A DNA stretch of 64,000 nucleotides from Anaerovoracaceae bacterium (GTDB lineage Bacteria > Bacillota > Clostridia > Peptostreptococcales > Anaerovoracaceae). The notes under the pieces are model-generated. The model searched no databases and was not told the origin of the DNA. It saw nothing but the letters and a program-made list of their open reading frames with translations. The position numbers were made by a program, and so were the translations under genes. The stretch spans positions 31,728-95,727 of the forward strand of contig JAZQQK010000034.1 in NCBI GenBank assembly GCA_045629065.1. Reading direction: 5' to 3'. This document shows positions 1 through 64,000 of the stretch, piece after piece (positions within the stretch are counted from its first letter, which is position 1; each line of letters opens with the position of its first letter).

Positions 1-11
1 AGGGACAGATT

Positions 12-1118
12 ATGAAAGAAACAATCAGTGAAAAGGATAAAGCTCTAGAAGCGGCAATGGCCCAGATTCAAAAGCAATTTGGAACTGGATCCATTATGAA
101 ACTCGGCGATGACATTCACATGAATGTCGATGCGATTTCTACTGGTTCTATCAGCTTAGATATAGCCACAGGTATCGGCGGTGTACCACGCGGAAGAATC
201 ATCGAAGTATTCGGACCCGAATCTTCTGGTAAAACTACACTTGCACTTCATGTTATTGCAGAAGCACAAAAGAACGGTGGCAAGTGCGCTTTCATCGATG
301 CTGAGCACGCTTTAGATCCTATTTATGCTAAGAACTTAGGGGTTAATGTAGCAGAACTTCTCGTTTCACAGCCGGACACTGGTGAACAAGCATTAGAAAT
401 TTGTGATATGCTCGCTAGATCAGGAGCTCTCGACGTTATCGTTATCGACTCCGTAGCAGCTTTAGTACCACGTGCAGAAATCCAAGGGGAAATGGGAGAT
501 TCTCACGTAGGCTTACAAGCCAGACTCATGTCACAAGCCTTACGTAAGATTACAGGAACAGTTAATAAATCCAATACATGTGTTATCTTTATCAACCAAC
601 TCCGTGAAAAGGTTGGTATTATGTTCGGCAATCCAGAAGTTACAACTGGTGGTAGAGCGCTCAAGTTCTATTCATCAATGAGACTTGATGTTAGAAGAGT
701 TGAATCTCTAAAGGTCGGCGACAATGTAGTAGGTAACCGTACAAGAGTTAAGATTGTAAAGAATAAGGTTGCTCCACCATTCAAGCAAGCTGAATTCGAT
801 ATTATGTATGGCGAAGGCATCTCAAAAGCCGGAGATTTACTTGATTCCGCTGTAGATGCAGACATCATCAAAAAGACCGGTTCTTGGTACAGCTTTGAAG
901 GCGAGAGAATCGGCCAAGGCAGAGAATCTGTCAAGGAATATCTCAAACAACACCAAGATGTAATGGACAAGGTAGAAGGATTACTCCTAGATGCTTTAAA
1001 GAGCGATGCTGTAGAGCCAAACGAAGCTGACAAGCGTCCAGAAATCCCTGAATCTGAGATCTCTGAGATAATGGATATGTTTGTAGATGAAGACGGCGTT
1101 GTAATCGACGACAAGTAA
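12..1118 (+). CDS. recA: Recombinase RecA
   Basis: 368-aa ORF with Walker [23 protein letters not shown] and the L2-loop region [16 protein letters not shown]. It has an acidic C-terminal tail. Confidence 0.97.
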
Positions 1119-1136
1119 AAAGATAAAAAATACTAG

Positions 1137-1176
1137 AAAGTCAAGGAATTTCAACGATTTTCCTTGACTTTTTTAT
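1137..1176 (+). terminator. Intrinsic terminator after recA
   Basis: 12-bp stem AAAGTCAAGGAA/TTCCTTGACTTT with an 11-nt loop, followed by a T-run. It starts 19 nt after the recA stop. Confidence 0.85.
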
Positions 1177-1192
1177 ATTTATTTGCTACAAT
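1164..1192 (+). promoter_or_regulatory. Candidate sigma-A promoter for rplU-rpmA
   Basis: -35 TTGACT (1164-1169, inside the 3' arm of the recA terminator), 17-nt spacer, -10 TACAAT (1187-1192). Confidence 0.55.
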
Positions 1193-1198
1193 ACACGA

Positions 1199-1288
1199 GT
1201 TGAGCCGCGCATGAAAGGCAACTAAGCCCAATTTTAATCGTATTGGCGCCTCATTTGGCGAGACTGGATAGAGGAGGAAAAAAATATT
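1199..1288 (+). promoter_or_regulatory. About 90-nt 5' UTR of rplU, a possible ribosomal-protein L21 leader
   Basis: Long untranslated leader between the predicted promoter and the rplU SD (GGAGGA). It contains pairable segments (GTTGAGCC...GGCAAC, CGCC..GGCG). An L21 leader RNA is known upstream of rplU in Firmicutes, but I could not test a covariance model. Confidence 0.3.
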
Positions 1289-1798
1289 ATGTACGCAGTT
1301 ATTGAAACTGGTGGAAAGCAGTACAGAGTTCAAAAAGGTGATGTTATCTCCGTTGAAAAGCTCGATGTAGCAGTTGGTAAAAAAGTAACATTTGACCATG
1401 TTCTCGTACTCGGAGAAGGTAAGGATGTAAAAATTGGTACACCTTACGTAGGAACAGCCGTAGAAGGCAAAGTAGTTGAAGTTGGCAAGGGTGAAAAGGT
1501 AATCGTTTTCAAGTACAAGGCTAAGAAAGACTACAGAAAGAAACAAGGACACAGACAACCATTCACAAAGGTTGAAATCACAAGCTTAGGCGTTGAAGCT
1601 AAGGCTGAAGCTCCAAAGAAAGAAGCAGCTCCAAAGAAGGAAGCAGCACCTAAGGCTGAAAAGAAGGCTGACGTTAAGGTTAGCGCTTCAATGAAGAAAG
1701 ATGAACTTATTGCTTTTGCAAAGGCTAACAAGATCGCTGTTGATGAAAAGGCTACTAAGGCTGTAATTCTCGAAGCAATCGAAGCCGCTTTAAAGTAA
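1289..1798 (+). CDS. rplU: 50S ribosomal protein L21 with a ~70-aa C-terminal extension
   Basis: The first ~100 aa ([14 protein letters not shown]...[10 protein letters not shown]) are canonical L21. The remainder is a K/A/E-rich repeat plus a helix-rich tail. Strong SD. Confidence 0.93.
1610..1663 (+). repeat. In-frame 18-nt tandem repeat inside the rplU tail
   Basis: gctccaaagaaagaagca / gctccaaagaaggaagca plus a degenerate third unit, encoding [18 protein letters not shown]. Confidence 0.8.
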
Positions 1799-1821
1799 TT
1801 GATAGATAGGAGGATACACTA

Positions 1822-2082
1822 ATGGCAAGTAAAAAAGGTGTAGGTAGCTCTAAGAACGGTAGAGACTCCGAGTCCAAGAGATTAGGACTTAAAGCTGGCG
1901 ACGGTGAATTCGTTACTGCTGGCTCAATCATCGTTAGACAAAGAGGAACAAAGTTCCACCCAGGTAACAATGTTGGTATCGGTGGTGATGACACATTGTT
2001 CGCAATGATCGATGGATCAGTTAAGTTTGAAAGAAAAGATAAGACTAGAAAGCAAGTTTCAGTTTATCCAAAGGAAGCTTAA
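1822..2082 (+). CDS. rpmA: 50S ribosomal protein L27 (no N-terminal propeptide)
   Basis: The 86-aa ORF starts directly at [22 protein letters not shown], the mature-type L27 N-terminus. SD AGGAGGA upstream. Confidence 0.95.
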
Positions 2083-2087
2083 TTAGA

Positions 2088-2118
2088 GTGCCCTGGGTGT
2101 ATGCCCAGGGCTTTTTTT
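2088..2118 (+). terminator. Intrinsic terminator after rpmA
   Basis: Stem GCCCTGGG/CCCAGGGC with a 6-nt loop, then TTTTTTT. The obg SD and start follow within ~10 nt. Confidence 0.85.
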
Positions 2119-2128
2119 CAGGTGAAAT

Positions 2129-3436
2129 ATGTTTGTAGATCGTGCAAAAATATATATTAAATCAGGTAAAGGCGGTAACGGTGCTGTAACTTTCAGACGT
2201 GAAGCCAACGTTCCAAATGGTGGACCTGATGGTGGCGACGGCGGCCGAGGTGGCAACGTCGTTTTTGTTGCTGACAGAAATTTGCGTACTTTGATGGACT
2301 TCAAGTACAAAAAGAAATATGTCGCAGAAGATGGCCAAGATGGTATGAAGAGAAACTGTTTTGGTAAAGATGCTGATGATTTAATCATTAAGGTTCCTAT
2401 GGGAACTGTTATTTTAGACCAGGAATCCGGTAAGATTATGAAGGACCTCACTTCAGATGGAGAATCTTTCGTAGCCTGCAAAGGTGGTAGAGGCGGCAGA
2501 GGCAATGTTCACTTCAAGTCAAGCGTTCGCCAGGCTCCTAACTTTGCTGAGGCAGGCGGAGAGGCCAAGGAAAGAAACGTTATCCTTGAGCTCAAGCTCA
2601 TAGCCGACGTAGGCTTTGTAGGTTTCCCTAATGTAGGAAAGTCATCTTTACTCGCAGAATCTACTTCTGCTAATCCAAAGATCGCCAACTATCATTTCAC
2701 TACGATTGACCCTAATTTAGGCGTAGTTTCTCTCTATGATGAGTCATTCATCATGGCTGATATAGCAGGTATCATTGAAGGTGCCTCTCAGGGCGCTGGA
2801 ATGGGCTTTAGATTCTTGAAACACATCGAAAGGACCAAAGTCCTCATTCATGTCGTAGACGTCGCAGGAACTGAAAATAGAGACCCCAGAGAGGATTTCG
2901 ATAAAATCAATAAAGAACTCGAAGCATACAGCCCTAGAATCCTTAAGAAACCTCAGCTTATATGCGCTAATAAGATTGATGAATTAGCTGACGGCGAGAA
3001 CGATGCGAAGTATATAGAATTTAAGGAATATGTCGAGAGAAAAGGTTATAAAGTATTCCCATGTGCTGTAGCGTTTGGCTTAGGCGTAAAGGAACTTTTG
3101 GCTGCTGCTTTACAAGAACTTCAAGAGATTGCTAGAAACCCAGTTGAAGAAATCGATTATGACGAGTACTTCGACTTTGAGGCTGAAGAAAACAACGAAG
3201 ACTACAGAAAGGTTAACTGTGGATTCGACCACAGCGCTAATGTCTTCTTTGTTGAAGGAAAGCAGCTCACAAAGATATTCAATTCTACAAACTTTACTGA
3301 TATGGGATCTTTAAGATACCTTTATAAATACATTGAAAATTCAGGAGCTATCGAAGAACTTAAAGAAATGGGCCTTGAAGAAGGTTCAATCATTAGAATA
3401 AATGGCTTCGAGATGGAATATTGGGACGAATTTTAA
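2129..3436 (+). CDS. obg: GTPase Obg/CgtA
   Basis: Glycine-rich Obg fold (GGDGGRGGNV), G1 motif GFPNVGKSSLL and a C-terminal OCT-type domain. 435 aa. Confidence 0.95.
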   Translation: MFVDRAKIYIKSGKGGNGAVTFRREANVPNGGPDGGDGGRGGNVVFVADRNLRTLMDFKYKKKYVAEDGQDGMKRNCFGKDADDLIIKVPMGTVILDQESGKIMKDLTSDGESFVACKGGRGGRGNVHFKSSVRQAPNFAEAGGEAKERNVILELKLIADVGFVGFPNVGKSSLLAESTSANPKIANYHFTTIDPNLGVVSLYDESFIMADIAGIIEGASQGAGMGFRFLKHIERTKVLIHVVDVAGTENRDPREDFDKINKELEAYSPRILKKPQLICANKIDELADGENDAKYIEFKEYVERKGYKVFPCAVAFGLGVKELLAAALQELQEIARNPVEEIDYDEYFDFEAEENNEDYRKVNCGFDHSANVFFVEGKQLTKIFNSTNFTDMGSLRYLYKYIENSGAIEELKEMGLEEGSIIRINGFEMEYWDEF

Positions 3437-5289
3437 TGAACTATCAAGCAAAATTAGATCAATTATTAAAACAAGCAGAAAAACCTGGCCGCTATATTGG
3501 TGGCGAGGTTAATTCTATTATTAAGGACCCTAAAAAAGTTGAAGCAAATTTCTGTTTCTGCTTCCCGGATCTTTATGAAATAGGCATGTCTTACCTCGGA
3601 ATGCAGATTTTGTATTCTGAGCTTAATAATGAGCCAAATATTTACTGCCAGCGAGCTTTCCAGCCACAGGTAGATATGGAAGAACTCATGAGAAAGGAAG
3701 GATTGCCACTCTTAACATTAGAGAGCAAAATGCCTGCAAAGGACTGTGATTTTATAGGCTTTACACTTCAGTACGAGATGAGTTTCTCTACGATATTGAA
3801 CATGATAGACCTAGCTGGCCTAGAAGTTTATGCAAAAGATCGTAAAGAAGAAGACCCAATTATCATAGCTGGAGGTCCTTGCGCATATAACCCAGAGCCA
3901 CTTGCTGACTTCTTTGACCTGTTTATTATAGGTGATGGTGAGAAATTTGAAGTCGCTTTGGTCAACAAGTACATTGAATGCAAGAAAAAGGGTATGACTA
4001 AGGACGAATTCCTTAAAGAAGCATGTCAAATGCAAGGAATTTATGTTCCAAAGTTCTACGAAACTAAGTATAACGAAGATGGAACAATAAAAGAAATATG
4101 TAAACTCTTTGACAAAGCGCCAGACCGCGTCGAAAGATGTTTAATCGATAGTTTGGAAGATGTTCAATACCCAACAAAGCCAGTAATACCAATGGTTGAG
4201 GCCGTTCACGATAGAGCGGTAGTTGAAACTTTCAGAGGATGCACACGTGGTTGCAGATTCTGCCAAGCAGGCATGATTTATCGTCCAGTTCGTGAGAGAT
4301 CCAAGGAAAAAATTCTCGAACTTGCGAAAGAACAGATTAAAAACACAGGAAACGATGAATTATCATTATTATCGCTGTCAACAAGCGATTTATCGTGCTT
4401 TGAAAGCATGGTTATGGACCTGATTGACTACACAAAAGCTAATAATGTAGCTGTTTCTTTACCATCTCTAAGAGTTGATAAATTCGCATTTGAGGTTCTT
4501 GATAGAATTCAAGAATACAAGAAGTCCGGACTTACATATGCTGTAGAAGCAGGAACTCAGAGATTGAGAGATGTTATTAATAAGGGTGTTACCGAAGATG
4601 ACGTCTTCAATTCTTTACGCCAAGCCATGGAACTCGGTTGGACACATGTTAAACTCTATTTCATGATAGGTCTTCCTACAGAAACTTACGAAGATCTCGA
4701 TGGAATCGCTGATATGGCCCGTAGAATTAAACAAATGGCTTATGATGTAATGGGTAAAATGGGTGGAAAGTTTAACGTAACAGTTGCTTGCTCAAACTTT
4801 GTGCCTAAGGCTGATACTCCGTTCCAATGGATGGCTCAGGACAGCCCAGAAGAATTAGAAAAGAAGCACAATTATCTCGCTGAAAAGCTTAGAATCAAAG
4901 GAGTTACATTCAATTATCACGATAATGTAACAAGCTCATATGAGGCAATTTTTGCTCGTGGAGATAGAAGAACTGGCCGCATAATTTACGAAGCATGGAA
5001 GCGTGGCGCTAAGCTCGATGCTTGGACAGAACACTTTAATAAGCAGGCCTGGGAAGATGCTATCGGCTTTTGCAATTTTGACAGAACTTTCTATACTGAA
5101 AGAAAACGCGATTTTGAAGAAATTCTCCCATGGGATATCATAGATTGCTTTGTATCTAAAAAATTCCTGATTTCAGAGGCAAAAAAAGCCGAACTTGCAG
5201 AAACTACTAAGGACTGCAGATATGGCTGCGTAGGTTGTGGCATGAACTCCAAAACTACTTGCCAGATGGGAGGTTACTATGCCAAATAG
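3436..5289 (+). CDS. Radical SAM protein of the uncharacterised B12-binding-domain type (TIGR03960-like)
   Basis: Cluster motif FRGCTRGCRFCQAG. The likely start is the ATG at 3436, overlapping the obg stop (TAATG); the ORF-track start at 3421 is a TTG inside obg. Confidence 0.8.
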   Translation: MNYQAKLDQLLKQAEKPGRYIGGEVNSIIKDPKKVEANFCFCFPDLYEIGMSYLGMQILYSELNNEPNIYCQRAFQPQVDMEELMRKEGLPLLTLESKMPAKDCDFIGFTLQYEMSFSTILNMIDLAGLEVYAKDRKEEDPIIIAGGPCAYNPEPLADFFDLFIIGDGEKFEVALVNKYIECKKKGMTKDEFLKEACQMQGIYVPKFYETKYNEDGTIKEICKLFDKAPDRVERCLIDSLEDVQYPTKPVIPMVEAVHDRAVVETFRGCTRGCRFCQAGMIYRPVRERSKEKILELAKEQIKNTGNDELSLLSLSTSDLSCFESMVMDLIDYTKANNVAVSLPSLRVDKFAFEVLDRIQEYKKSGLTYAVEAGTQRLRDVINKGVTEDDVFNSLRQAMELGWTHVKLYFMIGLPTETYEDLDGIADMARRIKQMAYDVMGKMGGKFNVTVACSNFVPKADTPFQWMAQDSPEELEKKHNYLAEKLRIKGVTFNYHDNVTSSYEAIFARGDRRTGRIIYEAWKRGAKLDAWTEHFNKQAWEDAIGFCNFDRTFYTERKRDFEEILPWDIIDCFVSKKFLISEAKKAELAETTKDCRYGCVGCGMNSKTTCQMGGYYAK

Positions 5290-5959
5290 ATTTGTCGTTA
5301 AATTCACTAAGACTGGCTATGTAAAGTACACATCCCACTTGGATCTCTTAAGAGTTTTCAAGAGAACTTTTAATATCGCAGACATCAAACTCAAGTATTC
5401 GCAAGGATTTAATCCACATCCAAAGATGGGTTTTGCCCAGCCGTTATCGCTTGGCTACTCATCAAAATGCGAACTTATAGAGTTCGAAACGCGCTTAGAA
5501 TATAGCACACAAGAAGTCATGGAACGCTTGAAGGACAAGATGCCAGTAGGCGTAGAATTACTTGAGTGTTCTGTGTTAGATATAGGCAATAAATCCCTTG
5601 CAGGGGAATGTGTTTCGGCGGAATATAAGATCTATATTCCTACAGAATTAACGGAGCCCGAGCTTAAAAATCTGCTTAATGGTTATATGGCTCAAGAGCA
5701 AATTTCAGCCATGAAAAAGATGAAGAAGACCAAGGATATCCAAGAGGTTCCTATCAAGCATATGATAAGGTCTTTGAGCATTGAAAAGCTTGGCGATTTC
5801 GCACTGATTAGAGCACATTTGGACTCGGGCAGCACTTCAAATTTAAGCCCTGAACTGGTAATTCAGTCTTTCCTAAAGTTCGCAAATATCGATGTTCCAA
5901 GGTATGATTGCGAAGTAGAAAGAATAGACTTACATTTTACCAATAATTTACATTTTTAG
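5279..5959 (+). CDS. Radical-SAM-linked protein (DUF2344 / TIGR03936-like)
   Basis: N-terminus KFTKTGYVKYTSHLDLLRVFKRTF...GFNPHPKMGFAQPLSLG is typical of the family that partners with or is fused to the upstream radical SAM gene. 11-nt overlap, SD GGGAGG. Confidence 0.8.
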   Translation: MPNRFVVKFTKTGYVKYTSHLDLLRVFKRTFNIADIKLKYSQGFNPHPKMGFAQPLSLGYSSKCELIEFETRLEYSTQEVMERLKDKMPVGVELLECSVLDIGNKSLAGECVSAEYKIYIPTELTEPELKNLLNGYMAQEQISAMKKMKKTKDIQEVPIKHMIRSLSIEKLGDFALIRAHLDSGSTSNLSPELVIQSFLKFANIDVPRYDCEVERIDLHFTNNLHF

Positions 5960-5960
5960 A

Positions 5961-5990
5961 TTGACAAAGCCCCAGCTCTTTTTGTAAAAT
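5961..5990 (+). promoter_or_regulatory. Candidate sigma-A promoter for comEA
   Basis: -35 TTGACA (5961-5966), 18-nt spacer, -10 TAAAAT (5985-5990). SD AGGAGGGGG precedes the ATG at 6016. Confidence 0.5.
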
Positions 5991-6015
5991 ATTTACATTA
6001 GGAGGGGGCTTTTTT

Positions 6016-6660
6016 ATGCTTAAAAATATAAAATTAGAGGATTTGACAGATATTAAAAAACTTAGGGGTTTATACAATAAATATAAACCCAAAATCAATA
6101 AATATGCGCTGCCGGTTGTTATAGTAATAGCTCTCATAGTATTCTGGGCAACAGGTAATAAAACTGAGATAGAAGCTCAGGCGAGCACAGAACTTGCAAC
6201 CAGCACTGACGAAAGCACTGAATATGTCACTAATTTTGCTGAAATCTATGTCGATATTTCGGGAGAAATAGTACATCCAGGCGTATATAAAGTTTCTGAG
6301 GGAGATAGAGTTTTTCAAGTTATCGAGATGGCAGGCGGATTGACTTTGGATGCTGATACAACCAATATCAATCAGGCAGAGACCGTCTATGATGGTGAGA
6401 AAATAATAGTCCCTAAAGTAGGGGAAGAGACTGAATATGTTTCCTCATCCTCTTCAGGTCTTGAAAATGGTAAAGTAAACATTAACAAAGCAGATTTAGC
6501 TGCTCTTGAGACTTTACCTGGCATAGGAATAAGTAAGGCTCAGAAAATTATTGATTATCGTAATACAAACGGTAAGTTCAAGAAAACTTCAGACATAAAG
6601 AACGTGTCAGGCATAGGTGACGCTACTTTTGAGAGCCTTAAAGACTTAATTTGCGTATAA
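6016..6660 (+). CDS. comEA: ComEA-family DNA receptor (TM anchor, SLBB domain, helix-hairpin-helix)
   Basis: N-terminal TM, SLBB-like IYVDISGEIVHPGVYKV and C-terminal HhH LETLPGIGISKAQKIIDYR...VSGIGDATF. Confidence 0.8.
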   Translation: MLKNIKLEDLTDIKKLRGLYNKYKPKINKYALPVVIVIALIVFWATGNKTEIEAQASTELATSTDESTEYVTNFAEIYVDISGEIVHPGVYKVSEGDRVFQVIEMAGGLTLDADTTNINQAETVYDGEKIIVPKVGEETEYVSSSSSGLENGKVNINKADLAALETLPGIGISKAQKIIDYRNTNGKFKKTSDIKNVSGIGDATFESLKDLICV

Positions 6661-6686
6661 TTAGTAGAATTTTAACACTTTTACTG

Positions 6687-6715
6687 TTGGAAAAGTCCTG
6701 ATTTTGTAGTATAAT
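6687..6715 (+). promoter_or_regulatory. Candidate sigma-A promoter for mnmA
   Basis: -35 TTGGAA (6687-6692), 17-nt spacer, -10 TATAAT (6710-6715). Confidence 0.55.
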
Positions 6716-6737
6716 AACTTAGTTAAGAAAGGGTAAT

Positions 6738-7937
6738 ATGATTAGTCAAGATTTAATCAACAGAATAAATGAACTTTCGAAGAAGAAAAAGACTGAAGGA
6801 CTAACTCCAGAAGAACAAGCTGAGCAAAAAGCTTTGTACAAGGAATATCTTCAGGCTTTTAGAGCGAATTTTAAGGCTCAGTTGGATAATATCGATGTTC
6901 TAGACCCAAAGAAGGTTCTCTTAGGACTTTCAGGTGGTGTTGATAGCGCAGCCTCTGCAATAAAACTTAAAGAAGCTGGCTTCGATGTGACGGGATATTA
7001 TTTTGACATAACAGGTACCGATGAAGAAGGCCTGAGAAAGGCGCAAGCTGTCGCGAATGAGCTTGGGATCGAACTCATTCATGAGTCCGTTTCAAGCGAC
7101 TTCAACGATATTGTTGTAGATAACTTTGTAAAGGAATATATGAATGGTAGAACACCTAATCCATGCGTTATCTGCAATCCTAATATCAAGTTTAAGAGAC
7201 TTTTAGAAACAGCTAATAGAATTGGTGCTTATTACATAGCTACTGGCCATTATGCGAGAATTGCTCGTATCGATGATAAGTATTATGTAGCACAAGCTAT
7301 CAATAAAGAAAAGGATCAATCATATATGCTCTATAGACTTTCTCAAGAAGTCTTAAAGCGTACACTGTTCCCACTCGGTGAAGTTGAATCGAAAGAGGAG
7401 ACTAGGGAAGTAGCTCGTAAGAGTAAACTTTCAAACTCCGAAGACCCGGATAGCTTAGATATCTGCTTCGTTGATCCTACTGATAATTACGTGGATTATA
7501 TCAAGCGCTTAGGATTTGATTCTAAGCCTGGTAAGTTCGTTGATAAGGATGGAAACATATTAGGCGACCACCTTGGAATTATCAATTACACAATCGGACA
7601 GAGAAAGGGCTTGGGAATTGCTCTTGGAAAGCCTGCTTTTGTCACAAAGATTGATGTTGATAAGAACGAAATTACACTTGGCGATAATGAAGACTTGATG
7701 TCAAAAACAGTTGTTTCCATTGACAATTACTGCTCCGCAAATGACTTATCCGAATTAGACGGACTGAAGGTTTTGGCAAAAGTAAGATATGCCGCAAAGC
7801 CACAACCAGCCACTTTGTCGGTTAAGGGAGATGAAGTAGTTGCAAACTTCGAAGATTTCGAGCGTGCTGCTACACCAGGACAGTCGATTGTATTCTATCT
7901 TGCTGATCGAGTAATCGGCGGCGGATTCATAAAATAA
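6738..7937 (+). CDS. mnmA: tRNA 2-thiouridine(34) synthase MnmA with an N-terminal DUF896 (YnzC-like) domain
   Basis: The PP-loop GLSGGVDSAASA begins at about residue 63, and NPCVICN is present. The first ~57 aa (MISQDLINRINELSKKKK...EEQAEQKALYKEYLQAFR) resemble B. subtilis YnzC/UPF0291. Confidence 0.9.
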   Translation: MISQDLINRINELSKKKKTEGLTPEEQAEQKALYKEYLQAFRANFKAQLDNIDVLDPKKVLLGLSGGVDSAASAIKLKEAGFDVTGYYFDITGTDEEGLRKAQAVANELGIELIHESVSSDFNDIVVDNFVKEYMNGRTPNPCVICNPNIKFKRLLETANRIGAYYIATGHYARIARIDDKYYVAQAINKEKDQSYMLYRLSQEVLKRTLFPLGEVESKEETREVARKSKLSNSEDPDSLDICFVDPTDNYVDYIKRLGFDSKPGKFVDKDGNILGDHLGIINYTIGQRKGLGIALGKPAFVTKIDVDKNEITLGDNEDLMSKTVVSIDNYCSANDLSELDGLKVLAKVRYAAKPQPATLSVKGDEVVANFEDFERAATPGQSIVFYLADRVIGGGFIK

Positions 7938-7949
7938 AGGAGAATTTTT

Positions 7950-8312
7950 ATGGCTAAACGTAAGAATAGCAATTATAAATATAGACAGCAAAAAGAAGCG
8001 GAAGCTATGGCTGAGCGCGAGAGAACATTCAGAGAAAAGAAGCACAGAACGGTTGTAATTATAAACATCGTCTCTATCTTCTGCGTTATCGTTTCTATAG
8101 TAATGCTTATCCTTTTTGAAAAAGGACTCTTTGCATACGGCGATTTAGTATTACTTTTGGTTTGTGGTCCAACTATGTGGCTGCAAGGTTACAGATATCA
8201 GACTGTTAACCCTAAATTATCAAAAGTTTGTAGAATTATGGCAATTTTCGACGTAGCATTCTTGCTTTATACCGTATACTACAAGTTTTTCAGCGGCACA
8301 CCAATTGCGTAA
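7950..8312 (+). CDS. Hypothetical small membrane protein (basic N-terminus, ~3 TM)
   Basis: 120-aa ORF with a good SD (AAGGAGA) and hydrophobic segments. No family recognised. Confidence 0.5.
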   Translation: MAKRKNSNYKYRQQKEAEAMAERERTFREKKHRTVVIINIVSIFCVIVSIVMLILFEKGLFAYGDLVLLLVCGPTMWLQGYRYQTVNPKLSKVCRIMAIFDVAFLLYTVYYKFFSGTPIA

Positions 8313-8332
8313 TTAATGGAGGATTTTTATAA

Positions 8333-10972
8333 ATGAAAGAAATGGGATTAAATGAAATAAGAAAAGCTTTCTTAGACTTCTTTGAGTCCAAGGAACACTA
8401 TGTGGGAAAATCCGCTTCTCTTATTCCAAAGAACGACAAATCAATTTTAATTATAAACTCTGGTATGGCACCACTTAAGCCATACTTTGCTGGTTTAGAA
8501 ACACCACCTAAAAAGAGAATGACTACATGCCAAAAATGTATCCGTACAGGTGATATCGATAATGTTGGTCACACAGCAAGACACGGTACATTCTTCGAAA
8601 TGTTAGGAAACTTCTCATTTGGTGACTATTTTAAGAAGGAATCTCTTTCTTGGGGTGTTGAATTCTTAACAAAAGTACTCGAATTCCCAATGGATAAACT
8701 TTGGGCTACAGTATATTTAGATGATGAACAAGCTATCGAAATCTGGAAGTCCCTCGGAATGAACCCTGACCACATCGTAAGACTTGGCAAGGAAGATAAC
8801 TTCTGGGAAATCGGACTTGGACCTTGCGGACCAGACTCAGAAATCTTCTATGATAGAGGAGAACAGTATGGCTGTGGTAAGCCTGACTGCAAACCAGGTT
8901 GCGACTGCGATAGATTCATCGAAGTTTGGAACCACGTATTCACACAGTTCAACAAAGAAGAAGATGGATCTTATTCCAATCTTCCACATCCAAACATCGA
9001 TACAGGTATGGGACTTGAGAGAATGGCTTGCGTAATGCAGGGCACATTATCCATCTTTGACATCGATACAATTAAGCACATTCGTGATGGTATCGTTGAA
9101 AAGGCTGGCGTAAAGTATGAAGCTGGTAATGAAGACAATGATATCTCAGTTCGTGTAATCACAGACCACTTAAGAGCTATGACATTCATGATTGCAGATG
9201 GAATCATGCCTTCCAATGAAGGAAGAGGTTATGTTCTTAGAAGATTGATTAGACGTGCTGCTAGACACGGAAAACTCCTTGGAATCAAGGGAACTTTCCT
9301 TGTAGAACTTTCCAATAAGGTTATTGAAGTTTCAGGTGAAGCTTATCCTGAACTCGTAGAAAAGAAGGATTACATCCAAAAGATTATCCAAGTAGAAGAA
9401 GACAACTTCGCTGCAACTATCGACAAAGGCGAAGAAATCATAAAGGAATATCTCGATGAATTAAAGAAGGCTGGCAAGACTGTTTTAGACGGAGACAAGG
9501 CATTCAAATTATATGATACTTATGGATTCCCACTTGAATTAACTCAAGAAATCCTTGAAAAAGAGGGAATTAAGGTAGATGAAGAAGGCTTTAAATCCAA
9601 CATGCAGGCTCAAAAGGAATTAGCTCGTAAGAACAGAAAGTCCAATGAGGATGAAGGCTGGAAAGATAAAGATTTCGAAATTGATGTTCCAAAGACTGAA
9701 TTTACTGGTTATGACAAGTTATTAGATACAGGTAAAGTGCTTGCAATCGTTGGCGCACAAGGACTTCAAGAAGTTGCTAAGGCTGGCGAAAAGGTGCAAA
9801 TTATACTTGATAAAACTCCATTCTACGCAGAGATGGGTGGACAAGTTGATGATAACGGATTTATGTCAACAGTAACAGAAGCAGACGATGACAAGATCTT
9901 TGATTGTGAAGTTGTTAAGGTTTCTAAGGCTGACGGCGTATTCTACCACACAGTAAACGTACTTTCACACGAAGTTAAGGTTGGAGACGAAGTATTATGC
10001 GCTGTAGATCCTGCAAAGCGTGGATGCATCATGCGTAACCACACAGCAACTCACTTATTACAGAAGGCTTTAAGAGAAACTCTTGGAAGCCACGTAGAGC
10101 AAGCTGGTTCATTAGTTAATGAAGATATTTTAAGATTCGACTTCTCACACTTCGAAGCTGTAACTCCTGAAGAGTTAGCAAAGGTTGAAGAAATTGTAAA
10201 TGAACAGATTAATAATTTCTTACCAGTTGTTGTCAAGGAAATGCCTATAGAAGAAGCTCAGAAGATGGGTGCAATGGCCTTATTTGGTGAAAAGTACGGT
10301 AAGACTGTTCGCGTAGTAAATGCTGGTGATTGGTCCATCGAATTCTGCGGTGGTACACATGTTAGAAACACTGGCGAAATCGGCTGCTTTAAGATTTTAT
10401 CAGAGGGTGGCGTAGCTGCTGGTGTTCGTAGAATCGAAGCAACAACTGGTACTGGTGTTTTAAGAGAAGCAAAGAAAGCGGAAACTACAGTTTTAGATGT
10501 AGCAGAGACTTTGAAGGCTCCAAAGAACGCTGTAGCTGATAAAGCAAAGGCATTAGCCGAAGAAGTTAAGGCATTAAAGAAGGAACTCGATGATATCAAG
10601 AAGGCTCAAATGGGTGGCGCTTTAGATGAAATGATGGCAAACGCTAAGGAAATCAATGGTGTTAAGCTCATCACTAAGGAGTTCGCAGACTATAATATTA
10701 ATGACTTAAGATCACTTTCAGATGATATTAAGGCAAAATATAAGAAGGTAGCAATGGTATTTGCAACAGTTTCTGAAGGAAAGGTAACATTCTTAGTTTC
10801 CTTGACTGATGATGTTGTAGAACAGGGCAACCACGCTGGCAATATGATTAAGCAGATCGCAGCTTGCTGCGGTGGTGGTGGCGGCGGAAAGGCAGACATG
10901 GCACAGGCAGGTGCTAAGGATGCTTCCAAGCTCCAAGATGCTTTCAAACTTGCTGAAACATTAATCAAATAG
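8333..10972 (+). CDS. alaS: Alanine--tRNA ligase
   Basis: 879 aa with class II core, editing-domain motifs HTATHLL and CGGTHV, and a C-terminal GGGGGGK DHHA1-type tail. SD GGAGG. Confidence 0.97.
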
Positions 10973-10997
10973 TTATTCAAATATAAGGAGGATCGCT

Positions 10998-11240
10998 ATG
11001 GATAGAAATACTATTATGTTTGACTCTTTCAAGTCACAAAAATCTAATAAGCAAATCTTAGAAGAAGTATTCCAAGCATTAGAGGAAAAAGATTACAATC
11101 CTGTAGACCAACTCGTTGGATACTTGATTTCTGGAGACCCTTCATATATTACAAGCTTTAATAACGCTCGTACATTAATCAAAGGTCTCGACCGCGACGA
11201 ATTAATCGCTGAAATGTTAAAGGTTTATTTAGGTAAATAG
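10998..11240 (+). CDS. ireB: IreB/UPF0297 family regulatory phosphoprotein
   Basis: 80 aa with [17 protein letters not shown]. It sits in the conserved alaS-UPF0297-ruvX position. Confidence 0.75.
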
Positions 11241-11672
11241 ATGAAACGTAAGATCGGATTAGATGTAGGGGATAAAACCGTTGGAATTGCAGTGTCAGAC
11301 CCATTGGGCCTTACCGCTCAAGGGGTTATGACACTTGAAAGAGTCGGAATTCGCAAGGATTGCGGCAAAATTCTTGATATGGTTAAGGAATATGATTGCG
11401 ACACTATTGTTATAGGCCTCAATCTAGGACTTGACGGAAATGATACACCTCAGACAGAGAAAGTTCGCGAGTTTAGAACTATGCTTGAGAACAAGATGAG
11501 GTCCACGGCTATGAAAGGTATCGAGTGCGTTTGGCAGGATGAAAGATTTACAACTGTTATCGCAAATCGTGTCTTAATCGATGCAGATATGAGTAGACAG
11601 GATCGCAAAAAAGTTATCGATAAGCAAGCTGCAGTTATTATTTTGCAGAGCTATCTCGACGGATTAAAATAA
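11241..11672 (+). CDS. ruvX: Putative pre-16S rRNA nuclease / Holliday-junction resolvase-like RuvX (YqgF)
   Basis: GLDVGDKTVGIAVSD N-terminus with an RNase H-like YqgF pattern. The start abuts the ireB stop. Confidence 0.9.
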   Translation: MKRKIGLDVGDKTVGIAVSDPLGLTAQGVMTLERVGIRKDCGKILDMVKEYDCDTIVIGLNLGLDGNDTPQTEKVREFRTMLENKMRSTAMKGIECVWQDERFTTVIANRVLIDADMSRQDRKKVIDKQAAVIILQSYLDGLK

Positions 11673-11691
11673 TATATTATAAGGAATCGAC

Positions 11692-12399
11692 ATGAAAAGA
11701 ATAAACAAGCATGAACTAATAATGAATATCATTAAAATAGCCGTGCTTGTTTTTATTATTGTCGGAATTCCTTTATATATTTGGCTTACTAAGAGGGAAT
11801 GGCTGATGACATTTGAGTCAGTAGACCAGGTCGCAGAACTCATTAGGAGCTATAAGGGCAAATCAGTTCTGATTTACCTCGGATTACAGATTCTTCAGGT
11901 AGTAATAGCATTCTTGCCTGGAGAGATATTCAATATGGCATCTGGATATGTATTTGGTGCGGCTAAGGGGCTCTGTTTTTCGTTTTTAGGCTGTTTTATA
12001 GGAACATTGATATCTTTTACGTTGTCTAGGACTTTAGGTCGTGGATTCGTTAGAATTTTTATTCCAGATGATAAGTTTGATAAATATTCTACATATTTGA
12101 ACTCTGACAGAGCAAAATTAATTTGTTTTATTATTTATTTGCTCCCAGGCATACCAAAAGATGTCGTAAGTTATATAGCAGGGGTGACTGAGATAAAAAT
12201 GCCTGCGTTTTTGATCTTATCATTGATTGGTAGAATTCCAGGAATGGCTGGATGCGTATTAATCGGATCATCACTAGAGAACGCAAATTACAAGTTAGCA
12301 ATAATTATTGCAATTGTTGCAGTAATTATTATTGGGGCAGCATTTATATTTAAAAAACAAATCGGAGAATTTATCGAAAAGAAGAAAGAGCATAGATAA
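11692..12399 (+). CDS. TVP38/TMEM64 (DedA-superfamily) membrane protein
   Basis: Multi-TM ORF with FLPGEIFNMASGYVFG and LLPGIPKDVVSYIAG motifs. Confidence 0.75.
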   Translation: MKRINKHELIMNIIKIAVLVFIIVGIPLYIWLTKREWLMTFESVDQVAELIRSYKGKSVLIYLGLQILQVVIAFLPGEIFNMASGYVFGAAKGLCFSFLGCFIGTLISFTLSRTLGRGFVRIFIPDDKFDKYSTYLNSDRAKLICFIIYLLPGIPKDVVSYIAGVTEIKMPAFLILSLIGRIPGMAGCVLIGSSLENANYKLAIIIAIVAVIIIGAAFIFKKQIGEFIEKKKEHR

Positions 12400-12431
12400 C
12401 TATTCCTAAAATCATAATTTTGGGAATAGTT
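12398..12431 (+). terminator. Hairpin at the stop codon of the DedA-like gene
   Basis: AACTATTCCTAAAAT / AATTTTGGGAATAGTT, about 15 bp including one U-G pair. No clear U-tail. Confidence 0.35.
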
Positions 12432-12451
12432 TCTACGATAAGATATGAAAT

Positions 12452-12490
12452 AAGCCTTGAGCCCACAATTCCTTGTGGCTCAAGGCTTTT
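12452..12490. terminator. Strong, probably bidirectional, intrinsic terminator between convergent genes
   Basis: About 16-bp stem AAGCCTTGAGCC(C)ACAA/TTGTGGCTCAAGGCTT, with T-rich sequence on both sides (TTTTCGTTATTTT on plus, TTATTTCAT on minus). Confidence 0.7.
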
Positions 12491-12551
12491 CGTTATTTTC
12501 CCTTAAAATATTGAGGCTCTATTTTCGCTTTTAAGCGAGTTTCGCCTACTA

Positions 12552-12579
12552 GGTCGATATATTTATCGACCACTTTTTT
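12552..12579 (+). terminator. Additional terminator-like hairpin
   Basis: GGTCGATA-tatt-TATCGACC followed by ACTTTTTT. The U-tail is present only on the plus strand. Confidence 0.45.
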
Positions 12580-12604
12580 AGCTTAAATTAGCTATTGGTC
12601 AGTT

Positions 12605-12898
12605 TTAGTAAATTGGCACCTGAATCGTCATTCCTGCGTATAACTGACTAGCATTTATATCATTGATCTTGCATAACTTATAAACTGCTTCTTGTCTGTC
12701 CATATCACTTGGCATATATCTACCAGCGATATCCCATAATGTATCCCCATAAACAATCTCTACAGTTTTATATTCTTGGATTGTGGATCCATCAACTGTA
12801 TTAAGGCCAAGTAATAAGTTTGCGATACATGTGATAAGAATGATCATGATTACAACGAATGCTGTGAATCTAAATCTGTTGACTACTCTGTATTTCAT
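12605..12898 (-). CDS. YneA-like SOS cell-division-inhibitor candidate (N-terminal TM + LysM domain)
   Basis: 97 aa from the ATG at 12898, preceded by SD AAAGGGGAAG. It has one TM followed by LysM (YGDTLWDIAGRY...INDINASQLYAGMTIQVP). A triple LexA-box promoter lies immediately upstream. The ORF-track start at 12916 falls inside an operator. Confidence 0.75.
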   Translation of the reverse strand: MKYRVVNRFRFTAFVVIMIILITCIANLLLGLNTVDGSTIQEYKTVEIVYGDTLWDIAGRYMPSDMDRQEAVYKLCKINDINASQLYAGMTIQVPIY

Positions 12899-12914
12899 GG
12901 TATCTTCCCCTTTC

Positions 12915-12986
12915 AAACATTTGTTCTTTTTCTAAATGATAACAGAATAAATGTTCTTTGTCAAGAGAAAATTCAAACATTTGTTC
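12915..12986 (-). promoter_or_regulatory. Three LexA (Cheo-box-like) operators
   Basis: On the minus strand: GAACAAATGTTT (12975-12986), GAACATTTATTC (12945-12956) and GAACAAATGTTT (12915-12926). The Firmicutes consensus is GAAC-N4-GTTC. The outer two lie within an exact 16-nt direct repeat, ttcaaacatttgttct. Confidence 0.7.
12936..12964 (-). promoter_or_regulatory. Sigma-A promoter of the LysM gene
   Basis: Minus strand: -35 TTGACA (12959-12964), 17-nt spacer containing the middle LexA box, -10 TATCAT (12936-12941). Confidence 0.7.
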
Positions 12987-14278
12987 TAAAATGCAATAAG
13001 CCCCTTTTTAACTAATGCATCTATTGATTTAATAACGCCGAATTTACTGTGCTCGTATGTTATTCCGCCTTGGAAATATACATTATAAGGTTCCCTAATT
13101 GGTGCGTCTGCTGAGAGTTCGATTGATGAACCCTGAACAAAGGCTCCTGCTGCCATTACGACTTGATCTTCATATCCTGGCATTTCCCAAGGAATTGGGC
13201 TTACATAGCTATCTATAGGTGCTGCTTGTTGTACGCCTTCACAGAAAGTTACAACTTTTTCAGGTGAACCTAATCTTATTGCCTCTATTATATCTGAACG
13301 CTTTGCTTCTGGCTTTGGACATACCTCATAACCGAGCATTTCATAAGCTTTACCGCAGAGAACTGCGCCTTTTACAGCCCCGTTTACTACGCGTGGAGCG
13401 ATAAATAAGCCTTGGAACATAGATCTTGTTTGACCGAATGTCAAGCCGCATTCACCGCCAATTCCAGGACATGTCATTCGATATTGGATTCTATCGATTA
13501 GGTCTGAGCGACCTGCGACATAGGCTCCAGTTAGAGCTAATCCACCGCCTGGATTCTTGATTAATGAAGCAGCCATTACATCTACGCCAACATCTGTAGG
13601 TTCCATATAATCAAGGAATTCTCCATAGCTGTTATCGACCATTTTTATAACATTTGGAGCTACTGATTTTACAAATTCAGCCCATTCTTTAATCTGTTCA
13701 ATCGTGATTGCAGGACGCCAGCCATAGCCTGTAGAACGTTGTACGACAACGAGTTTAGTCTTTGGACTGATAGCTTTTTTAACGCCTTCAAGGTCTATTT
13801 TACCATCAGGCAGTAAATCAACTTGTTTATATGTAACGCCTAATTCTTTTAACGAACCTGGATAAACTTTTTCAGTGAGTCCAATAACACTTTTAATTGT
13901 GTCATAAGGTGTTCCAGTACAATAAATCAATTCGTCGCCAGGAAGTAAAATTCCTAGCAAAGTAATAGCTAAACCATGTGTGCCATTAACGATTGTAGGT
14001 CTGCAGAGAGCAGCTTCTGTGTGCATTACATCGGCATAGACTTTTTCAATTGCTTCACGACCAGGATCATCGTAGCCATAGCCTGTATTCCATCCAAAAT
14101 GCATATCAGAAATATTGTTCTTTTGGAAAGCATCAAGGACTTTATACTGGTTGTAAGCCATAATGTCATCTAACTTCTCAAACTCGCTCTGAACGCCATT
14201 TTCAGCCTCATTTATAAGATCTACAACGCGAGGATCTATTTTAAAGTGATCTATTAAATACTTATCAGTGGTTTTCAT
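12986..14278 (-). CDS. ynbB: YnbB / 'aluminium resistance protein' family PLP-dependent enzyme (Cys/Met-metabolism fold)
   Basis: 430 aa. N-terminal region ...FGWNTGYGYDDPGREAIEKVYADV... and overall layout match the YnbB family, which commonly follows mutSL-miaA-(hfq). Confidence 0.8.
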   Translation of the reverse strand: MKTTDKYLIDHFKIDPRVVDLINEAENGVQSEFEKLDDIMAYNQYKVLDAFQKNNISDMHFGWNTGYGYDDPGREAIEKVYADVMHTEAALCRPTIVNGTHGLAITLLGILLPGDELIYCTGTPYDTIKSVIGLTEKVYPGSLKELGVTYKQVDLLPDGKIDLEGVKKAISPKTKLVVVQRSTGYGWRPAITIEQIKEWAEFVKSVAPNVIKMVDNSYGEFLDYMEPTDVGVDVMAASLIKNPGGGLALTGAYVAGRSDLIDRIQYRMTCPGIGGECGLTFGQTRSMFQGLFIAPRVVNGAVKGAVLCGKAYEMLGYEVCPKPEAKRSDIIEAIRLGSPEKVVTFCEGVQQAAPIDSYVSPIPWEMPGYEDQVVMAAGAFVQGSSIELSADAPIREPYNVYFQGGITYEHSKFGVIKSIDALVKKGLIAF

Positions 14279-15409
14279 CTATTTTTCAGTCCTTTCTTCT
14301 TCCCATTCCATATCTTTTACGAGGTCACGTTTTACATTTATCTTTTGTCTTGCATAAAGCTGTGTCGTCGTAACTTGTTCGTGATCTAGTAATGCGGCTA
14401 CATCAAAGATCGAGTTTCCACGACCGATTAAGCTTGTCGCTGCTGTGGCTCTTAGCTTGTGTGGACTGTAGCCAGCGCGTCTTGTAGTGTGAAGCGCTAT
14501 TGATGTGTACTTTTTTACTAATTCACGAATTTGACGCTCTGTCATTCGTTTTCCCTGAAGCGATAAGAACAAAGCATCTTTATTTTCATCATCAAGCACC
14601 TTATCATCTTGACGTTCTGTATCGATATAATCGTGCAAAACTTCTGTAGCAGAATTATTTAAAGGCATGATAGATTCTTTACCACGTTTTCGATAGATCT
14701 TAAATTCTCCACGACCAAAGTTGAATGAACTTACATTCAATTGTTGTAGTTCTGAAAGTCTTAAACCGTAAGTTAAAAACAGAATTAAGATGCATTTATC
14801 GCGCTTTTTAGTGAGTTCCCAATAGTGATGTTCGTGTGCTGTCAATCCCTCTCCAGTTGTTACAGCGTCTAGCATAATCATAACTTCATCATCTTGGAGA
14901 GCCTTGATTTCACGTTCTCCAGGCTTTGGAACTCTTATTGGATCGAAACCATCAGTTATGTTTTTCTCAACCAAACCATCTCTATAAAGTTGCTTGAACA
15001 TTACAGATATTGACGACTTCTTACGGGCCAAAGATTTGCTTGAGTTTTCATATATATATACAGAATCGGCCTTTTCGACCTTATATTTGCGGCAATAATC
15101 GATGAACATGTTGACATCGATAGCTTGGACCTCATTTAATTCATCGAGCTTTATATCGCGAATTTCTTTAGCCTGCGTGAGATCAGTTTCATCAATAAGA
15201 TATTGGAAGAAAAATTTCACATCGTGTAAATAGCCAAGTCTAGTCATAGGCAAAACATTACCTTTAAGATATGCAAAATATCCGCGCATATATCTAGGAA
15301 GCAAATTTTCTATTTCTTCGCATTCCAAATATATATCATTTTCTTTCTTAATGATATTGTCTGGCTTATCGCTTTTATTATGAATTTTTACTTCTTTTTG
15401 TATTGCCAT
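14279..15409 (-). CDS. Tyrosine site-specific recombinase (XerC/XerD-like)
   Basis: Catalytic residues are present: YGLRLSEL (Arg), HKLRATAAT (His-x-x-Arg), LLDHEQV (His) and QLYAR (Tyr). SAM-like N-terminal domain. 0-nt gap to ynbB. Confidence 0.85.
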   Translation of the reverse strand: MAIQKEVKIHNKSDKPDNIIKKENDIYLECEEIENLLPRYMRGYFAYLKGNVLPMTRLGYLHDVKFFFQYLIDETDLTQAKEIRDIKLDELNEVQAIDVNMFIDYCRKYKVEKADSVYIYENSSKSLARKKSSISVMFKQLYRDGLVEKNITDGFDPIRVPKPGEREIKALQDDEVMIMLDAVTTGEGLTAHEHHYWELTKKRDKCILILFLTYGLRLSELQQLNVSSFNFGRGEFKIYRKRGKESIMPLNNSATEVLHDYIDTERQDDKVLDDENKDALFLSLQGKRMTERQIRELVKKYTSIALHTTRRAGYSPHKLRATAATSLIGRGNSIFDVAALLDHEQVTTTQLYARQKINVKRDLVKDMEWEEERTEK

Positions 15410-15446
15410 TTTGTGAATAATAGTTATATTTTAGTGAATTATTTGC

Positions 15447-16205
15447 TTATAATTGCTCATTTATGTGGTTAATTAGTGCTTCTAAAGCTCTATCTTCTGT
15501 AGGATATTCACTAATATTTAGCCACCACATATCCGGATATCTTCTGAACCAAGTCATCTGACGCTTTGCAAAATGTCTAGTGTTTTGCTTAATCTTATCG
15601 ATTGCCTCTTCCCTAGTCACCTCACCATTCAGATATGAAATCACCTCTTTATACCCTATTCCCTTCATGGAAATGTTGTTTTCTGTGAGCCCCATATCTA
15701 AAAGCCCCTTAACTTCAGCAATAAGGCCTGCTTCAACCATGATATCTACCCTTTTATTGATTCTTTCATAGAGCTTTTCCCTATCTCTAGTTAGACCAAC
15801 AAGGATTATTTCATAGTCAGTTGTTCGATTATTATCACCGGAAACATTATCGAAGCTACCGCCCTTAAAGTCCATATCATATATGAGCGAATTGAGATAG
15901 AGACCTGTGCCACCTTCAATTACAGGCAGTTTTCCCTTAGAAAAGACCTCATTTATAGCTTCCTTTGCAAGCTTTTGGTACTCGGCTACAGAAAATGGTG
16001 TTCGTGGATCAATTTGATCGACGAGATAATGTCTTACTTCAGCCTGCTCATCAGCAGTCGGCTTAGCAGATCCAATGTTCATATATTTATATAATTGCAT
16101 TGAATCGCATGAAATTATCTCACCATTAAAAGCTTTAGAAGCTTCTATCGCATATTTAGTTTTTCCTGAGGCAGTTGGGCCACAGATTACTAAAATCTTC
16201 TTCAT
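15447..16205 (-). CDS. miaA: tRNA dimethylallyltransferase MiaA, unusually short (252 aa)
   Basis: P-loop ICGPTASGKT, DSMQLYKYMNIGSAKP and RHFAKRQMTWFR are present. About 55 aa are missing between LIYDMDF and IILVGLT relative to B. subtilis and E. coli MiaA. Confidence 0.85.
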   Translation of the reverse strand: MKKILVICGPTASGKTKYAIEASKAFNGEIISCDSMQLYKYMNIGSAKPTADEQAEVRHYLVDQIDPRTPFSVAEYQKLAKEAINEVFSKGKLPVIEGGTGLYLNSLIYDMDFKGGSFDNVSGDNNRTTDYEIILVGLTRDREKLYERINKRVDIMVEAGLIAEVKGLLDMGLTENNISMKGIGYKEVISYLNGEVTREEAIDKIKQNTRHFAKRQMTWFRRYPDMWWLNISEYPTEDRALEALINHINEQL

Positions 16206-18037
16206 TATACACGCTTAAACATCTTTTCTATTTCATATTGAGTGAGTTTTATTACGGTTGGACGTCCATGTGGACATGAATATGGATTGATACAGTTTGA
16301 TAAATCCTTCATCAAAGCATTTACTTCTTCCATAGAAATTTTATCGTGAGCTTTGATTGCAGCTTTACAGGACATCATTATAAGTTTATTCACAACAACG
16401 GTGTTTCTTAAGTCAGTCGCTTGACTTATTCCATCGATGAATTCATGTACAAAATCTTCAGCTTCGTTTAGCTCCATAAACATAGGAATTTCGGTAATTC
16501 TATATGTTTCAGGGCCGAATTCCGATATCGTGAAACCCATGTGTTCCAATGGTTTCAGCCAATTCTGTCTGTCGCTATCAGCTGCGAGCGATACATTAAT
16601 TATAAGTGGCATAATCAGAGGTTGTCTAACCTTGTCAGATGCTTCATATTCTCCTACAAGCTTTTCATAAAAGACTCTTTCTTGAGCCGCATGTTGGTCT
16701 ATTAAATAGAAGTTTACATCATCTATAGCGGTAATATATGTGTCAAAAATCGTGCCAGTAATCTTCAAATCTTTGAAATCAAAAGGCTTTAAAGTTGGCT
16801 TTTCAATCTCAATTGAAGAGTCTTTTGGCATATCTATGTCGTTTTCTTTGGCTTCTACAAATTTTGTTGGCTCATTATTAAGTGTTGACAATAACTCTTT
16901 TATGTCTAATTGCTTTACGTCTTCCTTTATTTCGACTTTATTAGTGTCTATTACGAGATTAGTATCTAATGCACGCTTAAACACCTCTACTGGACGGACA
17001 TTTTTAGTCTCTTTGAAGAGGTTTCCAGCATCTACCACGGCATCTTTAGTGGATAAAGCGCTTACAATTGACTTTCCGATGAATTCGCTTACCAAATTTT
17101 CATCGTCGAAGCGCACTTCCCTTTTATTTGGATGGATATTACAGTCAATGGTAGCGGGATCCACATCCAAAAATAGGTAGCAAATTGGATATCTTCCTTC
17201 GAATAAACGCTCTTTGTATCCTAGATTTACGCCTCTTTCCATCACCTTTGAGTTTACAACACGACCATTAACAAAGAAAATCTCTGAACCACGATTGTTT
17301 TTACTCATTGCAGGGGTAGAAATATAGCCTTCCAATGCTAAACCATCGACATTTTCATTTACTGAAACTAGATTCTTTGAATCTACATCAGGAAAAACCC
17401 TAACAATCGTGTTTAATCTATCGCCATCACCTAAAGTCGAGAATAAAACTTTTCCGTTATTGACTAATCTAAACTTGACATACTTAAATGCAAGCGCCAT
17501 CTGACTGATAAGCTCAATTATCATCATAGATTCAGCATTATCAGCTTTCATGAACTTAAGCCTTGCTGGCGTGTTATAAAACAGATCACAAACTATAATG
17601 GTAGTTCCATCAGGGCAGCCAGTATCTTCTTTCAATACAATTTCTCCTCCATGAATTGTAAGCTTAGTACCTGTTTTAGAATCAGATGTTTTTGTTACCA
17701 ATTCAGTTCTGGTTACGGCGGCGATTGAAGCCAATGCCTCACCTCTAAAGCCGAGCGTATCAATACGATTTAGGTCATTTATAGTGCTGATTTTGCTTGT
17801 AGCATGACGAAAAAAGGCTGTTTCCACCTCATCTTTTGGTATACCACAACCATCGTCAGTAACTCTTATATATGATTTGCCACCGTTTTTAATCTCAACG
17901 GTGATGCTTTTAGCACCCGAATCTAGCGAGTTTTCAACCAATTCTTTAACGATTGAAACTGGTCTTTCAATTACTTCGCCGGCAGCAATTTTATCAGCAA
18001 TATTTTTCTCTAAAACTTTAATCATTTTGGGTATCAA
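16205..18037 (-). CDS. mutL: DNA mismatch repair protein MutL
   Basis: GHKL ATPase motifs IAAGEVIERP and GFRGEAL, with the C-terminal endonuclease-region motif CPHGRP. Probable TTG start with AAGGA 7 nt upstream. Confidence 0.95.
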   Translation of the reverse strand: MIPKMIKVLEKNIADKIAAGEVIERPVSIVKELVENSLDSGAKSITVEIKNGGKSYIRVTDDGCGIPKDEVETAFFRHATSKISTINDLNRIDTLGFRGEALASIAAVTRTELVTKTSDSKTGTKLTIHGGEIVLKEDTGCPDGTTIIVCDLFYNTPARLKFMKADNAESMMIIELISQMALAFKYVKFRLVNNGKVLFSTLGDGDRLNTIVRVFPDVDSKNLVSVNENVDGLALEGYISTPAMSKNNRGSEIFFVNGRVVNSKVMERGVNLGYKERLFEGRYPICYLFLDVDPATIDCNIHPNKREVRFDDENLVSEFIGKSIVSALSTKDAVVDAGNLFKETKNVRPVEVFKRALDTNLVIDTNKVEIKEDVKQLDIKELLSTLNNEPTKFVEAKENDIDMPKDSSIEIEKPTLKPFDFKDLKITGTIFDTYITAIDDVNFYLIDQHAAQERVFYEKLVGEYEASDKVRQPLIMPLIINVSLAADSDRQNWLKPLEHMGFTISEFGPETYRITEIPMFMELNEAEDFVHEFIDGISQATDLRNTVVVNKLIMMSCKAAIKAHDKISMEEVNALMKDLSNCINPYSCPHGRPTVIKLTQYEIEKMFKRV

Positions 18038-18046
18038 AATAGGTCC

Positions 18047-20650
18047 TTATTTATCAGTATTTTTCTTTAATTCTTCTAGTATTTTAAAAGCTTCTGATGG
18101 GGTTAAAGTCATTAGGTCAAGCTCACGAAGCTTAGCCAAGATTGGATCTGGAGTTAGATCAAACAAACTTAATTGTTCAGATTCATTAGTAGTTTTATTA
18201 ACCTTTTTAGGCGTTTGTGCTACTTCTCCACTCTCTAAATCTTGCAAAATATCCTCTGCTCTATTTAGTAGCGACTTAGGTATGCCTGCTAATTTTGCTA
18301 CGTGGATACCATATGAACGAGAAGCAGAGCCTGGGACAATCTTATGTAAGAATACAATATTGCCATCTGATTCAGATACATCAACATTTAGATTCTTGAC
18401 GCCGACGATCTCGTGCTCGAGGTCGGTAAGTTCATGATAATGAGTGGCGAAGAGTGTTCTAATGTGCGTGTCAGCGTTGCATAAGTGCTCTACTGAAGCC
18501 CATGCTATTGAAAGTCCGTCATATGTGGATGTTCCACGACCGATTTCATCTAGGATAATGAGAGATCTAGCTTTTGCTGAATTCAAAATGTATGAAAGCT
18601 CAGACATTTCAACGTAGAAAGTAGACTGTCCTTGCGCGAGATTATCAGATGCACCGATACGTGTGAAGATTCTATCAACTACGCCTATCCTAGCAGAATC
18701 GCAAGGCACGAAGCAGCCAGCTTGAGCCATCAAAACTATTAGGGCCGTCTGTCGCATATACGTGGATTTACCAGCCATGTTAGGACCAGTAATCAAAAGA
18801 AGTGACGAATCGTTATCATTGAGGTATGTATCGTTCGAAACGAATAAGCCATTCGACACACTCTGCTCGATTACGGGATGTCTTCCCTTCACGATCTCGA
18901 TTTCCATCGAGTCATCGATAGTTGGCTTGACATAACCATTCTTTTCACTTACCTGCGCGAAAGCTTGTATTACATCGAGTGTAGCAATCGCCTTTGAAGT
19001 CTGTTGGATTATATTAATATAACCTTCAATAAATTGCCTAATTTCAGTAAAAAGCTGATATTCTTTTTCGTTTATCTTAGCTTCAGCATTTAATACGAGA
19101 TTTTCCATCTCCTTAAGTTCTGGAGTTATGAAGCGTTCGCCAGTTGTGAGAGTTTGTTTACGAATATAGTTTTCAGGTACTTGATCGAGGAAAGATTTTG
19201 ATATTTCAATATAATATCCGAATACTCGAGTGTAACCGACTTTAATAGTTCTGATGCCAGTACGTTCTCTTTCCTTTTGCTCAAGGCTACTGATCCATTC
19301 TTTTCCGTCCTTAATACTAAACTTAAGGTCATCAAGTTCTTCGGAATAGCCCTTCTTTATGAGGGAGCCTTCTTTAATAGTAAAAGGTGGATCTTCTACT
19401 ATAGCTTTATCGATTAACTCATAAACATCTCTTAATTCGTCGATGTCGGAGTCGATATCTTTTAAAATTTCGGCGCTTAAACCACTTAGTTCATATTTGA
19501 TATCTGGTAATACTGCGATTGAATTTCTAAGAGCGATTAAATCTTTACCATTTGCGTTCCCAGAAGCGATTCTACCAGCTAGACGTTCAAAGTCATAGAT
19601 ACGCTTAAGAGACTCTTTTAGATTGTTTCTCACGAGAACCTCGCGATATAACTCCTCTACTCCATCTAACCTGTAATTAATCTCGGAGGAGCTATTAAGC
19701 GGTTCTCTTAACCAAGTGCGCATCTTACGTGAGCCCATGGCAGTATGTGTTTTATCCAACACACCTAAGAGTGATCCTTGAATCTTTTTATCGTAGAGGG
19801 TCTCAGTTATCTCGAGGTTGCGAATTGTCGCCTTGTCGAGAGCCATATGAGTACCAATCTCATAAATTTCTATGTTTGTAATCTGTTTTAGACTTTGCTT
19901 TTGTGTTTCTAAAAGATAGCTGAATAGAGCTCCAAGAGCCAAAACGATGTTTGGTCTGAAGTCGAGACCTATACCTGTTAAACCAATTACCTTAAATTGG
20001 GCAGAAATTAGGTCTTTGGCTGCTTTTTCTAGGTAATATGATGAATTGAGCGTTGTGATAAAAGAACCCGTTATTTGGGCAATTTCGTCCTTGCTATATA
20101 GATCATCTATTGCTTCATCCAATAAGATTTCGGAAGGATGAATTTTTACTAGTTCGTTAAGTAGCGTCTGGAACACATCTTGGCCGTTAAATTCAGTACC
20201 ATAGAGCTCACCTGTGGAGATATCGGAATAGCAAACTCCGAAGCCCTCCTCAGTTGCATAGACTGAGGCAATATAGTTGTTCTCTTTCTCATGTAAAATG
20301 GCTTGCGAAGTGATTGTGCCTGGTGTAACTACTTGAATTACATCGCGCTTAACTAGTCCTTTAGCAAGTGCCGGATCTTCTAACTGTTCGCAGATGGCAA
20401 CTTTATAGCCCTTCTCTACCATTTTTGAAATATATGAATCTGCTGCATGGAATGGAATTCCGCACATTGGTGCACGTTCATCCAAACCGCAGTTTTTTCC
20501 AGTTAATGTGAGCTCGAGTTCCTTTGAACCAATCAAAGCATCATCAAAAAACAGCTCGTAGAAATCGCCGAGACGGTAAAAGAGAATACAATCTTTGTAC
20601 TGCTCTTTGATTTCCATATATTGTTGCATTCCAGGGGATAGTTTACTCAT
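18047..20650 (-). CDS. mutS: DNA mismatch repair protein MutS
   Basis: 867 aa with Walker A TGPNMAGKSTYMRQ and DEIGRGTSTYDG. Confidence 0.97.
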   Translation of the reverse strand: MSKLSPGMQQYMEIKEQYKDCILFYRLGDFYELFFDDALIGSKELELTLTGKNCGLDERAPMCGIPFHAADSYISKMVEKGYKVAICEQLEDPALAKGLVKRDVIQVVTPGTITSQAILHEKENNYIASVYATEEGFGVCYSDISTGELYGTEFNGQDVFQTLLNELVKIHPSEILLDEAIDDLYSKDEIAQITGSFITTLNSSYYLEKAAKDLISAQFKVIGLTGIGLDFRPNIVLALGALFSYLLETQKQSLKQITNIEIYEIGTHMALDKATIRNLEITETLYDKKIQGSLLGVLDKTHTAMGSRKMRTWLREPLNSSSEINYRLDGVEELYREVLVRNNLKESLKRIYDFERLAGRIASGNANGKDLIALRNSIAVLPDIKYELSGLSAEILKDIDSDIDELRDVYELIDKAIVEDPPFTIKEGSLIKKGYSEELDDLKFSIKDGKEWISSLEQKERERTGIRTIKVGYTRVFGYYIEISKSFLDQVPENYIRKQTLTTGERFITPELKEMENLVLNAEAKINEKEYQLFTEIRQFIEGYINIIQQTSKAIATLDVIQAFAQVSEKNGYVKPTIDDSMEIEIVKGRHPVIEQSVSNGLFVSNDTYLNDNDSSLLLITGPNMAGKSTYMRQTALIVLMAQAGCFVPCDSARIGVVDRIFTRIGASDNLAQGQSTFYVEMSELSYILNSAKARSLIILDEIGRGTSTYDGLSIAWASVEHLCNADTHIRTLFATHYHELTDLEHEIVGVKNLNVDVSESDGNIVFLHKIVPGSASRSYGIHVAKLAGIPKSLLNRAEDILQDLESGEVAQTPKKVNKTTNESEQLSLFDLTPDPILAKLRELDLMTLTPSEAFKILEELKKNTDK

Positions 20651-20651
20651 T

Positions 20652-21461
20652 TTAATTTTGTGTTAATTCCTTATGTGATTGTTCTACAATTTTTTCAGGC
20701 AGTTCGGGGCTGAAATCGGCCGTTTTAGCCTCGTTTTTAGTGAGATATAACAAGTACTCAATATTTCCTTTTGCGCCTGTTACAGGGCTAAATGTGAGCC
20801 CTGACGGGTATAAATTATATTCGAGTGCATATTCGATAACCGTATTTATGACTTCGAGGTGAACTTTAGGGTCTTTAATAATTCCACCCTTACCCACTTT
20901 TTCTCTTCCGGCTTCAAATTGAGGCTTTACTAAGCAGACCATTTTACCAGTGTCAGGCTTTAATAACTCTGTAGCAACCGGAAAGATATGCTTTAGTGAG
21001 ATGAAAGAGACATCGACGGATATAAAATCTAGTTTTTCAAATTCGACAGGATTCACATCGCGGATATTAGTCTGTTCCATAACGACTACGCGCTCATCAA
21101 CCCTAAGCTTATATGCTAGTTGGTTAGTTCCTACGTCTACAGCATAGACTTTTGATGCTCCATTCTGTAACATGCAGTCTGTAAAACCACCTGTGGATGA
21201 TCCGATATCCATGCATACAGCACCTTTTAGGTCAAAAGGCCAAGTCTTTAATGATTTCTCTAGTTTGAGACCACCGCGGCTTACATAAGGGCAAGTATCT
21301 CCCCTCACCTCGAGCTCGCAGTCGACATCGACCTTTGTACCGGCCTTATCTTCCCTCTGACCTCCAACGAAAACCAGCCCAGCCATAATTGAACGCTGAG
21401 CTTTTTCACGTGATTCAAAATATCCTTTGCTGACTAGCAGTACATCTAATCTTTCTTTCAT
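20652..21461 (-). CDS. tlyA: TlyA-family rRNA 2'-O-methyltransferase (S4 + FtsJ domains)
   Basis: S4-like N-terminus RLDVLLVSKGYFESREKAQ and SAM motif DIGSSTGGFTDC. Confidence 0.85.
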   Translation of the reverse strand: MKERLDVLLVSKGYFESREKAQRSIMAGLVFVGGQREDKAGTKVDVDCELEVRGDTCPYVSRGGLKLEKSLKTWPFDLKGAVCMDIGSSTGGFTDCMLQNGASKVYAVDVGTNQLAYKLRVDERVVVMEQTNIRDVNPVEFEKLDFISVDVSFISLKHIFPVATELLKPDTGKMVCLVKPQFEAGREKVGKGGIIKDPKVHLEVINTVIEYALEYNLYPSGLTFSPVTGAKGNIEYLLYLTKNEAKTADFSPELPEKIVEQSHKELTQN

Positions 21462-23284
21462 ATTTTTTCGAATATCTTTTCTGCAGTTAGGCCATATTTA
21501 TCAGCGAGTTCATCAAAAGTTCCGTGCTCGATAAATTTGTTTGGCCAACCGAAGCTTTTAACCTTAAAATTTTTATTTGTTAAGGCTGCGGCAACAGTTT
21601 CACCGAAGCCTCCTTGGAGTGCATTATCCTCAATTGTGATTATGCGTTTAGCTTTATCATTAATAATGGATGTATCAAATGGCTTAACCTTTATGACTGG
21701 AGTAAGAACTGCGTCTTTACCATTAGCTCTTAATAGTTCAATTAGCTTCTCGCCAGTTTTTACCATCTTTCCACAAGCCAATACCTGAATGTTACCTTTT
21801 TTCTTGTCTTCCGAGTCGAAGTCGCATTCGAGACCGAGATTGACTTCTTGGAATTCGCCTCGTGGATATCTAACTGCACATGGCGAATTGAGTTTGAAGG
21901 CTTCATCAAGGCATTTCTTAAGCGACTCATTATCATACGGTGTGAATACAGTCATATTTGGTACAGTATTGAGATATGATAAATCGAATGTCCCTTGATG
22001 AGTTTCACCATCAGCACCGACTACACCAGCTCTATCAAGGGCGAAGACTACAGGAAGATTTTGCATTGCCACATCCATCATCATTTGGTCATAAGCCCTT
22101 TGAAGGAATGACGAATATATGAATACACAAGGCTTTAAACCTGCTTTAGCAAGACCTGCCGCAAAAGTGACAGCGTGCTCTTCGGCGATTCCGACGTCAA
22201 AATACCTTTCAGGCAATTCTAATGAGAAATCTTTGAGACCTGTGCCTAAACCCATTGCTGCAGTGACTGCGACAATCTTTTCATCTGCTTTGGCCAATTC
22301 TAGTATGTGAGTTCCAGCGACATCTGTGGCTGAAGGTCCTTTTTTAGTCTTTAATTCCTTACCTGTTTCTGGATCGAATGGGCCAACACCGTGGAATTTT
22401 CGAGGAAATCTTTCGGCGTTTCTATAGCCCTTACCTTTCTTTGTGATTACATGGATTATACATGGCTCATTAAGAGACTTCGCATTTTCCATTGTTTGAG
22501 TGAGTTTCTCGATGTCGTGGCCGTCAACCGGACCAAAATATGTGAGTCCCAACTCTTCGAAGAACTTGCCAGAATCATTCATGAGTGAGAACTTAACATC
22601 ATTCTTAAAATCAGCTAAGCCCTGAGCAACTAGAGTACCCACATCAGATGCTCCTGCAATCTTAGTCTTGATGAATTTCTTTGCTCCAAGATAATGTGAA
22701 GAGGTTCTAATTTCACCTAAATATTTTGATAAGCCACCGACATTCTTAGATATCGACATTCCGTTGTCATTAAGAATAATAATTACTTTTGACTTAGAAT
22801 AACCGAGCGCATTCATAGCTTCGTAAGCCATTCCACCCGTGAGTGATCCGTCGCCGATAACGGCAACGACTTCGTAGTTGTCTCCAGCAATGTCTCTTGC
22901 TGCTGCAATACCAGATGCGGCCGATATAGAATTTGAACTGTGTCCAGTATCAAAAGCATCATATATGGAATCATTTGATTTTGGGAAACCACTCATTCCA
23001 CCAAACTTCCTCATAGTGTCGAAGTTCTTTGCTCTACCGGTAAGAATTTTATGAACATAACTTTGATGTCCAACGTCAAAAATGAATTTGTCATTAGGAC
23101 AGTCAAAGACTTTATGTAATGCAATTGTAAGTTCTACAACTCCAAGATTTGAAGCAATATGACCACCAGTCTTTGATACTTTATCGATCAAAAACTCACG
23201 AATCTGTACGGCCAGGAGTTCGAGCTCGTCTTTTGACATTGTCTTTAAATCTTCAGGGAAATTGTATTCGGTAATCTTTTTCAT
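21458..23284 (-). CDS. dxs: 1-deoxy-D-xylulose-5-phosphate synthase
   Basis: GHIASNLGVVELT, ThDP motif GDGSLTGGMAYEA, 608 aa. Confidence 0.95.
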   Translation of the reverse strand: MKKITEYNFPEDLKTMSKDELELLAVQIREFLIDKVSKTGGHIASNLGVVELTIALHKVFDCPNDKFIFDVGHQSYVHKILTGRAKNFDTMRKFGGMSGFPKSNDSIYDAFDTGHSSNSISAASGIAAARDIAGDNYEVVAVIGDGSLTGGMAYEAMNALGYSKSKVIIILNDNGMSISKNVGGLSKYLGEIRTSSHYLGAKKFIKTKIAGASDVGTLVAQGLADFKNDVKFSLMNDSGKFFEELGLTYFGPVDGHDIEKLTQTMENAKSLNEPCIIHVITKKGKGYRNAERFPRKFHGVGPFDPETGKELKTKKGPSATDVAGTHILELAKADEKIVAVTAAMGLGTGLKDFSLELPERYFDVGIAEEHAVTFAAGLAKAGLKPCVFIYSSFLQRAYDQMMMDVAMQNLPVVFALDRAGVVGADGETHQGTFDLSYLNTVPNMTVFTPYDNESLKKCLDEAFKLNSPCAVRYPRGEFQEVNLGLECDFDSEDKKKGNIQVLACGKMVKTGEKLIELLRANGKDAVLTPVIKVKPFDTSIINDKAKRIITIEDNALQGGFGETVAAALTNKNFKVKSFGWPNKFIEHGTFDELADKYGLTAEKIFEKI

Positions 23285-24177
23285 TATTTATTTCTATCCT
23301 TTAACTCTAAAACTAGATTTCTAAAGAATTCAGCGTTGTCATAATAATTTGAAATGGAATTAATTGCGACATTTGTTAACTCATCTAAGCGTGCGATGGC
23401 TTTTTCCATACCGTTAATGTGTACATATGTGTTCTTATCAAACTTTGTATCCTGTTTTACGCTCTTTCCTAACGTCTGCTCATCGCCTGTTTCATCGAGA
23501 ATATCATCACGAATTTGGAAAGCAAGTCCGAGAGCTTCAGCATAGTTATCAAAGTCTTCAATCATCACATTTGTCGCATTTCCAAGGAATAATCCAGCAC
23601 GAATCGAAGCTCTGATCAATGCACCAGTCTTATTTAAATTAAGATAATCAAGCATTTCATTAGAATATTGAGTCTTTTCGCCCTCGATGTCGCACACTTG
23701 ACCAGCTACCATACCACGACATCCAGCACCTTTTGCAATTTCATACATTGCCTTAACCTTTTTAGTGAGTTTCTCTGGCTGATCGAAGTCGAGCATCATA
23801 TCTTTATTGATTGCTTCGAAAGCAGTTGTCAATAATCCGTCGCCTGCGAGTATAGCCATGGCTTCACCATATACTTTATGGTTTGTAGGTAATCCTCTCC
23901 TCAAATCGTCGTCATCCATAGCCGGTAAATCATCGTGAATCAATGAATATGTGTGGATATATTCAATCGCGCAAGCATAAGGAAGCGCTTCATATATGTC
24001 TCCTCCTGCAAACTCACAAGCCGCTAAAAGCAAAACTGGTCTGAGACGCTTACCTCCTGCGACTAAACTGTATTTCATTGCATCATAAAGTGTTATAGAT
24101 TTGTTGTCGATGTTTGGAATAAAGTCTAAAAGATGGTTTTCGACAATTGCTTTGTAGTCAACATAAGTATGTTCCAT
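23284..24177 (-). CDS. ispA: Farnesyl/geranyl diphosphate synthase (polyprenyl synthetase)
   Basis: FARM motif LIHDDLPAMDDDDLRRG and SARM motif FQIRDDILD. Confidence 0.85.
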   Translation of the reverse strand: MEHTYVDYKAIVENHLLDFIPNIDNKSITLYDAMKYSLVAGGKRLRPVLLLAACEFAGGDIYEALPYACAIEYIHTYSLIHDDLPAMDDDDLRRGLPTNHKVYGEAMAILAGDGLLTTAFEAINKDMMLDFDQPEKLTKKVKAMYEIAKGAGCRGMVAGQVCDIEGEKTQYSNEMLDYLNLNKTGALIRASIRAGLFLGNATNVMIEDFDNYAEALGLAFQIRDDILDETGDEQTLGKSVKQDTKFDKNTYVHINGMEKAIARLDELTNVAINSISNYYDNAEFFRNLVLELKDRNK

Positions 24178-24186
24178 ACTGCACCT

Positions 24187-24372
24187 CTACTTTTCAATAA
24201 CTTCGATTTTTTGCTTAGTATCCTTTAGAATGTCGTCACATTCTTTATATGCCTTAATTCCCTCTTCGTAGCATTTAATAGCTTCATCGAGAGTTGTTTC
24301 TGTGTCACGAATCTTTTCGGACATCTCTTCTAACTTTTTCATTGAATTCTCAAATGACATAGGCTTCTCCAT
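24187..24372 (-). CDS. xseB: Exodeoxyribonuclease VII small subunit
   Basis: 61-aa helical ORF (FENSMKKLEEMSEKI...), directly downstream of and overlapping xseA. Confidence 0.85.
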   Translation of the reverse strand: MEKPMSFENSMKKLEEMSEKIRDTETTLDEAIKCYEEGIKAYKECDDILKDTKQKIEVIEK

Positions 24373-25496
24373 TAAATTTCAAACTCTTTACTACCATCTT
24401 TGAATGTTATCTTGTATTTACCACTATTAAAGTCTTTTACCGAAGAAATAATCTTTCCATCAGCGTTTTCAAGCATCGAATAGCCTTTATTTAGAACTTT
24501 TTGTGGATGGTTTTCTTCTATTAACAGTTTCATCTTCTCAATCTCGTGCTCGTATTCGACGATACGGTCTTGTATTTCCGTTTGAATATCCTTGAAGATA
24601 CTGTCAATTCTTAACTGATCATATTTTACTTTATTATTGAGTTCCACTAATAAATCGTTTTTATAGTTTTCTACCTTGCGCATGAGCTCATTAATATCTG
24701 GAACAGCTATTTCAGCGGCTGCCGTAGGCGTTTCAGCCCTCAAATCAGCGACGAAATCAGATATTGTGAAGTCTATTTCGTGCCCTACGGCTGATATTAT
24801 AGGGATTTTAGAGTTATATATAGCTCTTGCTACTATCTCTTCATTGAAGGCCCAAAGGTCCTCAACAGAGCCACCACCACGACCAACAATCAGCGTATCT
24901 ATGTCGTTATAACGGCTGTCAGCATTAATCATATCGATAGTGGTTGCGATATCATAGCTTGCGCCTTCTCCCTGAACGAGTGTCGGGAAAATAATTATGT
25001 CAACAAGTGTATTTCTACTTGTTATTATCTTTTTTATGTCTTCTACCGCAGCTCCTGTATTAGAAGTTACGATTCCGACTTTCTTTGGAAAGCTTGGAAT
25101 TGGCTTTTTATGAGAAACATCGAATAAACCTTCCTTTTCAAGCTTATCTTTCATAAGTTGAAAAGCCATTGATAGGTTTCCATCACCTGCTACACTTATC
25201 GATTTAACGAATAAAGTATAGGTTCCACCTTTTTTATAGACATTAATTGATCCATCAATTATTACTTCAAGCCCATCGCCAAGCTCATATTCGAGATTTC
25301 TCACGTATGAAGCAGCAAAAAAGCAATTAATCTTGGAAAATTCATCATTAATGGAGAAATAAACATGGCCGGAACTGTGATATTTGAGGTTGGATATCTC
25401 TCCTACCACTGTAACTCGTCCCAATAAAGGATCAGTAGTCAAAACCCTTGATATGTAATCATTTAGTTGTGAGACGGTTACTGGTTTTAACGCCAT
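24372..25496 (-). CDS. xseA: Exodeoxyribonuclease VII large subunit
   Basis: N-terminal OB fold (TVSQLNDYISRVL...VVGEISN), a catalytic core and a coiled-coil C-terminus. Confidence 0.9.
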   Translation of the reverse strand: MALKPVTVSQLNDYISRVLTTDPLLGRVTVVGEISNLKYHSSGHVYFSINDEFSKINCFFAASYVRNLEYELGDGLEVIIDGSINVYKKGGTYTLFVKSISVAGDGNLSMAFQLMKDKLEKEGLFDVSHKKPIPSFPKKVGIVTSNTGAAVEDIKKIITSRNTLVDIIIFPTLVQGEGASYDIATTIDMINADSRYNDIDTLIVGRGGGSVEDLWAFNEEIVARAIYNSKIPIISAVGHEIDFTISDFVADLRAETPTAAAEIAVPDINELMRKVENYKNDLLVELNNKVKYDQLRIDSIFKDIQTEIQDRIVEYEHEIEKMKLLIEENHPQKVLNKGYSMLENADGKIISSVKDFNSGKYKITFKDGSKEFEI

Positions 25497-26413
25497 CTAT
25501 TCTTTCCTCCGAGTAAAGCAATGCCAACTGCATTGTCTGTTGAAAGTTTTGGATCCCCAAAAATAATGTTATATTCAGGGAATTTATTAGTAATATAGTT
25601 TCTAAGAAAGACGCTTGAACTTACGCCTCCAGAGAAAATAAAATCATTTATTTTGTATTTGTTTGCGAGCTGTTCTACCATCTTTGAAATAGCAACACAA
25701 ATTTCGAGCATCAAAGAACAAGCGATTTCTTTCTCGTCGTACTTCCCAATAGCATTTTGCGCTTGTGTTTCTATACCGGAAAGGTTAATTTCACTGTTTT
25801 CAACCTTAATCCTTGTGAATATGGGCTTAACTATTTCGCACTCTCTTGCAAGCCTATCTATTTCTTGTCCACATGGAAAGTCGTAGCCTAAAGCGACACC
25901 CACTCTGTCTAGTACTTGTCCAAAAGAAATATCTTTTGTCTTTCCTACGATCTCGTATCCATTATTGACCAGGATAGCTTCTGTCGTTCCGCCACTGAAG
26001 TGAAATGTGATAAAACCTTCTCTATCCTTTAGCTCAGTAAAGTGCCTAATAGCCTCAATATGGCCTTCCTGATGAGAAAACTTATAGCAAGGTATATTAA
26101 GACTTTGGGCAATTACTTTGCCGTAGCCCTCTCCTGCGAGGAAGCAAGGCATATATGAGCCCTCTACTGGTCTTGGACGAGTTGATACGGAGATGCAAGC
26201 AATATTATTACGATATTCATCATTAGCTAATATGCTATTAATTAATTCAGGCAATCTAGTATTGTGCTGAAAGAAAGCGTCGGATTGTCTAAGTCCTCTC
26301 TCGCCTCTTTTAACATCCAAAAATTGCTGAATATTAACTAAAACATTGCTCTTATCATCTACAAGTGCGACTGAAGTTTTATAGTTTGATGTATCAATAC
26401 CTAGTGAATACAT
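25487..26413 (-). CDS. TsaD/Kae1-like (peptidase M22/ASKHA) paralogue of unknown role
   Basis: LGIDTS, SHQEGHI (HxxxH metal motif), FSGGTTE, GQVLDRVGVALGYDFPCGQEIDRLA, SGGVSSS and STDNAVGIA align with TsaD, but it is shorter (308 aa) and divergent. Confidence 0.65.
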   Translation of the reverse strand: MYSLGIDTSNYKTSVALVDDKSNVLVNIQQFLDVKRGERGLRQSDAFFQHNTRLPELINSILANDEYRNNIACISVSTRPRPVEGSYMPCFLAGEGYGKVIAQSLNIPCYKFSHQEGHIEAIRHFTELKDREGFITFHFSGGTTEAILVNNGYEIVGKTKDISFGQVLDRVGVALGYDFPCGQEIDRLARECEIVKPIFTRIKVENSEINLSGIETQAQNAIGKYDEKEIACSLMLEICVAISKMVEQLANKYKINDFIFSGGVSSSVFLRNYITNKFPEYNIIFGDPKLSTDNAVGIALLGGKNRWR

Positions 26414-26802
26414 TAGAACTCGATCTTTCCTAAAACTGCATTGATGAACTTTGGTGATCTTTCATCAGAATATCGCTTTGCAAGTTCGATAGCTTCATTG
26501 ATAGCAACCTTAGTTGGAACATCATCAATGTATAAAGATTCAGCGATTGCAACCCTTAAAAGAGTAAGGTCAATCTTAGCTATTCTTGGAAGAGGCCAAC
26601 CCTTGCTGTTGTCATTAATCATAGTGTCAATCTTTTCTTTATTGACACGGATATTTGCAATCAGAGTTTTTACATACTCTTCTTGATCGCCTAGTTTCAC
26701 ATCTTTGATATATTTCTCAATATCTGGATTTTCAAAGTCATTTAATACTTCGAGCTGATATAAAATTTTAAATGCGATTTCACGCGCTTCTTTTCTAGAC
26801 AT
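26413..26802 (-). CDS. nusB: Transcription antitermination factor NusB
   Basis: 129 aa with SRKEAREIAFKILYQ and the NusB helical pattern. Confidence 0.9.
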   Translation of the reverse strand: MSRKEAREIAFKILYQLEVLNDFENPDIEKYIKDVKLGDQEEYVKTLIANIRVNKEKIDTMINDNSKGWPLPRIAKIDLTLLRVAIAESLYIDDVPTKVAINEAIELAKRYSDERSPKFINAVLGKIEF

Positions 26803-27098
26803 TATTTTTCCTTTAATTTCACACCTTCAACATGAATATTTACTTCATCAGGTGTTTTAGAAGTTATAGATTCAACGGTTTCAATGACAGCAGTCTGTAC
26901 ATTCCATGCGACATCAGGAATTTTCATACCATAATCAATAATTAAATCAATGTCATACTGTGAAATGTCCTGATCTTTATCGTATGAAACCTTAATATCT
27001 TTAAGTTCATTCACACCTTCAACCTTGCGAATTGCTTTTACCATGCTGGTTTTCAAGGCGTTTTTATTGAATTTTTGACTAGTGTTTAGATTATCCAT
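26802..27098 (-). CDS. Asp23/Gls24-family (alkaline shock) protein
   Basis: The Asp23 domain pattern (..AIRKVEGV.., ..NIHVEGV..) is present. The start is uncertain: the ORF track extends to 27176, overlapping the upstream gene and running through a GC-rich hairpin, so the ATG at 27098 is preferred. No start has a good SD. Confidence 0.7.
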   Translation of the reverse strand: MDNLNTSQKFNKNALKTSMVKAIRKVEGVNELKDIKVSYDKDQDISQYDIDLIIDYGMKIPDVAWNVQTAVIETVESITSKTPDEVNIHVEGVKLKEK

Positions 27099-27110
27099 AT
27101 ACGGTCTAAA

Positions 27111-27132
27111 GGCCCCGGTAAATGCCGGGGCC
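27111..27132 (-). terminator. GC-rich hairpin after the large redox subunit (weak terminator or RNA-stability element)
   Basis: GGCCCCGG-cattta-CCGGGGCC on the minus strand, 6 nt after the stop at 27139. The tail is only UUUAGA. Confidence 0.5.
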
Positions 27133-27138
27133 ATATGT

Positions 27139-30100
27139 TTATTTTGTTGGATTAGCTGGCTTTGGAAGTCTGTCAATGATGCATTGCATCAAGCTATCTG
27201 TGCATGGTAATACATCTTGAATCTTTCCATTCTTAACAGGAACTAAGTTCTTAGTCTCTGGAACTAAAACGCCTCCATTAACTTCTCCGAGTTCTGCATA
27301 TCTATATGGAAGTACAGCATCAGCCATCTCATCAGAGATGTCATCTGTGTCATCCCAAGGTAATTCCACCTCGTAGATATATGCAATTTCGGAAGCAATC
27401 TCCCAGTTAGCAAATTCGATAAACTCATCAATTGCTGCCTCTACTGGTTGAAGTCTTCTTTCAGTGTTTGTATATGTTCCTGCAGTGGAAGCAAAGCCTG
27501 TTCCTGGAAGAACAACATCAGCTTTTGCAGCTAATTCAGTCATGTGAGTATCGCATACTGCAAGGAATTCAAGGTTCTTAGTATTTATTGGTGCGTTTTC
27601 ACCGAATATGAATAATCCCTTAACTCCCTTTAAGCTTTCAGCACCTTCAGTGATACCGAGGTCGATTAAACCTTGTGAATTGTTCTTTGGTCTAACCATT
27701 AAGATACCATCACGAGGTGCTCCGATGTGTCCTGAAAGAACCGCAATGTTACCAATCATTGTTGCTGCATCAACTGATACTGCGTTCATTTGGTAAACAA
27801 ACATAGCTTTCTTTGCCTTCATGTATTCTTCAGCAATTGCCTGAGCTTCAGCTGAAACCTTAACATCCTTAAACGATTCAACTAATTCAGTGCAATCCAT
27901 TCCACATGATGCACAAGGTGTTCCCTTGAGATCAATTACTGCCTTTGCAATTTCCTTTAAGAATGAAACATCCTTTGAGCCATTAATATCTATGAGTTTA
28001 GCACCCTTTTCTACTGCCTGTTTAATCTTGAGGTCGATAACAGGGTTATTCATAGCGACATCAGTGGAATGTCCAACAGTAATGATAAGGTTTGTTGAAA
28101 GTAATTCGTCGATTGTATTAGGAGAAGCATCAATTCCTATTACCTTCTTTAAGCCGTTTTCACGGTTGTTAAGGCAAATAGTTTTTGCTCCCATAATGTC
28201 AGCCATAGTCTTGATAGCATATGCTTCTTCGTTAGTATATCTATCTGATACAGCAACTGCGATAGCTTCCTTGCCATATTTTTGAGCCATGATTTGCATC
28301 TTCTTTGCAATAAGCATGAATGCTTCGTGATAATCAGTCTCTACAAAGGAATCCTCTTCCCTGATTAATGGCTCTTCTAACTTATCTTCTAATACTGAGC
28401 AGTCAAAGCCCCACTTACCTTTGCCACAAAGGAGTCCCTTGTTAACAACGCCTTCCTTATCTGGGTTAGCTTTTACAAGAGTATCACCTACTGATTCAAG
28501 GAGTAAGGAACAACCTACTGAGCAGTATGAGCAAGTTGTAGGAGTAACATCAGTTTCTGTAGGAACTTCCTTAACCATTGTAGTTTTCTCTTGAAGAGCA
28601 CCACATGGACAAACAGATACGCACTGACCGCAAGAAATACAGCCTGATTCAGCCAATGGCTTTTCCATATTTGGTTTAACAACTGTATCAAAACCACGGT
28701 TTACGAGTCCTAAAGCGCCTACTCCCATAACTTCGTCGCAAACTCTTACACATAAGCCGCAAAGTATGCACTTATTAGGATCGCGAACGATGAACGGATG
28801 GTTATCTACGAACTCTACTACATGTTTTTCACCAGCGAATCTTTCCGGATGAACATCATATTGGTTAGCAAAGTCTATTAACTTACATTCATAGTAGTCG
28901 TGGCATCCACATTCTAAGCAACGAGAAGCTTCTGCTACGGCTTGCTCTACTGTATATGAATTTGGAATAACTTCTGTGAAATTATCCTTTCTTTTATCTG
29001 CTGATAACTGAGGAAGCTCAGGTCTACAAAGTCTCTCTCTATCTTCAAATGATTCTGAAGTGATATCGTCTCTTGTAACAACGAATGATGGTTCATAACT
29101 TACTAATTCACCATAGAGATAGCTATCGATAATTTCTGAAACCTTCTTTGCATCAGCAATTGCTTCTACTGCGATAGAAATTTTATCGTTACCGCAGTCA
29201 CCACCAGCAAAAACGCCAGGGATTGAAGTCATGAATGTCTCTTTATCGTAAGCGATTGCGCCCTTCTTAGTCTTGTCACAGTCGAAGATGGAAGCATCAA
29301 CAGCTTGACCAATAGCTAAAATCATTGTATCAAGCTTGATTGTTTCAGTCTTTCCTGGAACAGGAACTGGCTTACGACGTCCAGATGCATCTGGTTCGCC
29401 TAATTCCATAACTTGTAAAACAACTTCTTTGATGTGACCATTCTTATCTTTCTTAACCTCAATTGGGTTGGTTAAGTTCTTAAAGATAACGCCTTCCTCT
29501 TCTGCTTCTTCGATTTCAACTCTATCGGCTGGCATTTCATCCTTAGTTCTACGGTAGATGTTATATACTTCCTTAGCGCCAAGTCTAACTGCAGTACGGC
29601 AAGCATCCATAGCTGTGTTACCACCACCTACGATAGCTACTTTATCGCCGAGCTTGATTTCATCGTTTCTAACTACTCTTCTTAAGAAATCAATACCTCC
29701 GATGACACCTTCAGCATCTTCACCAGGGCAACCAACACCAGTTGATACCCAAGCACCGATACCGAGAAGTACAGCATCGTTTTCTTCTCTGATAGTTTCG
29801 AATGGGATATCTACACCAATTTTTACATTAGTCTCGATATCAACACCCATTTCTTCTATTGTTAAGATTTCCTCATCTAATACGGCCTTAGGAAGTCTAT
29901 ATTCAGGAATACCATATCTTAACATACCACCTGCCTTAGGCATCTGTTCATAGATTGTAACAGCATGTCCCATTTGACGAAGGAAATATGCAGCGGATAA
30001 ACCCATAGGGCCACCACCGATGATGGCAACGGACTTTCCAGTTTCTTCAGCAACTTCTGGAACGAAATTCATACCGGACTCAAGATCCATATCTGCAACG

Positions 30101-30615
30101 AATCTCTTTAATTGTTGAATTGAAATAGGTTCATCGATTAAACCACGACGGCAGTCTTTTTCGCATGGATGTGGACATACACGACCAAGTGCTGCAGGAA
30201 GTGGAATCTTATCTTTTACGAGTTCAATTGCCTTTTCAAATTCACCGTTTGCAATTAAACCTACATAACCTTGACAATCAGTGTGCGCTGGGCATGCAAG
30301 AACGCAAGGTGGACGGCAATCTCCAACGTGGTTGGAGAGTAAGAGTTCGAGGTTAGTCTTTCTTGACTCTGTAACTCTTTCTGTATTAGTTCTTACAACC
30401 ATGCCAGGTGCAATTTCAGTAGCGCAAGCCTTGCAAAGCTTTGGATTACCTTCTACTTCACACATGCAAAGTCCACAAGAACCATAGATCTTTGTTCTTT
30501 CATCGTAGCAAAGAGTAGGAACAAAAATATCATTTTCTTTGCATACTTCTAAAATAGTTTGTCCAGGATAGCCTGTGACTTCTTTACCATTAATGTTTAA
30601 ATTGAATTTATTCAT
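27139..30615 (-). CDS. Large multidomain Fe-S flavoprotein: 2Fe-2S ferredoxin + GltD-like NAD(P)H/FAD module + 2x[4Fe-4S] + truncated molybdopterin-oxidoreductase-like domain (StnC / Bfu 'A'-type subunit)
   Basis: N-terminal CYDERTKIYGSCGLCMCEV (2Fe-2S). GltD-like CPHPCEKDCRR with two Rossmann motifs, IIGGGPMGLSAAY and IVGGGNTAMD. CILCGLCVRVC and CISCGQCVSVCPCGA. Molybdopterin-type 4Fe-4S TTCSYCSVGCS...CGKG. No H-cluster motifs and no C-terminal molybdopterin-binding domain. Confidence 0.6.
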   Translation of the reverse strand: MNKFNLNINGKEVTGYPGQTILEVCKENDIFVPTLCYDERTKIYGSCGLCMCEVEGNPKLCKACATEIAPGMVVRTNTERVTESRKTNLELLLSNHVGDCRPPCVLACPAHTDCQGYVGLIANGEFEKAIELVKDKIPLPAALGRVCPHPCEKDCRRGLIDEPISIQQLKRFVADMDLESGMNFVPEVAEETGKSVAIIGGGPMGLSAAYFLRQMGHAVTIYEQMPKAGGMLRYGIPEYRLPKAVLDEEILTIEEMGVDIETNVKIGVDIPFETIREENDAVLLGIGAWVSTGVGCPGEDAEGVIGGIDFLRRVVRNDEIKLGDKVAIVGGGNTAMDACRTAVRLGAKEVYNIYRRTKDEMPADRVEIEEAEEEGVIFKNLTNPIEVKKDKNGHIKEVVLQVMELGEPDASGRRKPVPVPGKTETIKLDTMILAIGQAVDASIFDCDKTKKGAIAYDKETFMTSIPGVFAGGDCGNDKISIAVEAIADAKKVSEIIDSYLYGELVSYEPSFVVTRDDITSESFEDRERLCRPELPQLSADKRKDNFTEVIPNSYTVEQAVAEASRCLECGCHDYYECKLIDFANQYDVHPERFAGEKHVVEFVDNHPFIVRDPNKCILCGLCVRVCDEVMGVGALGLVNRGFDTVVKPNMEKPLAESGCISCGQCVSVCPCGALQEKTTMVKEVPTETDVTPTTCSYCSVGCSLLLESVGDTLVKANPDKEGVVNKGLLCGKGKWGFDCSVLEDKLEEPLIREEDSFVETDYHEAFMLIAKKMQIMAQKYGKEAIAVAVSDRYTNEEAYAIKTMADIMGAKTICLNNRENGLKKVIGIDASPNTIDELLSTNLIITVGHSTDVAMNNPVIDLKIKQAVEKGAKLIDINGSKDVSFLKEIAKAVIDLKGTPCASCGMDCTELVESFKDVKVSAEAQAIAEEYMKAKKAMFVYQMNAVSVDAATMIGNIAVLSGHIGAPRDGILMVRPKNNSQGLIDLGITEGAESLKGVKGLFIFGENAPINTKNLEFLAVCDTHMTELAAKADVVLPGTGFASTAGTYTNTERRLQPVEAAIDEFIEFANWEIASEIAYIYEVELPWDDTDDISDEMADAVLPYRYAELGEVNGGVLVPETKNLVPVKNGKIQDVLPCTDSLMQCIIDRLPKPANPTK

Positions 30616-30630
30616 GTTACCTCCTCCTTT

Positions 30631-32379
30631 CTACTTTTTGATAATTGCATCGAATGCGCAGTTGTCTAAGCACTTACCGCACTTGATACATTTAGCTTGA
30701 TCGATAACGTGTTGTCCCTTAACAGCACCTGTAATAGCACCTACTGGGCAATTCTTAGCGCACTTTGTGCAACCCTTACATTTATCAGTAATTTCAATTG
30801 TGATTAATGCTTTGCAGGAATGAGCCGTGCACTTGTGGTTTAAAATATGATCTTCGTATTCATTTCTGAAATGACGAATTGTTGAAAGAACTGGATTTGG
30901 AGCTGTTTGACCAAGTCCACAAAGTGAACCTTGCATAACCTTAGTGGCAAGCTCTTGCAGAAGTTCTATATCTCCTTCCTTACCATTTCCTTCGGTAATT
31001 CTTGTCAATATTTCAAGTAATCTCTTTGTACCAATTCTACAATAGTTACATTTACCGCAAGATTCATCGCGTGTGAAGTTTAAGAAGTATCTTGCCATGT
31101 CTACCATACAAGTATCTTCGTCCATTACGATCATTCCGCCGGAGCCTACGATTGCACCAGTCTTTGTAATGTCTTCATAAGTAACTAATGTATCACCTAA
31201 AGCTGCTGGGATACATCCACCTGATGGACCACCCATTTGAACGGCCTTGAATTGCTTATCATTCTTGATGCCGCCGCCGATACCGTAGATAATATCATTA
31301 ATCTTCATTCCCATAGGAACTTCGACTAATCCACCCTTCTTAATCTTACCTGCTAAAGCAAATACCTTAGTTCCAGGTGATTTTTCTGTTCCGAATTGTG
31401 AGAATGCTTTACCACCGTTGAAAATAATCCAAGGTACATTTGCTAATGTTTCAACGTTGTTAATATCTGTTGGCTTCTGCCAGAATCCCTTTGCTGCAGG
31501 GAAAGGTGGCTTGAGTCTAGGCATTCCACGTTCACCCTCAAGTGAAGCGATTAGTGCAGTTTCCTCGCCGCATACGAATGCACCAGCACCGGCCTTAATA
31601 TAAATATCAAAATCAAATCCAGATCCAAAAAGATTCTTTCCTAAGTATCCTTTTTCTCTGGCTTGAGCCATTGCAATCTCAAGACGCTTGATTGCAAGAG
31701 GATATTCGGCACGACAATAAATGACTCCTTGGTGAGCGCCCATAGCATAACCTGCGATAGCCATGCCTTCTAGCACTGAGTGTGGGTCACCCTCTAGTAC
31801 TGATCTATCCATGAAAGCACCTGGGTCGCCTTCGTCTGCGTTGCAAACCATGTACTTTTCAGGTCCAGGAGATGCTTTACAAGCATTCCACTTAAACCAT
31901 GTAGGGAAACCAGCTCCGCCTCTACCTCTAAGTCCAGAAGCTTTCATCTCTTCGATTACGTCTTCTGGCTTCATCTTTGTGAGAACCTTTTCTAAAGCTT
32001 TATAACCATCTTTAGCTACATATTCGTCGATGTTTTCAGGGTTGATTACACCACAATTTCTTAATACAACTCTCGTTTGCTTGCCGACGAATTGCTTATC
32101 TTCTTCGCTGATTGCTTTTTCTTGGAACACTTTATGGTTCTTCAAATGGCTTTCAACAATATCTTTAACATCACTTGGCTGAACCTTAACATATCTAGTT
32201 AAGTCGCCATTGTCTTCATAAACGTCAACGATAGGTTCAAGATAGCAAGTTCCAACACAACCTGTTATTGTGAGAGTCACATCGAGCTTATTTTCTTTTA
32301 GTTGCTTTTCAAATTCAACATAAGTTTTCTTAGCACCTGTTGCAATACCACAGGAGCCTTGTCCAACTACTACTTTCAT
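30631..32379 (-). CDS. NuoF/HydB-like flavoprotein subunit (N-terminal thioredoxin-like 2Fe-2S domain, FMN/NADH site, C-terminal 2x[4Fe-4S])
   Basis: GLRGRGGAGFPT (FMN), ESCGKCNYCR and SLCGLGQTAPNP (N3 cluster), with C-terminal CKGCTKCAKNCP and CIKCGKCLDNC. Confidence 0.85.
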   Translation of the reverse strand: MKVVVGQGSCGIATGAKKTYVEFEKQLKENKLDVTLTITGCVGTCYLEPIVDVYEDNGDLTRYVKVQPSDVKDIVESHLKNHKVFQEKAISEEDKQFVGKQTRVVLRNCGVINPENIDEYVAKDGYKALEKVLTKMKPEDVIEEMKASGLRGRGGAGFPTWFKWNACKASPGPEKYMVCNADEGDPGAFMDRSVLEGDPHSVLEGMAIAGYAMGAHQGVIYCRAEYPLAIKRLEIAMAQAREKGYLGKNLFGSGFDFDIYIKAGAGAFVCGEETALIASLEGERGMPRLKPPFPAAKGFWQKPTDINNVETLANVPWIIFNGGKAFSQFGTEKSPGTKVFALAGKIKKGGLVEVPMGMKINDIIYGIGGGIKNDKQFKAVQMGGPSGGCIPAALGDTLVTYEDITKTGAIVGSGGMIVMDEDTCMVDMARYFLNFTRDESCGKCNYCRIGTKRLLEILTRITEGNGKEGDIELLQELATKVMQGSLCGLGQTAPNPVLSTIRHFRNEYEDHILNHKCTAHSCKALITIEITDKCKGCTKCAKNCPVGAITGAVKGQHVIDQAKCIKCGKCLDNCAFDAIIKK

Positions 32380-32384
32380 CTTTC

Positions 32385-32864
32385 TTAACCCCTTTCTTGA
32401 TATTCCTTAAGGATTTTAACTACGGAATCTTTTGTTAAGCTACCATAAGTTTCATCTTCCTCTGTAGTTCTTATCATCATTACAGGAGCAAGAGAACAGC
32501 AACCTAAGCAAGCTACCTTGTTGATTGTAAATAATCCATCAGGTGTAGTTTCACCATCTTCGATTCCCAAGTATTCGCAAACTTTCTCGGCAATAGATTC
32601 TGATCCATTAACGTGGCATGCCGTACCTTGGCAAAGCATAACCAAGTACTTTCCTATTGGCTCAAGTCTAAATTGAGCATAGAATGTAGCTACTCCGTAA
32701 ATCTTTGCAGGCTTAATACCTGTGGCTTCAGAAATATGGTTGATACAATCCTTGGAAATGTAGCCATAGATTCCTTGAGCCTTTTGAAGAATAGTAATTA
32801 GGCTACCCTTCACATTTGCATACTGTTCGAGTATGGGCTGAAGTTCTTTGAAGTCGTCTTTCAT
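32385..32864 (-). CDS. NuoE/HydC-like [2Fe-2S] subunit
   Basis: CQGTACHVNGS ... CLGCCSLAPVMMI, 159 aa, SD AAGGAAGG. Confidence 0.85.
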   Translation of the reverse strand: MKDDFKELQPILEQYANVKGSLITILQKAQGIYGYISKDCINHISEATGIKPAKIYGVATFYAQFRLEPIGKYLVMLCQGTACHVNGSESIAEKVCEYLGIEDGETTPDGLFTINKVACLGCCSLAPVMMIRTTEEDETYGSLTKDSVVKILKEYQERG

Positions 32865-32887
32865 CGTGTACCTTCCTTTATAGAAAT

Positions 32888-32906
32888 TTGTTTAAAATAG
32901 TAACAA
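32888..32906. promoter_or_regulatory. Imperfect inverted repeat, a possible Rex-type operator
   Basis: TTGTTACTATTTTAAACAA on the minus strand (TTGTT-N9-AACAA), in the predicted 5' UTR of the redox operon. The half-sites resemble TTGTTAA/TTAACAA, but the spacing is 1 nt longer than canonical. Confidence 0.25.
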
Positions 32907-32922
32907 TAAACACACTTATTTT

Positions 32923-32951
32923 ATTTTACCAAAACCGTGCCTTAAATTCAA
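32923..32951 (-). promoter_or_regulatory. Candidate sigma-A promoter of the NuoE/NuoF-like operon
   Basis: Minus strand: -35 TTGAAT (32946-32951), 17-nt spacer, -10 TAAAAT (32923-32928). Confidence 0.5.
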
Positions 32952-32991
32952 TATATATAATATATAAATATATGCGCGCGTGAAGGACATC

Positions 32992-33020
32992 TTGAAAATT
33001 GCTAAAAAGAATTGTAAAAT
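32992..33020 (+). promoter_or_regulatory. Candidate sigma-A promoter (extended -10) for the 33050 gene
   Basis: -35 TTGAAA (32992-32997), 17-nt spacer, TGTAAAAT (-10 at 33015-33020). Confidence 0.5.
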
Positions 33021-33049
33021 ATAATGACTAAAAGAAAGCGAGATTTACT

Positions 33050-33940
33050 ATGGGCAATAAATTTAAAGCAGTAATCATATTAGCAGTCGTAATTGTGGTA
33101 GTTGGCGTTTTAGCTGTCATTGTAAGCAATGATTCAGAGTTGGACAAACCTATTTATGTTACATTTACAGGTATCGAAGATGAAACATGTTATGCTGCCC
33201 CTTTCTGCTATGATTTTGATGCTAAATATATTGACTTTTATGACCAAAAAGAACGAAATAATGAGCTTGTAAATGGGTTCGCATATAACTATGTTCAAGA
33301 GTGCGACGACCCTGCTGTTTTCAATGCTTTTTGCAATTATACAGATTTCTCAAAACTGACATTCATGTATGCAATTTACAATATAAAAGATGGAGATCAA
33401 ATCTGCATGCCTTACGACACTCCAGATATCTTCAAAGTTGTGCTTTATTATCCTATTAGTGATAAATTTGTCATCACGAGAGTTGCTTCAAAATTTGCGG
33501 ATAAGAGCTATTTCAAAGCTAATTATGATTTAGATAATGATATCTTCCAAATGCAGAGACAATTCTTCTTCTTTAAAGATTTCCTCATGTATTTCTTACA
33601 GGTTGCCCTTTCAACTATTGCAATATTCTTTGTTGCTAAAATGTTTGATTATAGAAAAAAAGAAGAACTAAAAGTAATCATGACAAACAGTGTCATTTCG
33701 CTCTTAGTTCTTAATCTTTTAACTCTTGTTATAAAAGTATTTATTGGCGTAAATCTGCTGATTTACTCGTATGCTGCTCTTGTGTTACTGGCATTTATAT
33801 TCCAATATGGTATCTATTCCAAGCGTCTTGCATTCAACGGTGAAGAAATCGATAAAGAAAGACCAATTATATTCGCATTCGCAGCTAATTGTATCGCATT
33901 CGGTATCTGCGTAATCATTGCAGTGTTTATATTCGGCTAA
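33050..33940 (+). CDS. Hypothetical membrane protein (signal-anchor, ~150-aa Cys-containing external domain, ~4 C-terminal TM)
   Basis: 296-aa ORF with its own promoter. No family recognised. Confidence 0.5.
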   Translation: MGNKFKAVIILAVVIVVVGVLAVIVSNDSELDKPIYVTFTGIEDETCYAAPFCYDFDAKYIDFYDQKERNNELVNGFAYNYVQECDDPAVFNAFCNYTDFSKLTFMYAIYNIKDGDQICMPYDTPDIFKVVLYYPISDKFVITRVASKFADKSYFKANYDLDNDIFQMQRQFFFFKDFLMYFLQVALSTIAIFFVAKMFDYRKKEELKVIMTNSVISLLVLNLLTLVIKVFIGVNLLIYSYAALVLLAFIFQYGIYSKRLAFNGEEIDKERPIIFAFAANCIAFGICVIIAVFIFG

Positions 33941-34745
33941 TTTTGATCCTTTCTATACGTCTTTCTGAGACTTCAAGAATCTCAAATTTAAAGCCGCTTA
34001 TCTCTACTATTTTACCTATTGTATCTTGGTTAGGAATTTCGCCTAACGCTTCTATTACAAGGCCTCCGACGGTTTCGGAGTTCTCGGAATCGATATGATA
34101 ATCCAACTCATCACTTAGGTCATCAAGGGATACATCACCATCAACAATAAAACAATTATCGTCAACTTTTTCTATTACCTCTTCTGCTTCGTCGAATTCA
34201 TCATTGATGTCACCTACAATCTGCTCAATGATGTCTTCAAGCGTTACAATTCCACTAAAACCACCATATTCGTCGATCAGAATAGCAATTTGTTGCTTTT
34301 CTTTCTGCATTTCGAAAAATAAGGTATCAATGTTCTTGGTTTCAGGAACAAAATATGCGTCTCTTAAGAGCGGTTCGATTTCGACCTGCTCTTTTTTATC
34401 TTGAATTAGCTTAATTAAATAATCTTTTATGTGTAAGATACCGATAATATTATCATTATCTCCTTTGCAAACAGGAATTCTTGAATGCTTAAGAGTCAGT
34501 AGATTATCGATATATTCTTCTGGTTTATCGTCCACGTCGATCATAAATACATCAGTACGTGGTGTCATAATCTCATAGCAAAGCTTGTCATCGAACTCGA
34601 AGATTGAGTTTATCATCTTCTTGCCTTCTTCGGTAATTTGGTCCTCATCAGCTTGTTCAAGCATGCTTACAATTTCTTCTTCAACCTCTTGTTTTTTGCC
34701 AAAAACTTTACTAAATATGTTCCCCTTTGGCTTATCGTTTTCCAT
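33927..34745 (-). CDS. CBS-pair + CorC/HlyC C-terminal domain protein (no DUF21 membrane domain)
   Basis: IMTPRTDVFMIDVDD opens the CBS pair, and a transporter-associated C-terminal domain follows. 272 aa. Confidence 0.75.
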   Translation of the reverse strand: MENDKPKGNIFSKVFGKKQEVEEEIVSMLEQADEDQITEEGKKMINSIFEFDDKLCYEIMTPRTDVFMIDVDDKPEEYIDNLLTLKHSRIPVCKGDNDNIIGILHIKDYLIKLIQDKKEQVEIEPLLRDAYFVPETKNIDTLFFEMQKEKQQIAILIDEYGGFSGIVTLEDIIEQIVGDINDEFDEAEEVIEKVDDNCFIVDGDVSLDDLSDELDYHIDSENSETVGGLVIEALGEIPNQDTIGKIVEISGFKFEILEVSERRIERIKISRI

Positions 34746-34781
34746 TTCTTTTCCTTTCAGTGAGTATATATATTTCCGATG

Positions 34782-36020
34782 CTATTTTTCCATCGGATTT
34801 TTTAATTTACGCATCATAAAGTTCTCTTCTACAGGTCTATCAAACTTTACTTTGATTATTTGCTGAGGGTGTGGACACGACTCAATTGCATTGCCCTCCT
34901 CATCATACATTTCGGTTAATTTCATAGTCCAACAATCTGTATTAGGCCCAAAAACTTCAATGTCTTCACCGATTGTCATCTTATTTCTTTGTTCTACGAT
35001 GGCATAGCCGGTTTCTTTATCATAAGACTTAACCAAGCCAGTGAATGTGTAGTTTCTAGTATAAGCTGAAGTCTGATAATTCTGGTCTTTATTAGTTGGT
35101 TTATCAAAATAGAATCCAGTTGTGAATTCTCTATGAGAAGCTTTTGTGAGTTCCTTCATCCATTCATCTTTGAAAAGCCATGATTCAGGGTTTTCATAAT
35201 ACGCATCGATTGCTTTTCTATATGCGCTCACAACGATTGCAACGTAGAAAGAACTCTTCATACGGCCTTCAATTTTTAACGATTTTATTCCTGAATTAAC
35301 GAGCTCAGGTATATATTCAATCATGCAAAGATCTCTTGAATTTAGAATATATGTACCTCTTTCGTCTTCTTCAATTGGGAAATATTGGCCAGGACGTTGT
35401 TCTTCTACTAAAGCATATTTCCACCTGCATGGATGTGCACATGCACCACGATTAGAGTCGCGTTCTGCCATAAAGTTCGAAAGTAAACATCTTCCCGAGT
35501 AACTGATGCACATAGCGCCATGAACAAAGGCCTCGTAATCAATGTCATCAGGTGTGTTTTGAATCAATTCCTTGATTTCGTTAAAAGTAAGTTCTCTTGC
35601 AAGTACTATACGCTTTACACCCTGTTTATACCAGAACTTTGCGGTCTGATAATTAGTCATATTAGCTTGCGTAGAAAGGTGTATCTCAGCGTCAGGGATA
35701 ATTTCTTGAACTAAAGATACGATTCCAGGGTCAGATACTATATATGCATCTATTCCTAAATCCTTTATAGACATTAAATATGCCCTTAAAGGCTCAATAT
35801 CTTCGTTATGAGCGAAGATATTTACTGTTAGGTAACATTTTACGTTTCTAGCATGAGCGAAGCTTAAACCTTCTTTCATGTCCTCTATGCTTAAGTTGCC
35901 TGCACCGGCTCTAAGGGAAAACATTTCACCACCAAAATATACGGCATCAGCGCCATATATTACGGCCATTTTAAGTTTTTCAAGATCTCCTGCAGGAGCT
36001 AATAATTCAATCTTTTTCAT
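34782..36020 (-). CDS. Peptidase U32 family protein (YrrN/YrrO / TrhP-like tRNA-U34 hydroxylation factor)
   Basis: MKKIELLAPAG start (the ATG at 36020 is preferred over the ORF-track 36053) and SLKIEGRMKS. It sits in the conserved mltG-trmR-U32 neighbourhood. Confidence 0.8.
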   Translation of the reverse strand: MKKIELLAPAGDLEKLKMAVIYGADAVYFGGEMFSLRAGAGNLSIEDMKEGLSFAHARNVKCYLTVNIFAHNEDIEPLRAYLMSIKDLGIDAYIVSDPGIVSLVQEIIPDAEIHLSTQANMTNYQTAKFWYKQGVKRIVLARELTFNEIKELIQNTPDDIDYEAFVHGAMCISYSGRCLLSNFMAERDSNRGACAHPCRWKYALVEEQRPGQYFPIEEDERGTYILNSRDLCMIEYIPELVNSGIKSLKIEGRMKSSFYVAIVVSAYRKAIDAYYENPESWLFKDEWMKELTKASHREFTTGFYFDKPTNKDQNYQTSAYTRNYTFTGLVKSYDKETGYAIVEQRNKMTIGEDIEVFGPNTDCWTMKLTEMYDEEGNAIESCPHPQQIIKVKFDRPVEENFMMRKLKNPMEK

Positions 36021-36669
36021 AGTTAAACCTTGTAATTGCAAGACCATCTCCAACGGCTATTATCGTTGAAGTGAATCTTTCATCATTCATAATATATTCG
36101 TTAAACTCTCTTAAACGTTTAACATTAGTCTTATACTTGCCTGTTGGATCATATTCATCAGAGGCAACTCTCGCCTTAAAAAGCACATTGTCAGAAATGA
36201 AGATGGTATCTTTATGAGTATATGGCAATGTAGCGTCTAAAAATCGCTTGTAATGGCTTTTCGCAGCATCAATAAAGACCAAATCATATTTTGGAGAAAC
36301 TTCGCTTAAAAACGAATTTAGAGCCTCTGCCCCATCGCCTTCATGAACTGTAATCCTATCGGAATATCCTAGTTTATTAACATTATTAATAGCGATTTTA
36401 TATACATCGGGATCTTTTTCGATTGTATCAATAGTTGCATTAGTGACTTCAGCCATAAACATTGCCGAATAGCCGACCGCGCAACCTATTTCTAAAATCC
36501 GTTCAGGTTTTATAATACTAATAAAAGCTTTAAGGAAAGTTTCAGTTTCCTTAAGTATGATTGGTACCTTATTTTCTTCGGCCTCTTTTCGTAATTCTCC
36601 AAGCTTTGGAGTTACTGGCTCGTAGAACTCTTGTAAATATTCAGTTACTTTATCATTTGTAATATTCAT
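36007..36669 (-). CDS. trmR: Class I SAM-dependent O-methyltransferase, family 3 (YrrM/TrmR-like tRNA ho5U methyltransferase)
   Basis: SAM motif ILEIGCAVGYSA and FIDAAKSHY. It lies between mltG and the U32 gene, as in B. subtilis yrrL-yrrM-yrrNO. Confidence 0.7.
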   Translation of the reverse strand: MNITNDKVTEYLQEFYEPVTPKLGELRKEAEENKVPIILKETETFLKAFISIIKPERILEIGCAVGYSAMFMAEVTNATIDTIEKDPDVYKIAINNVNKLGYSDRITVHEGDGAEALNSFLSEVSPKYDLVFIDAAKSHYKRFLDATLPYTHKDTIFISDNVLFKARVASDEYDPTGKYKTNVKRLREFNEYIMNDERFTSTIIAVGDGLAITRFNYEKD

Positions 36670-37700
36670 TATTTGAGTCCAGCAGCTTTATAATACTTTT
36701 CACTTAATTTGAGATGTTCTTCATATGTTGCTGAGAATTCGCTTGAGCCATCGAGCTTATATGAAAGAACGAAGAACTTATATGGAGTTTCCAAAGGTCT
36801 TGTTGCAGCCTCTATAGATGCAAGCGAAGGATTGCATATAGGTGTTGGCGTTAAGCCTTTGTGTCTATATAAGTTGTAAGGTGAATCAATTTCCATATCT
36901 TCGTAAAGAAGCGGATCATGGACCTTACCAGTTGTTTCTAACAATACATATTGAACGCTTGAACAGAATTGAAGTGCATCGTTATCTCTAAGTCTATTGT
37001 AGATAACGGATGAAACAAGTTGTCTCTCATCGTCTCTTCCAACTTCTTTTTCTATGAGTGAAGCAACCTTTATAATATCTGCTAAGCTGTAGTTTTCGAT
37101 TACCTTAGGACTTCCATTCTGATACGCAGCAAGTGCCCTATTCTTAAACTGTGAAAGCAAGAAAACAACAACCATATTTTCGGAGTATCCTTCATCTACA
37201 ACATATGTATCAGGTAAAAGATAGCCTTCTAGTTGCTTTTTGCCTAAAGAAGGATCGATAAATTCATAGCTAGAAAAATCACCATTTTCCATGACATCGA
37301 TTAACTTATCGTAATCGCCTATTCCTTGCTCAGCGAGGACTTTTGCAGTTTCCCAATAAGTTAGTCCTTCTGGAATAGTAAATGTAATTGTGTTAATCTT
37401 ACCGCCTACTATTATCTCAGCTAAAGATTCATAGTTCATAGATGGCGATAAAGTGTATCGACCTGCTTGAAGTCTGCTATCATAGCCGTTTTTCTTTAGC
37501 CATTTTCTGAATGTATCAGCGCTCTCAATAATTCCCTCATCCTGTAATTGTTGTGAGATTGTGACAGCAGTGCTACCTGGGACAATCTCAACAGTCATAG
37601 CTGTTGCATCAAGTGGCTTATATGCCAAGCCTACTTCCTTGCAAGCAAAAAGACTGAATGACATACATATTATCATCAATAAACAAATTACTTTTTTCAT
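36669..37700 (-). CDS. mltG: Endolytic murein transglycosylase MltG (YceG-like)
   Basis: N-terminal lipoprotein/TM signal, a LysM-like region and the YceG core with VASLIEKEVG. Confidence 0.9.
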   Translation of the reverse strand: MKKVICLLMIICMSFSLFACKEVGLAYKPLDATAMTVEIVPGSTAVTISQQLQDEGIIESADTFRKWLKKNGYDSRLQAGRYTLSPSMNYESLAEIIVGGKINTITFTIPEGLTYWETAKVLAEQGIGDYDKLIDVMENGDFSSYEFIDPSLGKKQLEGYLLPDTYVVDEGYSENMVVVFLLSQFKNRALAAYQNGSPKVIENYSLADIIKVASLIEKEVGRDDERQLVSSVIYNRLRDNDALQFCSSVQYVLLETTGKVHDPLLYEDMEIDSPYNLYRHKGLTPTPICNPSLASIEAATRPLETPYKFFVLSYKLDGSSEFSATYEEHLKLSEKYYKAAGLK

Positions 37701-37721
37701 ATTTACCCTTTCAAAAATTAA

Positions 37722-37743
37722 AAGGCGCCAATTAAGGCGCCTT
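37722..37743 (-). terminator. Intrinsic terminator after efp
   Basis: AAGGCGCC-ttaatt-GGCGCCTT followed by TTAATTTTTG on the minus strand. Confidence 0.8.
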
Positions 37744-37755
37744 CTATATTCTTAC

Positions 37756-38316
37756 TTATTTTGCTCTACCTAAGTATTCACCAGTTCTTGTATCGATTTG
37801 AATCTTTTCACCCATTTCGATGAAAATAGGAACTGCTACGTGTGCACCTGTTTCAACTGTTGCATCCTTTGTTACGTTAGTAGCTGTGTTGCCCTTAACG
37901 CCTGGTTCGCAGTCTGTAACTTCTAATACTACGAAGTTTTCTGCTTCTACGAGGAATGCAGCACCCTGGAAGAACTTAACTGTAACTTCGTCATTTTCTC
38001 TGATCCATTGAATAGCATCTTCTACTTGCTCTTTGCTAAGTGGAACTTGTTCGTATGATTCAGGGTCCATGAAGTAGTAGAGATCTCCATCAGCATATAA
38101 ATACTGCATCTTCTTTGTTTCGATTACAGCATCTTCAAACTTATCAGATGGGTTGAATGCTTCTTCACGAGTAGCACCTGTTAAGATGTTCTTATACTTT
38201 GTTCTAACGAAAGCAGCGCCCTTACCTGGCTTAACGTGTTGGAAGTCAAGTACTACACAAGGATCTCCGTCCTTAATAAAAGTTTTGCCTTTTCTAAAAT
38301 CTGTTGCGTATACCAT
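37756..38316 (-). CDS. efp: Elongation factor P
   Basis: 186 aa with [16 protein letters not shown]. Confidence 0.97.
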
Positions 38317-38373
38317 AATAATTTTCTCTCTTTCTTTTGGATGAAAATGTATATCTATCTTTTTAACTATAAC

Positions 38374-38402
38374 ATTATAACATGAACTATTTTATAAAAC
38401 AA
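38374..38402 (-). promoter_or_regulatory. Candidate extended -10 promoter for efp
   Basis: Minus strand: TTGTTT (38397-38402), 17-nt spacer, TGTTATAAT (-10 at 38374-38379). Confidence 0.55.
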
Positions 38403-39084
38403 GAAGCTCTTTTGGTGAATGAGCCAAATTAATATAACCACAATCGGTAACTATGACGGTATCTTCTATTCTTACACCAAATCTATCAGGCAAATATATA
38501 CCTGGTTCGATTGTTACAGCCATATTTTCTCTCAAGAACTCTTCACTGCCCTTGCCTAAACGAGGAGACTCATGAACTTCGTTTCCTACACCATGACCTG
38601 TTGTGTGAATGAAGTATTCGCCGTAGCCGGCATCTGTGATAATATCTCGACAAACCGCATCTACATCTTCACATCTAACGCCAGCCTTTACAGCTTCTAA
38701 CCCAGCTAATTGCGCCTCTAAAACTGTGTCGTAGATATGAACCATCTCTTCGGTAGCATACCCAATAGCGATAGTTCGAGTCATATCGCTACATAAGCCT
38801 TGATATATACAGCCCATATCTAATGTTAAGAATTCGCCCGGCTGAATTACGTGATCTGAAGGTACTCCATGTGGTAAAGCTGAATTAGGACCTGATACAG
38901 CGATTGTTGGGAAACTTAAGCCACTCGCTCCTAGCTCCAAAAACTTGCGTTCAACTTCGGCTGCGATTTCCTTTTCAGTCATACCAATTTTTATGAAGTC
39001 GAGCATATGGTCAAATACACAATCTCCCATTGCTTCGGCTTTCGCTATTAATAATAATTCTTCTGCTGTTTTAATGTTTTCCAT
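38392..39084 (-). CDS. M24-family Xaa-Pro peptidase, catalytic 'pita-bread' domain only (N-terminal domain absent)
   Basis: HTTGHGVGNEVHESP, EPGIY and RIED metal ligands are present. At 230 aa it is well short of the ~350 aa of YqhT/PepP-type enzymes usually found upstream of efp, and the ORF begins at the domain boundary. Confidence 0.8.
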   Translation of the reverse strand: MENIKTAEELLLIAKAEAMGDCVFDHMLDFIKIGMTEKEIAAEVERKFLELGASGLSFPTIAVSGPNSALPHGVPSDHVIQPGEFLTLDMGCIYQGLCSDMTRTIAIGYATEEMVHIYDTVLEAQLAGLEAVKAGVRCEDVDAVCRDIITDAGYGEYFIHTTGHGVGNEVHESPRLGKGSEEFLRENMAVTIEPGIYLPDRFGVRIEDTVIVTDCGYINLAHSPKELLVL

Positions 39085-39085
39085 A

Positions 39086-39730
39086 TTAGTTCATTGGATT
39101 GTCTAACAAATCCTCAATATTACATCCCAAAACCACTGACATCTTATAAAGTGCCTTTGCTTGAGCTTTATCTATATCATTATTTCCTTGTTCATACATT
39201 TGTATGTTTCTGATGTTAACACCAGATTCTCTTGCGAGTTCTGATTGCGAAATTCCTCTTGCTTCTCTGATCATTTTGAGCTTTGAAACGTAAGGAAGTT
39301 CAGCAAATTCTTTTTCTAAGCATTCACAGAACTGGTCTACTGTAAGTGAATTATAGATTGGGTACATTGCAATGATATCAGTGAATTTTTTCTTTGAAAG
39401 AATATCTATGAATCTTCTACCAGTTTTCCATTGATATTCGCAAAGCATAGCTCCAGCCCAATACTCAGGCGAACGTTTACTGCTAAAAGTCTGAGGCTTA
39501 AAACTCTTTGTATGAGCAGTCTTAAGCACTTTTGTTCCTAATTCATTACCAGAAATGCCTGAAATAACTTCTACATAACCTTTTTCAAACATTTCTGCAA
39601 AGCCGGTAGCAATAAACATTTCGTAGGCTTGGTCAGCTTCGATTTGATTATCGTTGATGAGGAAGTCAAACATTTCAGCTAAGCAATCTTTTGCTTTATT
39701 CAGATAAGATTCTGGATATGCGTGTGTCAT
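39086..39730 (-). CDS. XRE-family HTH protein with a ~140-aa N-terminal helical domain (DUF3791-like?), a putative partner or antitoxin of the upstream gene
   Basis: C-terminal Cro/C1 HTH LKMIREARGISQSELARESGVNIRNIQMYEQG. The N-terminal segment ...EYWAGAMLCEYQWKTGRRFIDIL...MYPIYNSLTVDQF resembles the DUF3791 pattern. SD GAGAGGAG lies inside the upstream gene, with a 35-nt overlap. Confidence 0.7.
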   Translation of the reverse strand: MTHAYPESYLNKAKDCLAEMFDFLINDNQIEADQAYEMFIATGFAEMFEKGYVEVISGISGNELGTKVLKTAHTKSFKPQTFSSKRSPEYWAGAMLCEYQWKTGRRFIDILSKKKFTDIIAMYPIYNSLTVDQFCECLEKEFAELPYVSKLKMIREARGISQSELARESGVNIRNIQMYEQGNNDIDKAQAKALYKMSVVLGCNIEDLLDNPMN

Positions 39731-40382
39731 CGTTCTTCATCTCCTCTCTTAAAATATCAATCATGTAAATATCGTTTAAATCAAATTTCTTGCTTGAATA
39801 CTTTTCAAATTCAAGTCTTGTTTGGTTATCTCTATTGAGCTTTTTAGGATAGCAATCTTGCTTGAGACAAACTTCAGATCCCTCAAACTTAAGGCTTTCA
39901 ACAGCTTTTTTACTTGTTAAAACGAATTGTGTCTTAAGCTTACCGAATTTTAAAGCCTTATTTAATTCCTTAAGAGAAATTGAGTTTTCAAGGAATTTTT
40001 CGATAAAGTCAAAATATGAATCCTCTGCTCTATAGCTAATAACAACGTCATAGCCTTTAGTTCCGACTTCGAAATTGTCGACGATATATTTTTTTGCCGC
40101 AACGCCTATTGGACTTTTCATTGACATTTCTCTGTTTTGTAAGATTAAGGCAAGCCAGTTTAAGACAGTATACTTACCTTTCATAAGGTTTATAAGTTTT
40201 AAATCTGAAATATCAAGATCATACTTATTTAAGTATCCGTTTTTACCAAACCTAACGGCATATTCTTTTGCCAAATCTTCATCTTCAGTCATATAAAAGC
40301 CCTTACCAAAATCATTGGTTGGAATGCCGAGTTCATATTTTGGACATTCAATTATATGGTCGCTTCCATGATAAACAATCAT
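39696..40382 (-). CDS. DUF3990-like protein with PARP-like H-Y-[E/D] motifs (putative NAD+-utilising / ADP-ribosyltransferase-fold enzyme)
   Basis: 228 aa from the ATG at 40382, with SD GGGGAGG 6 nt upstream. MIVYHGS, then DFGKGFYMTE 17 aa later, then VVISYRAEDSY. The ORF-track start at 40397 is a TTG inside the SD. Confidence 0.7.
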   Translation of the reverse strand: MIVYHGSDHIIECPKYELGIPTNDFGKGFYMTEDEDLAKEYAVRFGKNGYLNKYDLDISDLKLINLMKGKYTVLNWLALILQNREMSMKSPIGVAAKKYIVDNFEVGTKGYDVVISYRAEDSYFDFIEKFLENSISLKELNKALKFGKLKTQFVLTSKKAVESLKFEGSEVCLKQDCYPKKLNRDNQTRLEFEKYSSKKFDLNDIYMIDILREEMKNDDTRISRILSE

Positions 40383-40416
40383 AATTAACCTCCCCAAATT
40401 ATTTGCGAATTGCTTA

Positions 40417-40749
40417 TTATGCTATGTTTCCAGTAACTTCTCCGAGGATTTCGTAAACATCCTTCATCATTAAACTAAATCTCATTGAAACTTGTAAAAA
40501 TTCAGCAGCTTGTGGGTCCTGCATAACAATTGAATAAAGCTTTTGAATAGATTCAGTAGTTTCTTGTGTCAATTCCTCTCCGGCCATCTGCTTTAACTGA
40601 ATTTCCATTGACTTTTCCTGGAAATCCTGAATCATTTTCTTAAGGGCTTCATTCTGATCAACGATAGCTTCAGCATTTTTCATCTGCTTATACTCTTCGC
40701 TTTCTTTAATAGCTCTTGCTAAATTGTGAGCTTCATCATATACGTTCAT
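40417..40749 (-). CDS. YlbF/YmcA (Com_YlbF, UPF0342) family protein
   Basis: 110-aa helical ORF MNVYDEAHNLARAIKESEEYKQMK... Confidence 0.7.
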   Translation of the reverse strand: MNVYDEAHNLARAIKESEEYKQMKNAEAIVDQNEALKKMIQDFQEKSMEIQLKQMAGEELTQETTESIQKLYSIVMQDPQAAEFLQVSMRFSLMMKDVYEILGEVTGNIA

Positions 40750-40751
40750 AA

Positions 40752-42434
40752 TTATACCTCCAAGAAAATTGGTAGAATGATCGGTGTTCTCTTTGTAGTC
40801 TCATAGATATAGTCCGACAAAGAATCTCGAACTATAGATTTCATAGAGTTCCAATCACTAATACCTTGTTCATAACATTTATCTAACGCATCAATGCATA
40901 CGTTTTTAGCTTCTTCCATTAACTGTTCGTTTTCTCTTACATATACGAAACCTCTGGAAACAATGTCAGGTCCAGAGACAACTATATGAGAAGCTTGATC
41001 GATTGCAGCAACAACAATAATCAATCCAGATTCTGCTAGAAGTTTACGATCTCTTAAAACGATATTGCCAACATCGCCTATACCTAAACCATCAACTAGA
41101 ATAGCATCGGCATCGACAACTTTTCTTTCTACATTTGCAGTATCTCCTGTGATTGATAAACAGTCACCATTGCCTAAGATAAATATATTTTCCTTTTTCT
41201 CACCCAAACTCATAGCAAGCTTGGAGTGTAAGAAAAGATGTCTATACTCACCATGAACTGGCATAAAGAATTCAGGCATTATTATTGAGTGCAAGAGTTT
41301 TAATTCTTCCTGACAAGCGTGTCCAGAAACATGGATGTTAGCAATCTCAGAATATATTACTTCTGCGCCCTTTTCATAAAGTTTATTTACAACTGTTGAA
41401 ACAGTCTTTTCATTACCTGGAATTGGTGTTGAACTTAAAATAACCATATCTCCAGGAATAATCTTTACTTGTTTATGCTCTCCAGATGCAATTCTTGCTA
41501 AGGCACTCATTGGTTCGCCTTGGCTACCTGTCGTAATAATTACAAGTTTATTGTTTGGAATATCTTTTGCCATCTTGAGGTCTACAATTGTGCCATCTGG
41601 AATATCTAAATATCCTAATTCAATGGCAAGAGCAACAACGTTCTCCATTGAGCGACCTGAAATCGCAACTTTTCTTCCACATTTAATTGCACTTTCTATA
41701 ATCATTTGTACGCGGTGAACGTTTGAAGAGAAAGTAGCAATTATTATTCTGTTTTTTGCAGTCTTAAATATAGACTCAATTGTCTCTCCTACTGTACGCT
41801 CTGAAGCGGTTTGACCACTTCTAACTGCATTAGTGGAGTCACAAAGCATTAATTTAACGCCACGACGTCCGATTTCAGCGAGTTTTGCGAAGTCGATAGG
41901 TTCTCCATCAATTGGCGTATAATCGACCTTAAAATCGCCTGAATGGAACACAACTCCAGCGGGAGTATCTATCGCTAAACAGATAGAGTCAGCGATTGAG
42001 TGTGTGGTTCTAATAGTTTCCACTGTAAAACAGCCTACTTTAAAAGTTTCTCCAGCATTTATTGTGCGCAAATCACCTACAACATTATGCTCTTTAAGCT
42101 TAAAGTCGACTAAACCAAGAGTTAAAGGTGTTCCATAAATAGGAACCTTTATATCTCTTAAGAGGTATGGTATTCCGCCAATGTGGTCTTCGTGACCATG
42201 GGTTAGAACCATACCAACTATCTTCTCGCGGTTTGCAATAAGATAGCTAAAGTCAGGGATGACGATATCAATTCCGAACATTTCGTCATCCGGGAAAGAC
42301 ATTCCGCAGTCTATGATTAATATTTGGTCATTTACTTCCAAAAGGGTCATGTTTTTTCCGATCTCATTTAGACCACCGATTGGAATAACTTTAAGACATG
42401 CGGATGGCTTTTCTTTGTTCTTTTTTCCTTTCAT
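40752..42434 (-). CDS. rnj: Ribonuclease J
   Basis: Metallo-beta-lactamase/beta-CASP protein with THGHEDHIGG. 560 aa. Confidence 0.93.
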   Translation of the reverse strand: MKGKKNKEKPSACLKVIPIGGLNEIGKNMTLLEVNDQILIIDCGMSFPDDEMFGIDIVIPDFSYLIANREKIVGMVLTHGHEDHIGGIPYLLRDIKVPIYGTPLTLGLVDFKLKEHNVVGDLRTINAGETFKVGCFTVETIRTTHSIADSICLAIDTPAGVVFHSGDFKVDYTPIDGEPIDFAKLAEIGRRGVKLMLCDSTNAVRSGQTASERTVGETIESIFKTAKNRIIIATFSSNVHRVQMIIESAIKCGRKVAISGRSMENVVALAIELGYLDIPDGTIVDLKMAKDIPNNKLVIITTGSQGEPMSALARIASGEHKQVKIIPGDMVILSSTPIPGNEKTVSTVVNKLYEKGAEVIYSEIANIHVSGHACQEELKLLHSIIMPEFFMPVHGEYRHLFLHSKLAMSLGEKKENIFILGNGDCLSITGDTANVERKVVDADAILVDGLGIGDVGNIVLRDRKLLAESGLIIVVAAIDQASHIVVSGPDIVSRGFVYVRENEQLMEEAKNVCIDALDKCYEQGISDWNSMKSIVRDSLSDYIYETTKRTPIILPIFLEV

Positions 42435-42443
42435 TTTCCGTCC

Positions 42444-44960
42444 TTATTTTACTACTATGTTAAGTAATCTGCCTGGCACAGCGATTACCTTTACGACTTC
42501 CTTTCCGTCTAACAAAGCCTTTACTTTATCATTAGACATTGCTAATTCTTCTAATCCTTGCTTGTCAAGATTTGCAGGGATCATCATTTTTTCTTTTACC
42601 TTACCATTTAATTGAACTACAATTTCAACTTCATCCAATACTAAAGCACTTTCATCGCATTTTGGCCAAGACTGATTAGCAATTAAGCCCTTGCCTCCGA
42701 TGTGTTCCCACATTTCCTCACAAATATGAGGTGCAAATGGTGAAAGAATTGTTATTAATTCGCTTGTTGCTTTTCCAAGTAATTCGGCATTAACATTCTT
42801 TCCATCTTTGTATTTAACCATTTCATTAACTAATTCCATGATGGAGGAAATAGCAGTATTGAACTGGAATCTTCCACCCACATCTTCTCTTACTTTTTTG
42901 ATTGAGAAATTCAATTTATAGTTTAAAGCCTTGTCTTCTTGTGACTTAATTTCTACTTTTCCAGGGAAGCAATTGTACTTTTCGGATAACTCATAAACTA
43001 GTTTATAAACTCTAGTTAAGAATCTAAATGAGCCTTCTACGCCAGCATCTGACCAGTCGAGTTCTCTCTCAGGTGGAGCAGCGAACAAGATAAATAGTCT
43101 TGCAGTATCAGCACCATATTTATTGATGATTTCTTCTGGTGAAACAACGTTTCCGATTGACTTACTCATCTTCTTGCCATCCTTGATTACCATACCTTGT
43201 GTAAGCAAGTTCTTGAATGGTTCCTCATTTGAAGTCAAACCTAAGTCATAGAGTGCCATCTGGAAGAAACGAGAATACATTAAGTGAAGGATTGCATGCT
43301 CTACGCCACCAATGTATTGGTCAACATCCATCCAGTAATCAACCTTCTTCTTGTCGAAAGCTTTTTCCTTATTCTGAGAATCACAATATCTTAAGAAATA
43401 CCAAGAGGAGTCGAGGAAGGTATCCATTGTGTCAACTTCTCTCTTTGCTTTCTTACCGCAACGAGGGCAATCACATGTTCCAAATGTTGGAGATGTTGCA
43501 ATTGGAGATTCACCTTGACCTGTAAATTTAACATCAGTTGGCAATAAGATTGGAAGATTCTCTTCTTTTTCTGGAACCCAACCACAGTCATCGCAATATA
43601 CCATAGGAATAGGAGTTCCCCAATATCTTTGACGAGAAATTAACCAGTCTCTTAACTTATAGTTAACTTTACGCTTACCAATACCGAGTTCTTCTGCTTT
43701 GTTAATCATGAATTCAATAGCATCATCAGTTTTCATTCCATTGATTTCGCCTGAATTGATAGCTACGCCATGAGCAGCAGCTGCTTCTTTTAAGTCATTC
43801 AAATCAATTGTAGGATCGCCAGGATCTACAACTGGAATAATATCTAAACCAAACTTTTTAGCAAAGTCAAAGTCTCTCTGGTCATGTCCAGGTACACCCA
43901 TTACTGCACCAGTACCATAACCCATGATTACATAGTCGGTTACATAGATAGGAATTTCTTTCTTTGTGAATGGATTAATTGCGTACATGCCAGTGAATAC
44001 ACCAGTCTTTTCTGTAGATGTTGATGTACGTTCAATTTCATTCTTTGCCTTTGATGCTTCTACATAATCATAAACAGCCTTTTCATAAGGTGTTCCCTTA
44101 ACATCGTCTAATAAAGTTGGATATTCTGGAGCAACTACCATGAAAGTAGTTCCATAAATAGTATCAACACGAGTTGTGAATACAGTCATTACTTCATCTG
44201 AATCTTTAACCTTGAATTGTACTTCACAACCATAAGATCTACCAATCCAGTTTTTCTGCATTACTCTAACTTTATATGGCCAACCATCAAGCTTACCGCT
44301 GTCGATGTTATCCAAAAGTCTGTCAGCATAATCAGTAATCTTTAAGTACCATTGTGAAAGGTTCTTCTTTGTTACTGGAGTTTTACATCTTTCACATACT
44401 TTTGCATCAACCTTCTTACCATCTTGACCTGTAATTTCATAGTCAATAACTTGCTCATTTGCAAGTACAGTTTGGCAAGATGGGCACCAGTTTACTGGGT
44501 TTTCCTTCTTATATGCTAAACCTTTCTTATAGAATTGGATAAAAATCCACTGCATCCAACGATAATAGTCTTCGTGGCAAGTGCATACTTCTCTATCCCA
44601 GTCATAAGAAAGACCTAATTCGCTTAATTGTTCCTCCATTTCGTGGATATTGTTCCATGTCCAGATTGAAGGATGAGTTTGATTCTTAATTGCAGCATTT
44701 TCTGCTGGAAGTCCGAAAGAGTCGAATCCCATTGGATGAAGGACATTATATCCATCCATCTTCTTAAATCTGGCAACTACATCGCCAATAGAATAGTTTC
44801 TAACGTGTCCCATATGAAGTTTTCCTGATGGATATGGGAACATTTCAAGACAATAGAATTTTGGCTTAGATTCATCTTCGACAACCTTAAATGTCTTTTG
44901 ATCTGCCCATACTTTTTGCCATTTGCTTTCTATACTTTTAAAATCATATCTTACGTCCAT
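42444..44960 (-). CDS. leuS: Leucine--tRNA ligase
   Basis: HIGH-type [13 protein letters not shown] and the CP1 editing domain. 838 aa. Confidence 0.97.
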
Positions 44961-44973
44961 TATTATTGCCTCC

Positions 44974-45315
44974 CTATTCTATGTCGATTCTTGGGCAATC
45001 GCCCCATACTTTTTCTAAGTTATATTTTGCTCTCGCTTCTTCTGTAAAGAGATTTACGATGATATCGCCAAAATCCATTAAAATCCACTGTGAATTACCA
45101 TTTCCCTCAATGGATTTTGCTATTAAATTTTCTTTTGCATATGCTTCTTCAACATAATCAGTTAAACTTCCAACTTGTCTTTGCGAAGAGCCGTGGCAAA
45201 TAATCATATAATCAGCAAAGGACGCCTTATCTTGTATATCGATTACAGTAACATCACAAGCCTTTTTGTCCTCTAAAACTCGCGCACCTAAAAGTGCCAA
45301 TTCTTTGTTATTCAT
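44974..45315 (-). CDS. rsfS: Ribosome silencing factor RsfS
   Basis: 113 aa in the conserved nadD-yqeK-rsfS context. [14 protein letters not shown]. Confidence 0.9.
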
Positions 45316-45887
45316 ATATTCTCCTTTAAACGCTCAAAATATTGCACTGCTTCGAGCGTGTCTTGATCTATTTCCTTTCCCTGATCTTCAAGAAACTTTA
45401 CAGTGCTCTTCAATGAAGTCAGGCAAGCTAGGCCTAAGTTTTGCTTTGCTAATTTACGTAATTCTTCTACTGAAGGATAAGAACGGTTAGGTTCTATAGC
45501 ATCCGCAAGGTAAATTATTTGTTCGAGCTTGCTCATATTAGCCCTTCCGGTTGTGTGATATGATATGGCGTTTAGCACATCTTCATCGTTCATATCGTAA
45601 TCACGCTTTAGAATGGCTGATGCAAGCTTAGAATGAGCAAGATTTGGACTATCTTTATATTTATCATCCAAGCCCAAAAGTTCTACAAACTTAGCTAATT
45701 TTTCATCCTTAACCCATCTAAACATATCATGACATACAGCAGCAATTCTTGCCTTATCGACATCGACATCATATATTTTAGCTAACTTTTCTGCTGTTTT
45801 AACAACGCCTTTAACATGTTTTTGACGCTTACTGTTCAAATGTGCTTCATTGTATTCAGTTATTTCATCAAAAAGTTTCTCATACAT
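45312..45887 (-). CDS. yqeK: HD-domain Ap4A hydrolase YqeK
   Basis: HD motif (CHDMFR). The ATG at 45887 overlaps the nadD stop (ATGTATGA) and is preferred over the ORF-track start at 45947. Confidence 0.85.
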   Translation of the reverse strand: MYEKLFDEITEYNEAHLNSKRQKHVKGVVKTAEKLAKIYDVDVDKARIAAVCHDMFRWVKDEKLAKFVELLGLDDKYKDSPNLAHSKLASAILKRDYDMNDEDVLNAISYHTTGRANMSKLEQIIYLADAIEPNRSYPSVEELRKLAKQNLGLACLTSLKSTVKFLEDQGKEIDQDTLEAVQYFERLKENI

Positions 45888-46482
45888 ATAGGTTGTGTTC
45901 CTTAATATACTCAAATACACTCGGATCAAGCAATTTTTCGGCATCATTGCCGGTAGAAATTGCGTTTCTGACTTCTGTTGCTGATAAATATAGCATTGTT
46001 GACAGTAAAATAGTTATGTCAGCACAGTACAAATTTCTATATTTACTAATGGACTTATGAAGTTCGTCATTTTCATATCCAGGTCTTGAACTAACCGCAA
46101 AACTAAAGCTCCTTAATAGTTCTTCTCCTTTATACCATCTATCTAGAGTTAACATTGAGTCTGCTCCCATAATGAATATTATGTTAGAACCCTCATATTC
46201 TTCTTCTAGATGGATTAAAGTATTATATGTATATGAAATATCGTTTTTATCAATTTCATATGTAGAAACCTCAATTTTTGGCTCATAAGAAAAAGCTAAT
46301 TTGAGCATTTCTACCCTATCTTCCGCACTTGCCGGTTTCCTATCCAATTTAAAAGGCTGGATACCTGCTGGCATTAAAATAAGTTTATTAAGTTGTAGTT
46401 CAGAGAGAGCCGCATTTGCTAATGCTATATGTCCGTTATGTACAGGATCAAAGCTCCCTCCTAAAACACCTATTTTACTCAT
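45880..46482 (-). CDS. nadD: Nicotinate-nucleotide adenylyltransferase
   Basis: GGSFDPVHNGH, 200 aa. Confidence 0.9.
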   Translation of the reverse strand: MSKIGVLGGSFDPVHNGHIALANAALSELQLNKLILMPAGIQPFKLDRKPASAEDRVEMLKLAFSYEPKIEVSTYEIDKNDISYTYNTLIHLEEEYEGSNIIFIMGADSMLTLDRWYKGEELLRSFSFAVSSRPGYENDELHKSISKYRNLYCADITILLSTMLYLSATEVRNAISTGNDAEKLLDPSVFEYIKEHNLYV

Positions 46483-48245
46483 TATTTTGTTTCAATTCCT
46501 AATTCTTCAAGCTGACTATCATCAACTACTGATGGAGCATTAGATACTAAGCATTGAGCATTCTGATTCTTAGGGAACGCAATGACTTCACGTATTGAAG
46601 GCTCTCCTAAGAGCAACATTACGAATCTATCTAAGCCGTAAGCAAGACCTGCATGAGGAGGTGCGCCATACTTGAATGCTTCAAGCAAGAAGCCAAACTT
46701 AGCATCGCATTGTTCTTTAGTTAATCCTAAGACTTCAAACATCTTAGACTGGAGATTTCTATCGTGAATACGAACTGAACCGCCACCTAATTCAACACCG
46801 TTTAATACGATATCATATGCATCTGCTCTAACTGCAAGCGGATCTGTGTCAAGCATTGGAATATCTTCTTCTTTTGGATGTGTGAATGGATGGTGCATAG
46901 CCTTTAATGAACCATCTTCCTCATCTTCTTCAAACATCGGGAAGTCTACAACCCATAATAAGTTGTATTGCTTGTCGTTTAATAATCCCATCTGTCTAGC
47001 GCAGTCTCTACGTAAGAAACCTAAGCTATCGTATGTAACTTTTGCTTTATCTGAAACGATAAGGATTAAATCGCCCTTCTTAGCATCGAAAACTTTTGCG
47101 ATTTCAGCTAATTGTTCTTGATTAAAGAACTTATTTACTGAGGAAGTGATTTCACCCTCATTCATTCTTATCCATACTAAACCCTTAGCTCCGAAAGCCT
47201 TGATGGATTCAGTCATCTTGTCGATATCTTTACGGCTGAATCTTTCTGAACCGCCTTCGATGCAGATACCTCTGACATCGCCCTTATTAGCTAAACAATC
47301 AGTAAATACCTTAAATTCGCAATCCTTTACCACATCATTTAACTTCTTTAATTCAAAGCCAAAACGCGTATCTGGTTTATCAGAACCGTATCTTTCCATT
47401 GCCTCATCCCAAGTCATTCTTGGAAGTGGAAGTTTGATATCTACATCAAGTAAATCCTTGAATACCTTCTTTAAGAAACCTTCTTGAATTTCAAGAACCA
47501 TTTCTTGATCTACGAAAGACATTTCAAGGTCGATTTGTGTGAATTCAGGCTGACGATCAGCACGTAAGTCCTCATCTCTGAAGCACTTTACAATCTGCAT
47601 GTATCTATCTGTTCCGCCTACCATTAAGAGCTGCTTGAAGAGCTGTGGGCTCTGTGGTAAAGCATAGAATTGCCCAGGATATACTCTTGAAGGAACGATA
47701 TAGTCACGAGCGCCTTCTGGAGTGGATTTGATAAGCATTGGAGTTTCAACTTCAGTGAAACCATTAGCATCAAAGTAATCTCTAGCAACCTTGCAAACCT
47801 TATGACGGAATGTGAGGTTTCTTTGCATTTTAGTCTTACGTAAGTCTAAGTATCTATACTTCATTCTAAGTTGGTCATCAACATTGTCATCATCTTTGAT
47901 GTAGATTGGAGGTGTATCAGCAGATGAATACAAAACTAAATCTGTAGCAAAGACTTCAATTTCGCCTGTTGCGAGATTAGGATTCTTAGCTGATCTTTCT
48001 TTTACAACACCCTTGATACCAACAACATATTCTGTTCTTAAACTTTCTGCTAAGTCAAAAACTTCTTTTGAACAAGTATCGTCAAATGTAACTTGAACTA
48101 TGCCAGTTTTATCTCTCAAATCAACGAAAATGAGTCCGCCGAGTCTTCTTTGCTTAGCAACCCAACCGTTTAATACAACGTTTTCGCCAACGTTTTTAAT
48201 GTTTAATGTTCCGCACATACCAGTGCGTTTTAATACTTCGCTCAT
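46482..48245 (-). CDS. aspS: Aspartate--tRNA ligase
   Basis: OB anticodon-binding domain and class II motifs, including FRDEDLRADRQPEFTQID. 587 aa. Confidence 0.97.
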   Translation of the reverse strand: MSEVLKRTGMCGTLNIKNVGENVVLNGWVAKQRRLGGLIFVDLRDKTGIVQVTFDDTCSKEVFDLAESLRTEYVVGIKGVVKERSAKNPNLATGEIEVFATDLVLYSSADTPPIYIKDDDNVDDQLRMKYRYLDLRKTKMQRNLTFRHKVCKVARDYFDANGFTEVETPMLIKSTPEGARDYIVPSRVYPGQFYALPQSPQLFKQLLMVGGTDRYMQIVKCFRDEDLRADRQPEFTQIDLEMSFVDQEMVLEIQEGFLKKVFKDLLDVDIKLPLPRMTWDEAMERYGSDKPDTRFGFELKKLNDVVKDCEFKVFTDCLANKGDVRGICIEGGSERFSRKDIDKMTESIKAFGAKGLVWIRMNEGEITSSVNKFFNQEQLAEIAKVFDAKKGDLILIVSDKAKVTYDSLGFLRRDCARQMGLLNDKQYNLLWVVDFPMFEEDEEDGSLKAMHHPFTHPKEEDIPMLDTDPLAVRADAYDIVLNGVELGGGSVRIHDRNLQSKMFEVLGLTKEQCDAKFGFLLEAFKYGAPPHAGLAYGLDRFVMLLLGEPSIREVIAFPKNQNAQCLVSNAPSVVDDSQLEELGIETK

Positions 48246-48248
48246 TTT

Positions 48249-49496
48249 CTAAATCTCCCTAACTAAATCTTCAAATTTAATAGTTTTTTGATCGCCAGTT
48301 ACCATGTTTTTTAGTGTAACCTCGCCCTTTGCGAGCTCATCATCACCGATTACGATAGTAAACTTAGCCTTTTGCCTATCGGCATATTTAAACTGTCCCT
48401 TGAAGTTTCTTTGGAGGCAGTCCATTTGTACTTTTTTACCCTGCTTTCTTAAGTCGGACATAAGCTTCTGACCGTAGAGTTTAGCAGGTTCACCCATAAC
48501 TGCGATGAATATATCGCAACCAGTTGGTTCTGGTATTTCGACTCCAGAGGCCTCAAGAAGCATCAGCAATCTTTCTTTACCAAGTCCAAATCCGACACCC
48601 GGCGTAGCAGGTCCTCCGACTTCTTCTACTAAGTTATCGTATCTCCCACCACCGCAAACCGTACCTTGTGCGCCGAGCGATGTAGTTACGAACTCAAAAG
48701 CAGTTTTAGTGTAGTAATCAAGACCTCTTACGATACCAGGATTTACTACATACTTGATACCCATAGCATCTAGATTTTTCTTTAAATCATCAAAGCTTGC
48801 TTTGCAGTCATCGCAGAGAAAATCAATCATCATTGGTGCCCCTTCAACAAGCTTTTTGCAAACTGGGGATTTACAGTCGAGAATTCTCATTGGATTCTTA
48901 TCAAATCTAGTTTTACAAGTATCGCAGAGTTCATCATACTTTGGTTTTAAGAACTCTTTTAGCGCTGCTCTATGTTTTGCCCTACAAGTTGGGCATCCAA
49001 CTGAATTGATTTCTAGCTGTAGATCTTTAACGCCTAATGAATTTAAGAATTCATCGGCTAAAGCAATTATTTCGGCATCAGCTATCATATTTGGCGTTCC
49101 AAAAGTTTCAACACCGAATTGATGGAATTCTCTTAATCTGCCTGATTGAGGCTTCTCATATCTAAAACAAGGAATATCATAATATAACTTTGTGGGTTGA
49201 ACTTCAGCATATACATTGTGTTCAACATAAGCTCTTACTGCTGGTGAAGTCCCTTCGGGTTTAAGAGTAATTGATCTCTTACCCATATCTTCAAAGGTGT
49301 ACATTTCTTTTTGAACAACGTCTGTTGTATCACCTATACCTCTTTGGAAAAGTTCTGTGTGTTCGAATATTGGAGTTCTGACTTCTTTAAAGCCATAACG
49401 TTCACAAATATCTCGCCATTTATTTTCGATGTAGTGCCATTTATACACCTCATAAGGCATTATGTCTTTTGTTCCCTTAGGTGCGTTAGTAAGCAT
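48249..49496 (-). CDS. hisS: Histidine--tRNA ligase
   Basis: Class II core with CGGGRYD. 415 aa. Confidence 0.95.
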   Translation of the reverse strand: MLTNAPKGTKDIMPYEVYKWHYIENKWRDICERYGFKEVRTPIFEHTELFQRGIGDTTDVVQKEMYTFEDMGKRSITLKPEGTSPAVRAYVEHNVYAEVQPTKLYYDIPCFRYEKPQSGRLREFHQFGVETFGTPNMIADAEIIALADEFLNSLGVKDLQLEINSVGCPTCRAKHRAALKEFLKPKYDELCDTCKTRFDKNPMRILDCKSPVCKKLVEGAPMMIDFLCDDCKASFDDLKKNLDAMGIKYVVNPGIVRGLDYYTKTAFEFVTTSLGAQGTVCGGGRYDNLVEEVGGPATPGVGFGLGKERLLMLLEASGVEIPEPTGCDIFIAVMGEPAKLYGQKLMSDLRKQGKKVQMDCLQRNFKGQFKYADRQKAKFTIVIGDDELAKGEVTLKNMVTGDQKTIKFEDLVREI

Positions 49497-50850
49497 TTTC
49501 TACCTCCTTGAAAAATTGTTCTTCTTTACGATTTATCATCTCATCGATTCTATCGATGTAAACTTCATAATTTGAAACATTCGCTACTCTTTCTAAACGG
49601 TTTTCCTTATCAAAGTATATTTTTGAAATTCCGCCTGCACCTAAAGCTAAAATGCTTTGGCGCTCATCCATTATGCGAATATTATATATGCAAGGCGTGT
49701 CATCCTTTGACCAGCCTACATTTTCAAAGTTTCCGGCCATATTTTTTAAACGATAAAGATAGTATGGCCTGTAGCCTTCCTTCCTGAGCTTAAAATCTGC
49801 GTTTTGAAGCATCTTTTTAACGTTTTCGGCCTGTTTTATGTTTAGATCCGAATCTTCTTCTATGAGCCTTGAAGCGCGTTTCACAGCTAATGTATGAACT
49901 GTGATGTTTTTAGGCTTTAATGCTAAAACCTGATTTAAAGTATTGTCAAAGTCTTCACAATTCTCTTCAGGCAAACCTGCTATTAAATCACAATTTATTG
50001 TTTGAATTCCAACATCATTTGCAATCTCAAAAGCATTTAATATGTCTGATGGTTTATGTGAACGACCTATCAGTTCAAGTGTTCGTTCTTTCATGGATTG
50101 TGGATTAATAGATATTCTTTCAATCCCATGATTTTTTATTACTTTAATCTTATCAAGAGTAATGGTGTCTGGTCTTCCAGCTTCAACCGTAAACTCTCTT
50201 AAATAGCTTAAATCAATGTTATTCTCTACAGTTGTGATCAATTCATCTAAAAGTTTTGCATTTAGTGTTGTTGGAGTGCCTCCTCCGATATAAATTGATT
50301 CAACTGTTAAATTCGTTTCTTTTAATCTCTTACCCACATAGGCAATTTCTTTATATAAGGCTTGAAGATACTTAATAATTTCAGATTCGGGCTTTTGATT
50401 AGATGTAAAGCTACAGTATAGACATCTTGTTGGGCAGAATGGAATTCCTATATAAAGTCCAACGGTACGATTATTCGCTTTACCAAGAATATCTTCTTGA
50501 TATTTAGCTATCTCAATTATCAAATTAGCCTTTTCATCAGAAATGTAATACTTGTTTTTTAAGATTTCTTTTGCTTCATTAACTTTATCTTTGCCTTCAA
50601 ATCCTTGAGCTTCAAGCTCTTTGAATAATTCGCGAATCATTTTAACTGGTTTTACACCAGTTTGAATACCCCAGGCAGGTCTAATTCCAGTTATGGGTGA
50701 AAGTTCATCAAAGATTTTCCTTTTTAATGTTTCTTTGTCAATATCTATATCGTCAGTTACAATAACAGAATACTCGCCAGAAGGTAAAAACACTCTAACG
50801 AGTTCCTCGACATTATTTCTTAAACTTTTAGGAATCTTAACCTCGTACAA
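49486..50850 (-). CDS. HemN/HemZ-like radical SAM protein (oxygen-independent coproporphyrinogen oxidase family)
   Basis: CPTRCLYCSF cluster motif and the HemN-type layout. 454 aa. Confidence 0.7.
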   Translation of the reverse strand: MYEVKIPKSLRNNVEELVRVFLPSGEYSVIVTDDIDIDKETLKRKIFDELSPITGIRPAWGIQTGVKPVKMIRELFKELEAQGFEGKDKVNEAKEILKNKYYISDEKANLIIEIAKYQEDILGKANNRTVGLYIGIPFCPTRCLYCSFTSNQKPESEIIKYLQALYKEIAYVGKRLKETNLTVESIYIGGGTPTTLNAKLLDELITTVENNIDLSYLREFTVEAGRPDTITLDKIKVIKNHGIERISINPQSMKERTLELIGRSHKPSDILNAFEIANDVGIQTINCDLIAGLPEENCEDFDNTLNQVLALKPKNITVHTLAVKRASRLIEEDSDLNIKQAENVKKMLQNADFKLRKEGYRPYYLYRLKNMAGNFENVGWSKDDTPCIYNIRIMDERQSILALGAGGISKIYFDKENRLERVANVSNYEVYIDRIDEMINRKEEQFFKEVENAY

Positions 50851-51463
50851 ATGGGTTCTCCTTCTTTTCTAAACCTATATTTGAAAAGGAATCGTGACCT
50901 GGTAAAACAATTGTGTCATCAGGTAAATTAAATAGTTTGTTTTGTATAGATTTTAGTAGTTGGTTCATGTCTCCACCATAAAAATCGGTTCTTCCAACAG
51001 ATAAGTGGAAAAGTGTATCTCCAGTGAATACATAACCTTTTGTGTAAATACTCATTCCACCTTTTGTGTGCCCAGGCGTAGATATAAACTCTAAATCAAT
51101 ATTTCCAACTTTTAAGTGGTCGCCATGATTTACTAAAATATCAGGATTTACGATAACATCGTGTCCAAACATGCCAAATGAGTAGTTTATGTCAGGATTC
51201 ATTAACATTTCAACTTCTTTTTCGCTAGCAACGATTTTAGCATCCGGAAAAGTATCTTTACATTTTTGAACCCCACCGATATGATCGCCGTGTCCATGAG
51301 TCAAAACAATGTAATTAATGTGAATATTGTTTTGATTAATATCTTTTGTGATGTATGGATAATAATCGCCGGGATCGACTATAAAGCCTTCATTGGTATC
51401 TTCATCGTATGCGATATATGTATTGACCTCTATCGGTCCTGTTACATAGTGTAAAAATTTCAT
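50837..51463 (-). CDS. MBL-fold metallo-hydrolase
   Basis: THGHGDHIGG. 208 aa. Confidence 0.75.
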   Translation of the reverse strand: MKFLHYVTGPIEVNTYIAYDEDTNEGFIVDPGDYYPYITKDINQNNIHINYIVLTHGHGDHIGGVQKCKDTFPDAKIVASEKEVEMLMNPDINYSFGMFGHDVIVNPDILVNHGDHLKVGNIDLEFISTPGHTKGGMSIYTKGYVFTGDTLFHLSVGRTDFYGGDMNQLLKSIQNKLFNLPDDTIVLPGHDSFSNIGLEKKENPFVRG

Positions 51464-51465
51464 AA

Positions 51466-51915
51466 TTAAAATAATTTCCTGCTATCTAAGAGAATTGTTA
51501 CTGGACCATCGTTATTAATTCTTATCAACATTTCAGCTTGAAAAACACCTTCTTCAACTTGAATACCAGTTGACCTAACTTTCTCATTGAACTCTTTATA
51601 AAGGCGTTTTGCTTCATCTGGAGGTGCTGCCTTGGTGAATGAAGGGCGATTCCCTTTTCTAACATCACCTAGGAGTGTGAACTGAGAGATGCTAAGAACT
51701 GAGCCATTAACATCAGCTAATGAAAGGTTCATCTTGTCATCTGAATCCTCAAAAACGCGTAATTGAGTTACTTTCTTTATAATGTAGTCTAAGTCTGCTT
51801 CGGTGTCTCCTTCTTCAACTCCAAGCAGAACCACAAAGCCCTTACTAATTGCACCTGTTATTTTATTATCAACTGTGCAATCCGCATCAGTAACTCTTTG
51901 AACAACAGCTCTCAT
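51466..51915 (-). CDS. dtd: D-aminoacyl-tRNA deacylase
   Basis: SQFTLLGD and NDGPVT motifs. 149 aa. Confidence 0.93.
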   Translation of the reverse strand: MRAVVQRVTDADCTVDNKITGAISKGFVVLLGVEEGDTEADLDYIIKKVTQLRVFEDSDDKMNLSLADVNGSVLSISQFTLLGDVRKGNRPSFTKAAPPDEAKRLYKEFNEKVRSTGIQVEEGVFQAEMLIRINNDGPVTILLDSRKLF

Positions 51916-54119
51916 TATACCCTCGCTCTATAAACATCTATTACGCCTTCAACAGCCCTTAAACTTCTAAAAACTTTTTCCATCTGCTGAGTTGATGAAA
52001 TGGATAGCGTAATTGTCATATTAGCAATACCTTCTTTATTAACCTTTGCATTTACGCCTGAAAGGTTAACATCTAAATCTTCACAAGTTCTTGAAATATC
52101 CGAGAGAATTCCACGTCTATCTTTACAGATAAGGTTAATATCTGTTTCGTATGACTTTCCACCCTCTTTTTCTTCCCATGTGACATCTATAAAACGTGCT
52201 TTTTCCTGCTCTGGCATTGCTAAAATATTGGAACAATCATATCTATGAACTGAAATGCCACGACCTTTTGTGATGAATCCTATTATTTCATCACCAGGAA
52301 CAGGGTTACAGCATCTTGCAATTTTTATCATTAGATTGTCATAACCTTTAACAGTGATGCCTGGGTTATCACGTCTATGTTTTTCTATTCTTTGTCTCTT
52401 GATTTCGTTATCTTTTACGGCTTCGATAACTTCCTCGTTAGACTTAGGCATTTCGGCCTTAATTTTTTCTTCATGATAGCTAATTAATAAATTAGCAAAT
52501 TTAGAAAGAACTGAGCCACCGTTTGCAATTTGAGTGAAGCCCTCATCTGAATTGGTGAACTTCATCTCTTTCATAGCTCGATTTATGAATTCGGCCTTTG
52601 CAATTAGAGCAGTATCAAAACCTTTCTTACGAATTGCCTTATCAAGCATATCCTTGCCCTTATCAATAGTATCAGAACGGTTTTCTTTCTTTAACCATTG
52701 ACGGATCTTGTTTCTAGCTCCAGATGTTTTTGCAATGAGTAGCCAGTCAACAGATGGACCATTAGAATTTGATGATGTAACAATCTCTACAATGTCTCCA
52801 TTGCAAAGCTTGTAATCAATAGGAACCATTCGGTTGTTAACCTTAGCACCTACGCATTTATAACCTACTGCAGAGTGAATCTTAAACGCAAAGTCCAAAG
52901 GTGTTGAACCATTAGGAAGTTCTATTACTTCTCCGCGTGGTGTGAATACGAATACCTGACTTGCAAATAAGTCTACTTTCATCGACTCTAAGAACTCTTT
53001 AGGGTCGTTTACGTCTTTTTCAAGTTCGAGTGATTGTCTAAGCCAAGCGAGTTTAAGATCATCTAATGATTGAGACCCTTTATCGTCGCCTTCTTTATAC
53101 TTCCAGTGTGCAGCAATACCATATTCAGCAACTCTATGCATCTCCTTAGTTCTTATCTGAATTTCAAAAGGTTCGCCATTATCACTTATGACCGTAGTAT
53201 GTAAAGACTGATACATATTAGGTTTTGGCATAGCTATGAAATCTTTGAATCTGCCAGGAATAGGAGTCCAAAGTTCATGAACAGCACCCAGAACCGCATA
53301 GCAATCTCTAATTGAATCAACGATAACTCTGACGGCTATGAGGTCAAAAAGTTCATCAATCTGCTTGTGTTGAGTTAGCATTTTTCTATAAATTGAATAG
53401 TAATGCTTTGCTCTGCCGTAAATATCATATTCTAAATTCATGGTCTTGAGAGATTCTTTGATATGTTCGATAACGGCATTGATAGTGCTCTCTCTTTCCG
53501 CAGTTTTTTGTGAAACTTTTACAACCAAATCTTTGAATTCTTCAGGATGAAGATATCTTAAAGCCAAATCTTCGAGTTCGAACTTTACTCTGTAGATTCC
53601 TAATCTTCCGGCTAAAGGTGCATAAATTTCAAGAGTCTCAGCACACTTTTCTTGGATTTTTTCAGGCTTCATATACTCCATAGTTCTCATGTTATGAAGT
53701 CTATCCGCAAGCTTAATGATAAGAACACGGATATCTTTTGACATGGCTAAGAACATCTTTCTGAAATTTTCTGCCTGGATTTCTTCCTTTGACTCGTACT
53801 TGATTGAACCGAGCTTTGTAACACCATCAACTAAGACAAGAATTTCATTATTAAAATCTCTTACTAAATCCTCTGGTGAGTAATCAGTATCTTCAATTAC
53901 ATCATGTAAAAGCCCACCGACGATTGTATGCTCGTCCATACCCATTTCAGCTAATATGAGTGCAACTTGAATTGGGTGAATGATATAAGGTTCTCCACTC
54001 TTTCTAAGTTGTCCCTCATGTTTAGCACTGGCGATGTCGAAAGCTTTTTCAATCATTTCAGTGTTGTACTTAGGATTAATATTCAGGATTTTGTCTAAAA
54101 ATTCTTGCTTAGTTAACAT
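51915..54119 (-). CDS. relA: Bifunctional (p)ppGpp synthetase/hydrolase Rel (RelA/SpoT homologue)
   Basis: HD hydrolase HDVIEDT, followed by synthetase, TGS and ACT regions. 734 aa. Confidence 0.95.
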   Translation of the reverse strand: MLTKQEFLDKILNINPKYNTEMIEKAFDIASAKHEGQLRKSGEPYIIHPIQVALILAEMGMDEHTIVGGLLHDVIEDTDYSPEDLVRDFNNEILVLVDGVTKLGSIKYESKEEIQAENFRKMFLAMSKDIRVLIIKLADRLHNMRTMEYMKPEKIQEKCAETLEIYAPLAGRLGIYRVKFELEDLALRYLHPEEFKDLVVKVSQKTAERESTINAVIEHIKESLKTMNLEYDIYGRAKHYYSIYRKMLTQHKQIDELFDLIAVRVIVDSIRDCYAVLGAVHELWTPIPGRFKDFIAMPKPNMYQSLHTTVISDNGEPFEIQIRTKEMHRVAEYGIAAHWKYKEGDDKGSQSLDDLKLAWLRQSLELEKDVNDPKEFLESMKVDLFASQVFVFTPRGEVIELPNGSTPLDFAFKIHSAVGYKCVGAKVNNRMVPIDYKLCNGDIVEIVTSSNSNGPSVDWLLIAKTSGARNKIRQWLKKENRSDTIDKGKDMLDKAIRKKGFDTALIAKAEFINRAMKEMKFTNSDEGFTQIANGGSVLSKFANLLISYHEEKIKAEMPKSNEEVIEAVKDNEIKRQRIEKHRRDNPGITVKGYDNLMIKIARCCNPVPGDEIIGFITKGRGISVHRYDCSNILAMPEQEKARFIDVTWEEKEGGKSYETDINLICKDRRGILSDISRTCEDLDVNLSGVNAKVNKEGIANMTITLSISSTQQMEKVFRSLRAVEGVIDVYRARV

Positions 54120-54130
54120 TTCTTAATAAA

Positions 54131-56356
54131 TTATTTGCTCTTCTTTGCGCTCTTTTGAGCTTTTTTAGCATCAGCTAAATACTTGGATTGTTCTTTTTTC
54201 TTATTAAAGTCATAGTATAAAGGTGTGCAGATGCAGATTGATGAGTAGCAACCTACGATTACGCCTACCATAAGTGGTACTATGAACTCAGAAATTGATG
54301 ATGAAACCATGACAAGAAGTGGAATCATTACAACGAGTGTTGTAAGTGATGTAACTGTTGTTCTGTTCAAAGTTTCATTGATAGCAGCATTCAAGTTTGT
54401 AAATGAATCTCTTCTTGGATTAAGTCTCTTAACTTCACGGCATCTATCGAATATAACGATAGTATCGTTGATGGAATAACCTACTAATGTAAGAATAGCA
54501 GCAATGAATGGGTTATTAACTGTATATCCAAAGATTGCATAGAATGCAATTACCATTAAAGCATCGTGTAATACTCCGATTACAGCGGCAAGACCGAACT
54601 TCCACTCTTTGAATCTGATGATTACATAGATAAGCATACCCAATGATGCTAATGCAATTGATTTAACTGCGTTAGCTTTTAATTCTTTACCAACTGTAGG
54701 ACCAAATTCTTCTGATGCAAGTACATCATCTTGAGTACACTTGAATGTCTTTGACAATGTATCGACAATTTCAACTCTCTCTTCGTTTTCAAGAGCATGA
54801 ATAGTCTTTATTTGAATTTGAGTATTTCCTTCACCAGTATAGATAATTGTTGGATCAAGCTTATAGCTATCTAAAGCTTTTTCTACTTCCTTGATATCTA
54901 CCTGCTCATGCATTTCGATTTGAATTGTAGTACCACCTGTAAAGTCAATACCATAATTCAGACCACCACATAATGTGATAACAAGACCAGCTACGATAAT
55001 AACTGATGAAATGATGTAGAATATCTTTCTTTTTCCAATAAAGTTGAGCTGTCTATGTAATATTGCTTTTGGAGTTCCATCAGCTTTGCAGCCAAAGAGT
55101 TTTACATTTGAAAGCTTCTTTGATGAAGCCATTAATGAAATGAAAAGCTGAGTAATGATTACGGCAGTAAAGATACTTAACACGATACCAATCATGAGTG
55201 TAACAGCGAAGCCCTTAACAACAGTAGTACCGATTTCGAAAAGAACTACTGCAGCAATCAATGTTGTAATCTGGGCATCGAGTACTGTTGCTACGGCGTT
55301 CTTGAATCCTGCATCTACAGCTACTCTGATTGACTTGCCTGCGCCGATTTCTTCTTTGATTCTGTCAAATATAATTACGTTAGCATCTACAGCCATACCT
55401 ATTGAAAGAATGAGAGCAGCGATTCCAGGGAGTGTAAGAACAATATTGAATGCTGCCATACCCCATACGAAGAGAACTACGTAAAGGATTAATGCGATGT
55501 CAGCAACAACGCCTAAAAGTCCAAAGAAAATGATCATTACTATGAATACGAGTAAAAGACCGATTCCGCCAGCTATGATTGACTTGTCTAACGCATTAGC
55601 ACCGATAGTAGCTGATTGAACGGATGATTGAACTTCAACTAAATCTACTGGAAGAGCACCGCCTCTGATGAGTGCAGCCTTTGTAGTAGCATCAGCTAAA
55701 GAGAAACCTCCAGTGATTTCGCAATTACCGCCAGGGATAACGCCTAAAACTCTTGGATGAGTGATAATAACATCGTCAAGAACAATAGCAATTTCATCAG
55801 CAGCGATTGCTTCGCTATCGTATGGAGTTAATGTTTTGTTGTATGCTTTTCTAGTAGCTTCTTCAAATAAAGCGGCACCAGAAGGATCTAATTCGAGAAG
55901 GATCTTATAAGCAGCACCATCTGTAGCTACTTGAGCATCTTTAACATATGAACCATCTAAAGCAACTGATCCGTCGCAAAGAACGAATAATAACTTAGCT
56001 GTAGTTCCGATAGATTCGATGGCCTTATTAGGATCATCATATCCTGGTAATTCAACTCTGATTCTGTTCTTTCCTTCAACTGCAACTGTAGCTTCAGAAA
56101 CACCGAGCTGATTTACACGGTTATTGATGACTTCTCTAGTTTGTTCCATCAATTCTTTTAATTCTTCATCACTAAGGCCTAAATCATCGGTTTGCGCTTC
56201 AAGTACTGCGTATACACCTCCGTTGATATCTAAGCCATATTTAATTTCGTCCTTAACGTTCTTTAAATCTCCAAGACCGTATAAGGAAACGAAGCAGCCA
56301 AATACTGTTACAAGTAACACTAAAATGACTAAAACTCGTTTAACACCTAAACTCAT
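54131..56356 (-). CDS. secDF: Protein translocase subunit SecDF (fused)
   Basis: 12-TM SecD+SecF fusion. The ATG at 56356 (MSLGVKRVL, SD GAGAGG) is preferred over the ORF-track start at 56410. Confidence 0.93.
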   Translation of the reverse strand: MSLGVKRVLVILVLLVTVFGCFVSLYGLGDLKNVKDEIKYGLDINGGVYAVLEAQTDDLGLSDEELKELMEQTREVINNRVNQLGVSEATVAVEGKNRIRVELPGYDDPNKAIESIGTTAKLLFVLCDGSVALDGSYVKDAQVATDGAAYKILLELDPSGAALFEEATRKAYNKTLTPYDSEAIAADEIAIVLDDVIITHPRVLGVIPGGNCEITGGFSLADATTKAALIRGGALPVDLVEVQSSVQSATIGANALDKSIIAGGIGLLLVFIVMIIFFGLLGVVADIALILYVVLFVWGMAAFNIVLTLPGIAALILSIGMAVDANVIIFDRIKEEIGAGKSIRVAVDAGFKNAVATVLDAQITTLIAAVVLFEIGTTVVKGFAVTLMIGIVLSIFTAVIITQLFISLMASSKKLSNVKLFGCKADGTPKAILHRQLNFIGKRKIFYIISSVIIVAGLVITLCGGLNYGIDFTGGTTIQIEMHEQVDIKEVEKALDSYKLDPTIIYTGEGNTQIQIKTIHALENEERVEIVDTLSKTFKCTQDDVLASEEFGPTVGKELKANAVKSIALASLGMLIYVIIRFKEWKFGLAAVIGVLHDALMVIAFYAIFGYTVNNPFIAAILTLVGYSINDTIVIFDRCREVKRLNPRRDSFTNLNAAINETLNRTTVTSLTTLVVMIPLLVMVSSSISEFIVPLMVGVIVGCYSSICICTPLYYDFNKKKEQSKYLADAKKAQKSAKKSK

Positions 56357-56395
56357 TTTTAAATAACCTCTCAATACATAAAATTTGTCGCGATT

Positions 56396-56424
56396 TATAG
56401 AATGCAACACTTAGGCATTCTATA
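56396..56424 (-). other. 10-bp stem-loop in the secDF 5' UTR
   Basis: TATAGAATGC - 9 nt - GCATTCTATA, a perfect inverted repeat about 40 nt upstream of the secDF start. Confidence 0.4.
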
Positions 56425-56430
56425 TTGTCA

Positions 56431-56459
56431 ATTTTACTACTTTCTACTATCTATTACAA
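56431..56459 (-). promoter_or_regulatory. Candidate sigma-A promoter for secDF
   Basis: Minus strand: TTGTAA (56454-56459), 17-nt spacer, TAAAAT (56431-56436). Confidence 0.4.
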
Positions 56460-56494
56460 GATTATATATGGTTATATATAGTATATTTTTTAAT

Positions 56495-56522
56495 ACAAAA
56501 AGACCCCGCAAATAGCGAGGTC
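56495..56522 (-). terminator. Intrinsic terminator after yajC
   Basis: Minus-strand GACCTCGC-tattt-GCGGGGTC (one G-U pair; a C-A mismatch on the plus strand) followed by TTTTTGT. Confidence 0.7.
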
Positions 56523-56547
56523 CTATTCTCTAGTTTAGATTGTAGAA

Positions 56548-57003
56548 TTATTTTTCTTCAGTAGCCTTAACTTCTTCAACCACTTCTTCAGCTTTAGCTT
56601 CAACAGCTTCTTCTACTTTTGCTTCTGCTTCAGCAACAGGTTCTTCAGCCTTTTTAAGCTTCTTTGGCATAGCTTTCTTTACTGGTTCTTCTTCAACTTC
56701 TTCTTCCTTTTGAGCCCTCTTAGCTGATGGCTTAACAACAGAAGATACAGCCCACTTCATGAATTCTACTTTAACTTTTTCAGTACCAATCTGAACTACG
56801 ATTGAGTCTTCTTTTGTCTTTACAATTTTACCGAAAATACCGCCGATTGTGATGATTTCATCACCAACCTGGAGGTTATTTCTCATATCTTTAACTTCTT
56901 TGTCTTTCTTTCTCTGTGGTCTAATCATTAAGAAATACATAACCACGATTAAAAGAATAAGTGGTAAAAATGACATTAAACTTGATCCTGATCCGCCGCT
57001 CAT
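56548..57003 (-). CDS. yajC: Preprotein translocase subunit YajC with a ~60-aa charged C-terminal tail
   Basis: TM plus MIRPQRKK and the YajC core, followed by an E/A/K/V-rich tail. 151 aa. Confidence 0.85.
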   Translation of the reverse strand: MSGGSGSSLMSFLPLILLIVVMYFLMIRPQRKKDKEVKDMRNNLQVGDEIITIGGIFGKIVKTKEDSIVVQIGTEKVKVEFMKWAVSSVVKPSAKRAQKEEEVEEEPVKKAMPKKLKKAEEPVAEAEAKVEEAVEAKAEEVVEEVKATEEK

Positions 57004-57040
57004 ATTTATCTCCTCTCGAGTTTGAAAATTATTAACTAAA

Positions 57041-57127
57041 TGGTGCCGGCGATGGGATTTGAACCCATACCCTGTCGCCAGGACGGGATTTTGAGTCCCG
57101 CACGTCTGCCAGTTCCATCACGCCGGC
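57041..57127 (-). tRNA. tRNA-Leu (anticodon CAA), CCA-encoded
   Basis: Reverse complement GCCGGCGTGATGGAACTGGCAGACGTGCGGGACTCAAAATCCCGTCCTGGCGACAGGGTATGGGTTCAAATCCCATCGCCGGCACCA. It has a 7-bp acceptor stem, anticodon loop CTCAAAA, a long variable arm CCTG-GCGA-CAGG and a T-arm ATGGG-TTCAAAT-CCCAT. Confidence 0.95.
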
Positions 57128-57146
57128 TTAATACCGTAATGTAAGC

Positions 57147-57175
57147 ATTTTAGCATAATAAACTGACGATTTCAA
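57147..57175 (-). promoter_or_regulatory. Sigma-A promoter (extended -10) for tRNA-Leu
   Basis: Minus strand: TTGAAA (57170-57175), 17-nt spacer, TGCTAAAAT (-10 at 57147-57152), about 19 nt upstream of the tRNA 5' end. Confidence 0.65.
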
Positions 57176-57182
57176 TATTTTT

Positions 57183-58832
57183 TTAATTATTGGACTCGCC
57201 ATTATTGTTTGAAATAATACGTTTCCACGACCAAGTGCTGATGTTTTTATAATAATTGTTCCACATAGGTAGTTTTTCGGCTTCGAAAGTATCTACACCT
57301 ACAAGGGACATTTTTTTATAACAAATCGGCACATAAACATTCATATCTAAAAGACTTTTTTTCAGTTCATCAAAATATGTTTGATATTCTTCAACTGTGT
57401 AAAATCTATCAAGATTTCTGGCAAGCGTTAATAGATTATAATCATAGTAATACCAAGGATTATCGCCACTAAATAAGAATCTCAAATCATACTCTTCAGC
57501 TATCGAATAACCTGTGATTAGTATATCAAAATTTCTTATGCTTAGAGCATAATCATACTCCTCTTTACTGAGTAAATTGATCTCAGAATCAATGCCACAA
57601 GCATCTAACTGTTTCTTAATCAGTTTTGCGGCAGATACTCTCGATGAGTTATTTCTATTTACAACTATGTTAAGCTTTACCGTTTTGCCATACTTGTTTT
57701 CTAAATATCTGTCTTCGTTAGTGTCTTCATAACCTAAATCTTTAAGTGATGACACTCCAATGTCAGCTTGTGCGCTAGTATTAGCTAAAGTTTCTTTGGA
57801 AGAATAGAAATTAGGATAATATATAGTATCTGTGAGAATGCCATCATTCATGTAGGCATCGCTTAAAATTGCATTAAAGTCAATTATGTCTACTATAGCT
57901 TTTCTAAACTCTTTTGAGTTAGTAAATTCACTATTAGAGGCATTAAAAACTAAGAAATCAACGGAATTTAAAGGTATATCGAAAGCTTTAGCATTTAAAT
58001 CTATTGCGGTTGATTTTCGCATTTGACTATCATCCAGATAGCAAACAACATTATTAATCTTTAATAAGTTCGAAGCTAAATTTCTATCAGGAACAATATT
58101 AAATACAATAGTGTTTTCGGCTTTTTCTCCCCAATAGTATTCATTCGGGATTAAAGAAAGATCATTATATTCATCATAATCGCCATACTTATATTGGCCA
58201 GTTCCCATAGGTTTTGCGGATTTTGCTCCGGCAAGCGTATAAGCTCCATAAGACTTGGATTTAAATATTGGGAAAGTTAGATCATCTAAAGAACATTGAT
58301 AATTATTGTTGAACCAAATAGCAAGATTTCCTGCATAATTTACATAGTATTGCGTGATCTTGCTTACTTTATCGTAATAAATTGAATTGTATCCAGCTGC
58401 TCGAATAGTTGTAATAGCGTTTATTACATCTTGATTTGTTAATTGTGATCCATCACTAAAATAAATATCATCTCTAAGCACGATTTCTATACCTGCCCTG
58501 TCTGTATTACAAGTATATTCTTTTACCAGTGAAGGCACAGCCTGCATGTTTTCGTTGTAAGTAAAAAGCGAATCATAAACAAGTTTTGATATGTTAAACA
58601 TGTCCTCGCTTTTTGAAATTGCCGGATTTAATGTGTCAATGGTTTCAGAAGCTAGGTAGATTGTATTCTGGGTCTCGTATTCAATTAGAGAATCTGGATT
58701 GACTACTTCTTCTTTATAAATTTCTACAATAGCAATGACAGTAGTTGTAACAAGTGCAACTATTAGAAGAATTATCCAGTATTTACCTAAGAATTGTGAT
58801 ATTTTGTTTTTTCTATTTCTCTCTACTATCAA
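57183..58832 (-). CDS. Family-5 (peptide/nickel type) ABC substrate-binding protein with an N-terminal TM anchor
   Basis: 549 aa. DTLNPA...LVYDSLFTYNENMQAVPSLVKEY...FSDGSQLT is typical of SBP_bac_5. There are no adjacent permease or ATPase genes. Confidence 0.7.
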   Translation of the reverse strand: MIVERNRKNKISQFLGKYWIILLIVALVTTTVIAIVEIYKEEVVNPDSLIEYETQNTIYLASETIDTLNPAISKSEDMFNISKLVYDSLFTYNENMQAVPSLVKEYTCNTDRAGIEIVLRDDIYFSDGSQLTNQDVINAITTIRAAGYNSIYYDKVSKITQYYVNYAGNLAIWFNNNYQCSLDDLTFPIFKSKSYGAYTLAGAKSAKPMGTGQYKYGDYDEYNDLSLIPNEYYWGEKAENTIVFNIVPDRNLASNLLKINNVVCYLDDSQMRKSTAIDLNAKAFDIPLNSVDFLVFNASNSEFTNSKEFRKAIVDIIDFNAILSDAYMNDGILTDTIYYPNFYSSKETLANTSAQADIGVSSLKDLGYEDTNEDRYLENKYGKTVKLNIVVNRNNSSRVSAAKLIKKQLDACGIDSEINLLSKEEYDYALSIRNFDILITGYSIAEEYDLRFLFSGDNPWYYYDYNLLTLARNLDRFYTVEEYQTYFDELKKSLLDMNVYVPICYKKMSLVGVDTFEAEKLPMWNNYYKNISTWSWKRIISNNNGESNN

Positions 58833-58833
58833 A

Positions 58834-59424
58834 TTAATCCTCTAATAATTTATCGATTTGTTTGTACAAATAATCTAAGTCTTGAGAATTATCAATTACC
58901 TTATCGGCCAATTGTGTTTTCTCCAGCTCTGACATCTGATTCTTCATTCTACCAATGATTTCTTCTCTAGTAGAATTATCTCTAAGCATAATTCTTTTAA
59001 GTTTAGTTTCAAGGTCACATGTAACCAGCCATGTTTCATCACAAAGTGAATTAACATTACATTCATACAGTAAAGGTGCATCAATGATTAAGATTCCGTC
59101 TGTACCCTTTTCTTTTGCGATTTTAACAATGTTTTTTACTTTTTCAACAACTATATCAGTTGTAATCTTTTGCAGTTCAAATAGCTTATTTGAATCGTTA
59201 AATACAATATTTGCTAAGGCCTTTCTATCAAGTTCGCCATTTGAATCAAACACTGAAAGGCCAAAAACTCTCCTGATTTCCGGGAGAGCTTCGCCGTCTT
59301 TTTTGGTTAAGTTTCTGGACATCTCATCGCAGTCTACAATTTCAATTCCTTTTTCTTTAAGATAATTTGAAACCGTACTTTTCCCTGAGCCTATTCCACC
59401 TGTTAATCCTACAATTTTTATCAT
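58834..59424 (-). CDS. coaE: Dephospho-CoA kinase
   Basis: GLTGGIGSGKST P-loop. 196 aa, downstream of polA as usual. Confidence 0.9.
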   Translation of the reverse strand: MIKIVGLTGGIGSGKSTVSNYLKEKGIEIVDCDEMSRNLTKKDGEALPEIRRVFGLSVFDSNGELDRKALANIVFNDSNKLFELQKITTDIVVEKVKNIVKIAKEKGTDGILIIDAPLLYECNVNSLCDETWLVTCDLETKLKRIMLRDNSTREEIIGRMKNQMSELEKTQLADKVIDNSQDLDYLYKQIDKLLED

Positions 59425-62066
59425 TTTAAATCGTACCAGTTTTTAGCAGAATTCATAGCAACCTCAAGTTTTACGCTAAGCTTGAGTGCATTTTCCATAT
59501 TGCGTTTTAATAATTCTTCTATCTTTTCTTTATCTTCAAGTTTTGCGTTTATAATCAGTTCATCATGAACTTGTAAAATCAGCTTAGAATCAGGGAATCT
59601 CTCTTTAAGCTCATTATACACATTGATCATTGCAATTTTGATGATGTCAGCAGCTGAACCTTGAATTGGAGAATTCATCGCTAATCTTTCACCTAACTGT
59701 CTAACCATAAATTGACTAGAATTAATCTCCGGAATAGCACGTTTACGGCCTGAAATTGTAGTCGAATGACCTGTTGCTTTTGCTAAAGCTTTTTGTTCAT
59801 CCATGTATTTTGCAACTTTAGGATGCTTAATAAAATATTCACTAATATACTTTTCGGCATCAGAACGTGTAATGCTGAGCTCTGATGACAAACCAAAACT
59901 GGACATTCCATAGATGACACCAAAGTTTACTGCTTTTGCACGGCTTCTATCTAAAGAAGTAACCTGATCTACAGGAATGCCAAGAACTTTGGATGCGGTC
60001 AGTCTGTGAATATCTTCACCTTTATTAAAAGCATCAATTAACCCTTCATCCTGTGCCAAATGAGCTAAAACTCTAAGTTCAATTTGAGAATAGTCTGCTC
60101 CAATCAAAATATATCCCTCATCAGCATAGAACGCGTTTCTAAGTTTACGTCCTAACTCTTGCCTTACGGGTATGTTTTGAAGGTTTGGTTCTGTACAACT
60201 AATTCTACCAGTAGTAGTTACTGTCTGCTGGAAGTGTGCGTGAACCTTTCCATCCGAAGCAATCAAAGGTATCATGCCTTCTACATATGTTGAATCAAGT
60301 TTTGTTAAATTTCTATATTCTAAAATTAAAGGAATGATAGGATGATCATCTTTTAATTTTTCCAATATTTCAGCAGAGGTGCTATAGCCAGTTTTAGTCT
60401 TCTTTTGAGCCTTCAAACCGAGCTTTTCAAAGAGGATTTCGCCTAGTTGTTGGGTTGACTTGATATTGAACTTTTCGCCAGCCAAATCGCATATTTTAGC
60501 TTCGAGTTCATTGATTTTAGCTTTTAACTCTATGCCAAAATCAGTTAAGAATTTCGAATCAACTTTTATTCCGGAAAGCTCAAGAGACGCCATGACTTCT
60601 ACAAGCGGCAACTCAACATTGTAATAAACATTCTCTAATTCTTCACTAGCTAGTTCTTTCTTTTGTAAGTCCTTAAGTTTAAAGACACATGAGTTTAATA
60701 ATACCGAATAGTCGCAGTATTTTCCTGAGTCATCAGAAAACATATCAATCTGGTCACTGCCTATATATTCATTTTCACTAGGAAGTGCTACCATCATTCT
60801 CTCTAAAGCAATAGTTTTCAGGTCATATTTAGACTTAGAGACATCTAAAACATATTCTGCAATCTGAGTATCAAAGTTCACTTTAAATGAATTATAACCA
60901 TAATACATCAATGGATATAATTCATTTTTTAAATCATGGCCGATTAGCTTTAAATTCAGAGAGTTTAATTTGCTAATAAGCTCGTTTATAAAGGATTCTG
61001 GTTTAGAAACATATACTGAATCATTATTATTTCCAATAAATAATCCATCAATGGATGGCTTTGAAATATGCGAACAATCGCTGAATAACTTGAGATATAC
61101 TTCTTTGTCCTTAAAACAATCTAATGTGCTTAATTCAGCAACATTTTTTAAGATAGTTTTTTTAGATTCGATTGTCGTAAGTTCTTTTTGCTCAGAATCA
61201 TTGACTTTAAGTTTGGACAGGAAACTCTTGAACTCAAGTTTAGTATATAGTTCAATTAACTCTTTATAATTAGGTTCTCCAAATTTGTAATCTTCAAAAT
61301 TAATCTCAATAGGCGCAAATCTATTAATAGTAGCAAGTCTTTTTGACATAACTGCTAGCTGTGAATTCTCTTCTACTTTAGTTCTGAGTCCATTTTTTTT
61401 AATATCAGCAGTATTAGCAAGCATATTTTCAATAGAACCGAACTGAGTTAAGAGTTCAATACCACCCTTTTCACCAATTCCAGGAATCCCAGGAATATTA
61501 TCAGAAGAATCGCCCATGATTCCTTTTAAATCGATGAATTGTAATGGCGTTAAATTATATCTTTCCTGCATTTTAGCGTGGTCATATATTTCAAAATCCG
61601 TGACTCCACGCTTAGTGATTAATACGTTTGTTGTCTCGCTCACAAGTTGTAGAGCATCTTTATCACCAGTTACTATCAATGGTAAAAGTCCATTTTCATC
61701 TCCAACCCTAGCAATAGTACCAATTAAGTCATCCGCTTCATAGCCTTCAAGTTCGACAGTTTTTATGTTCATTGCATGTAAAATGTCTTTTAAAATTGGC
61801 ATTTCCATTGCAAGCTCAGGTGGCATTGGCTTTCTACCAGCTTTATACTCAGCATATTCTAAATGTCTAAAAGTAGGAGCTTTGAGGTCAAAGCATACTG
61901 CCATATATCCTGGTTCATAATCCTGCTCGATCTTTTGTAACATATTCAAAAAGCCAAAAATACCCTGAGTATAGATTCCCTCTTTGGTAATCATGGCTCT
62001 CTGCATAGCAAAATATGCACGATTTATTAAACTGTTTCCATCAATAACAACAAGTCTATTTTTCAT
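59421..62066 (-). CDS. polA: DNA polymerase I
   Basis: 5'-nuclease domain, a degenerate 3'-5' exonuclease-like region, and polymerase motifs DYSQIELR and QVHDEL. 881 aa. Confidence 0.97.
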   Translation of the reverse strand: MKNRLVVIDGNSLINRAYFAMQRAMITKEGIYTQGIFGFLNMLQKIEQDYEPGYMAVCFDLKAPTFRHLEYAEYKAGRKPMPPELAMEMPILKDILHAMNIKTVELEGYEADDLIGTIARVGDENGLLPLIVTGDKDALQLVSETTNVLITKRGVTDFEIYDHAKMQERYNLTPLQFIDLKGIMGDSSDNIPGIPGIGEKGGIELLTQFGSIENMLANTADIKKNGLRTKVEENSQLAVMSKRLATINRFAPIEINFEDYKFGEPNYKELIELYTKLEFKSFLSKLKVNDSEQKELTTIESKKTILKNVAELSTLDCFKDKEVYLKLFSDCSHISKPSIDGLFIGNNNDSVYVSKPESFINELISKLNSLNLKLIGHDLKNELYPLMYYGYNSFKVNFDTQIAEYVLDVSKSKYDLKTIALERMMVALPSENEYIGSDQIDMFSDDSGKYCDYSVLLNSCVFKLKDLQKKELASEELENVYYNVELPLVEVMASLELSGIKVDSKFLTDFGIELKAKINELEAKICDLAGEKFNIKSTQQLGEILFEKLGLKAQKKTKTGYSTSAEILEKLKDDHPIIPLILEYRNLTKLDSTYVEGMIPLIASDGKVHAHFQQTVTTTGRISCTEPNLQNIPVRQELGRKLRNAFYADEGYILIGADYSQIELRVLAHLAQDEGLIDAFNKGEDIHRLTASKVLGIPVDQVTSLDRSRAKAVNFGVIYGMSSFGLSSELSITRSDAEKYISEYFIKHPKVAKYMDEQKALAKATGHSTTISGRKRAIPEINSSQFMVRQLGERLAMNSPIQGSAADIIKIAMINVYNELKERFPDSKLILQVHDELIINAKLEDKEKIEELLKRNMENALKLSVKLEVAMNSAKNWYDLK

Positions 62067-62074
62067 TAAAATAC

Positions 62075-63679
62075 CTATGCAATCATTTTAAGTGCTGTAA
62101 CAATCGCAATAACTACACCAACTATAGATTCTCCACCTAACAAACCTGAAGCAATAATAGTGCCCTTTGATTCCTTTTCGAAGTTAGGTCTGAATTTATC
62201 AATAAAGAATCTAATAACGCCACCGAGGAAAGCAGTTGCGCTTAAATAGAATGGTAAATAAACTCCGAGTCCTAAAGTAATAACCGGGAAGTTTACAAAA
62301 TATAGAATAACCGCCAAAATCAATCCAAGAGCAAAAGCGTGTGTATTTGAAATTCCACCTACCATTGCAGCAACTGCAGCAGATTGTGCAGCCGGGAACA
62401 TTTCGGAGCCAAAGCAAGTTCCACCGTAAGCTTCAAGGATAAGAATAAGAATTACTACAGACACAATTCCGCCGATGAGTCCACCGATAACTTCAGCTAT
62501 CCACTGAGATTTAGCGTTAGTCTTAAGTATGTGTCCAGCCTTGAAGTCATTCATTACATCGCCCACAAGTCCACATGCGATAGCAACAACAGCTGCTACA
62601 TAGAATGCTTCTGTTTCACCTAAGTTAGAAACAGATTTTGCGGCCAAAAGTATGATAATGCCGAAAATTTCCATTGGGTTGATACCGGACTGTCCTACAC
62701 ATTGCGCAGACATTGAAGTTGCAAGCCATGTTCCAAGAATAGTAACAATTGATGCAACAATTCCCATATGACATAAGTCTGTTAAAACCCATGCAAGGAA
62801 AATCATAAGAGCTGGAGCCCATCTCATGTCGATAAAACTATCTCCAAGTTGGTTCTTTGAGAACATGGAGCCAAATATGTCTTTGGCTTTTGGTAAAATA
62901 CCTTTAATTAAAATACCAATACCAGTACCTACCATGAGTCCTAGACCTAAAGACTGTTTAATAGTCAAAGCAACTTCTGAAGTCCAGAGTCCTGCCTCAG
63001 TGCCGCCAAGTAAAATACCAAAATCACCGATTAAAGCACCGAGGAACCATACTCCACAAACTACAGGTCCAATGATATAACCAACTGACATAAGCATTGG
63101 AGAATACCAAATGCCACAGTTCGAACCATATGCTAACATCTTTTTTGAAAGAGAAACTGAAGGAATTTTACCAAGTGAATCTCTAAAGAAAGTAAATACA
63201 GCAGAAATACCTAATCCACCAAAAAGTAGACCGGCTTTCTTTTTATCCTTATCTCCTATTTCAAGAGTTACTGCAGCTGCTTCACCCATTGCATATGGTA
63301 ATTCTTTTGCTTCGATAAAATATTTTCTGAAGAGTGCTGTGAATATTAAGCCTAAAATTACGCCAGCTAATGTGACAATAATCAATTCTTTTACATTAAC
63401 ATCAGCTTCAGGATTTAATATCCAAATGCCAGGAATTGTAAATGCAAGTCCTCCTGCAACCATTGCACCAGCAGACATAGCAGTTTGTGTAACATTGATT
63501 TCGTGCAAATTAGTATTACCAAATGCTTTCAAAGAAAACATGGAGACTAATACAACGAACATTATAGGCCATGGAACAGTACTCGTCTTCAATGCGACAA
63601 ACATTGAACTAGCTGTTAAAACAATGGAACCGAGAGCACCAATAATCATGCCTCTAAGTGTTAATTGCTTTTCATTCAT
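62075..63679 (-). CDS. OPT-family oligopeptide transporter
   Basis: 534-aa polytopic membrane protein with an OPT-like N-terminus (LTLRGMIIGALGSIVLTASSMFVALK). Confidence 0.8.
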   Translation of the reverse strand: MNEKQLTLRGMIIGALGSIVLTASSMFVALKTSTVPWPIMFVVLVSMFSLKAFGNTNLHEINVTQTAMSAGAMVAGGLAFTIPGIWILNPEADVNVKELIIVTLAGVILGLIFTALFRKYFIEAKELPYAMGEAAAVTLEIGDKDKKKAGLLFGGLGISAVFTFFRDSLGKIPSVSLSKKMLAYGSNCGIWYSPMLMSVGYIIGPVVCGVWFLGALIGDFGILLGGTEAGLWTSEVALTIKQSLGLGLMVGTGIGILIKGILPKAKDIFGSMFSKNQLGDSFIDMRWAPALMIFLAWVLTDLCHMGIVASIVTILGTWLATSMSAQCVGQSGINPMEIFGIIILLAAKSVSNLGETEAFYVAAVVAIACGLVGDVMNDFKAGHILKTNAKSQWIAEVIGGLIGGIVSVVILILILEAYGGTCFGSEMFPAAQSAAVAAMVGGISNTHAFALGLILAVILYFVNFPVITLGLGVYLPFYLSATAFLGGVIRFFIDKFRPNFEKESKGTIIASGLLGGESIVGVVIAIVTALKMIA

Positions 63680-63693
63680 GTCGTACCTCGATA

Positions 63694-63737
63694 ATAAAAA
63701 ATCCCAGAATATCGTCTTTGGACGCTAGACCAGGATT
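63694..63737 (-). terminator. Terminator-like structure after yebC, immediately before the OPT gene
   Basis: Minus-strand AAUCCUGG...CUGGGAUU (8 bp including 2 G-U pairs) enclosing an inner CGUC-CAAA-GACG hairpin, followed by UUUUUU. The OPT SD and start follow within ~15 nt. Confidence 0.5.
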
Positions 63738-63760
63738 ATTTTAAAAGTTAGTTAAATTTA

Positions 63761-64000
63761 CTAGTCTTCGTAAAGGTCAACTGCACAGTTTGTGTATACG
63801 TTCTGTACATCTTCGTTGTCCTCTAAGATACTGATCATCTTCTTAAGATTGTTTAAATCCTGATCTTTTGGAGTAGTTTCCATTGAAGGAAGTTTTTCAA
63901 TATCTGCGGAAACGAAAGTGTAACCTTTGTCACTCATTGCTTTGTGAACATCAGCAAACGTTGAAGGATCTGTATAAATTTCAAATGAATCATCATTTGC
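63761..64000 (-). CDS. YebC/PmpR-family transcriptional regulator, C-terminal fragment (gene continues beyond the window)
   Basis: My own translation of the minus strand gives ...FEIYTDPSTFADVHKAMSDKGYTFVSADIEKLPS...LKKMISILEDNEDVQNVYTNCAVDLYED*. This ORF is not in the supplied track. Confidence 0.8.
   Translation of the reverse strand, partial: ANDDSFEIYTDPSTFADVHKAMSDKGYTFVSADIEKLPSMETTPKDQDLNNLKKMISILEDNEDVQNVYTNCAVDLYED

Follow-up and report, generated by a model that had tools for sequence, protein, structure and literature searches.

A three-gene operon in the window, the whole 64,000-nucleotide stretch of Anaerovoracaceae DNA that was analysed, very probably encodes a soluble heterotrimeric flavin/FeS electron-bifurcating transhydrogenase of the Stn / Nfn-Bfu (NfnABC) type. 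As judged by sequence comparison, its orthology to solved enzymes, the full ligand set and the conservation of those ligands are established, and the operon is an ordinary intact copy of an already known, published enzyme class. All three subunits have full-length PDB matches to two solved bacterial complexes (E = 0 to 1e-52), with 8oh5/8oh9 and 9bov/9bp5 ranked first and the NfnABC entry 9n5u next. This ranking, in which StnABC and NfnABC are the best full-length matches of every subunit, upholds the Stn/NfnABC-type architecture proposed in a sequence-only reading of the same DNA. The description of the class as little characterised is outdated, as purification, mutagenesis and cryo-EM structures of its members have been published (PMC7483475, PMC10482914, PMC11829005, PMC12018979). 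Coordinates of the features are collected in Table 1.

Table 1. Features of the operon and its flanks, in window coordinates.
Feature	Position	Strand	Basis
stnA / nfnC, NuoE-like, 159 aa	32385..32864	-	PF01257 + PDB matches
stnB / nfnB, NuoF-like bifurcating-core subunit, 582 aa	30631..32379	-	Pfam, NCBIfam, PDB matches
stnC / nfnA, large subunit, 1158 aa	27139..30615	-	PDB matches 9bov_A, 8oh5_C
N-terminal [2Fe-2S] ferredoxin domain of large subunit, residues 4-78	30382..30606	-	PF13510 E = 2.6e-18
GltD/NfnB-like module, residues 99-505	29101..30321	-	PF14691, PF07992
CxxCxCx5C [4Fe-4S] site, then NuoG-type 2x[4Fe-4S] domain, residues 566-674	28594..28920	-	PF22117 Fer4_Nqo3
FdhF-like domain, residues 690-1158	27142..28548	-	PF04879, PF00384
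Candidate promoter TTGAAT-17-TAAAAT with upstream TG	32951-32923	-	consensus scan
Shine-Dalgarno / ribosome-binding site AAGGAAGG	32878-32871	-	direct reading of sequence
GC-rich hairpin GGCCCCGG-loop-CCGGGGCC	27111..27132	-	begins 7 nt past stop codon, only TTT after

The three minus-strand open reading frames are tightly packed, with intergenic gaps of 5 and 15 nt, which confirms the earlier proposal of a three-gene operon: a NuoE-like and a NuoF-like gene adjoin a large NuoG-like gene with a GltD/NfnB-like insert. The operon had also been credited with its own promoter. A consensus match is indeed present and is the basis of that claim, so we list the promoter as a candidate; across the whole region, promoter-like sites show no excess (17 versus 19.9 +/- 4.2 in shuffles). 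The hairpin past the last gene may act upstream of asp23, either as an attenuator or as a weak terminator. Genes for CBS/CorC and a U32 peptidase, together with asp23, nusB and xseA, surround the operon. We rejected the NuoEFG module of respiratory complex I as an identity for the operon, given that no membrane-arm nuo genes adjoin it and that complex I subunits score far below those of Stn/Nfn.

Domain searches with Pfam and NCBIfam agree with the architecture first proposed for all three subunits. The 159-aa protein matches PF01257 (NuoE-type thioredoxin-like 2Fe-2S; E = 3.5e-50), its best PDB matches are 9bov_C (2.8e-57) and 8oh5_A (9.5e-52), and Cys78, 83, 119, 122 and 123 are invariant among 76 relatives. 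It is predicted to hold one thioredoxin-like [2Fe-2S] cluster, which is cluster A1 in the Stn nomenclature and C1 in that of Bfu. The 582-aa protein consists of an N-terminal 2Fe-2S-ferredoxin-like domain, Complex1_51K (FMN), SLBB, NADH_4Fe-4S and a C-terminal 2x[4Fe-4S] domain, the last predicted to reduce ferredoxin. Its relatives share invariant GRGGAGF (152-158) and ADEGDPG (181-187) motifs, together with F158, K163, E273 and F293, the equivalents of the NADH-site residues of the Caldicellulosiruptor saccharolyticus (Csac) enzyme. E183 and D185, equivalent to E184 and D186 of the Sporomusa ovata (Sov) enzyme, are also conserved. The B1 [4Fe-4S] ligands are C441, C444, C447 and C487, and the invariant H511, C517 and C522 of the Zn-linker region are candidate ligands toward a Zn site of the 3Cys+1His kind. 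The putative N-terminal thioredoxin-like metal site (C10, C41, C45, E48) has a 3C1E pattern shared with both solved models, in which it is occupied by [2Fe-2S] (Sov) or by Zn (Csac).

A HydABC-type electron-bifurcating [FeFe] hydrogenase has to be weighed, since HydC and HydB are homologues of the NuoE- and NuoF-like subunits (7q4v_B, 724 bits; 8a6t_B, 679 bits). The PDB scores of the 582-aa protein fall in the order Stn/Nfn (8oh5_B, 881 bits over residues 1-579; 9bov_B, 858 bits), hydrogenase HydB, formate dehydrogenase beta subunits and complex I. The H-cluster domain and its motifs are absent from all three proteins: the strings TSCCP, MPCxxK, CCP and PCxxK do not occur, PF02906 is not matched in the operon's proteins, and in the genome it is found only on other contigs (C50 and C1). 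The earlier reading had likewise seen no H-cluster signatures and excluded HydABC on that ground, and the hidden H-cluster that could have overturned its view was not found. With the H-cluster domain missing, the hydrogenase is already refuted, and we give it practically no probability.

By its predicted domain order, the large subunit is a NuoG-like scaffold into which a GltD/NfnB-like NADP(H)/FAD module has been inserted: Fer2_4, Fer4_20 and Pyr_redox_2 (GltD/NfnB-like), Fer4_Nqo3 (2x[4Fe-4S]), Molybdop_Fe4S4 and Molybdopterin (Pfam). It matches 9bov_A with 1063 bits (residues 4-1083) and 8oh5_C with 1042 bits (residues 1-1125), the first ~890 residues being ~52% and ~50% identical, respectively. 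The sequence has motifs for FAD and NADP(H) and sites for six [4Fe-4S] clusters and one [2Fe-2S] cluster, in line with the cofactor count given for the large subunit of the class (PMC10482914). The corresponding Cys motifs, at 36-64 (C36, C47, C50, C64), 100-155, 566-577, 616-626, 659-669 and 695-730, are invariant, every Cys included, in 80 relatives, as are the FAD and NADP(H) motifs.

The GltD/NfnB-like module matches the NfnI large subunit 5jca_L (2.7e-89) and is predicted to carry two [4Fe-4S] clusters, of which one is ligated by three Cys and a Lys (C108, C147, C151, K170). C108, C114, C147, C151, K170 and R240 (the equivalent of Sov R239) are all present and invariant, and they correspond to residues named in PMC10482914 and PMC11829005. 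The module had been described as having two Rossmann GxGxxG motifs. The first conforms (FAD motif GGGPMG, 200-205); the second does not, being a GxGxxA motif (VGGGNTA; GGGNTA at 329-334) followed by YRR at 354-356, a form that Kremp et al. (PMC7483475) tied to NADP(H). In the class, the first [4Fe-4S] cluster after the FAD has 3Cys+Lys ligation; StnC strictly conserves this Lys, where NfnB has Glu (PMC10482914, PMC11829005). An NfnAB / NfnSL enzyme (P. furiosus NfnI, 5jca; T. maritima, 4ylf) was rejected as an identity: its overall reaction is equal and its FAD/NADPH module homologous, but its subunit make-up and bifurcation site are unrelated. In the operon here, the GltD-like module is fused within a NuoG-like protein, Lys170 stands in place of NfnAB's Glu ligand and there is no NfnS/NfnA partner. 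Moreover, the FAD in Stn is not the bifurcating flavin (PMC10482914).

The FdhF-like domain is present with its two cluster sites and keeps the Molybdop_Fe4S4 ligands C695, C698, C702 and C730. An FdsABG-like NAD(P)-linked formate dehydrogenase, with its catalytic site in this C-terminal molybdopterin-type domain, could draw on the PF00384 and PF04879 matches, on the mid-ranked formate dehydrogenase alpha subunits among the PDB matches (for example, 6tg9_A, 1.9e-73) and on the alignment of Cys814 with the catalytic Cys of R. capsulatus FdsA. However, the adjacent His is replaced by Leu, giving Cys-Leu for Cys-His, and the 'tdtcar' segment that leads up to the catalytic Cys is missing. Both solved Stn/Nfn enzymes have Ser at the position of Cys814, which is variable in close relatives (C in 62, S in 17, T in 1). 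The pterin-binding domain PF01568 (Molydop_binding) is absent among the large-subunit Pfam matches listed at E <= 0.01, and the Mo-type region spans only residues 690 to the end (1158), leaving little room for it. The intact Mo/W-bisPGD site that would have spoken against the sequence-only reading is thus not found, and its argument from truncation against a formate dehydrogenase is supported. Formate oxidation was not seen with the S. ovata orthologue (PMC7483475), whose FdhF domain is termed catalytically inactive, and in the solved homologues this domain is a structural/tetramerisation remnant (PMC10482914). A formate dehydrogenase is therefore very improbable: the lack of an H-cluster domain, of a C-terminal pterin-binding domain and of a Cys/Sec-His pair rules out hydrogenase and formate dehydrogenase alike. 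Within the FdhF-like domain, residues 900-908 form a lineage-specific Cys-rich loop, PCASCGMDC, a point of difference from S. ovata StnABC.

With these two enzymes set aside, the transhydrogenase can be compared with its solved relatives. S. ovata StnABC (8oh5/8oh9; Kremp et al. 2020, PMC7483475; Kumar et al. 2023, PMC10482914) has the same gene order and domain layout, subunits of 178/584/1172 aa versus 159/582/1158 aa here, and shared ligands (C114, K170, R239 and the E184/D186 loop). About 19 aa at the N-terminus of the S. ovata NuoE-like subunit have no counterpart here. S. ovata is an acetogen using the Wood-Ljungdahl pathway, whereas the genome here lacks acetyl-CoA synthase and Rnf, and the StnABC neighbours are metVF/pabAB (PMC7483475) rather than CBS-CorC/asp23-nusB. 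C. saccharolyticus NfnABC (Nfn-Bfu; 9bov/9bp5; Li et al. 2025, PMC11829005) gives the top-scoring large and NuoE-like subunits, has identical cluster-ligand numbering (C108, C147, C151, K170) and shares the NADH-site residues and the 3Cys+Glu N-terminal site. The phmmer alignment to the Csac counterpart (query 4-1083) leaves out the last ~75 residues of the large subunit here. The Csac host is, like the host here, a non-acetogenic fermenter, although a thermophile. The 9n5u/9n5v NfnABC shares the BfuBC core and the GltD-like NADPH module (9n5u_A, 5.4e-191; 9n5u_B, 772 bits), but its NfnA, at 963 aa, is ~200 residues shorter than the large subunit here. The entry 9n5u/9n5v probably represents the archaeal Nfn-Bfu structures of PMC12018979 and the short Thermococcus sibiricus (Tsib) enzyme. 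Compared with the S. ovata subunit, Tsib BfuA is shorter by ~200 residues and is missing the cysteines that one cluster would need (Schut et al. 2022, PMC9304861).

The same fold could instead serve another acceptor: the enzyme might reduce sulfur or polysulfide with NADPH, as Nso does, or be an NADPH:ferredoxin or NADPH:NAD+ oxidoreductase without bifurcation. Thermococcus litoralis NsoABC is homologous (40.6% identity to StnC), and the S. ovata large subunit by itself shows NADPH:viologen activity (PMC7483475). Against this, the large subunit here is the long bacterial form with all clusters kept, the BfuBC core is complete, including the NuoE-like [2Fe-2S] that mutation showed to be necessary for bifurcation, and the nearest matches are two enzymes with demonstrated bifurcating transhydrogenase activity. 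We consider another acceptor improbable, though less so than the two enzymes discussed above.

As an electron-bifurcating transhydrogenase, the complex would catalyse NADH + reduced ferredoxin + 2 NADP+ <-> NAD+ + oxidised ferredoxin + 2 NADPH. We infer the enzymatic activity, its direction and the ferredoxin partner in this organism, and the mechanistic steps are taken over from the solved orthologues rather than from this protein. All cofactor ligands named by the structure papers are present, including the 3Cys+Lys cluster, R240, the FMN loop and the NAD-binding residues. In the large subunit, NADP(H) would exchange hydride with the FAD of the GltD-like insert, a non-bifurcating flavin, and an FeS chain starting at the Lys-ligated [4Fe-4S] would carry single electrons to the FMN of the NuoF-like subunit. 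There, the bifurcation site would consist of the FMN together with the B1 [4Fe-4S] and the NuoE-like subunit's [2Fe-2S]. Its high-potential branch would lead to NAD+ at the FMN, and its low-potential branch would reach ferredoxin through the 2x[4Fe-4S] domain at the C-terminus of the NuoF-like subunit. The FdhF-like part of the large subunit would be a catalytically dead scaffold that joins heterotrimers into a tetramer.

The host genome (1.39 Mb, 97.8% complete, gut-type Clostridia) has three PFOR-type (pyruvate:ferredoxin oxidoreductase) genes and two [FeFe] hydrogenases. Searches of the genome found no Rnf (no RnfC at the family cut-off), PntAB (no PntB), G6PD / oxidative pentose-phosphate pathway, acetyl-CoA synthase, Rex, separate NfnB-like gene or second NuoF-like gene; the sole other GltD-like gene encodes a 616-aa protein adjoining a hydrogenase gene. 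The enzyme is probably the host's NADPH supplier, most likely running toward NADPH by confurcation of NADH and PFOR-type-reduced ferredoxin to feed biosynthesis, although there may be other NADPH sources, such as NADP-dependent dehydrogenases. A bolder reading seems to us unlikely: with no Rnf, PntAB, oxidative pentose-phosphate pathway, Rex or separate NfnB-like gene turning up in the searches, nothing but the Stn complex would connect the ferredoxin, NADH and NADPH pools, which would make it a metabolic choke point, and the 900-908 loop would form an extra metal or redox-sensing site unlike anything in the solved homologues.

These assignments open no new question, as the class, its structure and its mechanism are already published; they do provide a confident functional annotation where pipelines usually write 'NADH-quinone oxidoreductase E/F' and, for the large subunit, 'glutamate synthase small subunit / molybdopterin oxidoreductase'. 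Uncultured Anaerovoracaceae-like Clostridia of the gut and rumen commonly have Stn/Nfn-Bfu, which probably sets their supply of NADPH from ferredoxin and NADH. The gene is missing in the single sampled same-genus genome (92% complete) and in 42% of sampled family genomes, which shows it to be dispensable in relatives. Relatives were found in 58 of the 101 sampled genomes of the family and, more widely, in at least 275 species genomes. Of 80 related loci, 75 have the NuoE-NuoF-large order and the remaining five are cut by contig ends; the cofactor-ligand and diagnostic residues are invariant across 76-80 of these loci.

Our analysis places the three-gene operon in the Stn/Nfn-Bfu class of bifurcating transhydrogenases as a typical member of a family already purified, mutated and solved by cryo-EM; the result is annotation, not discovery. 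The ORF coordinates, with gaps of 5 and 15 nt between the genes, and the Pfam and NCBIfam matches reproduce the operon and the domain architecture that had been described from the sequence alone. The first product is a NuoE-type thioredoxin-like [2Fe-2S] protein (PF01257, E = 3.5e-50), the second is NuoF-like, and the large subunit runs from Fer2_4 through a GltD/NfnB-like module (Fer4_20 and Pyr_redox_2) and Fer4_Nqo3 to Molybdop_Fe4S4 and Molybdopterin, with no Molydop_binding domain among the Pfam matches listed for it. The sequence-only reading had also counted two Rossmann GxGxxG motifs in this subunit; two dinucleotide motifs are indeed present, but the second takes the form GxGxxA (GGGNTA, residues 329–334), which has been tied to NADP(H) in StnC (PMC7483475).

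Positions of the operon genes and of nearby features in the window
Feature	Position	Strand	Length
NuoE-like ORF (stnA/nfnC)	32385-32864	minus	159 aa
NuoF-like ORF (stnB/nfnB)	30631-32379	minus	582 aa
Large-subunit ORF (stnC/nfnA)	27139-30615	minus	1158 aa
PCASCGMDC, large-subunit residues 900-908	27892-27918		
GC-rich hairpin	27111-27132		
Rex-like inverted repeat	32888-32906		
Divergently oriented ORF	33050-33940	plus	296 aa
Asp23-family TTG-start ORF (position: start region; length: whole ORF)	27044-27176		124 aa
TsaD/Kae1-family protein	25487-26413		308 aa

When each subunit was compared by phmmer with all PDB chains, the best full-length matches for all three came from the same two complexes, 8oh5/8oh9 and 9bov/9bp5. 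From chain lengths and matching residue numbering, we take the former to be the Sporomusa ovata StnABC of Kumar et al. 2023 (PMC10482914) and the latter to be the Caldicellulosiruptor saccharolyticus NfnABC of Li et al. 2025 (PMC11829005). The chains of the third-ranked entry, 9n5u, are named NfnA, NfnB and NfnC. The score ranking of the NuoF-like subunit, used as a proxy for a phylogeny with characterized HydB and StnB, descends from 8oh5_B (StnB; 881 bits), 9bov_B (C. saccharolyticus NfnB; 858 bits) and 9n5u_B (NfnB; 772 bits) to the HydB chains of [FeFe] and [NiFe] hydrogenases (724–579 bits), the formate dehydrogenase beta subunit 6vw7_B (416 bits) and complex I NuoF (about 380 bits). Over the first ~890 aligned residues, the large subunit is ~52% identical to C. 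saccharolyticus NfnA and ~50% identical to S. ovata StnC, and orthologues of all three subunits at about 50% identity have experimental structures.

All of the diagnostic residues named in the structure papers are kept at this locus. The first [4Fe-4S] cluster after the FAD is ligated by Cys108, Cys147, Cys151 and Lys170 (PMC10482914, PMC11829005), the lysine being strictly conserved in StnC and a glutamate in NfnB (PMC10482914). All four residues occur in the large subunit at identical numbering, C114 is also kept, and R240 is the counterpart of S. ovata R239. The NuoF-like subunit contains the FMN loop GRGGAGF, an ADEGDPG loop corresponding to S. ovata E184/D186, and F158, K163, E273 and F293 as counterparts of the C. 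saccharolyticus NADH-site residues; it also keeps the N-terminal 3Cys+Glu site, the B1 cluster cysteines and two C-terminal CxxCxxCxxxC motifs. In an alignment of orthologues translated from 76–80 related loci, the diagnostic residues and every cluster cysteine are invariant. Together, the PDB ranking and these residues bear out the Stn/NfnABC-type identity that had been proposed.

Two other readings of the operon can be ruled out. A hydrogenase is excluded by the absence of PF02906 from the three proteins; a string search of them agreed with the earlier reading in finding no H-cluster strings, and the genome's only H-cluster domains sit on other contigs. Against a formate dehydrogenase stand the missing pterin-binding C-terminal domain and an altered catalytic pair: the Cys-His pair of R. 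capsulatus FdsA aligns to Cys814-Leu, and the segment before it is deleted. The earlier argument from truncation holds. Both solved Stn/Nfn enzymes have Ser at the Cys814 position, where close relatives vary among Cys (62), Ser (17) and Thr (1). The S. ovata enzyme showed no formate oxidation (PMC7483475), and its FdhF-like domain has been described as an inactive scaffold required for tetramer assembly (PMC10482914).

If the complex works as its solved orthologues do, NADP(H) would react at the non-bifurcating FAD in the GltD-like insert, and one-electron transfer would proceed along the large-subunit cluster chain to the FMN of the NuoF-like subunit. This FMN would be the place where NAD(H) binds and, with the B1 [4Fe-4S] cluster and the NuoE-like [2Fe-2S] cluster, would make up the bifurcation site; a mobile C-terminal 2x[4Fe-4S] domain would serve ferredoxin. 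The genome (1.39 Mb; 97.8% complete) has three PFOR-type genes, two [FeFe] hydrogenases and a formate-tetrahydrofolate ligase; no second NuoF-like gene, PntB, G6PD or acetyl-CoA synthase was found in it, and no match to RnfC reached the family cut-off. We infer that the main role of the enzyme is to make NADPH from NADH and PFOR-reduced ferredoxin, with other NADP-linked dehydrogenases as possible further sources. NADPH supply is the role proposed for Nfn-Bfu generally (PMC9304861).

A second redox gene pair lies outside the window, on contig C50 (L088:4410-7984). The genome's one additional GltD-like gene encodes a 616-aa 'NAD(P)-binding protein' (NF009410, 590 bits) whose N-terminal part is similar, at 28% identity in tblastn, to residues 420–534 of the NuoF-like subunit; the gene directly after it encodes a 595-aa group A6 [FeFe] hydrogenase (NF040763, 773 bits). 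Together the two genes probably encode a non-bifurcating NAD(P)H-linked hydrogenase.

Scanning species-representative genomes yielded at least 275 confirmed relatives, the best 80 of which match over full length at 69–80% identity and are mostly gut or rumen MAGs labeled Clostridia, Anaerovoracaceae, Lentihominibacter, Anaerovorax, Zhenpiania or Terrisporobacter. Kremp et al. (PMC7483475) had already predicted Stn in, among others, Terrisporobacter glycolicus and Acetoanaerobium sticklandii. Within the family, 58 of the 101 sampled genomes have a match; the sole sampled genome of the same genus (G004) has none. Some family members (G002, G010, G016, G033 and G099) carry shorter large-subunit forms of about 976–1026 aa, matching only residues 1–810 and reminiscent of the 963-aa NfnA of 9n5u, and one of them, G099, has two tandem-range copies (ORFs of 1378 and 1017 aa). 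The large subunit studied here also has a CxxCxxxC string with a 3-residue insertion, PCASCGMDC, that is restricted to this genome's protein; Lys, Ala, Ser or Glu stands there in 79 aligned relatives, and the surrounding loop is variable. The string may mark a metal site specific to this lineage or reflect drift in a surface loop.

For the proposed promoter of the operon there is a candidate: the 185-nt upstream region contains an extended -10 promoter-like site matching the consensus and a strong Shine-Dalgarno sequence, but the scanned region as a whole has no more such consensus matches than its shuffles. In the leader, 42 nt ahead of the start, lies an inverted repeat resembling a Rex site, TTGTTACTATTTTAAACAA. 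Among 73 related upstream regions, 3 carry such a motif at any position and none carries it at a comparable one, and the Rex DNA-binding domain PF06971 is absent from the genome; we therefore rejected Rex control. Beyond the large-gene stop codon, the GC-rich hairpin is followed by only three T's, so that read-through into asp23-nusB is possible.

The operon lies within a core housekeeping stretch, with efp, mltG, an O-methyltransferase, a U32 peptidase and a CBS/CorC gene upstream (a synteny kept from efp through CBS/CorC in the closest relatives) and asp23, nusB, a tsaD-like gene, xseA, ispA and dxs downstream. For the divergently oriented ORF, Pfam gives no family, and tblastn finds no counterpart in any of the 80 related loci. 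The TTG-start Asp23-family ORF overlaps the end of the large-subunit gene and crosses the hairpin; its Pfam match spans profile positions 33–108 only, and the TTG start is probably an ORF-calling artefact, the in-frame ATGs past the hairpin at 27098 and 27044 being more plausible. Between nusB and xseA lies the TsaD/Kae1-family gene (PF00814, E = 3.8e-28), an arrangement that recurs in several related loci at 46–52% identity.

Follow-up and report, generated by a model that had tools for sequence, protein, structure and literature searches.

DarT–DarG is a two-gene system in which a toxin with the ADP-ribosyltransferase (ART) fold, belonging to the H-Y-E branch, ADP-ribosylates DNA and a macrodomain protein serves as the antitoxin, with roles in both toxin–antitoxin (TA) biology and defence. 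The RES toxins, also members of the ART clan, are NADases. In the RES–Xre (ParST-type) systems the antitoxin gene comes first, and its product carries the HTH at the N-terminus and the toxin-binding domain at the C-terminus. These systems combine an ART-clan toxin with an XRE-HTH antitoxin that acts twice, by neutralising the toxin and by repressing the promoter (PMC12204516, PMC10896132). Pfam's ADP-ribosyl (ART) clan includes DUF3990 as well (PMC7955679). This family is common in gut and rumen anaerobes. In T6SS Rhs effectors of Serratia and Enterobacter, DUF3990 occupies the C-terminal position of the toxin domain (PMC4524185, PMC10763514, PMC12165300); in Serratia Rhs5 and Enterobacter bugandensis RhsA, the gene behind this toxin tip presumably encodes immunity. 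In the canonical DUF3791–DUF3990 pairs, found for example on Clostridium tetani/botulinum and Bacteroides plasmids, a PF13151 effector of ~160 aa is preceded by the tightly overlapping gene of its partner DUF3791, a 60-aa core with no HTH, and a third small ORF often comes after. These pairs lie on mobile DNA and are possibly the PDC-M13 and PDC-M10 candidates of PADLOC. Finally, ART-PolyVal (PF18760) is a domain inside the giant multi-domain polyvalent proteins of phages and conjugative elements.

The window analysed here is a stretch of 64,000 nt from Anaerovoracaceae bacterium GCA_045629065.1 (contig JAZQQK010000034.1, positions 31,728–95,727, forward strand). An initial annotation of this DNA had described two minus-strand ORFs (40382→39696 and 39730→39086) with a 35-nt overlap, flanked by rnj, ylbF-like, M24 and efp genes. 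Both ORFs and their overlap are as described, and Pfam agrees on the flanks (RNase J, YlbF-family protein, M24 peptidase and EF-P). The features of the locus are as follows:

38392–39084, minus strand: short-form M24B (Xaa-Pro peptidase-like) gene, 230 aa; Pfam Peptidase_M24 at 9e-71
39082–39088, minus strand: right junction, reading TAAtATG, i.e., gene 2 TAA (39086–39088), one base and the M24 ATG (39082–39084)
39086–39730, minus strand: gene 2, 214 aa, partner protein with an XRE HTH at its C-terminus
39696–39730, minus strand: 35-nt overlap of the gene 1 3′ end and the gene 2 5′ end, read from the sequence
39696–40382, minus strand: gene 1, long-form DUF3990, 228 aa from the ATG; predicted ART-fold effector
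40383–40416, minus strand: 34-nt left-junction spacer between the ylbF stop (40417–40419) and the gene 1 ATG

The mechanical ORF for gene 1, counted from a TTG at 40397, has 233 aa. The protein matches DUF3990 (PF13151) over the whole profile (1–152 of 152) with 145.9 bits and E = 9.7e-43, against a gathering score of 32.2 bits, which bears out the DUF3990 membership proposed initially. Compared with the ~160-aa short form, to which the canonical effectors belong, it possesses an extra helical insert (~residues 85–110) and a C-terminal helical extension (~167–228). A match to ART-PolyVal (E = 2.7e-4, residues 1–60) covers the H and GxGxY motifs and, at 22.1 bits, lies below the gathering threshold of 31.2. 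The AF2 model of gene 1 (pLDDT 85.7, pTM 0.81) was compared with the PDB by Foldseek; the best 24 matches are all PARP1/2 or diphtheria-toxin-type ARTs, and these are weak (E = 7.7e-3, prob 0.94, TM ~0.3), with none under E = 1e-3. In BFVD, the model matches a viral homologue at E = 4.8e-8 and an ART-PolyVal-like phage protein at E = 2.9e-4; other PolyVal ARTs, PARP-like proteins and DarT (phage DarT weakly) rank below these. The PDB matches to Tpt1/KptA are local and weak (E > 3). Outside DUF3990, ART-PolyVal is the named relative nearest to gene 1 in both sequence and structure. The DUF3990 family profile found no relative among PDB sequences, PHROGs and NCBIfam searches with gene 1 gave no match, and a metagenome scan returned no close relatives. 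Together with the Pfam clan listing, these matches agree with the suggested ART affinity, and gene 1 is predicted to adopt an ART fold of the PARP, diphtheria-toxin or ART-PolyVal type.

The three strings on which the suggested H-Y-E motif had been based are all present in gene 1, i.e., MIVYHGS (residues 1–7), DFGKGFYMTE (24–33) and VVISYRAEDSY (113–123). The His of the HG[ST] motif and the Tyr of the GxGxY motif are both in place, with H5-G6-S7 in strand 1 (residues 2–7) and G26-K-G28-F-Y30 in strand 2 (residues 29–32), and Y54 is found on strand 3. The family-invariant residues include H5-G6-S7, D24-x-G-x-G-F-Y30-x-T32, Y54, W76, R84, D112, A119, D121 and Q152, of which H5, G6, Y30, Y54, D112 and D121 are invariant across the long and short forms in three phyla. 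However, an invariant Glu was not found anywhere in the family, long and short forms included; position 120 is E, D or N, whereas D112, which directly precedes strand 113–117, and D121 are both invariant. The His and Tyr of the proposed motif therefore hold and its Glu does not, and the alignment points to an H-Y-D-like motif in which D112 or D121 would stand in place of the usual catalytic Glu, which begins strand 5 in the H-Y-E branch.

Gene 2 ends in the Cro/C1-type HTH that the initial annotation had recognised (Pfam HTH_3, E = 2.2e-9, residues 151–208). Its AF2 model has a pLDDT of 81.3, and Foldseek matches with the full-length protein cover the HTH part only (SinR, CylR2, 434 Cro, C.AhdI, CapH and HipB), as does the NCBIfam Xre_ParS match (E = 0.041). 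The N-domain (residues ~1–146, ~145 aa) is all-helical, is without a Pfam model and forms a family of 852 clusters at 50% identity. A likeness of this region to DUF3791 had been proposed, and was rejected: no homology could be detected by Pfam or hhalign. PF12668, which matched the positive controls at 1e-18 and 7e-20, gave no match in 21 close members of the partner family (E ≤ 10) or in 43 diverse ones (E ≤ 0.01), and the hhalign comparison of the N-domain profile with a seven-sequence DUF3791 profile gave prob 0.3% and E = 0.2; two single DUF3791 proteins were negative too. The same ~33-residue stretch recurred in each of these comparisons, at prob 0.3%. A viral-contig scan with a DUF3791 protein gave no match.

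The window pair differs from each of the systems described above. Its effector carries the invariant residues (H, GxGFY, Y, D...D and Q) found in the effectors of the canonical DUF3791–DUF3990 pairs, and both kinds of pair have tightly overlapping partner genes on mobile DNA; however, the gene order is reversed, and the window partner carries an XRE HTH, whereas DUF3791 has none. The pair resembles DarT–DarG in having two genes, of which that of the toxin (here putative) comes first, and a predicted ART-fold effector, whereas gene 1 is not DUF4433/DarT by Pfam and gene 2, unlike DarG, has no macrodomain. Neutralisation by enzymatic removal of ADP-ribose is therefore impossible for gene 2, which presumably neutralises by binding and transcriptional control instead. 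Relative to RES–Xre, the pair inverts both the gene order and the domain order; Pfam finds no RES domain in it, and the presumed binding domain of gene 2 is unrelated to that of the RES–Xre antitoxin. The Rhs-borne DUF3990 domains belong to secreted inter-bacterial effectors of Proteobacteria, whereas the window protein is free-standing and cytoplasmic with an HTH-bearing partner, and it forms a two-gene module in contrast to the giant proteins that contain ART-PolyVal.

The pair was found in unrelated contexts in two phyla. The order DUF3990→partner is constant in every context examined (L001–L010, L025, L031–L036 and L041), and the overlap, usually 35 nt, is identical in L001–L010, L034–L036 and L041 and is 38 nt in L031. 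An HTH-less partner (P0361) is still paired with the same overlap, and a natural fusion of the N-domain to DUF3990 (P0454) is present in the assemblies of two independent samples. Homologues have IS1595, or a serine recombinase with MobA, among their neighbours and also occur on plasmids and virome contigs, which marks the module as mobile. In the window, the Shine–Dalgarno sequence of gene 2, GAGAGGAG (39741–39748), and its ATG fall within the conserved REEMKNDD coding stretch of gene 1, which suggests that the two genes are translationally coupled via the conserved overlap.

Relatives of the pair have a TTGACA-17-TATAAT promoter with TATCAT-N4-ATGATA palindromes in or adjoining it. Among the 41 loci examined, these 16-bp palindromes are restricted to the pair promoter, and a covarying TATCAC-N4-GTGATA version occurs twice in Collinsella. 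In the window, however, no minus-strand promoter-like site was found upstream of gene 1, and no credible promoter or terminator inside the cassette; a search of the window for TATCAY-N4-RTGATA returned neither a site near the cassette nor an enrichment. The left spacer, which includes another in-frame TAA as well as the Shine–Dalgarno sequence of gene 1, GGGGAGG (40389–40395), is too short for a promoter or operator. The autoregulation suggested initially thus fits the relatives, with their palindromic putative operators, and is not claimable for the window copy because its own promoter, operator and terminator are not recognisable.

The module is hosted by the gene string leuS-rnj-ylbF-M24-efp of this uncultured gut member of the Clostridia. 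In Ihubacter massiliensis (L018/L019), and likewise in L037 from a closer relative, the site is empty and ylbF-M24-efp lacks the pair, so that the cassette is not universal at the rnj–efp locus. At these empty sites ylbF runs into the M24 start with an overlap of 20 nt in L018 and 17 nt in L037, and the insertion in the window relative to them amounts to 1.33 kb; in L011/L012, ylbF adjoins efp. The comparison upholds the horizontal insertion into a contiguous core operon that had been proposed, and indicates that segment ~39085–40416 is a horizontally acquired two-gene module between ylbF and the short-form M24 gene and that its insertion into the core RNase J/EF-P operon is precise. The search for direct or inverted repeats flanking the insertion gave chance-level matches only, e.g., a 16-nt inverted repeat of 81% (39100–39115 / 40444–40459). 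The M24 ORF does consist of the catalytic domain only, as had been noted, and aligns to positions 126–357 of a 361-aa model. However, the implied damage by the insertion, a truncated pepP, was rejected, since the 230-aa protein belongs to a large native short-form family; the best 120 homologues are all 212–250 aa and nearly all 228–250 aa, with the Ihubacter and Anaerovorax proteins at 232 aa. By its homologues, the M24 gene is a native neighbour outside the cassette and not shortened by the insertion.

The low GC content of the cassette had also been read as consistent with horizontal transfer. The values are indeed low (32.3% in gene 1 and 35.3% in gene 2 vs. a window ORF mean of 37.4%, sd 2.7), but the dip is confined to codon positions 1 and 2. 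Since GC3 (31.6% and 29.3%, respectively) coincides with the mean for the window, 30.9% (sd 3.4), the dip reflects amino-acid composition rather than foreign synonymous usage, and compositional support for the transfer was rejected. Compared with the 81%-identical protein P0002, the window copy differs at 4 of 74 conserved columns vs. 40 of 154 variable ones (p = 1.3e-4). It retains all invariant residues, the HTH is fully conserved, and this pattern of substitution indicates that the copy is under purifying selection and still functional. The window proteins are the most divergent of their families (10/68 and 19/100 deviations from the consensus of at least 90%), which could mean altered or attenuated function.

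On balance, we lean towards an ART module with a TA-like or defence-like role that a housekeeping operon has captured, with gene 1 as the effector and gene 2 as its cognate partner. Such a reading, already offered by the initial annotation, is reasonable: the two genes stay together and overlap across many unrelated surroundings, the two parts also occur naturally fused, Rhs proteins carry DUF3990 as their C-terminal toxin domain, and gene 1 matches PADLOC candidate-defence models. For this pair we infer that catalysis depends on NAD+, that gene 1 is toxic, that the N-domain neutralises it and that the module serves in defence or addiction. With NAD+ as its substrate, gene 1 would modify an essential cellular target or deplete it, and the N-domain of gene 2 would bind and neutralise, or gate, the gene 1 product. 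In the ancestral free-standing form, the C-terminal XRE HTH would repress the module's promoter via paired TATCAY-N4-RTGATA palindromes, and the overlap may couple translation of both genes. In the window, the module would have shed its promoter and operator or arrived without them, and its transcription most likely comes from read-through of the housekeeping operon. Traits of type II TA systems are present, i.e., co-directional coupled small genes, a DNA-binding domain in one of them and a patchy distribution; however, modules of that type less typically place the toxin first or have an "antitoxin" as long as 214 aa.

A more specific reading, which we consider unlikely, is that of a dedicated anti-phage abortive infection system, in which the N-domain would sense a phage cue and release the ART to shut down the cell, the HTH setting expression only. 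Fused toxin–antitoxin defence proteins such as CapRel exist, and the fused N-domain–DUF3990 protein would be of this kind. Gene 1 matches the PADLOC candidate-defence models PDC-M42A (2.7e-35), PDC-M13B (2e-29) and PDC-M10A (1.9e-23), PDC-M13 is abundant among rumen MAGs (PMC13356809), and homologues adjoin a restriction-helicase with RmuC (L031) or type II-A CRISPR-Cas (L039). However, the PDC systems are themselves candidates, and only gene 1 of the pair matches the PDC-M42, M13 and M10 system models; gene 2 matches generic HTH models and its N-domain none, so that no defined PADLOC candidate system is called. Moreover, the window, the Collinsella pair between the housekeeping genes yihA and thrB, and the L006 pair next to a Mn catalase are not in defence islands.

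The same Collinsella location agrees with a decidedly improbable alternative, a non-toxic regulatory pair in which gene 2 acts as a transcription factor and DUF3990 adjusts a stress response by reversibly ADP-ribosylating gene 2 or another factor of the host, the window pair having been recruited to the RNase J/EF-P operon for a housekeeping-linked role. A window copy that lies in a core operon without its own promoter yet remains under purifying selection, and an HTH that is fully conserved despite no nearby operator, would also fit. Against it stand the patchy, lineage-specific distribution with empty sites in close relatives, the variable contexts with a mobile-element flavour, the occurrence of DUF3990 at the toxin tip of Rhs proteins, and the lack by Pfam of a macrodomain or ARH (ADP-ribose-removing enzyme) encoded alongside. 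It is also conceivable, though distinctly unlikely, that the effector-plus-partner logic holds with other chemistry on an ART-like fold, DUF3990 being an NAD+ glycohydrolase, an RNA 2′-phosphotransferase-like enzyme or a protein that binds NAD/ADP-ribose without catalysis. The invariant Asp instead of Glu, the weak global similarity to PARP and diphtheria toxin, the local Tpt1/KptA matches and the precedent of the RES NADases within the clan are consistent with this. However, HGS, GxGFY and the second invariant Tyr (Y54) match the nicotinamide-stacking set of H-Y-E transferases, and among named proteins the closest structural matches (ART-PolyVal, PARP and diphtheria toxin) are transferases.

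In agreement with the initial annotation, no published function for the gene 1/gene 2 pair was found in the literature searched. The analysis defines a distinct long-form DUF3990 subfamily with an obligate partner domain outside all database models, and provides handles on it: the conserved putative operator TATCAY-N4-RTGATA, the natural fusion, and H5, Y30, Y54, D112 and D121 as residues for mutagenesis. The operator, fusion and residue set make the DUF3990 family directly testable as an ART-type TA or defence module, and the family would extend the H-Y-E enzymes by an Asp-based variant. The window copy is unusual in being such a module inside a core operon without its own promoter. As a long shot, long-form DUF3990 and its N-domain partner might constitute an unrecognised, widespread NAD+-dependent effector–immunity family with an unusual H-Y-D site and, in the N-domain, a new type of domain for neutralisation or sensing, here maybe domesticated into the RNase J–YlbF–EF-P operon, so that an ART would be co-expressed with, and possibly act on, the RNA-decay or translation machinery.

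The cassette consists of two overlapping ORFs, both found exactly where the initial annotation had placed them, with the 35-nt overlap that it had described, and the peptide strings it had quoted from gene 1 are present in the translation:

40382->39696, minus strand, gene 1, a 228-aa ORF (long-form DUF3990 protein)
39730->39086, minus strand, gene 2, a 214-aa ORF (XRE-HTH partner)

Pfam likewise confirms the neighbours, namely RNase J, a YlbF/YmcA-family protein and an M24 peptidase as flanking genes (three in all), plus the operon's EF-P. The mechanical gene 1 ORF opens at TTG 40397, overlapping the SD sequence GGGGAGG, whereas ATG 40382 is the credible start, since this SD lies 6 nt upstream of it and homologues start there too. 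The SD and start codon of gene 2 sit within the conserved 'REEMKNDD' coding stretch of gene 1, suggesting that the two genes are translationally coupled.

A Pfam profile search assigned gene 1 over its full length to DUF3990 (PF13151, E=9.7e-43), in line with the earlier assignment, with a sub-threshold ART-PolyVal match in residues 1-60. Pfam's ADP-ribosyl clan already includes DUF3990 (PMC7955679); the 'PARP-motif' insight therefore rediscovers an existing classification. The AF2 model of gene 1, built with 20 homologues, is confident (pLDDT 85.7, pTM 0.81), and its 24 best PDB matches are all PARP1/2 or diphtheria-toxin-type ADP-ribosyltransferases (ARTs); however, these matches are individually weak (best E=7.7e-3, TM about 0.3). 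Searching the PDB by sequence with the family profile returned no relative. Among viral models, the matches were a homologue (4.8e-8) and an ART-PolyVal-like phage protein (2.9e-4), with more PolyVal ARTs, PARP-like proteins and DarT ranking lower.

In an alignment covering the long and short forms of DUF3990 in Bacillota, Actinomycetota and Bacteroidota, the invariant residues were H5, G6, P14, D24, G26, G28, F29, Y30, T32, A38, Y54, W76, R84, D112, A119, D121, L149, Q152 and F166. The HGS and GxGFY motifs lie on model strands 1 and 2 and correspond to the H and Y found in H-Y-E enzymes, and to this extent the proposed H-Y-E motif stands. However, its Glu does not, as position 120 (E120 here) can be E, D or N, and this alignment of both forms from three phyla contains no invariant Glu. 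From the conserved columns we infer D112, which directly precedes strand 113-117 of the model, and D121 as the acidic candidates of an H-Y-D-like site.

The predicted Cro/C1-type HTH of gene 2 is present at the C-terminus (residues 151-208, Pfam), and Foldseek matches to SinR, CylR2, 434 Cro, C.AhdI, CapH and HipB cover the HTH part only. The N-terminal ~145 residues (the N-domain) are all-helical in the model and strongly conserved. An exhaustive HMMER search with the N-domain alone returned 852 clusters at 50% identity, in which it occurs with an HTH (~212-217 aa), alone (~145-160 aa) or within longer proteins. Its supposed resemblance to DUF3791 is unsupported, because neither DUF3791 nor any other Pfam model matched the region in 21 close or 43 diverse members, and profile-profile comparison with genuine plasmid DUF3791 proteins, verified as PF12668, gave a probability of 0.3%. 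PADLOC models did not match the N-domain either.

Full-length homologues of each protein number in the hundreds (45-57% identity, mainly Clostridia MAGs), and the partner follows a long DUF3990 gene in every context examined. The identical 35-nt overlap recurs in comparison loci L001-L010, L034-L036 and L041 (38 nt in L031), and Collinsella aerofaciens (Actinomycetota) carries the same architecture between yihA and thrB. An HTH-less partner, P0361, also directly follows a long DUF3990 gene with the 35-nt overlap kept, and in P0454, assembled independently in two samples, the N-domain is fused to DUF3990; the N-domain is thus the constant partner and the HTH an add-on. P0454 (393 aa) directly adjoins a type II-A CRISPR-Cas system (Csn2, Cas2, Cas1, Cas9; L039 1243-2424, 2465-5424) and is preceded by two unannotated ORFs (139 and 174 aa). 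Just upstream of a DUF3990 cassette in two contigs (L002 316-3357, L005 276-3317) lie an RdRP protein (eukaryotic-type, PF05183; bacterial, 1013 aa) and a 280-aa protein without assigned family. In sister contigs, different ORFs (L001) or an IS1595 transposase (L004) occupy that place, so the spot is hypervariable and possibly defence-related.

In Ihubacter massiliensis (L018/L019), the order leuS-rnj-ylbF-M24(232 aa)-efp-yceG-OMT-U32 equals that of the window minus the cassette; ylbF and M24 share a 20-nt overlap there. The same empty site occurs in a metagenomic relative (L037, RNase J 76% identical; overlap 17 nt), and in two other relatives (L011, L012; 76%) both cassette and M24 are missing, leaving ylbF-efp. 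The cassette is therefore an insertion into the core string, as first proposed; it is ORF-exact, confined to this lineage and about 1.33 kb long (39085-40416). A truncation of the M24 gene by this insertion, as the initial annotation implied, is contradicted by the best 120 M24 homologues, all similarly short (212-250 aa, nearly all 228-250); the 230-aa form is native. The short-form M24B genes concerned are:

38392-39084 of the window (-), short-form M24B gene, catalytic domain only, ~230 aa
L018 5001-5699 and L037 3375-4079, short-form M24B genes between ylbF and efp

This short form constitutes a large native family (L015-L022 and L037 among the loci compared), found at the ylbF-efp position in Ihubacter and L037; in other genomes it adjoins EF-Ts and a radical-SAM gene, and it is absent at the efp locus in L011/L012. 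L012 (CAVGSW010000001.1) is labelled 'Flexilinea sp.' (Chloroflexota), and both the gene order and the sequence of its leuS-rnj-ylbF-efp region are almost the same as in the Anaerovoracaceae contig L011; the record probably represents a MAG that was mis-binned or mislabelled.

The low GC taken as a sign of horizontal transfer is real for gene 1 (0.323, second-lowest among 46 ORFs of the window). However, GC3 (0.316 for gene 1, 0.293 for gene 2) is native, matching the window mean of 0.309 +/- 0.034, and composition does not speak for recent transfer. No flanking repeats were found around the cassette. One 16-nt inverted repeat (81% complementary; 39100-39115/40444-40459), with arms in the 3' ends of gene 2 and ylbF, brackets it almost exactly and was judged to be chance, given many similar pairs in the region.

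Free-standing copies share a conserved TTGACA-17-TATAAT promoter with one or two 16-bp palindromes, TATCAT-N4-ATGATA, that bracket or overlap the -10 box; among the 41 loci compared, exact matches occur at that position only. Collinsella has a covarying TATCAC-N4-GTGATA pair, the two forms following lineage (Clostridia and Collinsella, respectively), and the Clostridia set shows hardly any variation in its HTH recognition region. Palindromes were located at L025 2935-2985, L001 5945-5987, L034 6920-6962 and L031 ~712-727. These putative operators and their position constitute strong, though indirect, evidence that the HTH mediates autorepression in the DUF3990-partner family.

Autoregulation, as initially proposed, is favoured by the palindrome-bearing promoters of relatives, but not by the window copy itself, near which no credible promoter-like, terminator-like or operator-like site was found; operator-like sites are not enriched in the window either. 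The gene 1 start follows the ylbF stop after a gap of only 34 nt, and the M24 ATG directly adjoins the gene 2 stop (TAAtATG); we infer transcription by read-through from the housekeeping operon. The only near-match to the operator consensus in the window (5752-5767, TATCAAGCATATGATA, 1 mismatch) lies far from the cassette and is consistent with chance (0.51 expected; at least one match in 41/100 shuffles). Each of the two window proteins is more divergent than any other member of its family, with the gene 2 HTH intact at consensus positions and 18 deviations in the N-domain. All invariant residues are kept, and differences from an 81%-identical relative (P0002) avoid conserved columns (p=1.3e-4); by these patterns, the copy is not decaying.

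We lean, by a modest degree, towards a TA-like or defence-like mobile module, whose ART-fold effector or toxin, gene 1, would be neutralised or gated by its partner's N-domain, with the HTH autoregulating the module in its ancestral form; among the readings considered it is the best supported. A toxic role is backed indirectly in two ways. DUF3990 forms the toxin tip in Rhs effectors of the T6SS, and gene 1 matches PADLOC's models PDC-M42A, M13 and M10, which describe putative candidate systems and none of which the partner matches. As rivals, the pair could be a dedicated abortive-infection system, or gene 1 might be a non-toxic regulatory ART or perform non-transferase chemistry, e.g., as an NADase.

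The canonical DUF3791-DUF3990 pairs differ from this module in that the partner lies upstream rather than downstream, the effector (~160 aa) lacks the insert (~85-110) and C-terminal extension (~167-228) of gene 1, and the pair often has a small third ORF after it. On Bacteroides conjugative/mobilizable plasmids, the canonical triplet of DUF3791, DUF3990 and a small ORF has a zeta-toxin family gene immediately after it (L024 2055-4115, L027 655-2001); this small ORF may belong with zeta, as an epsilon-like partner, and not to the DUF3990 system. In the literature searched, neither DUF3990 nor DUF3791 had been studied functionally. The general plan, a toxin of the ART clan paired with a cognate partner that bears an HTH, is already known from RES-Xre and, more loosely, from DarTG. 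In RES-Xre, however, the toxin family is not DUF3990, and gene and domain order are inverted. The present module also differs from the known kind in its putative toxin family, in a probable Asp in place of Glu, in a partner domain that has no database model and, for the window copy, in its capture by a core operon. The module is unsurprising in principle, yet well defined and testable.
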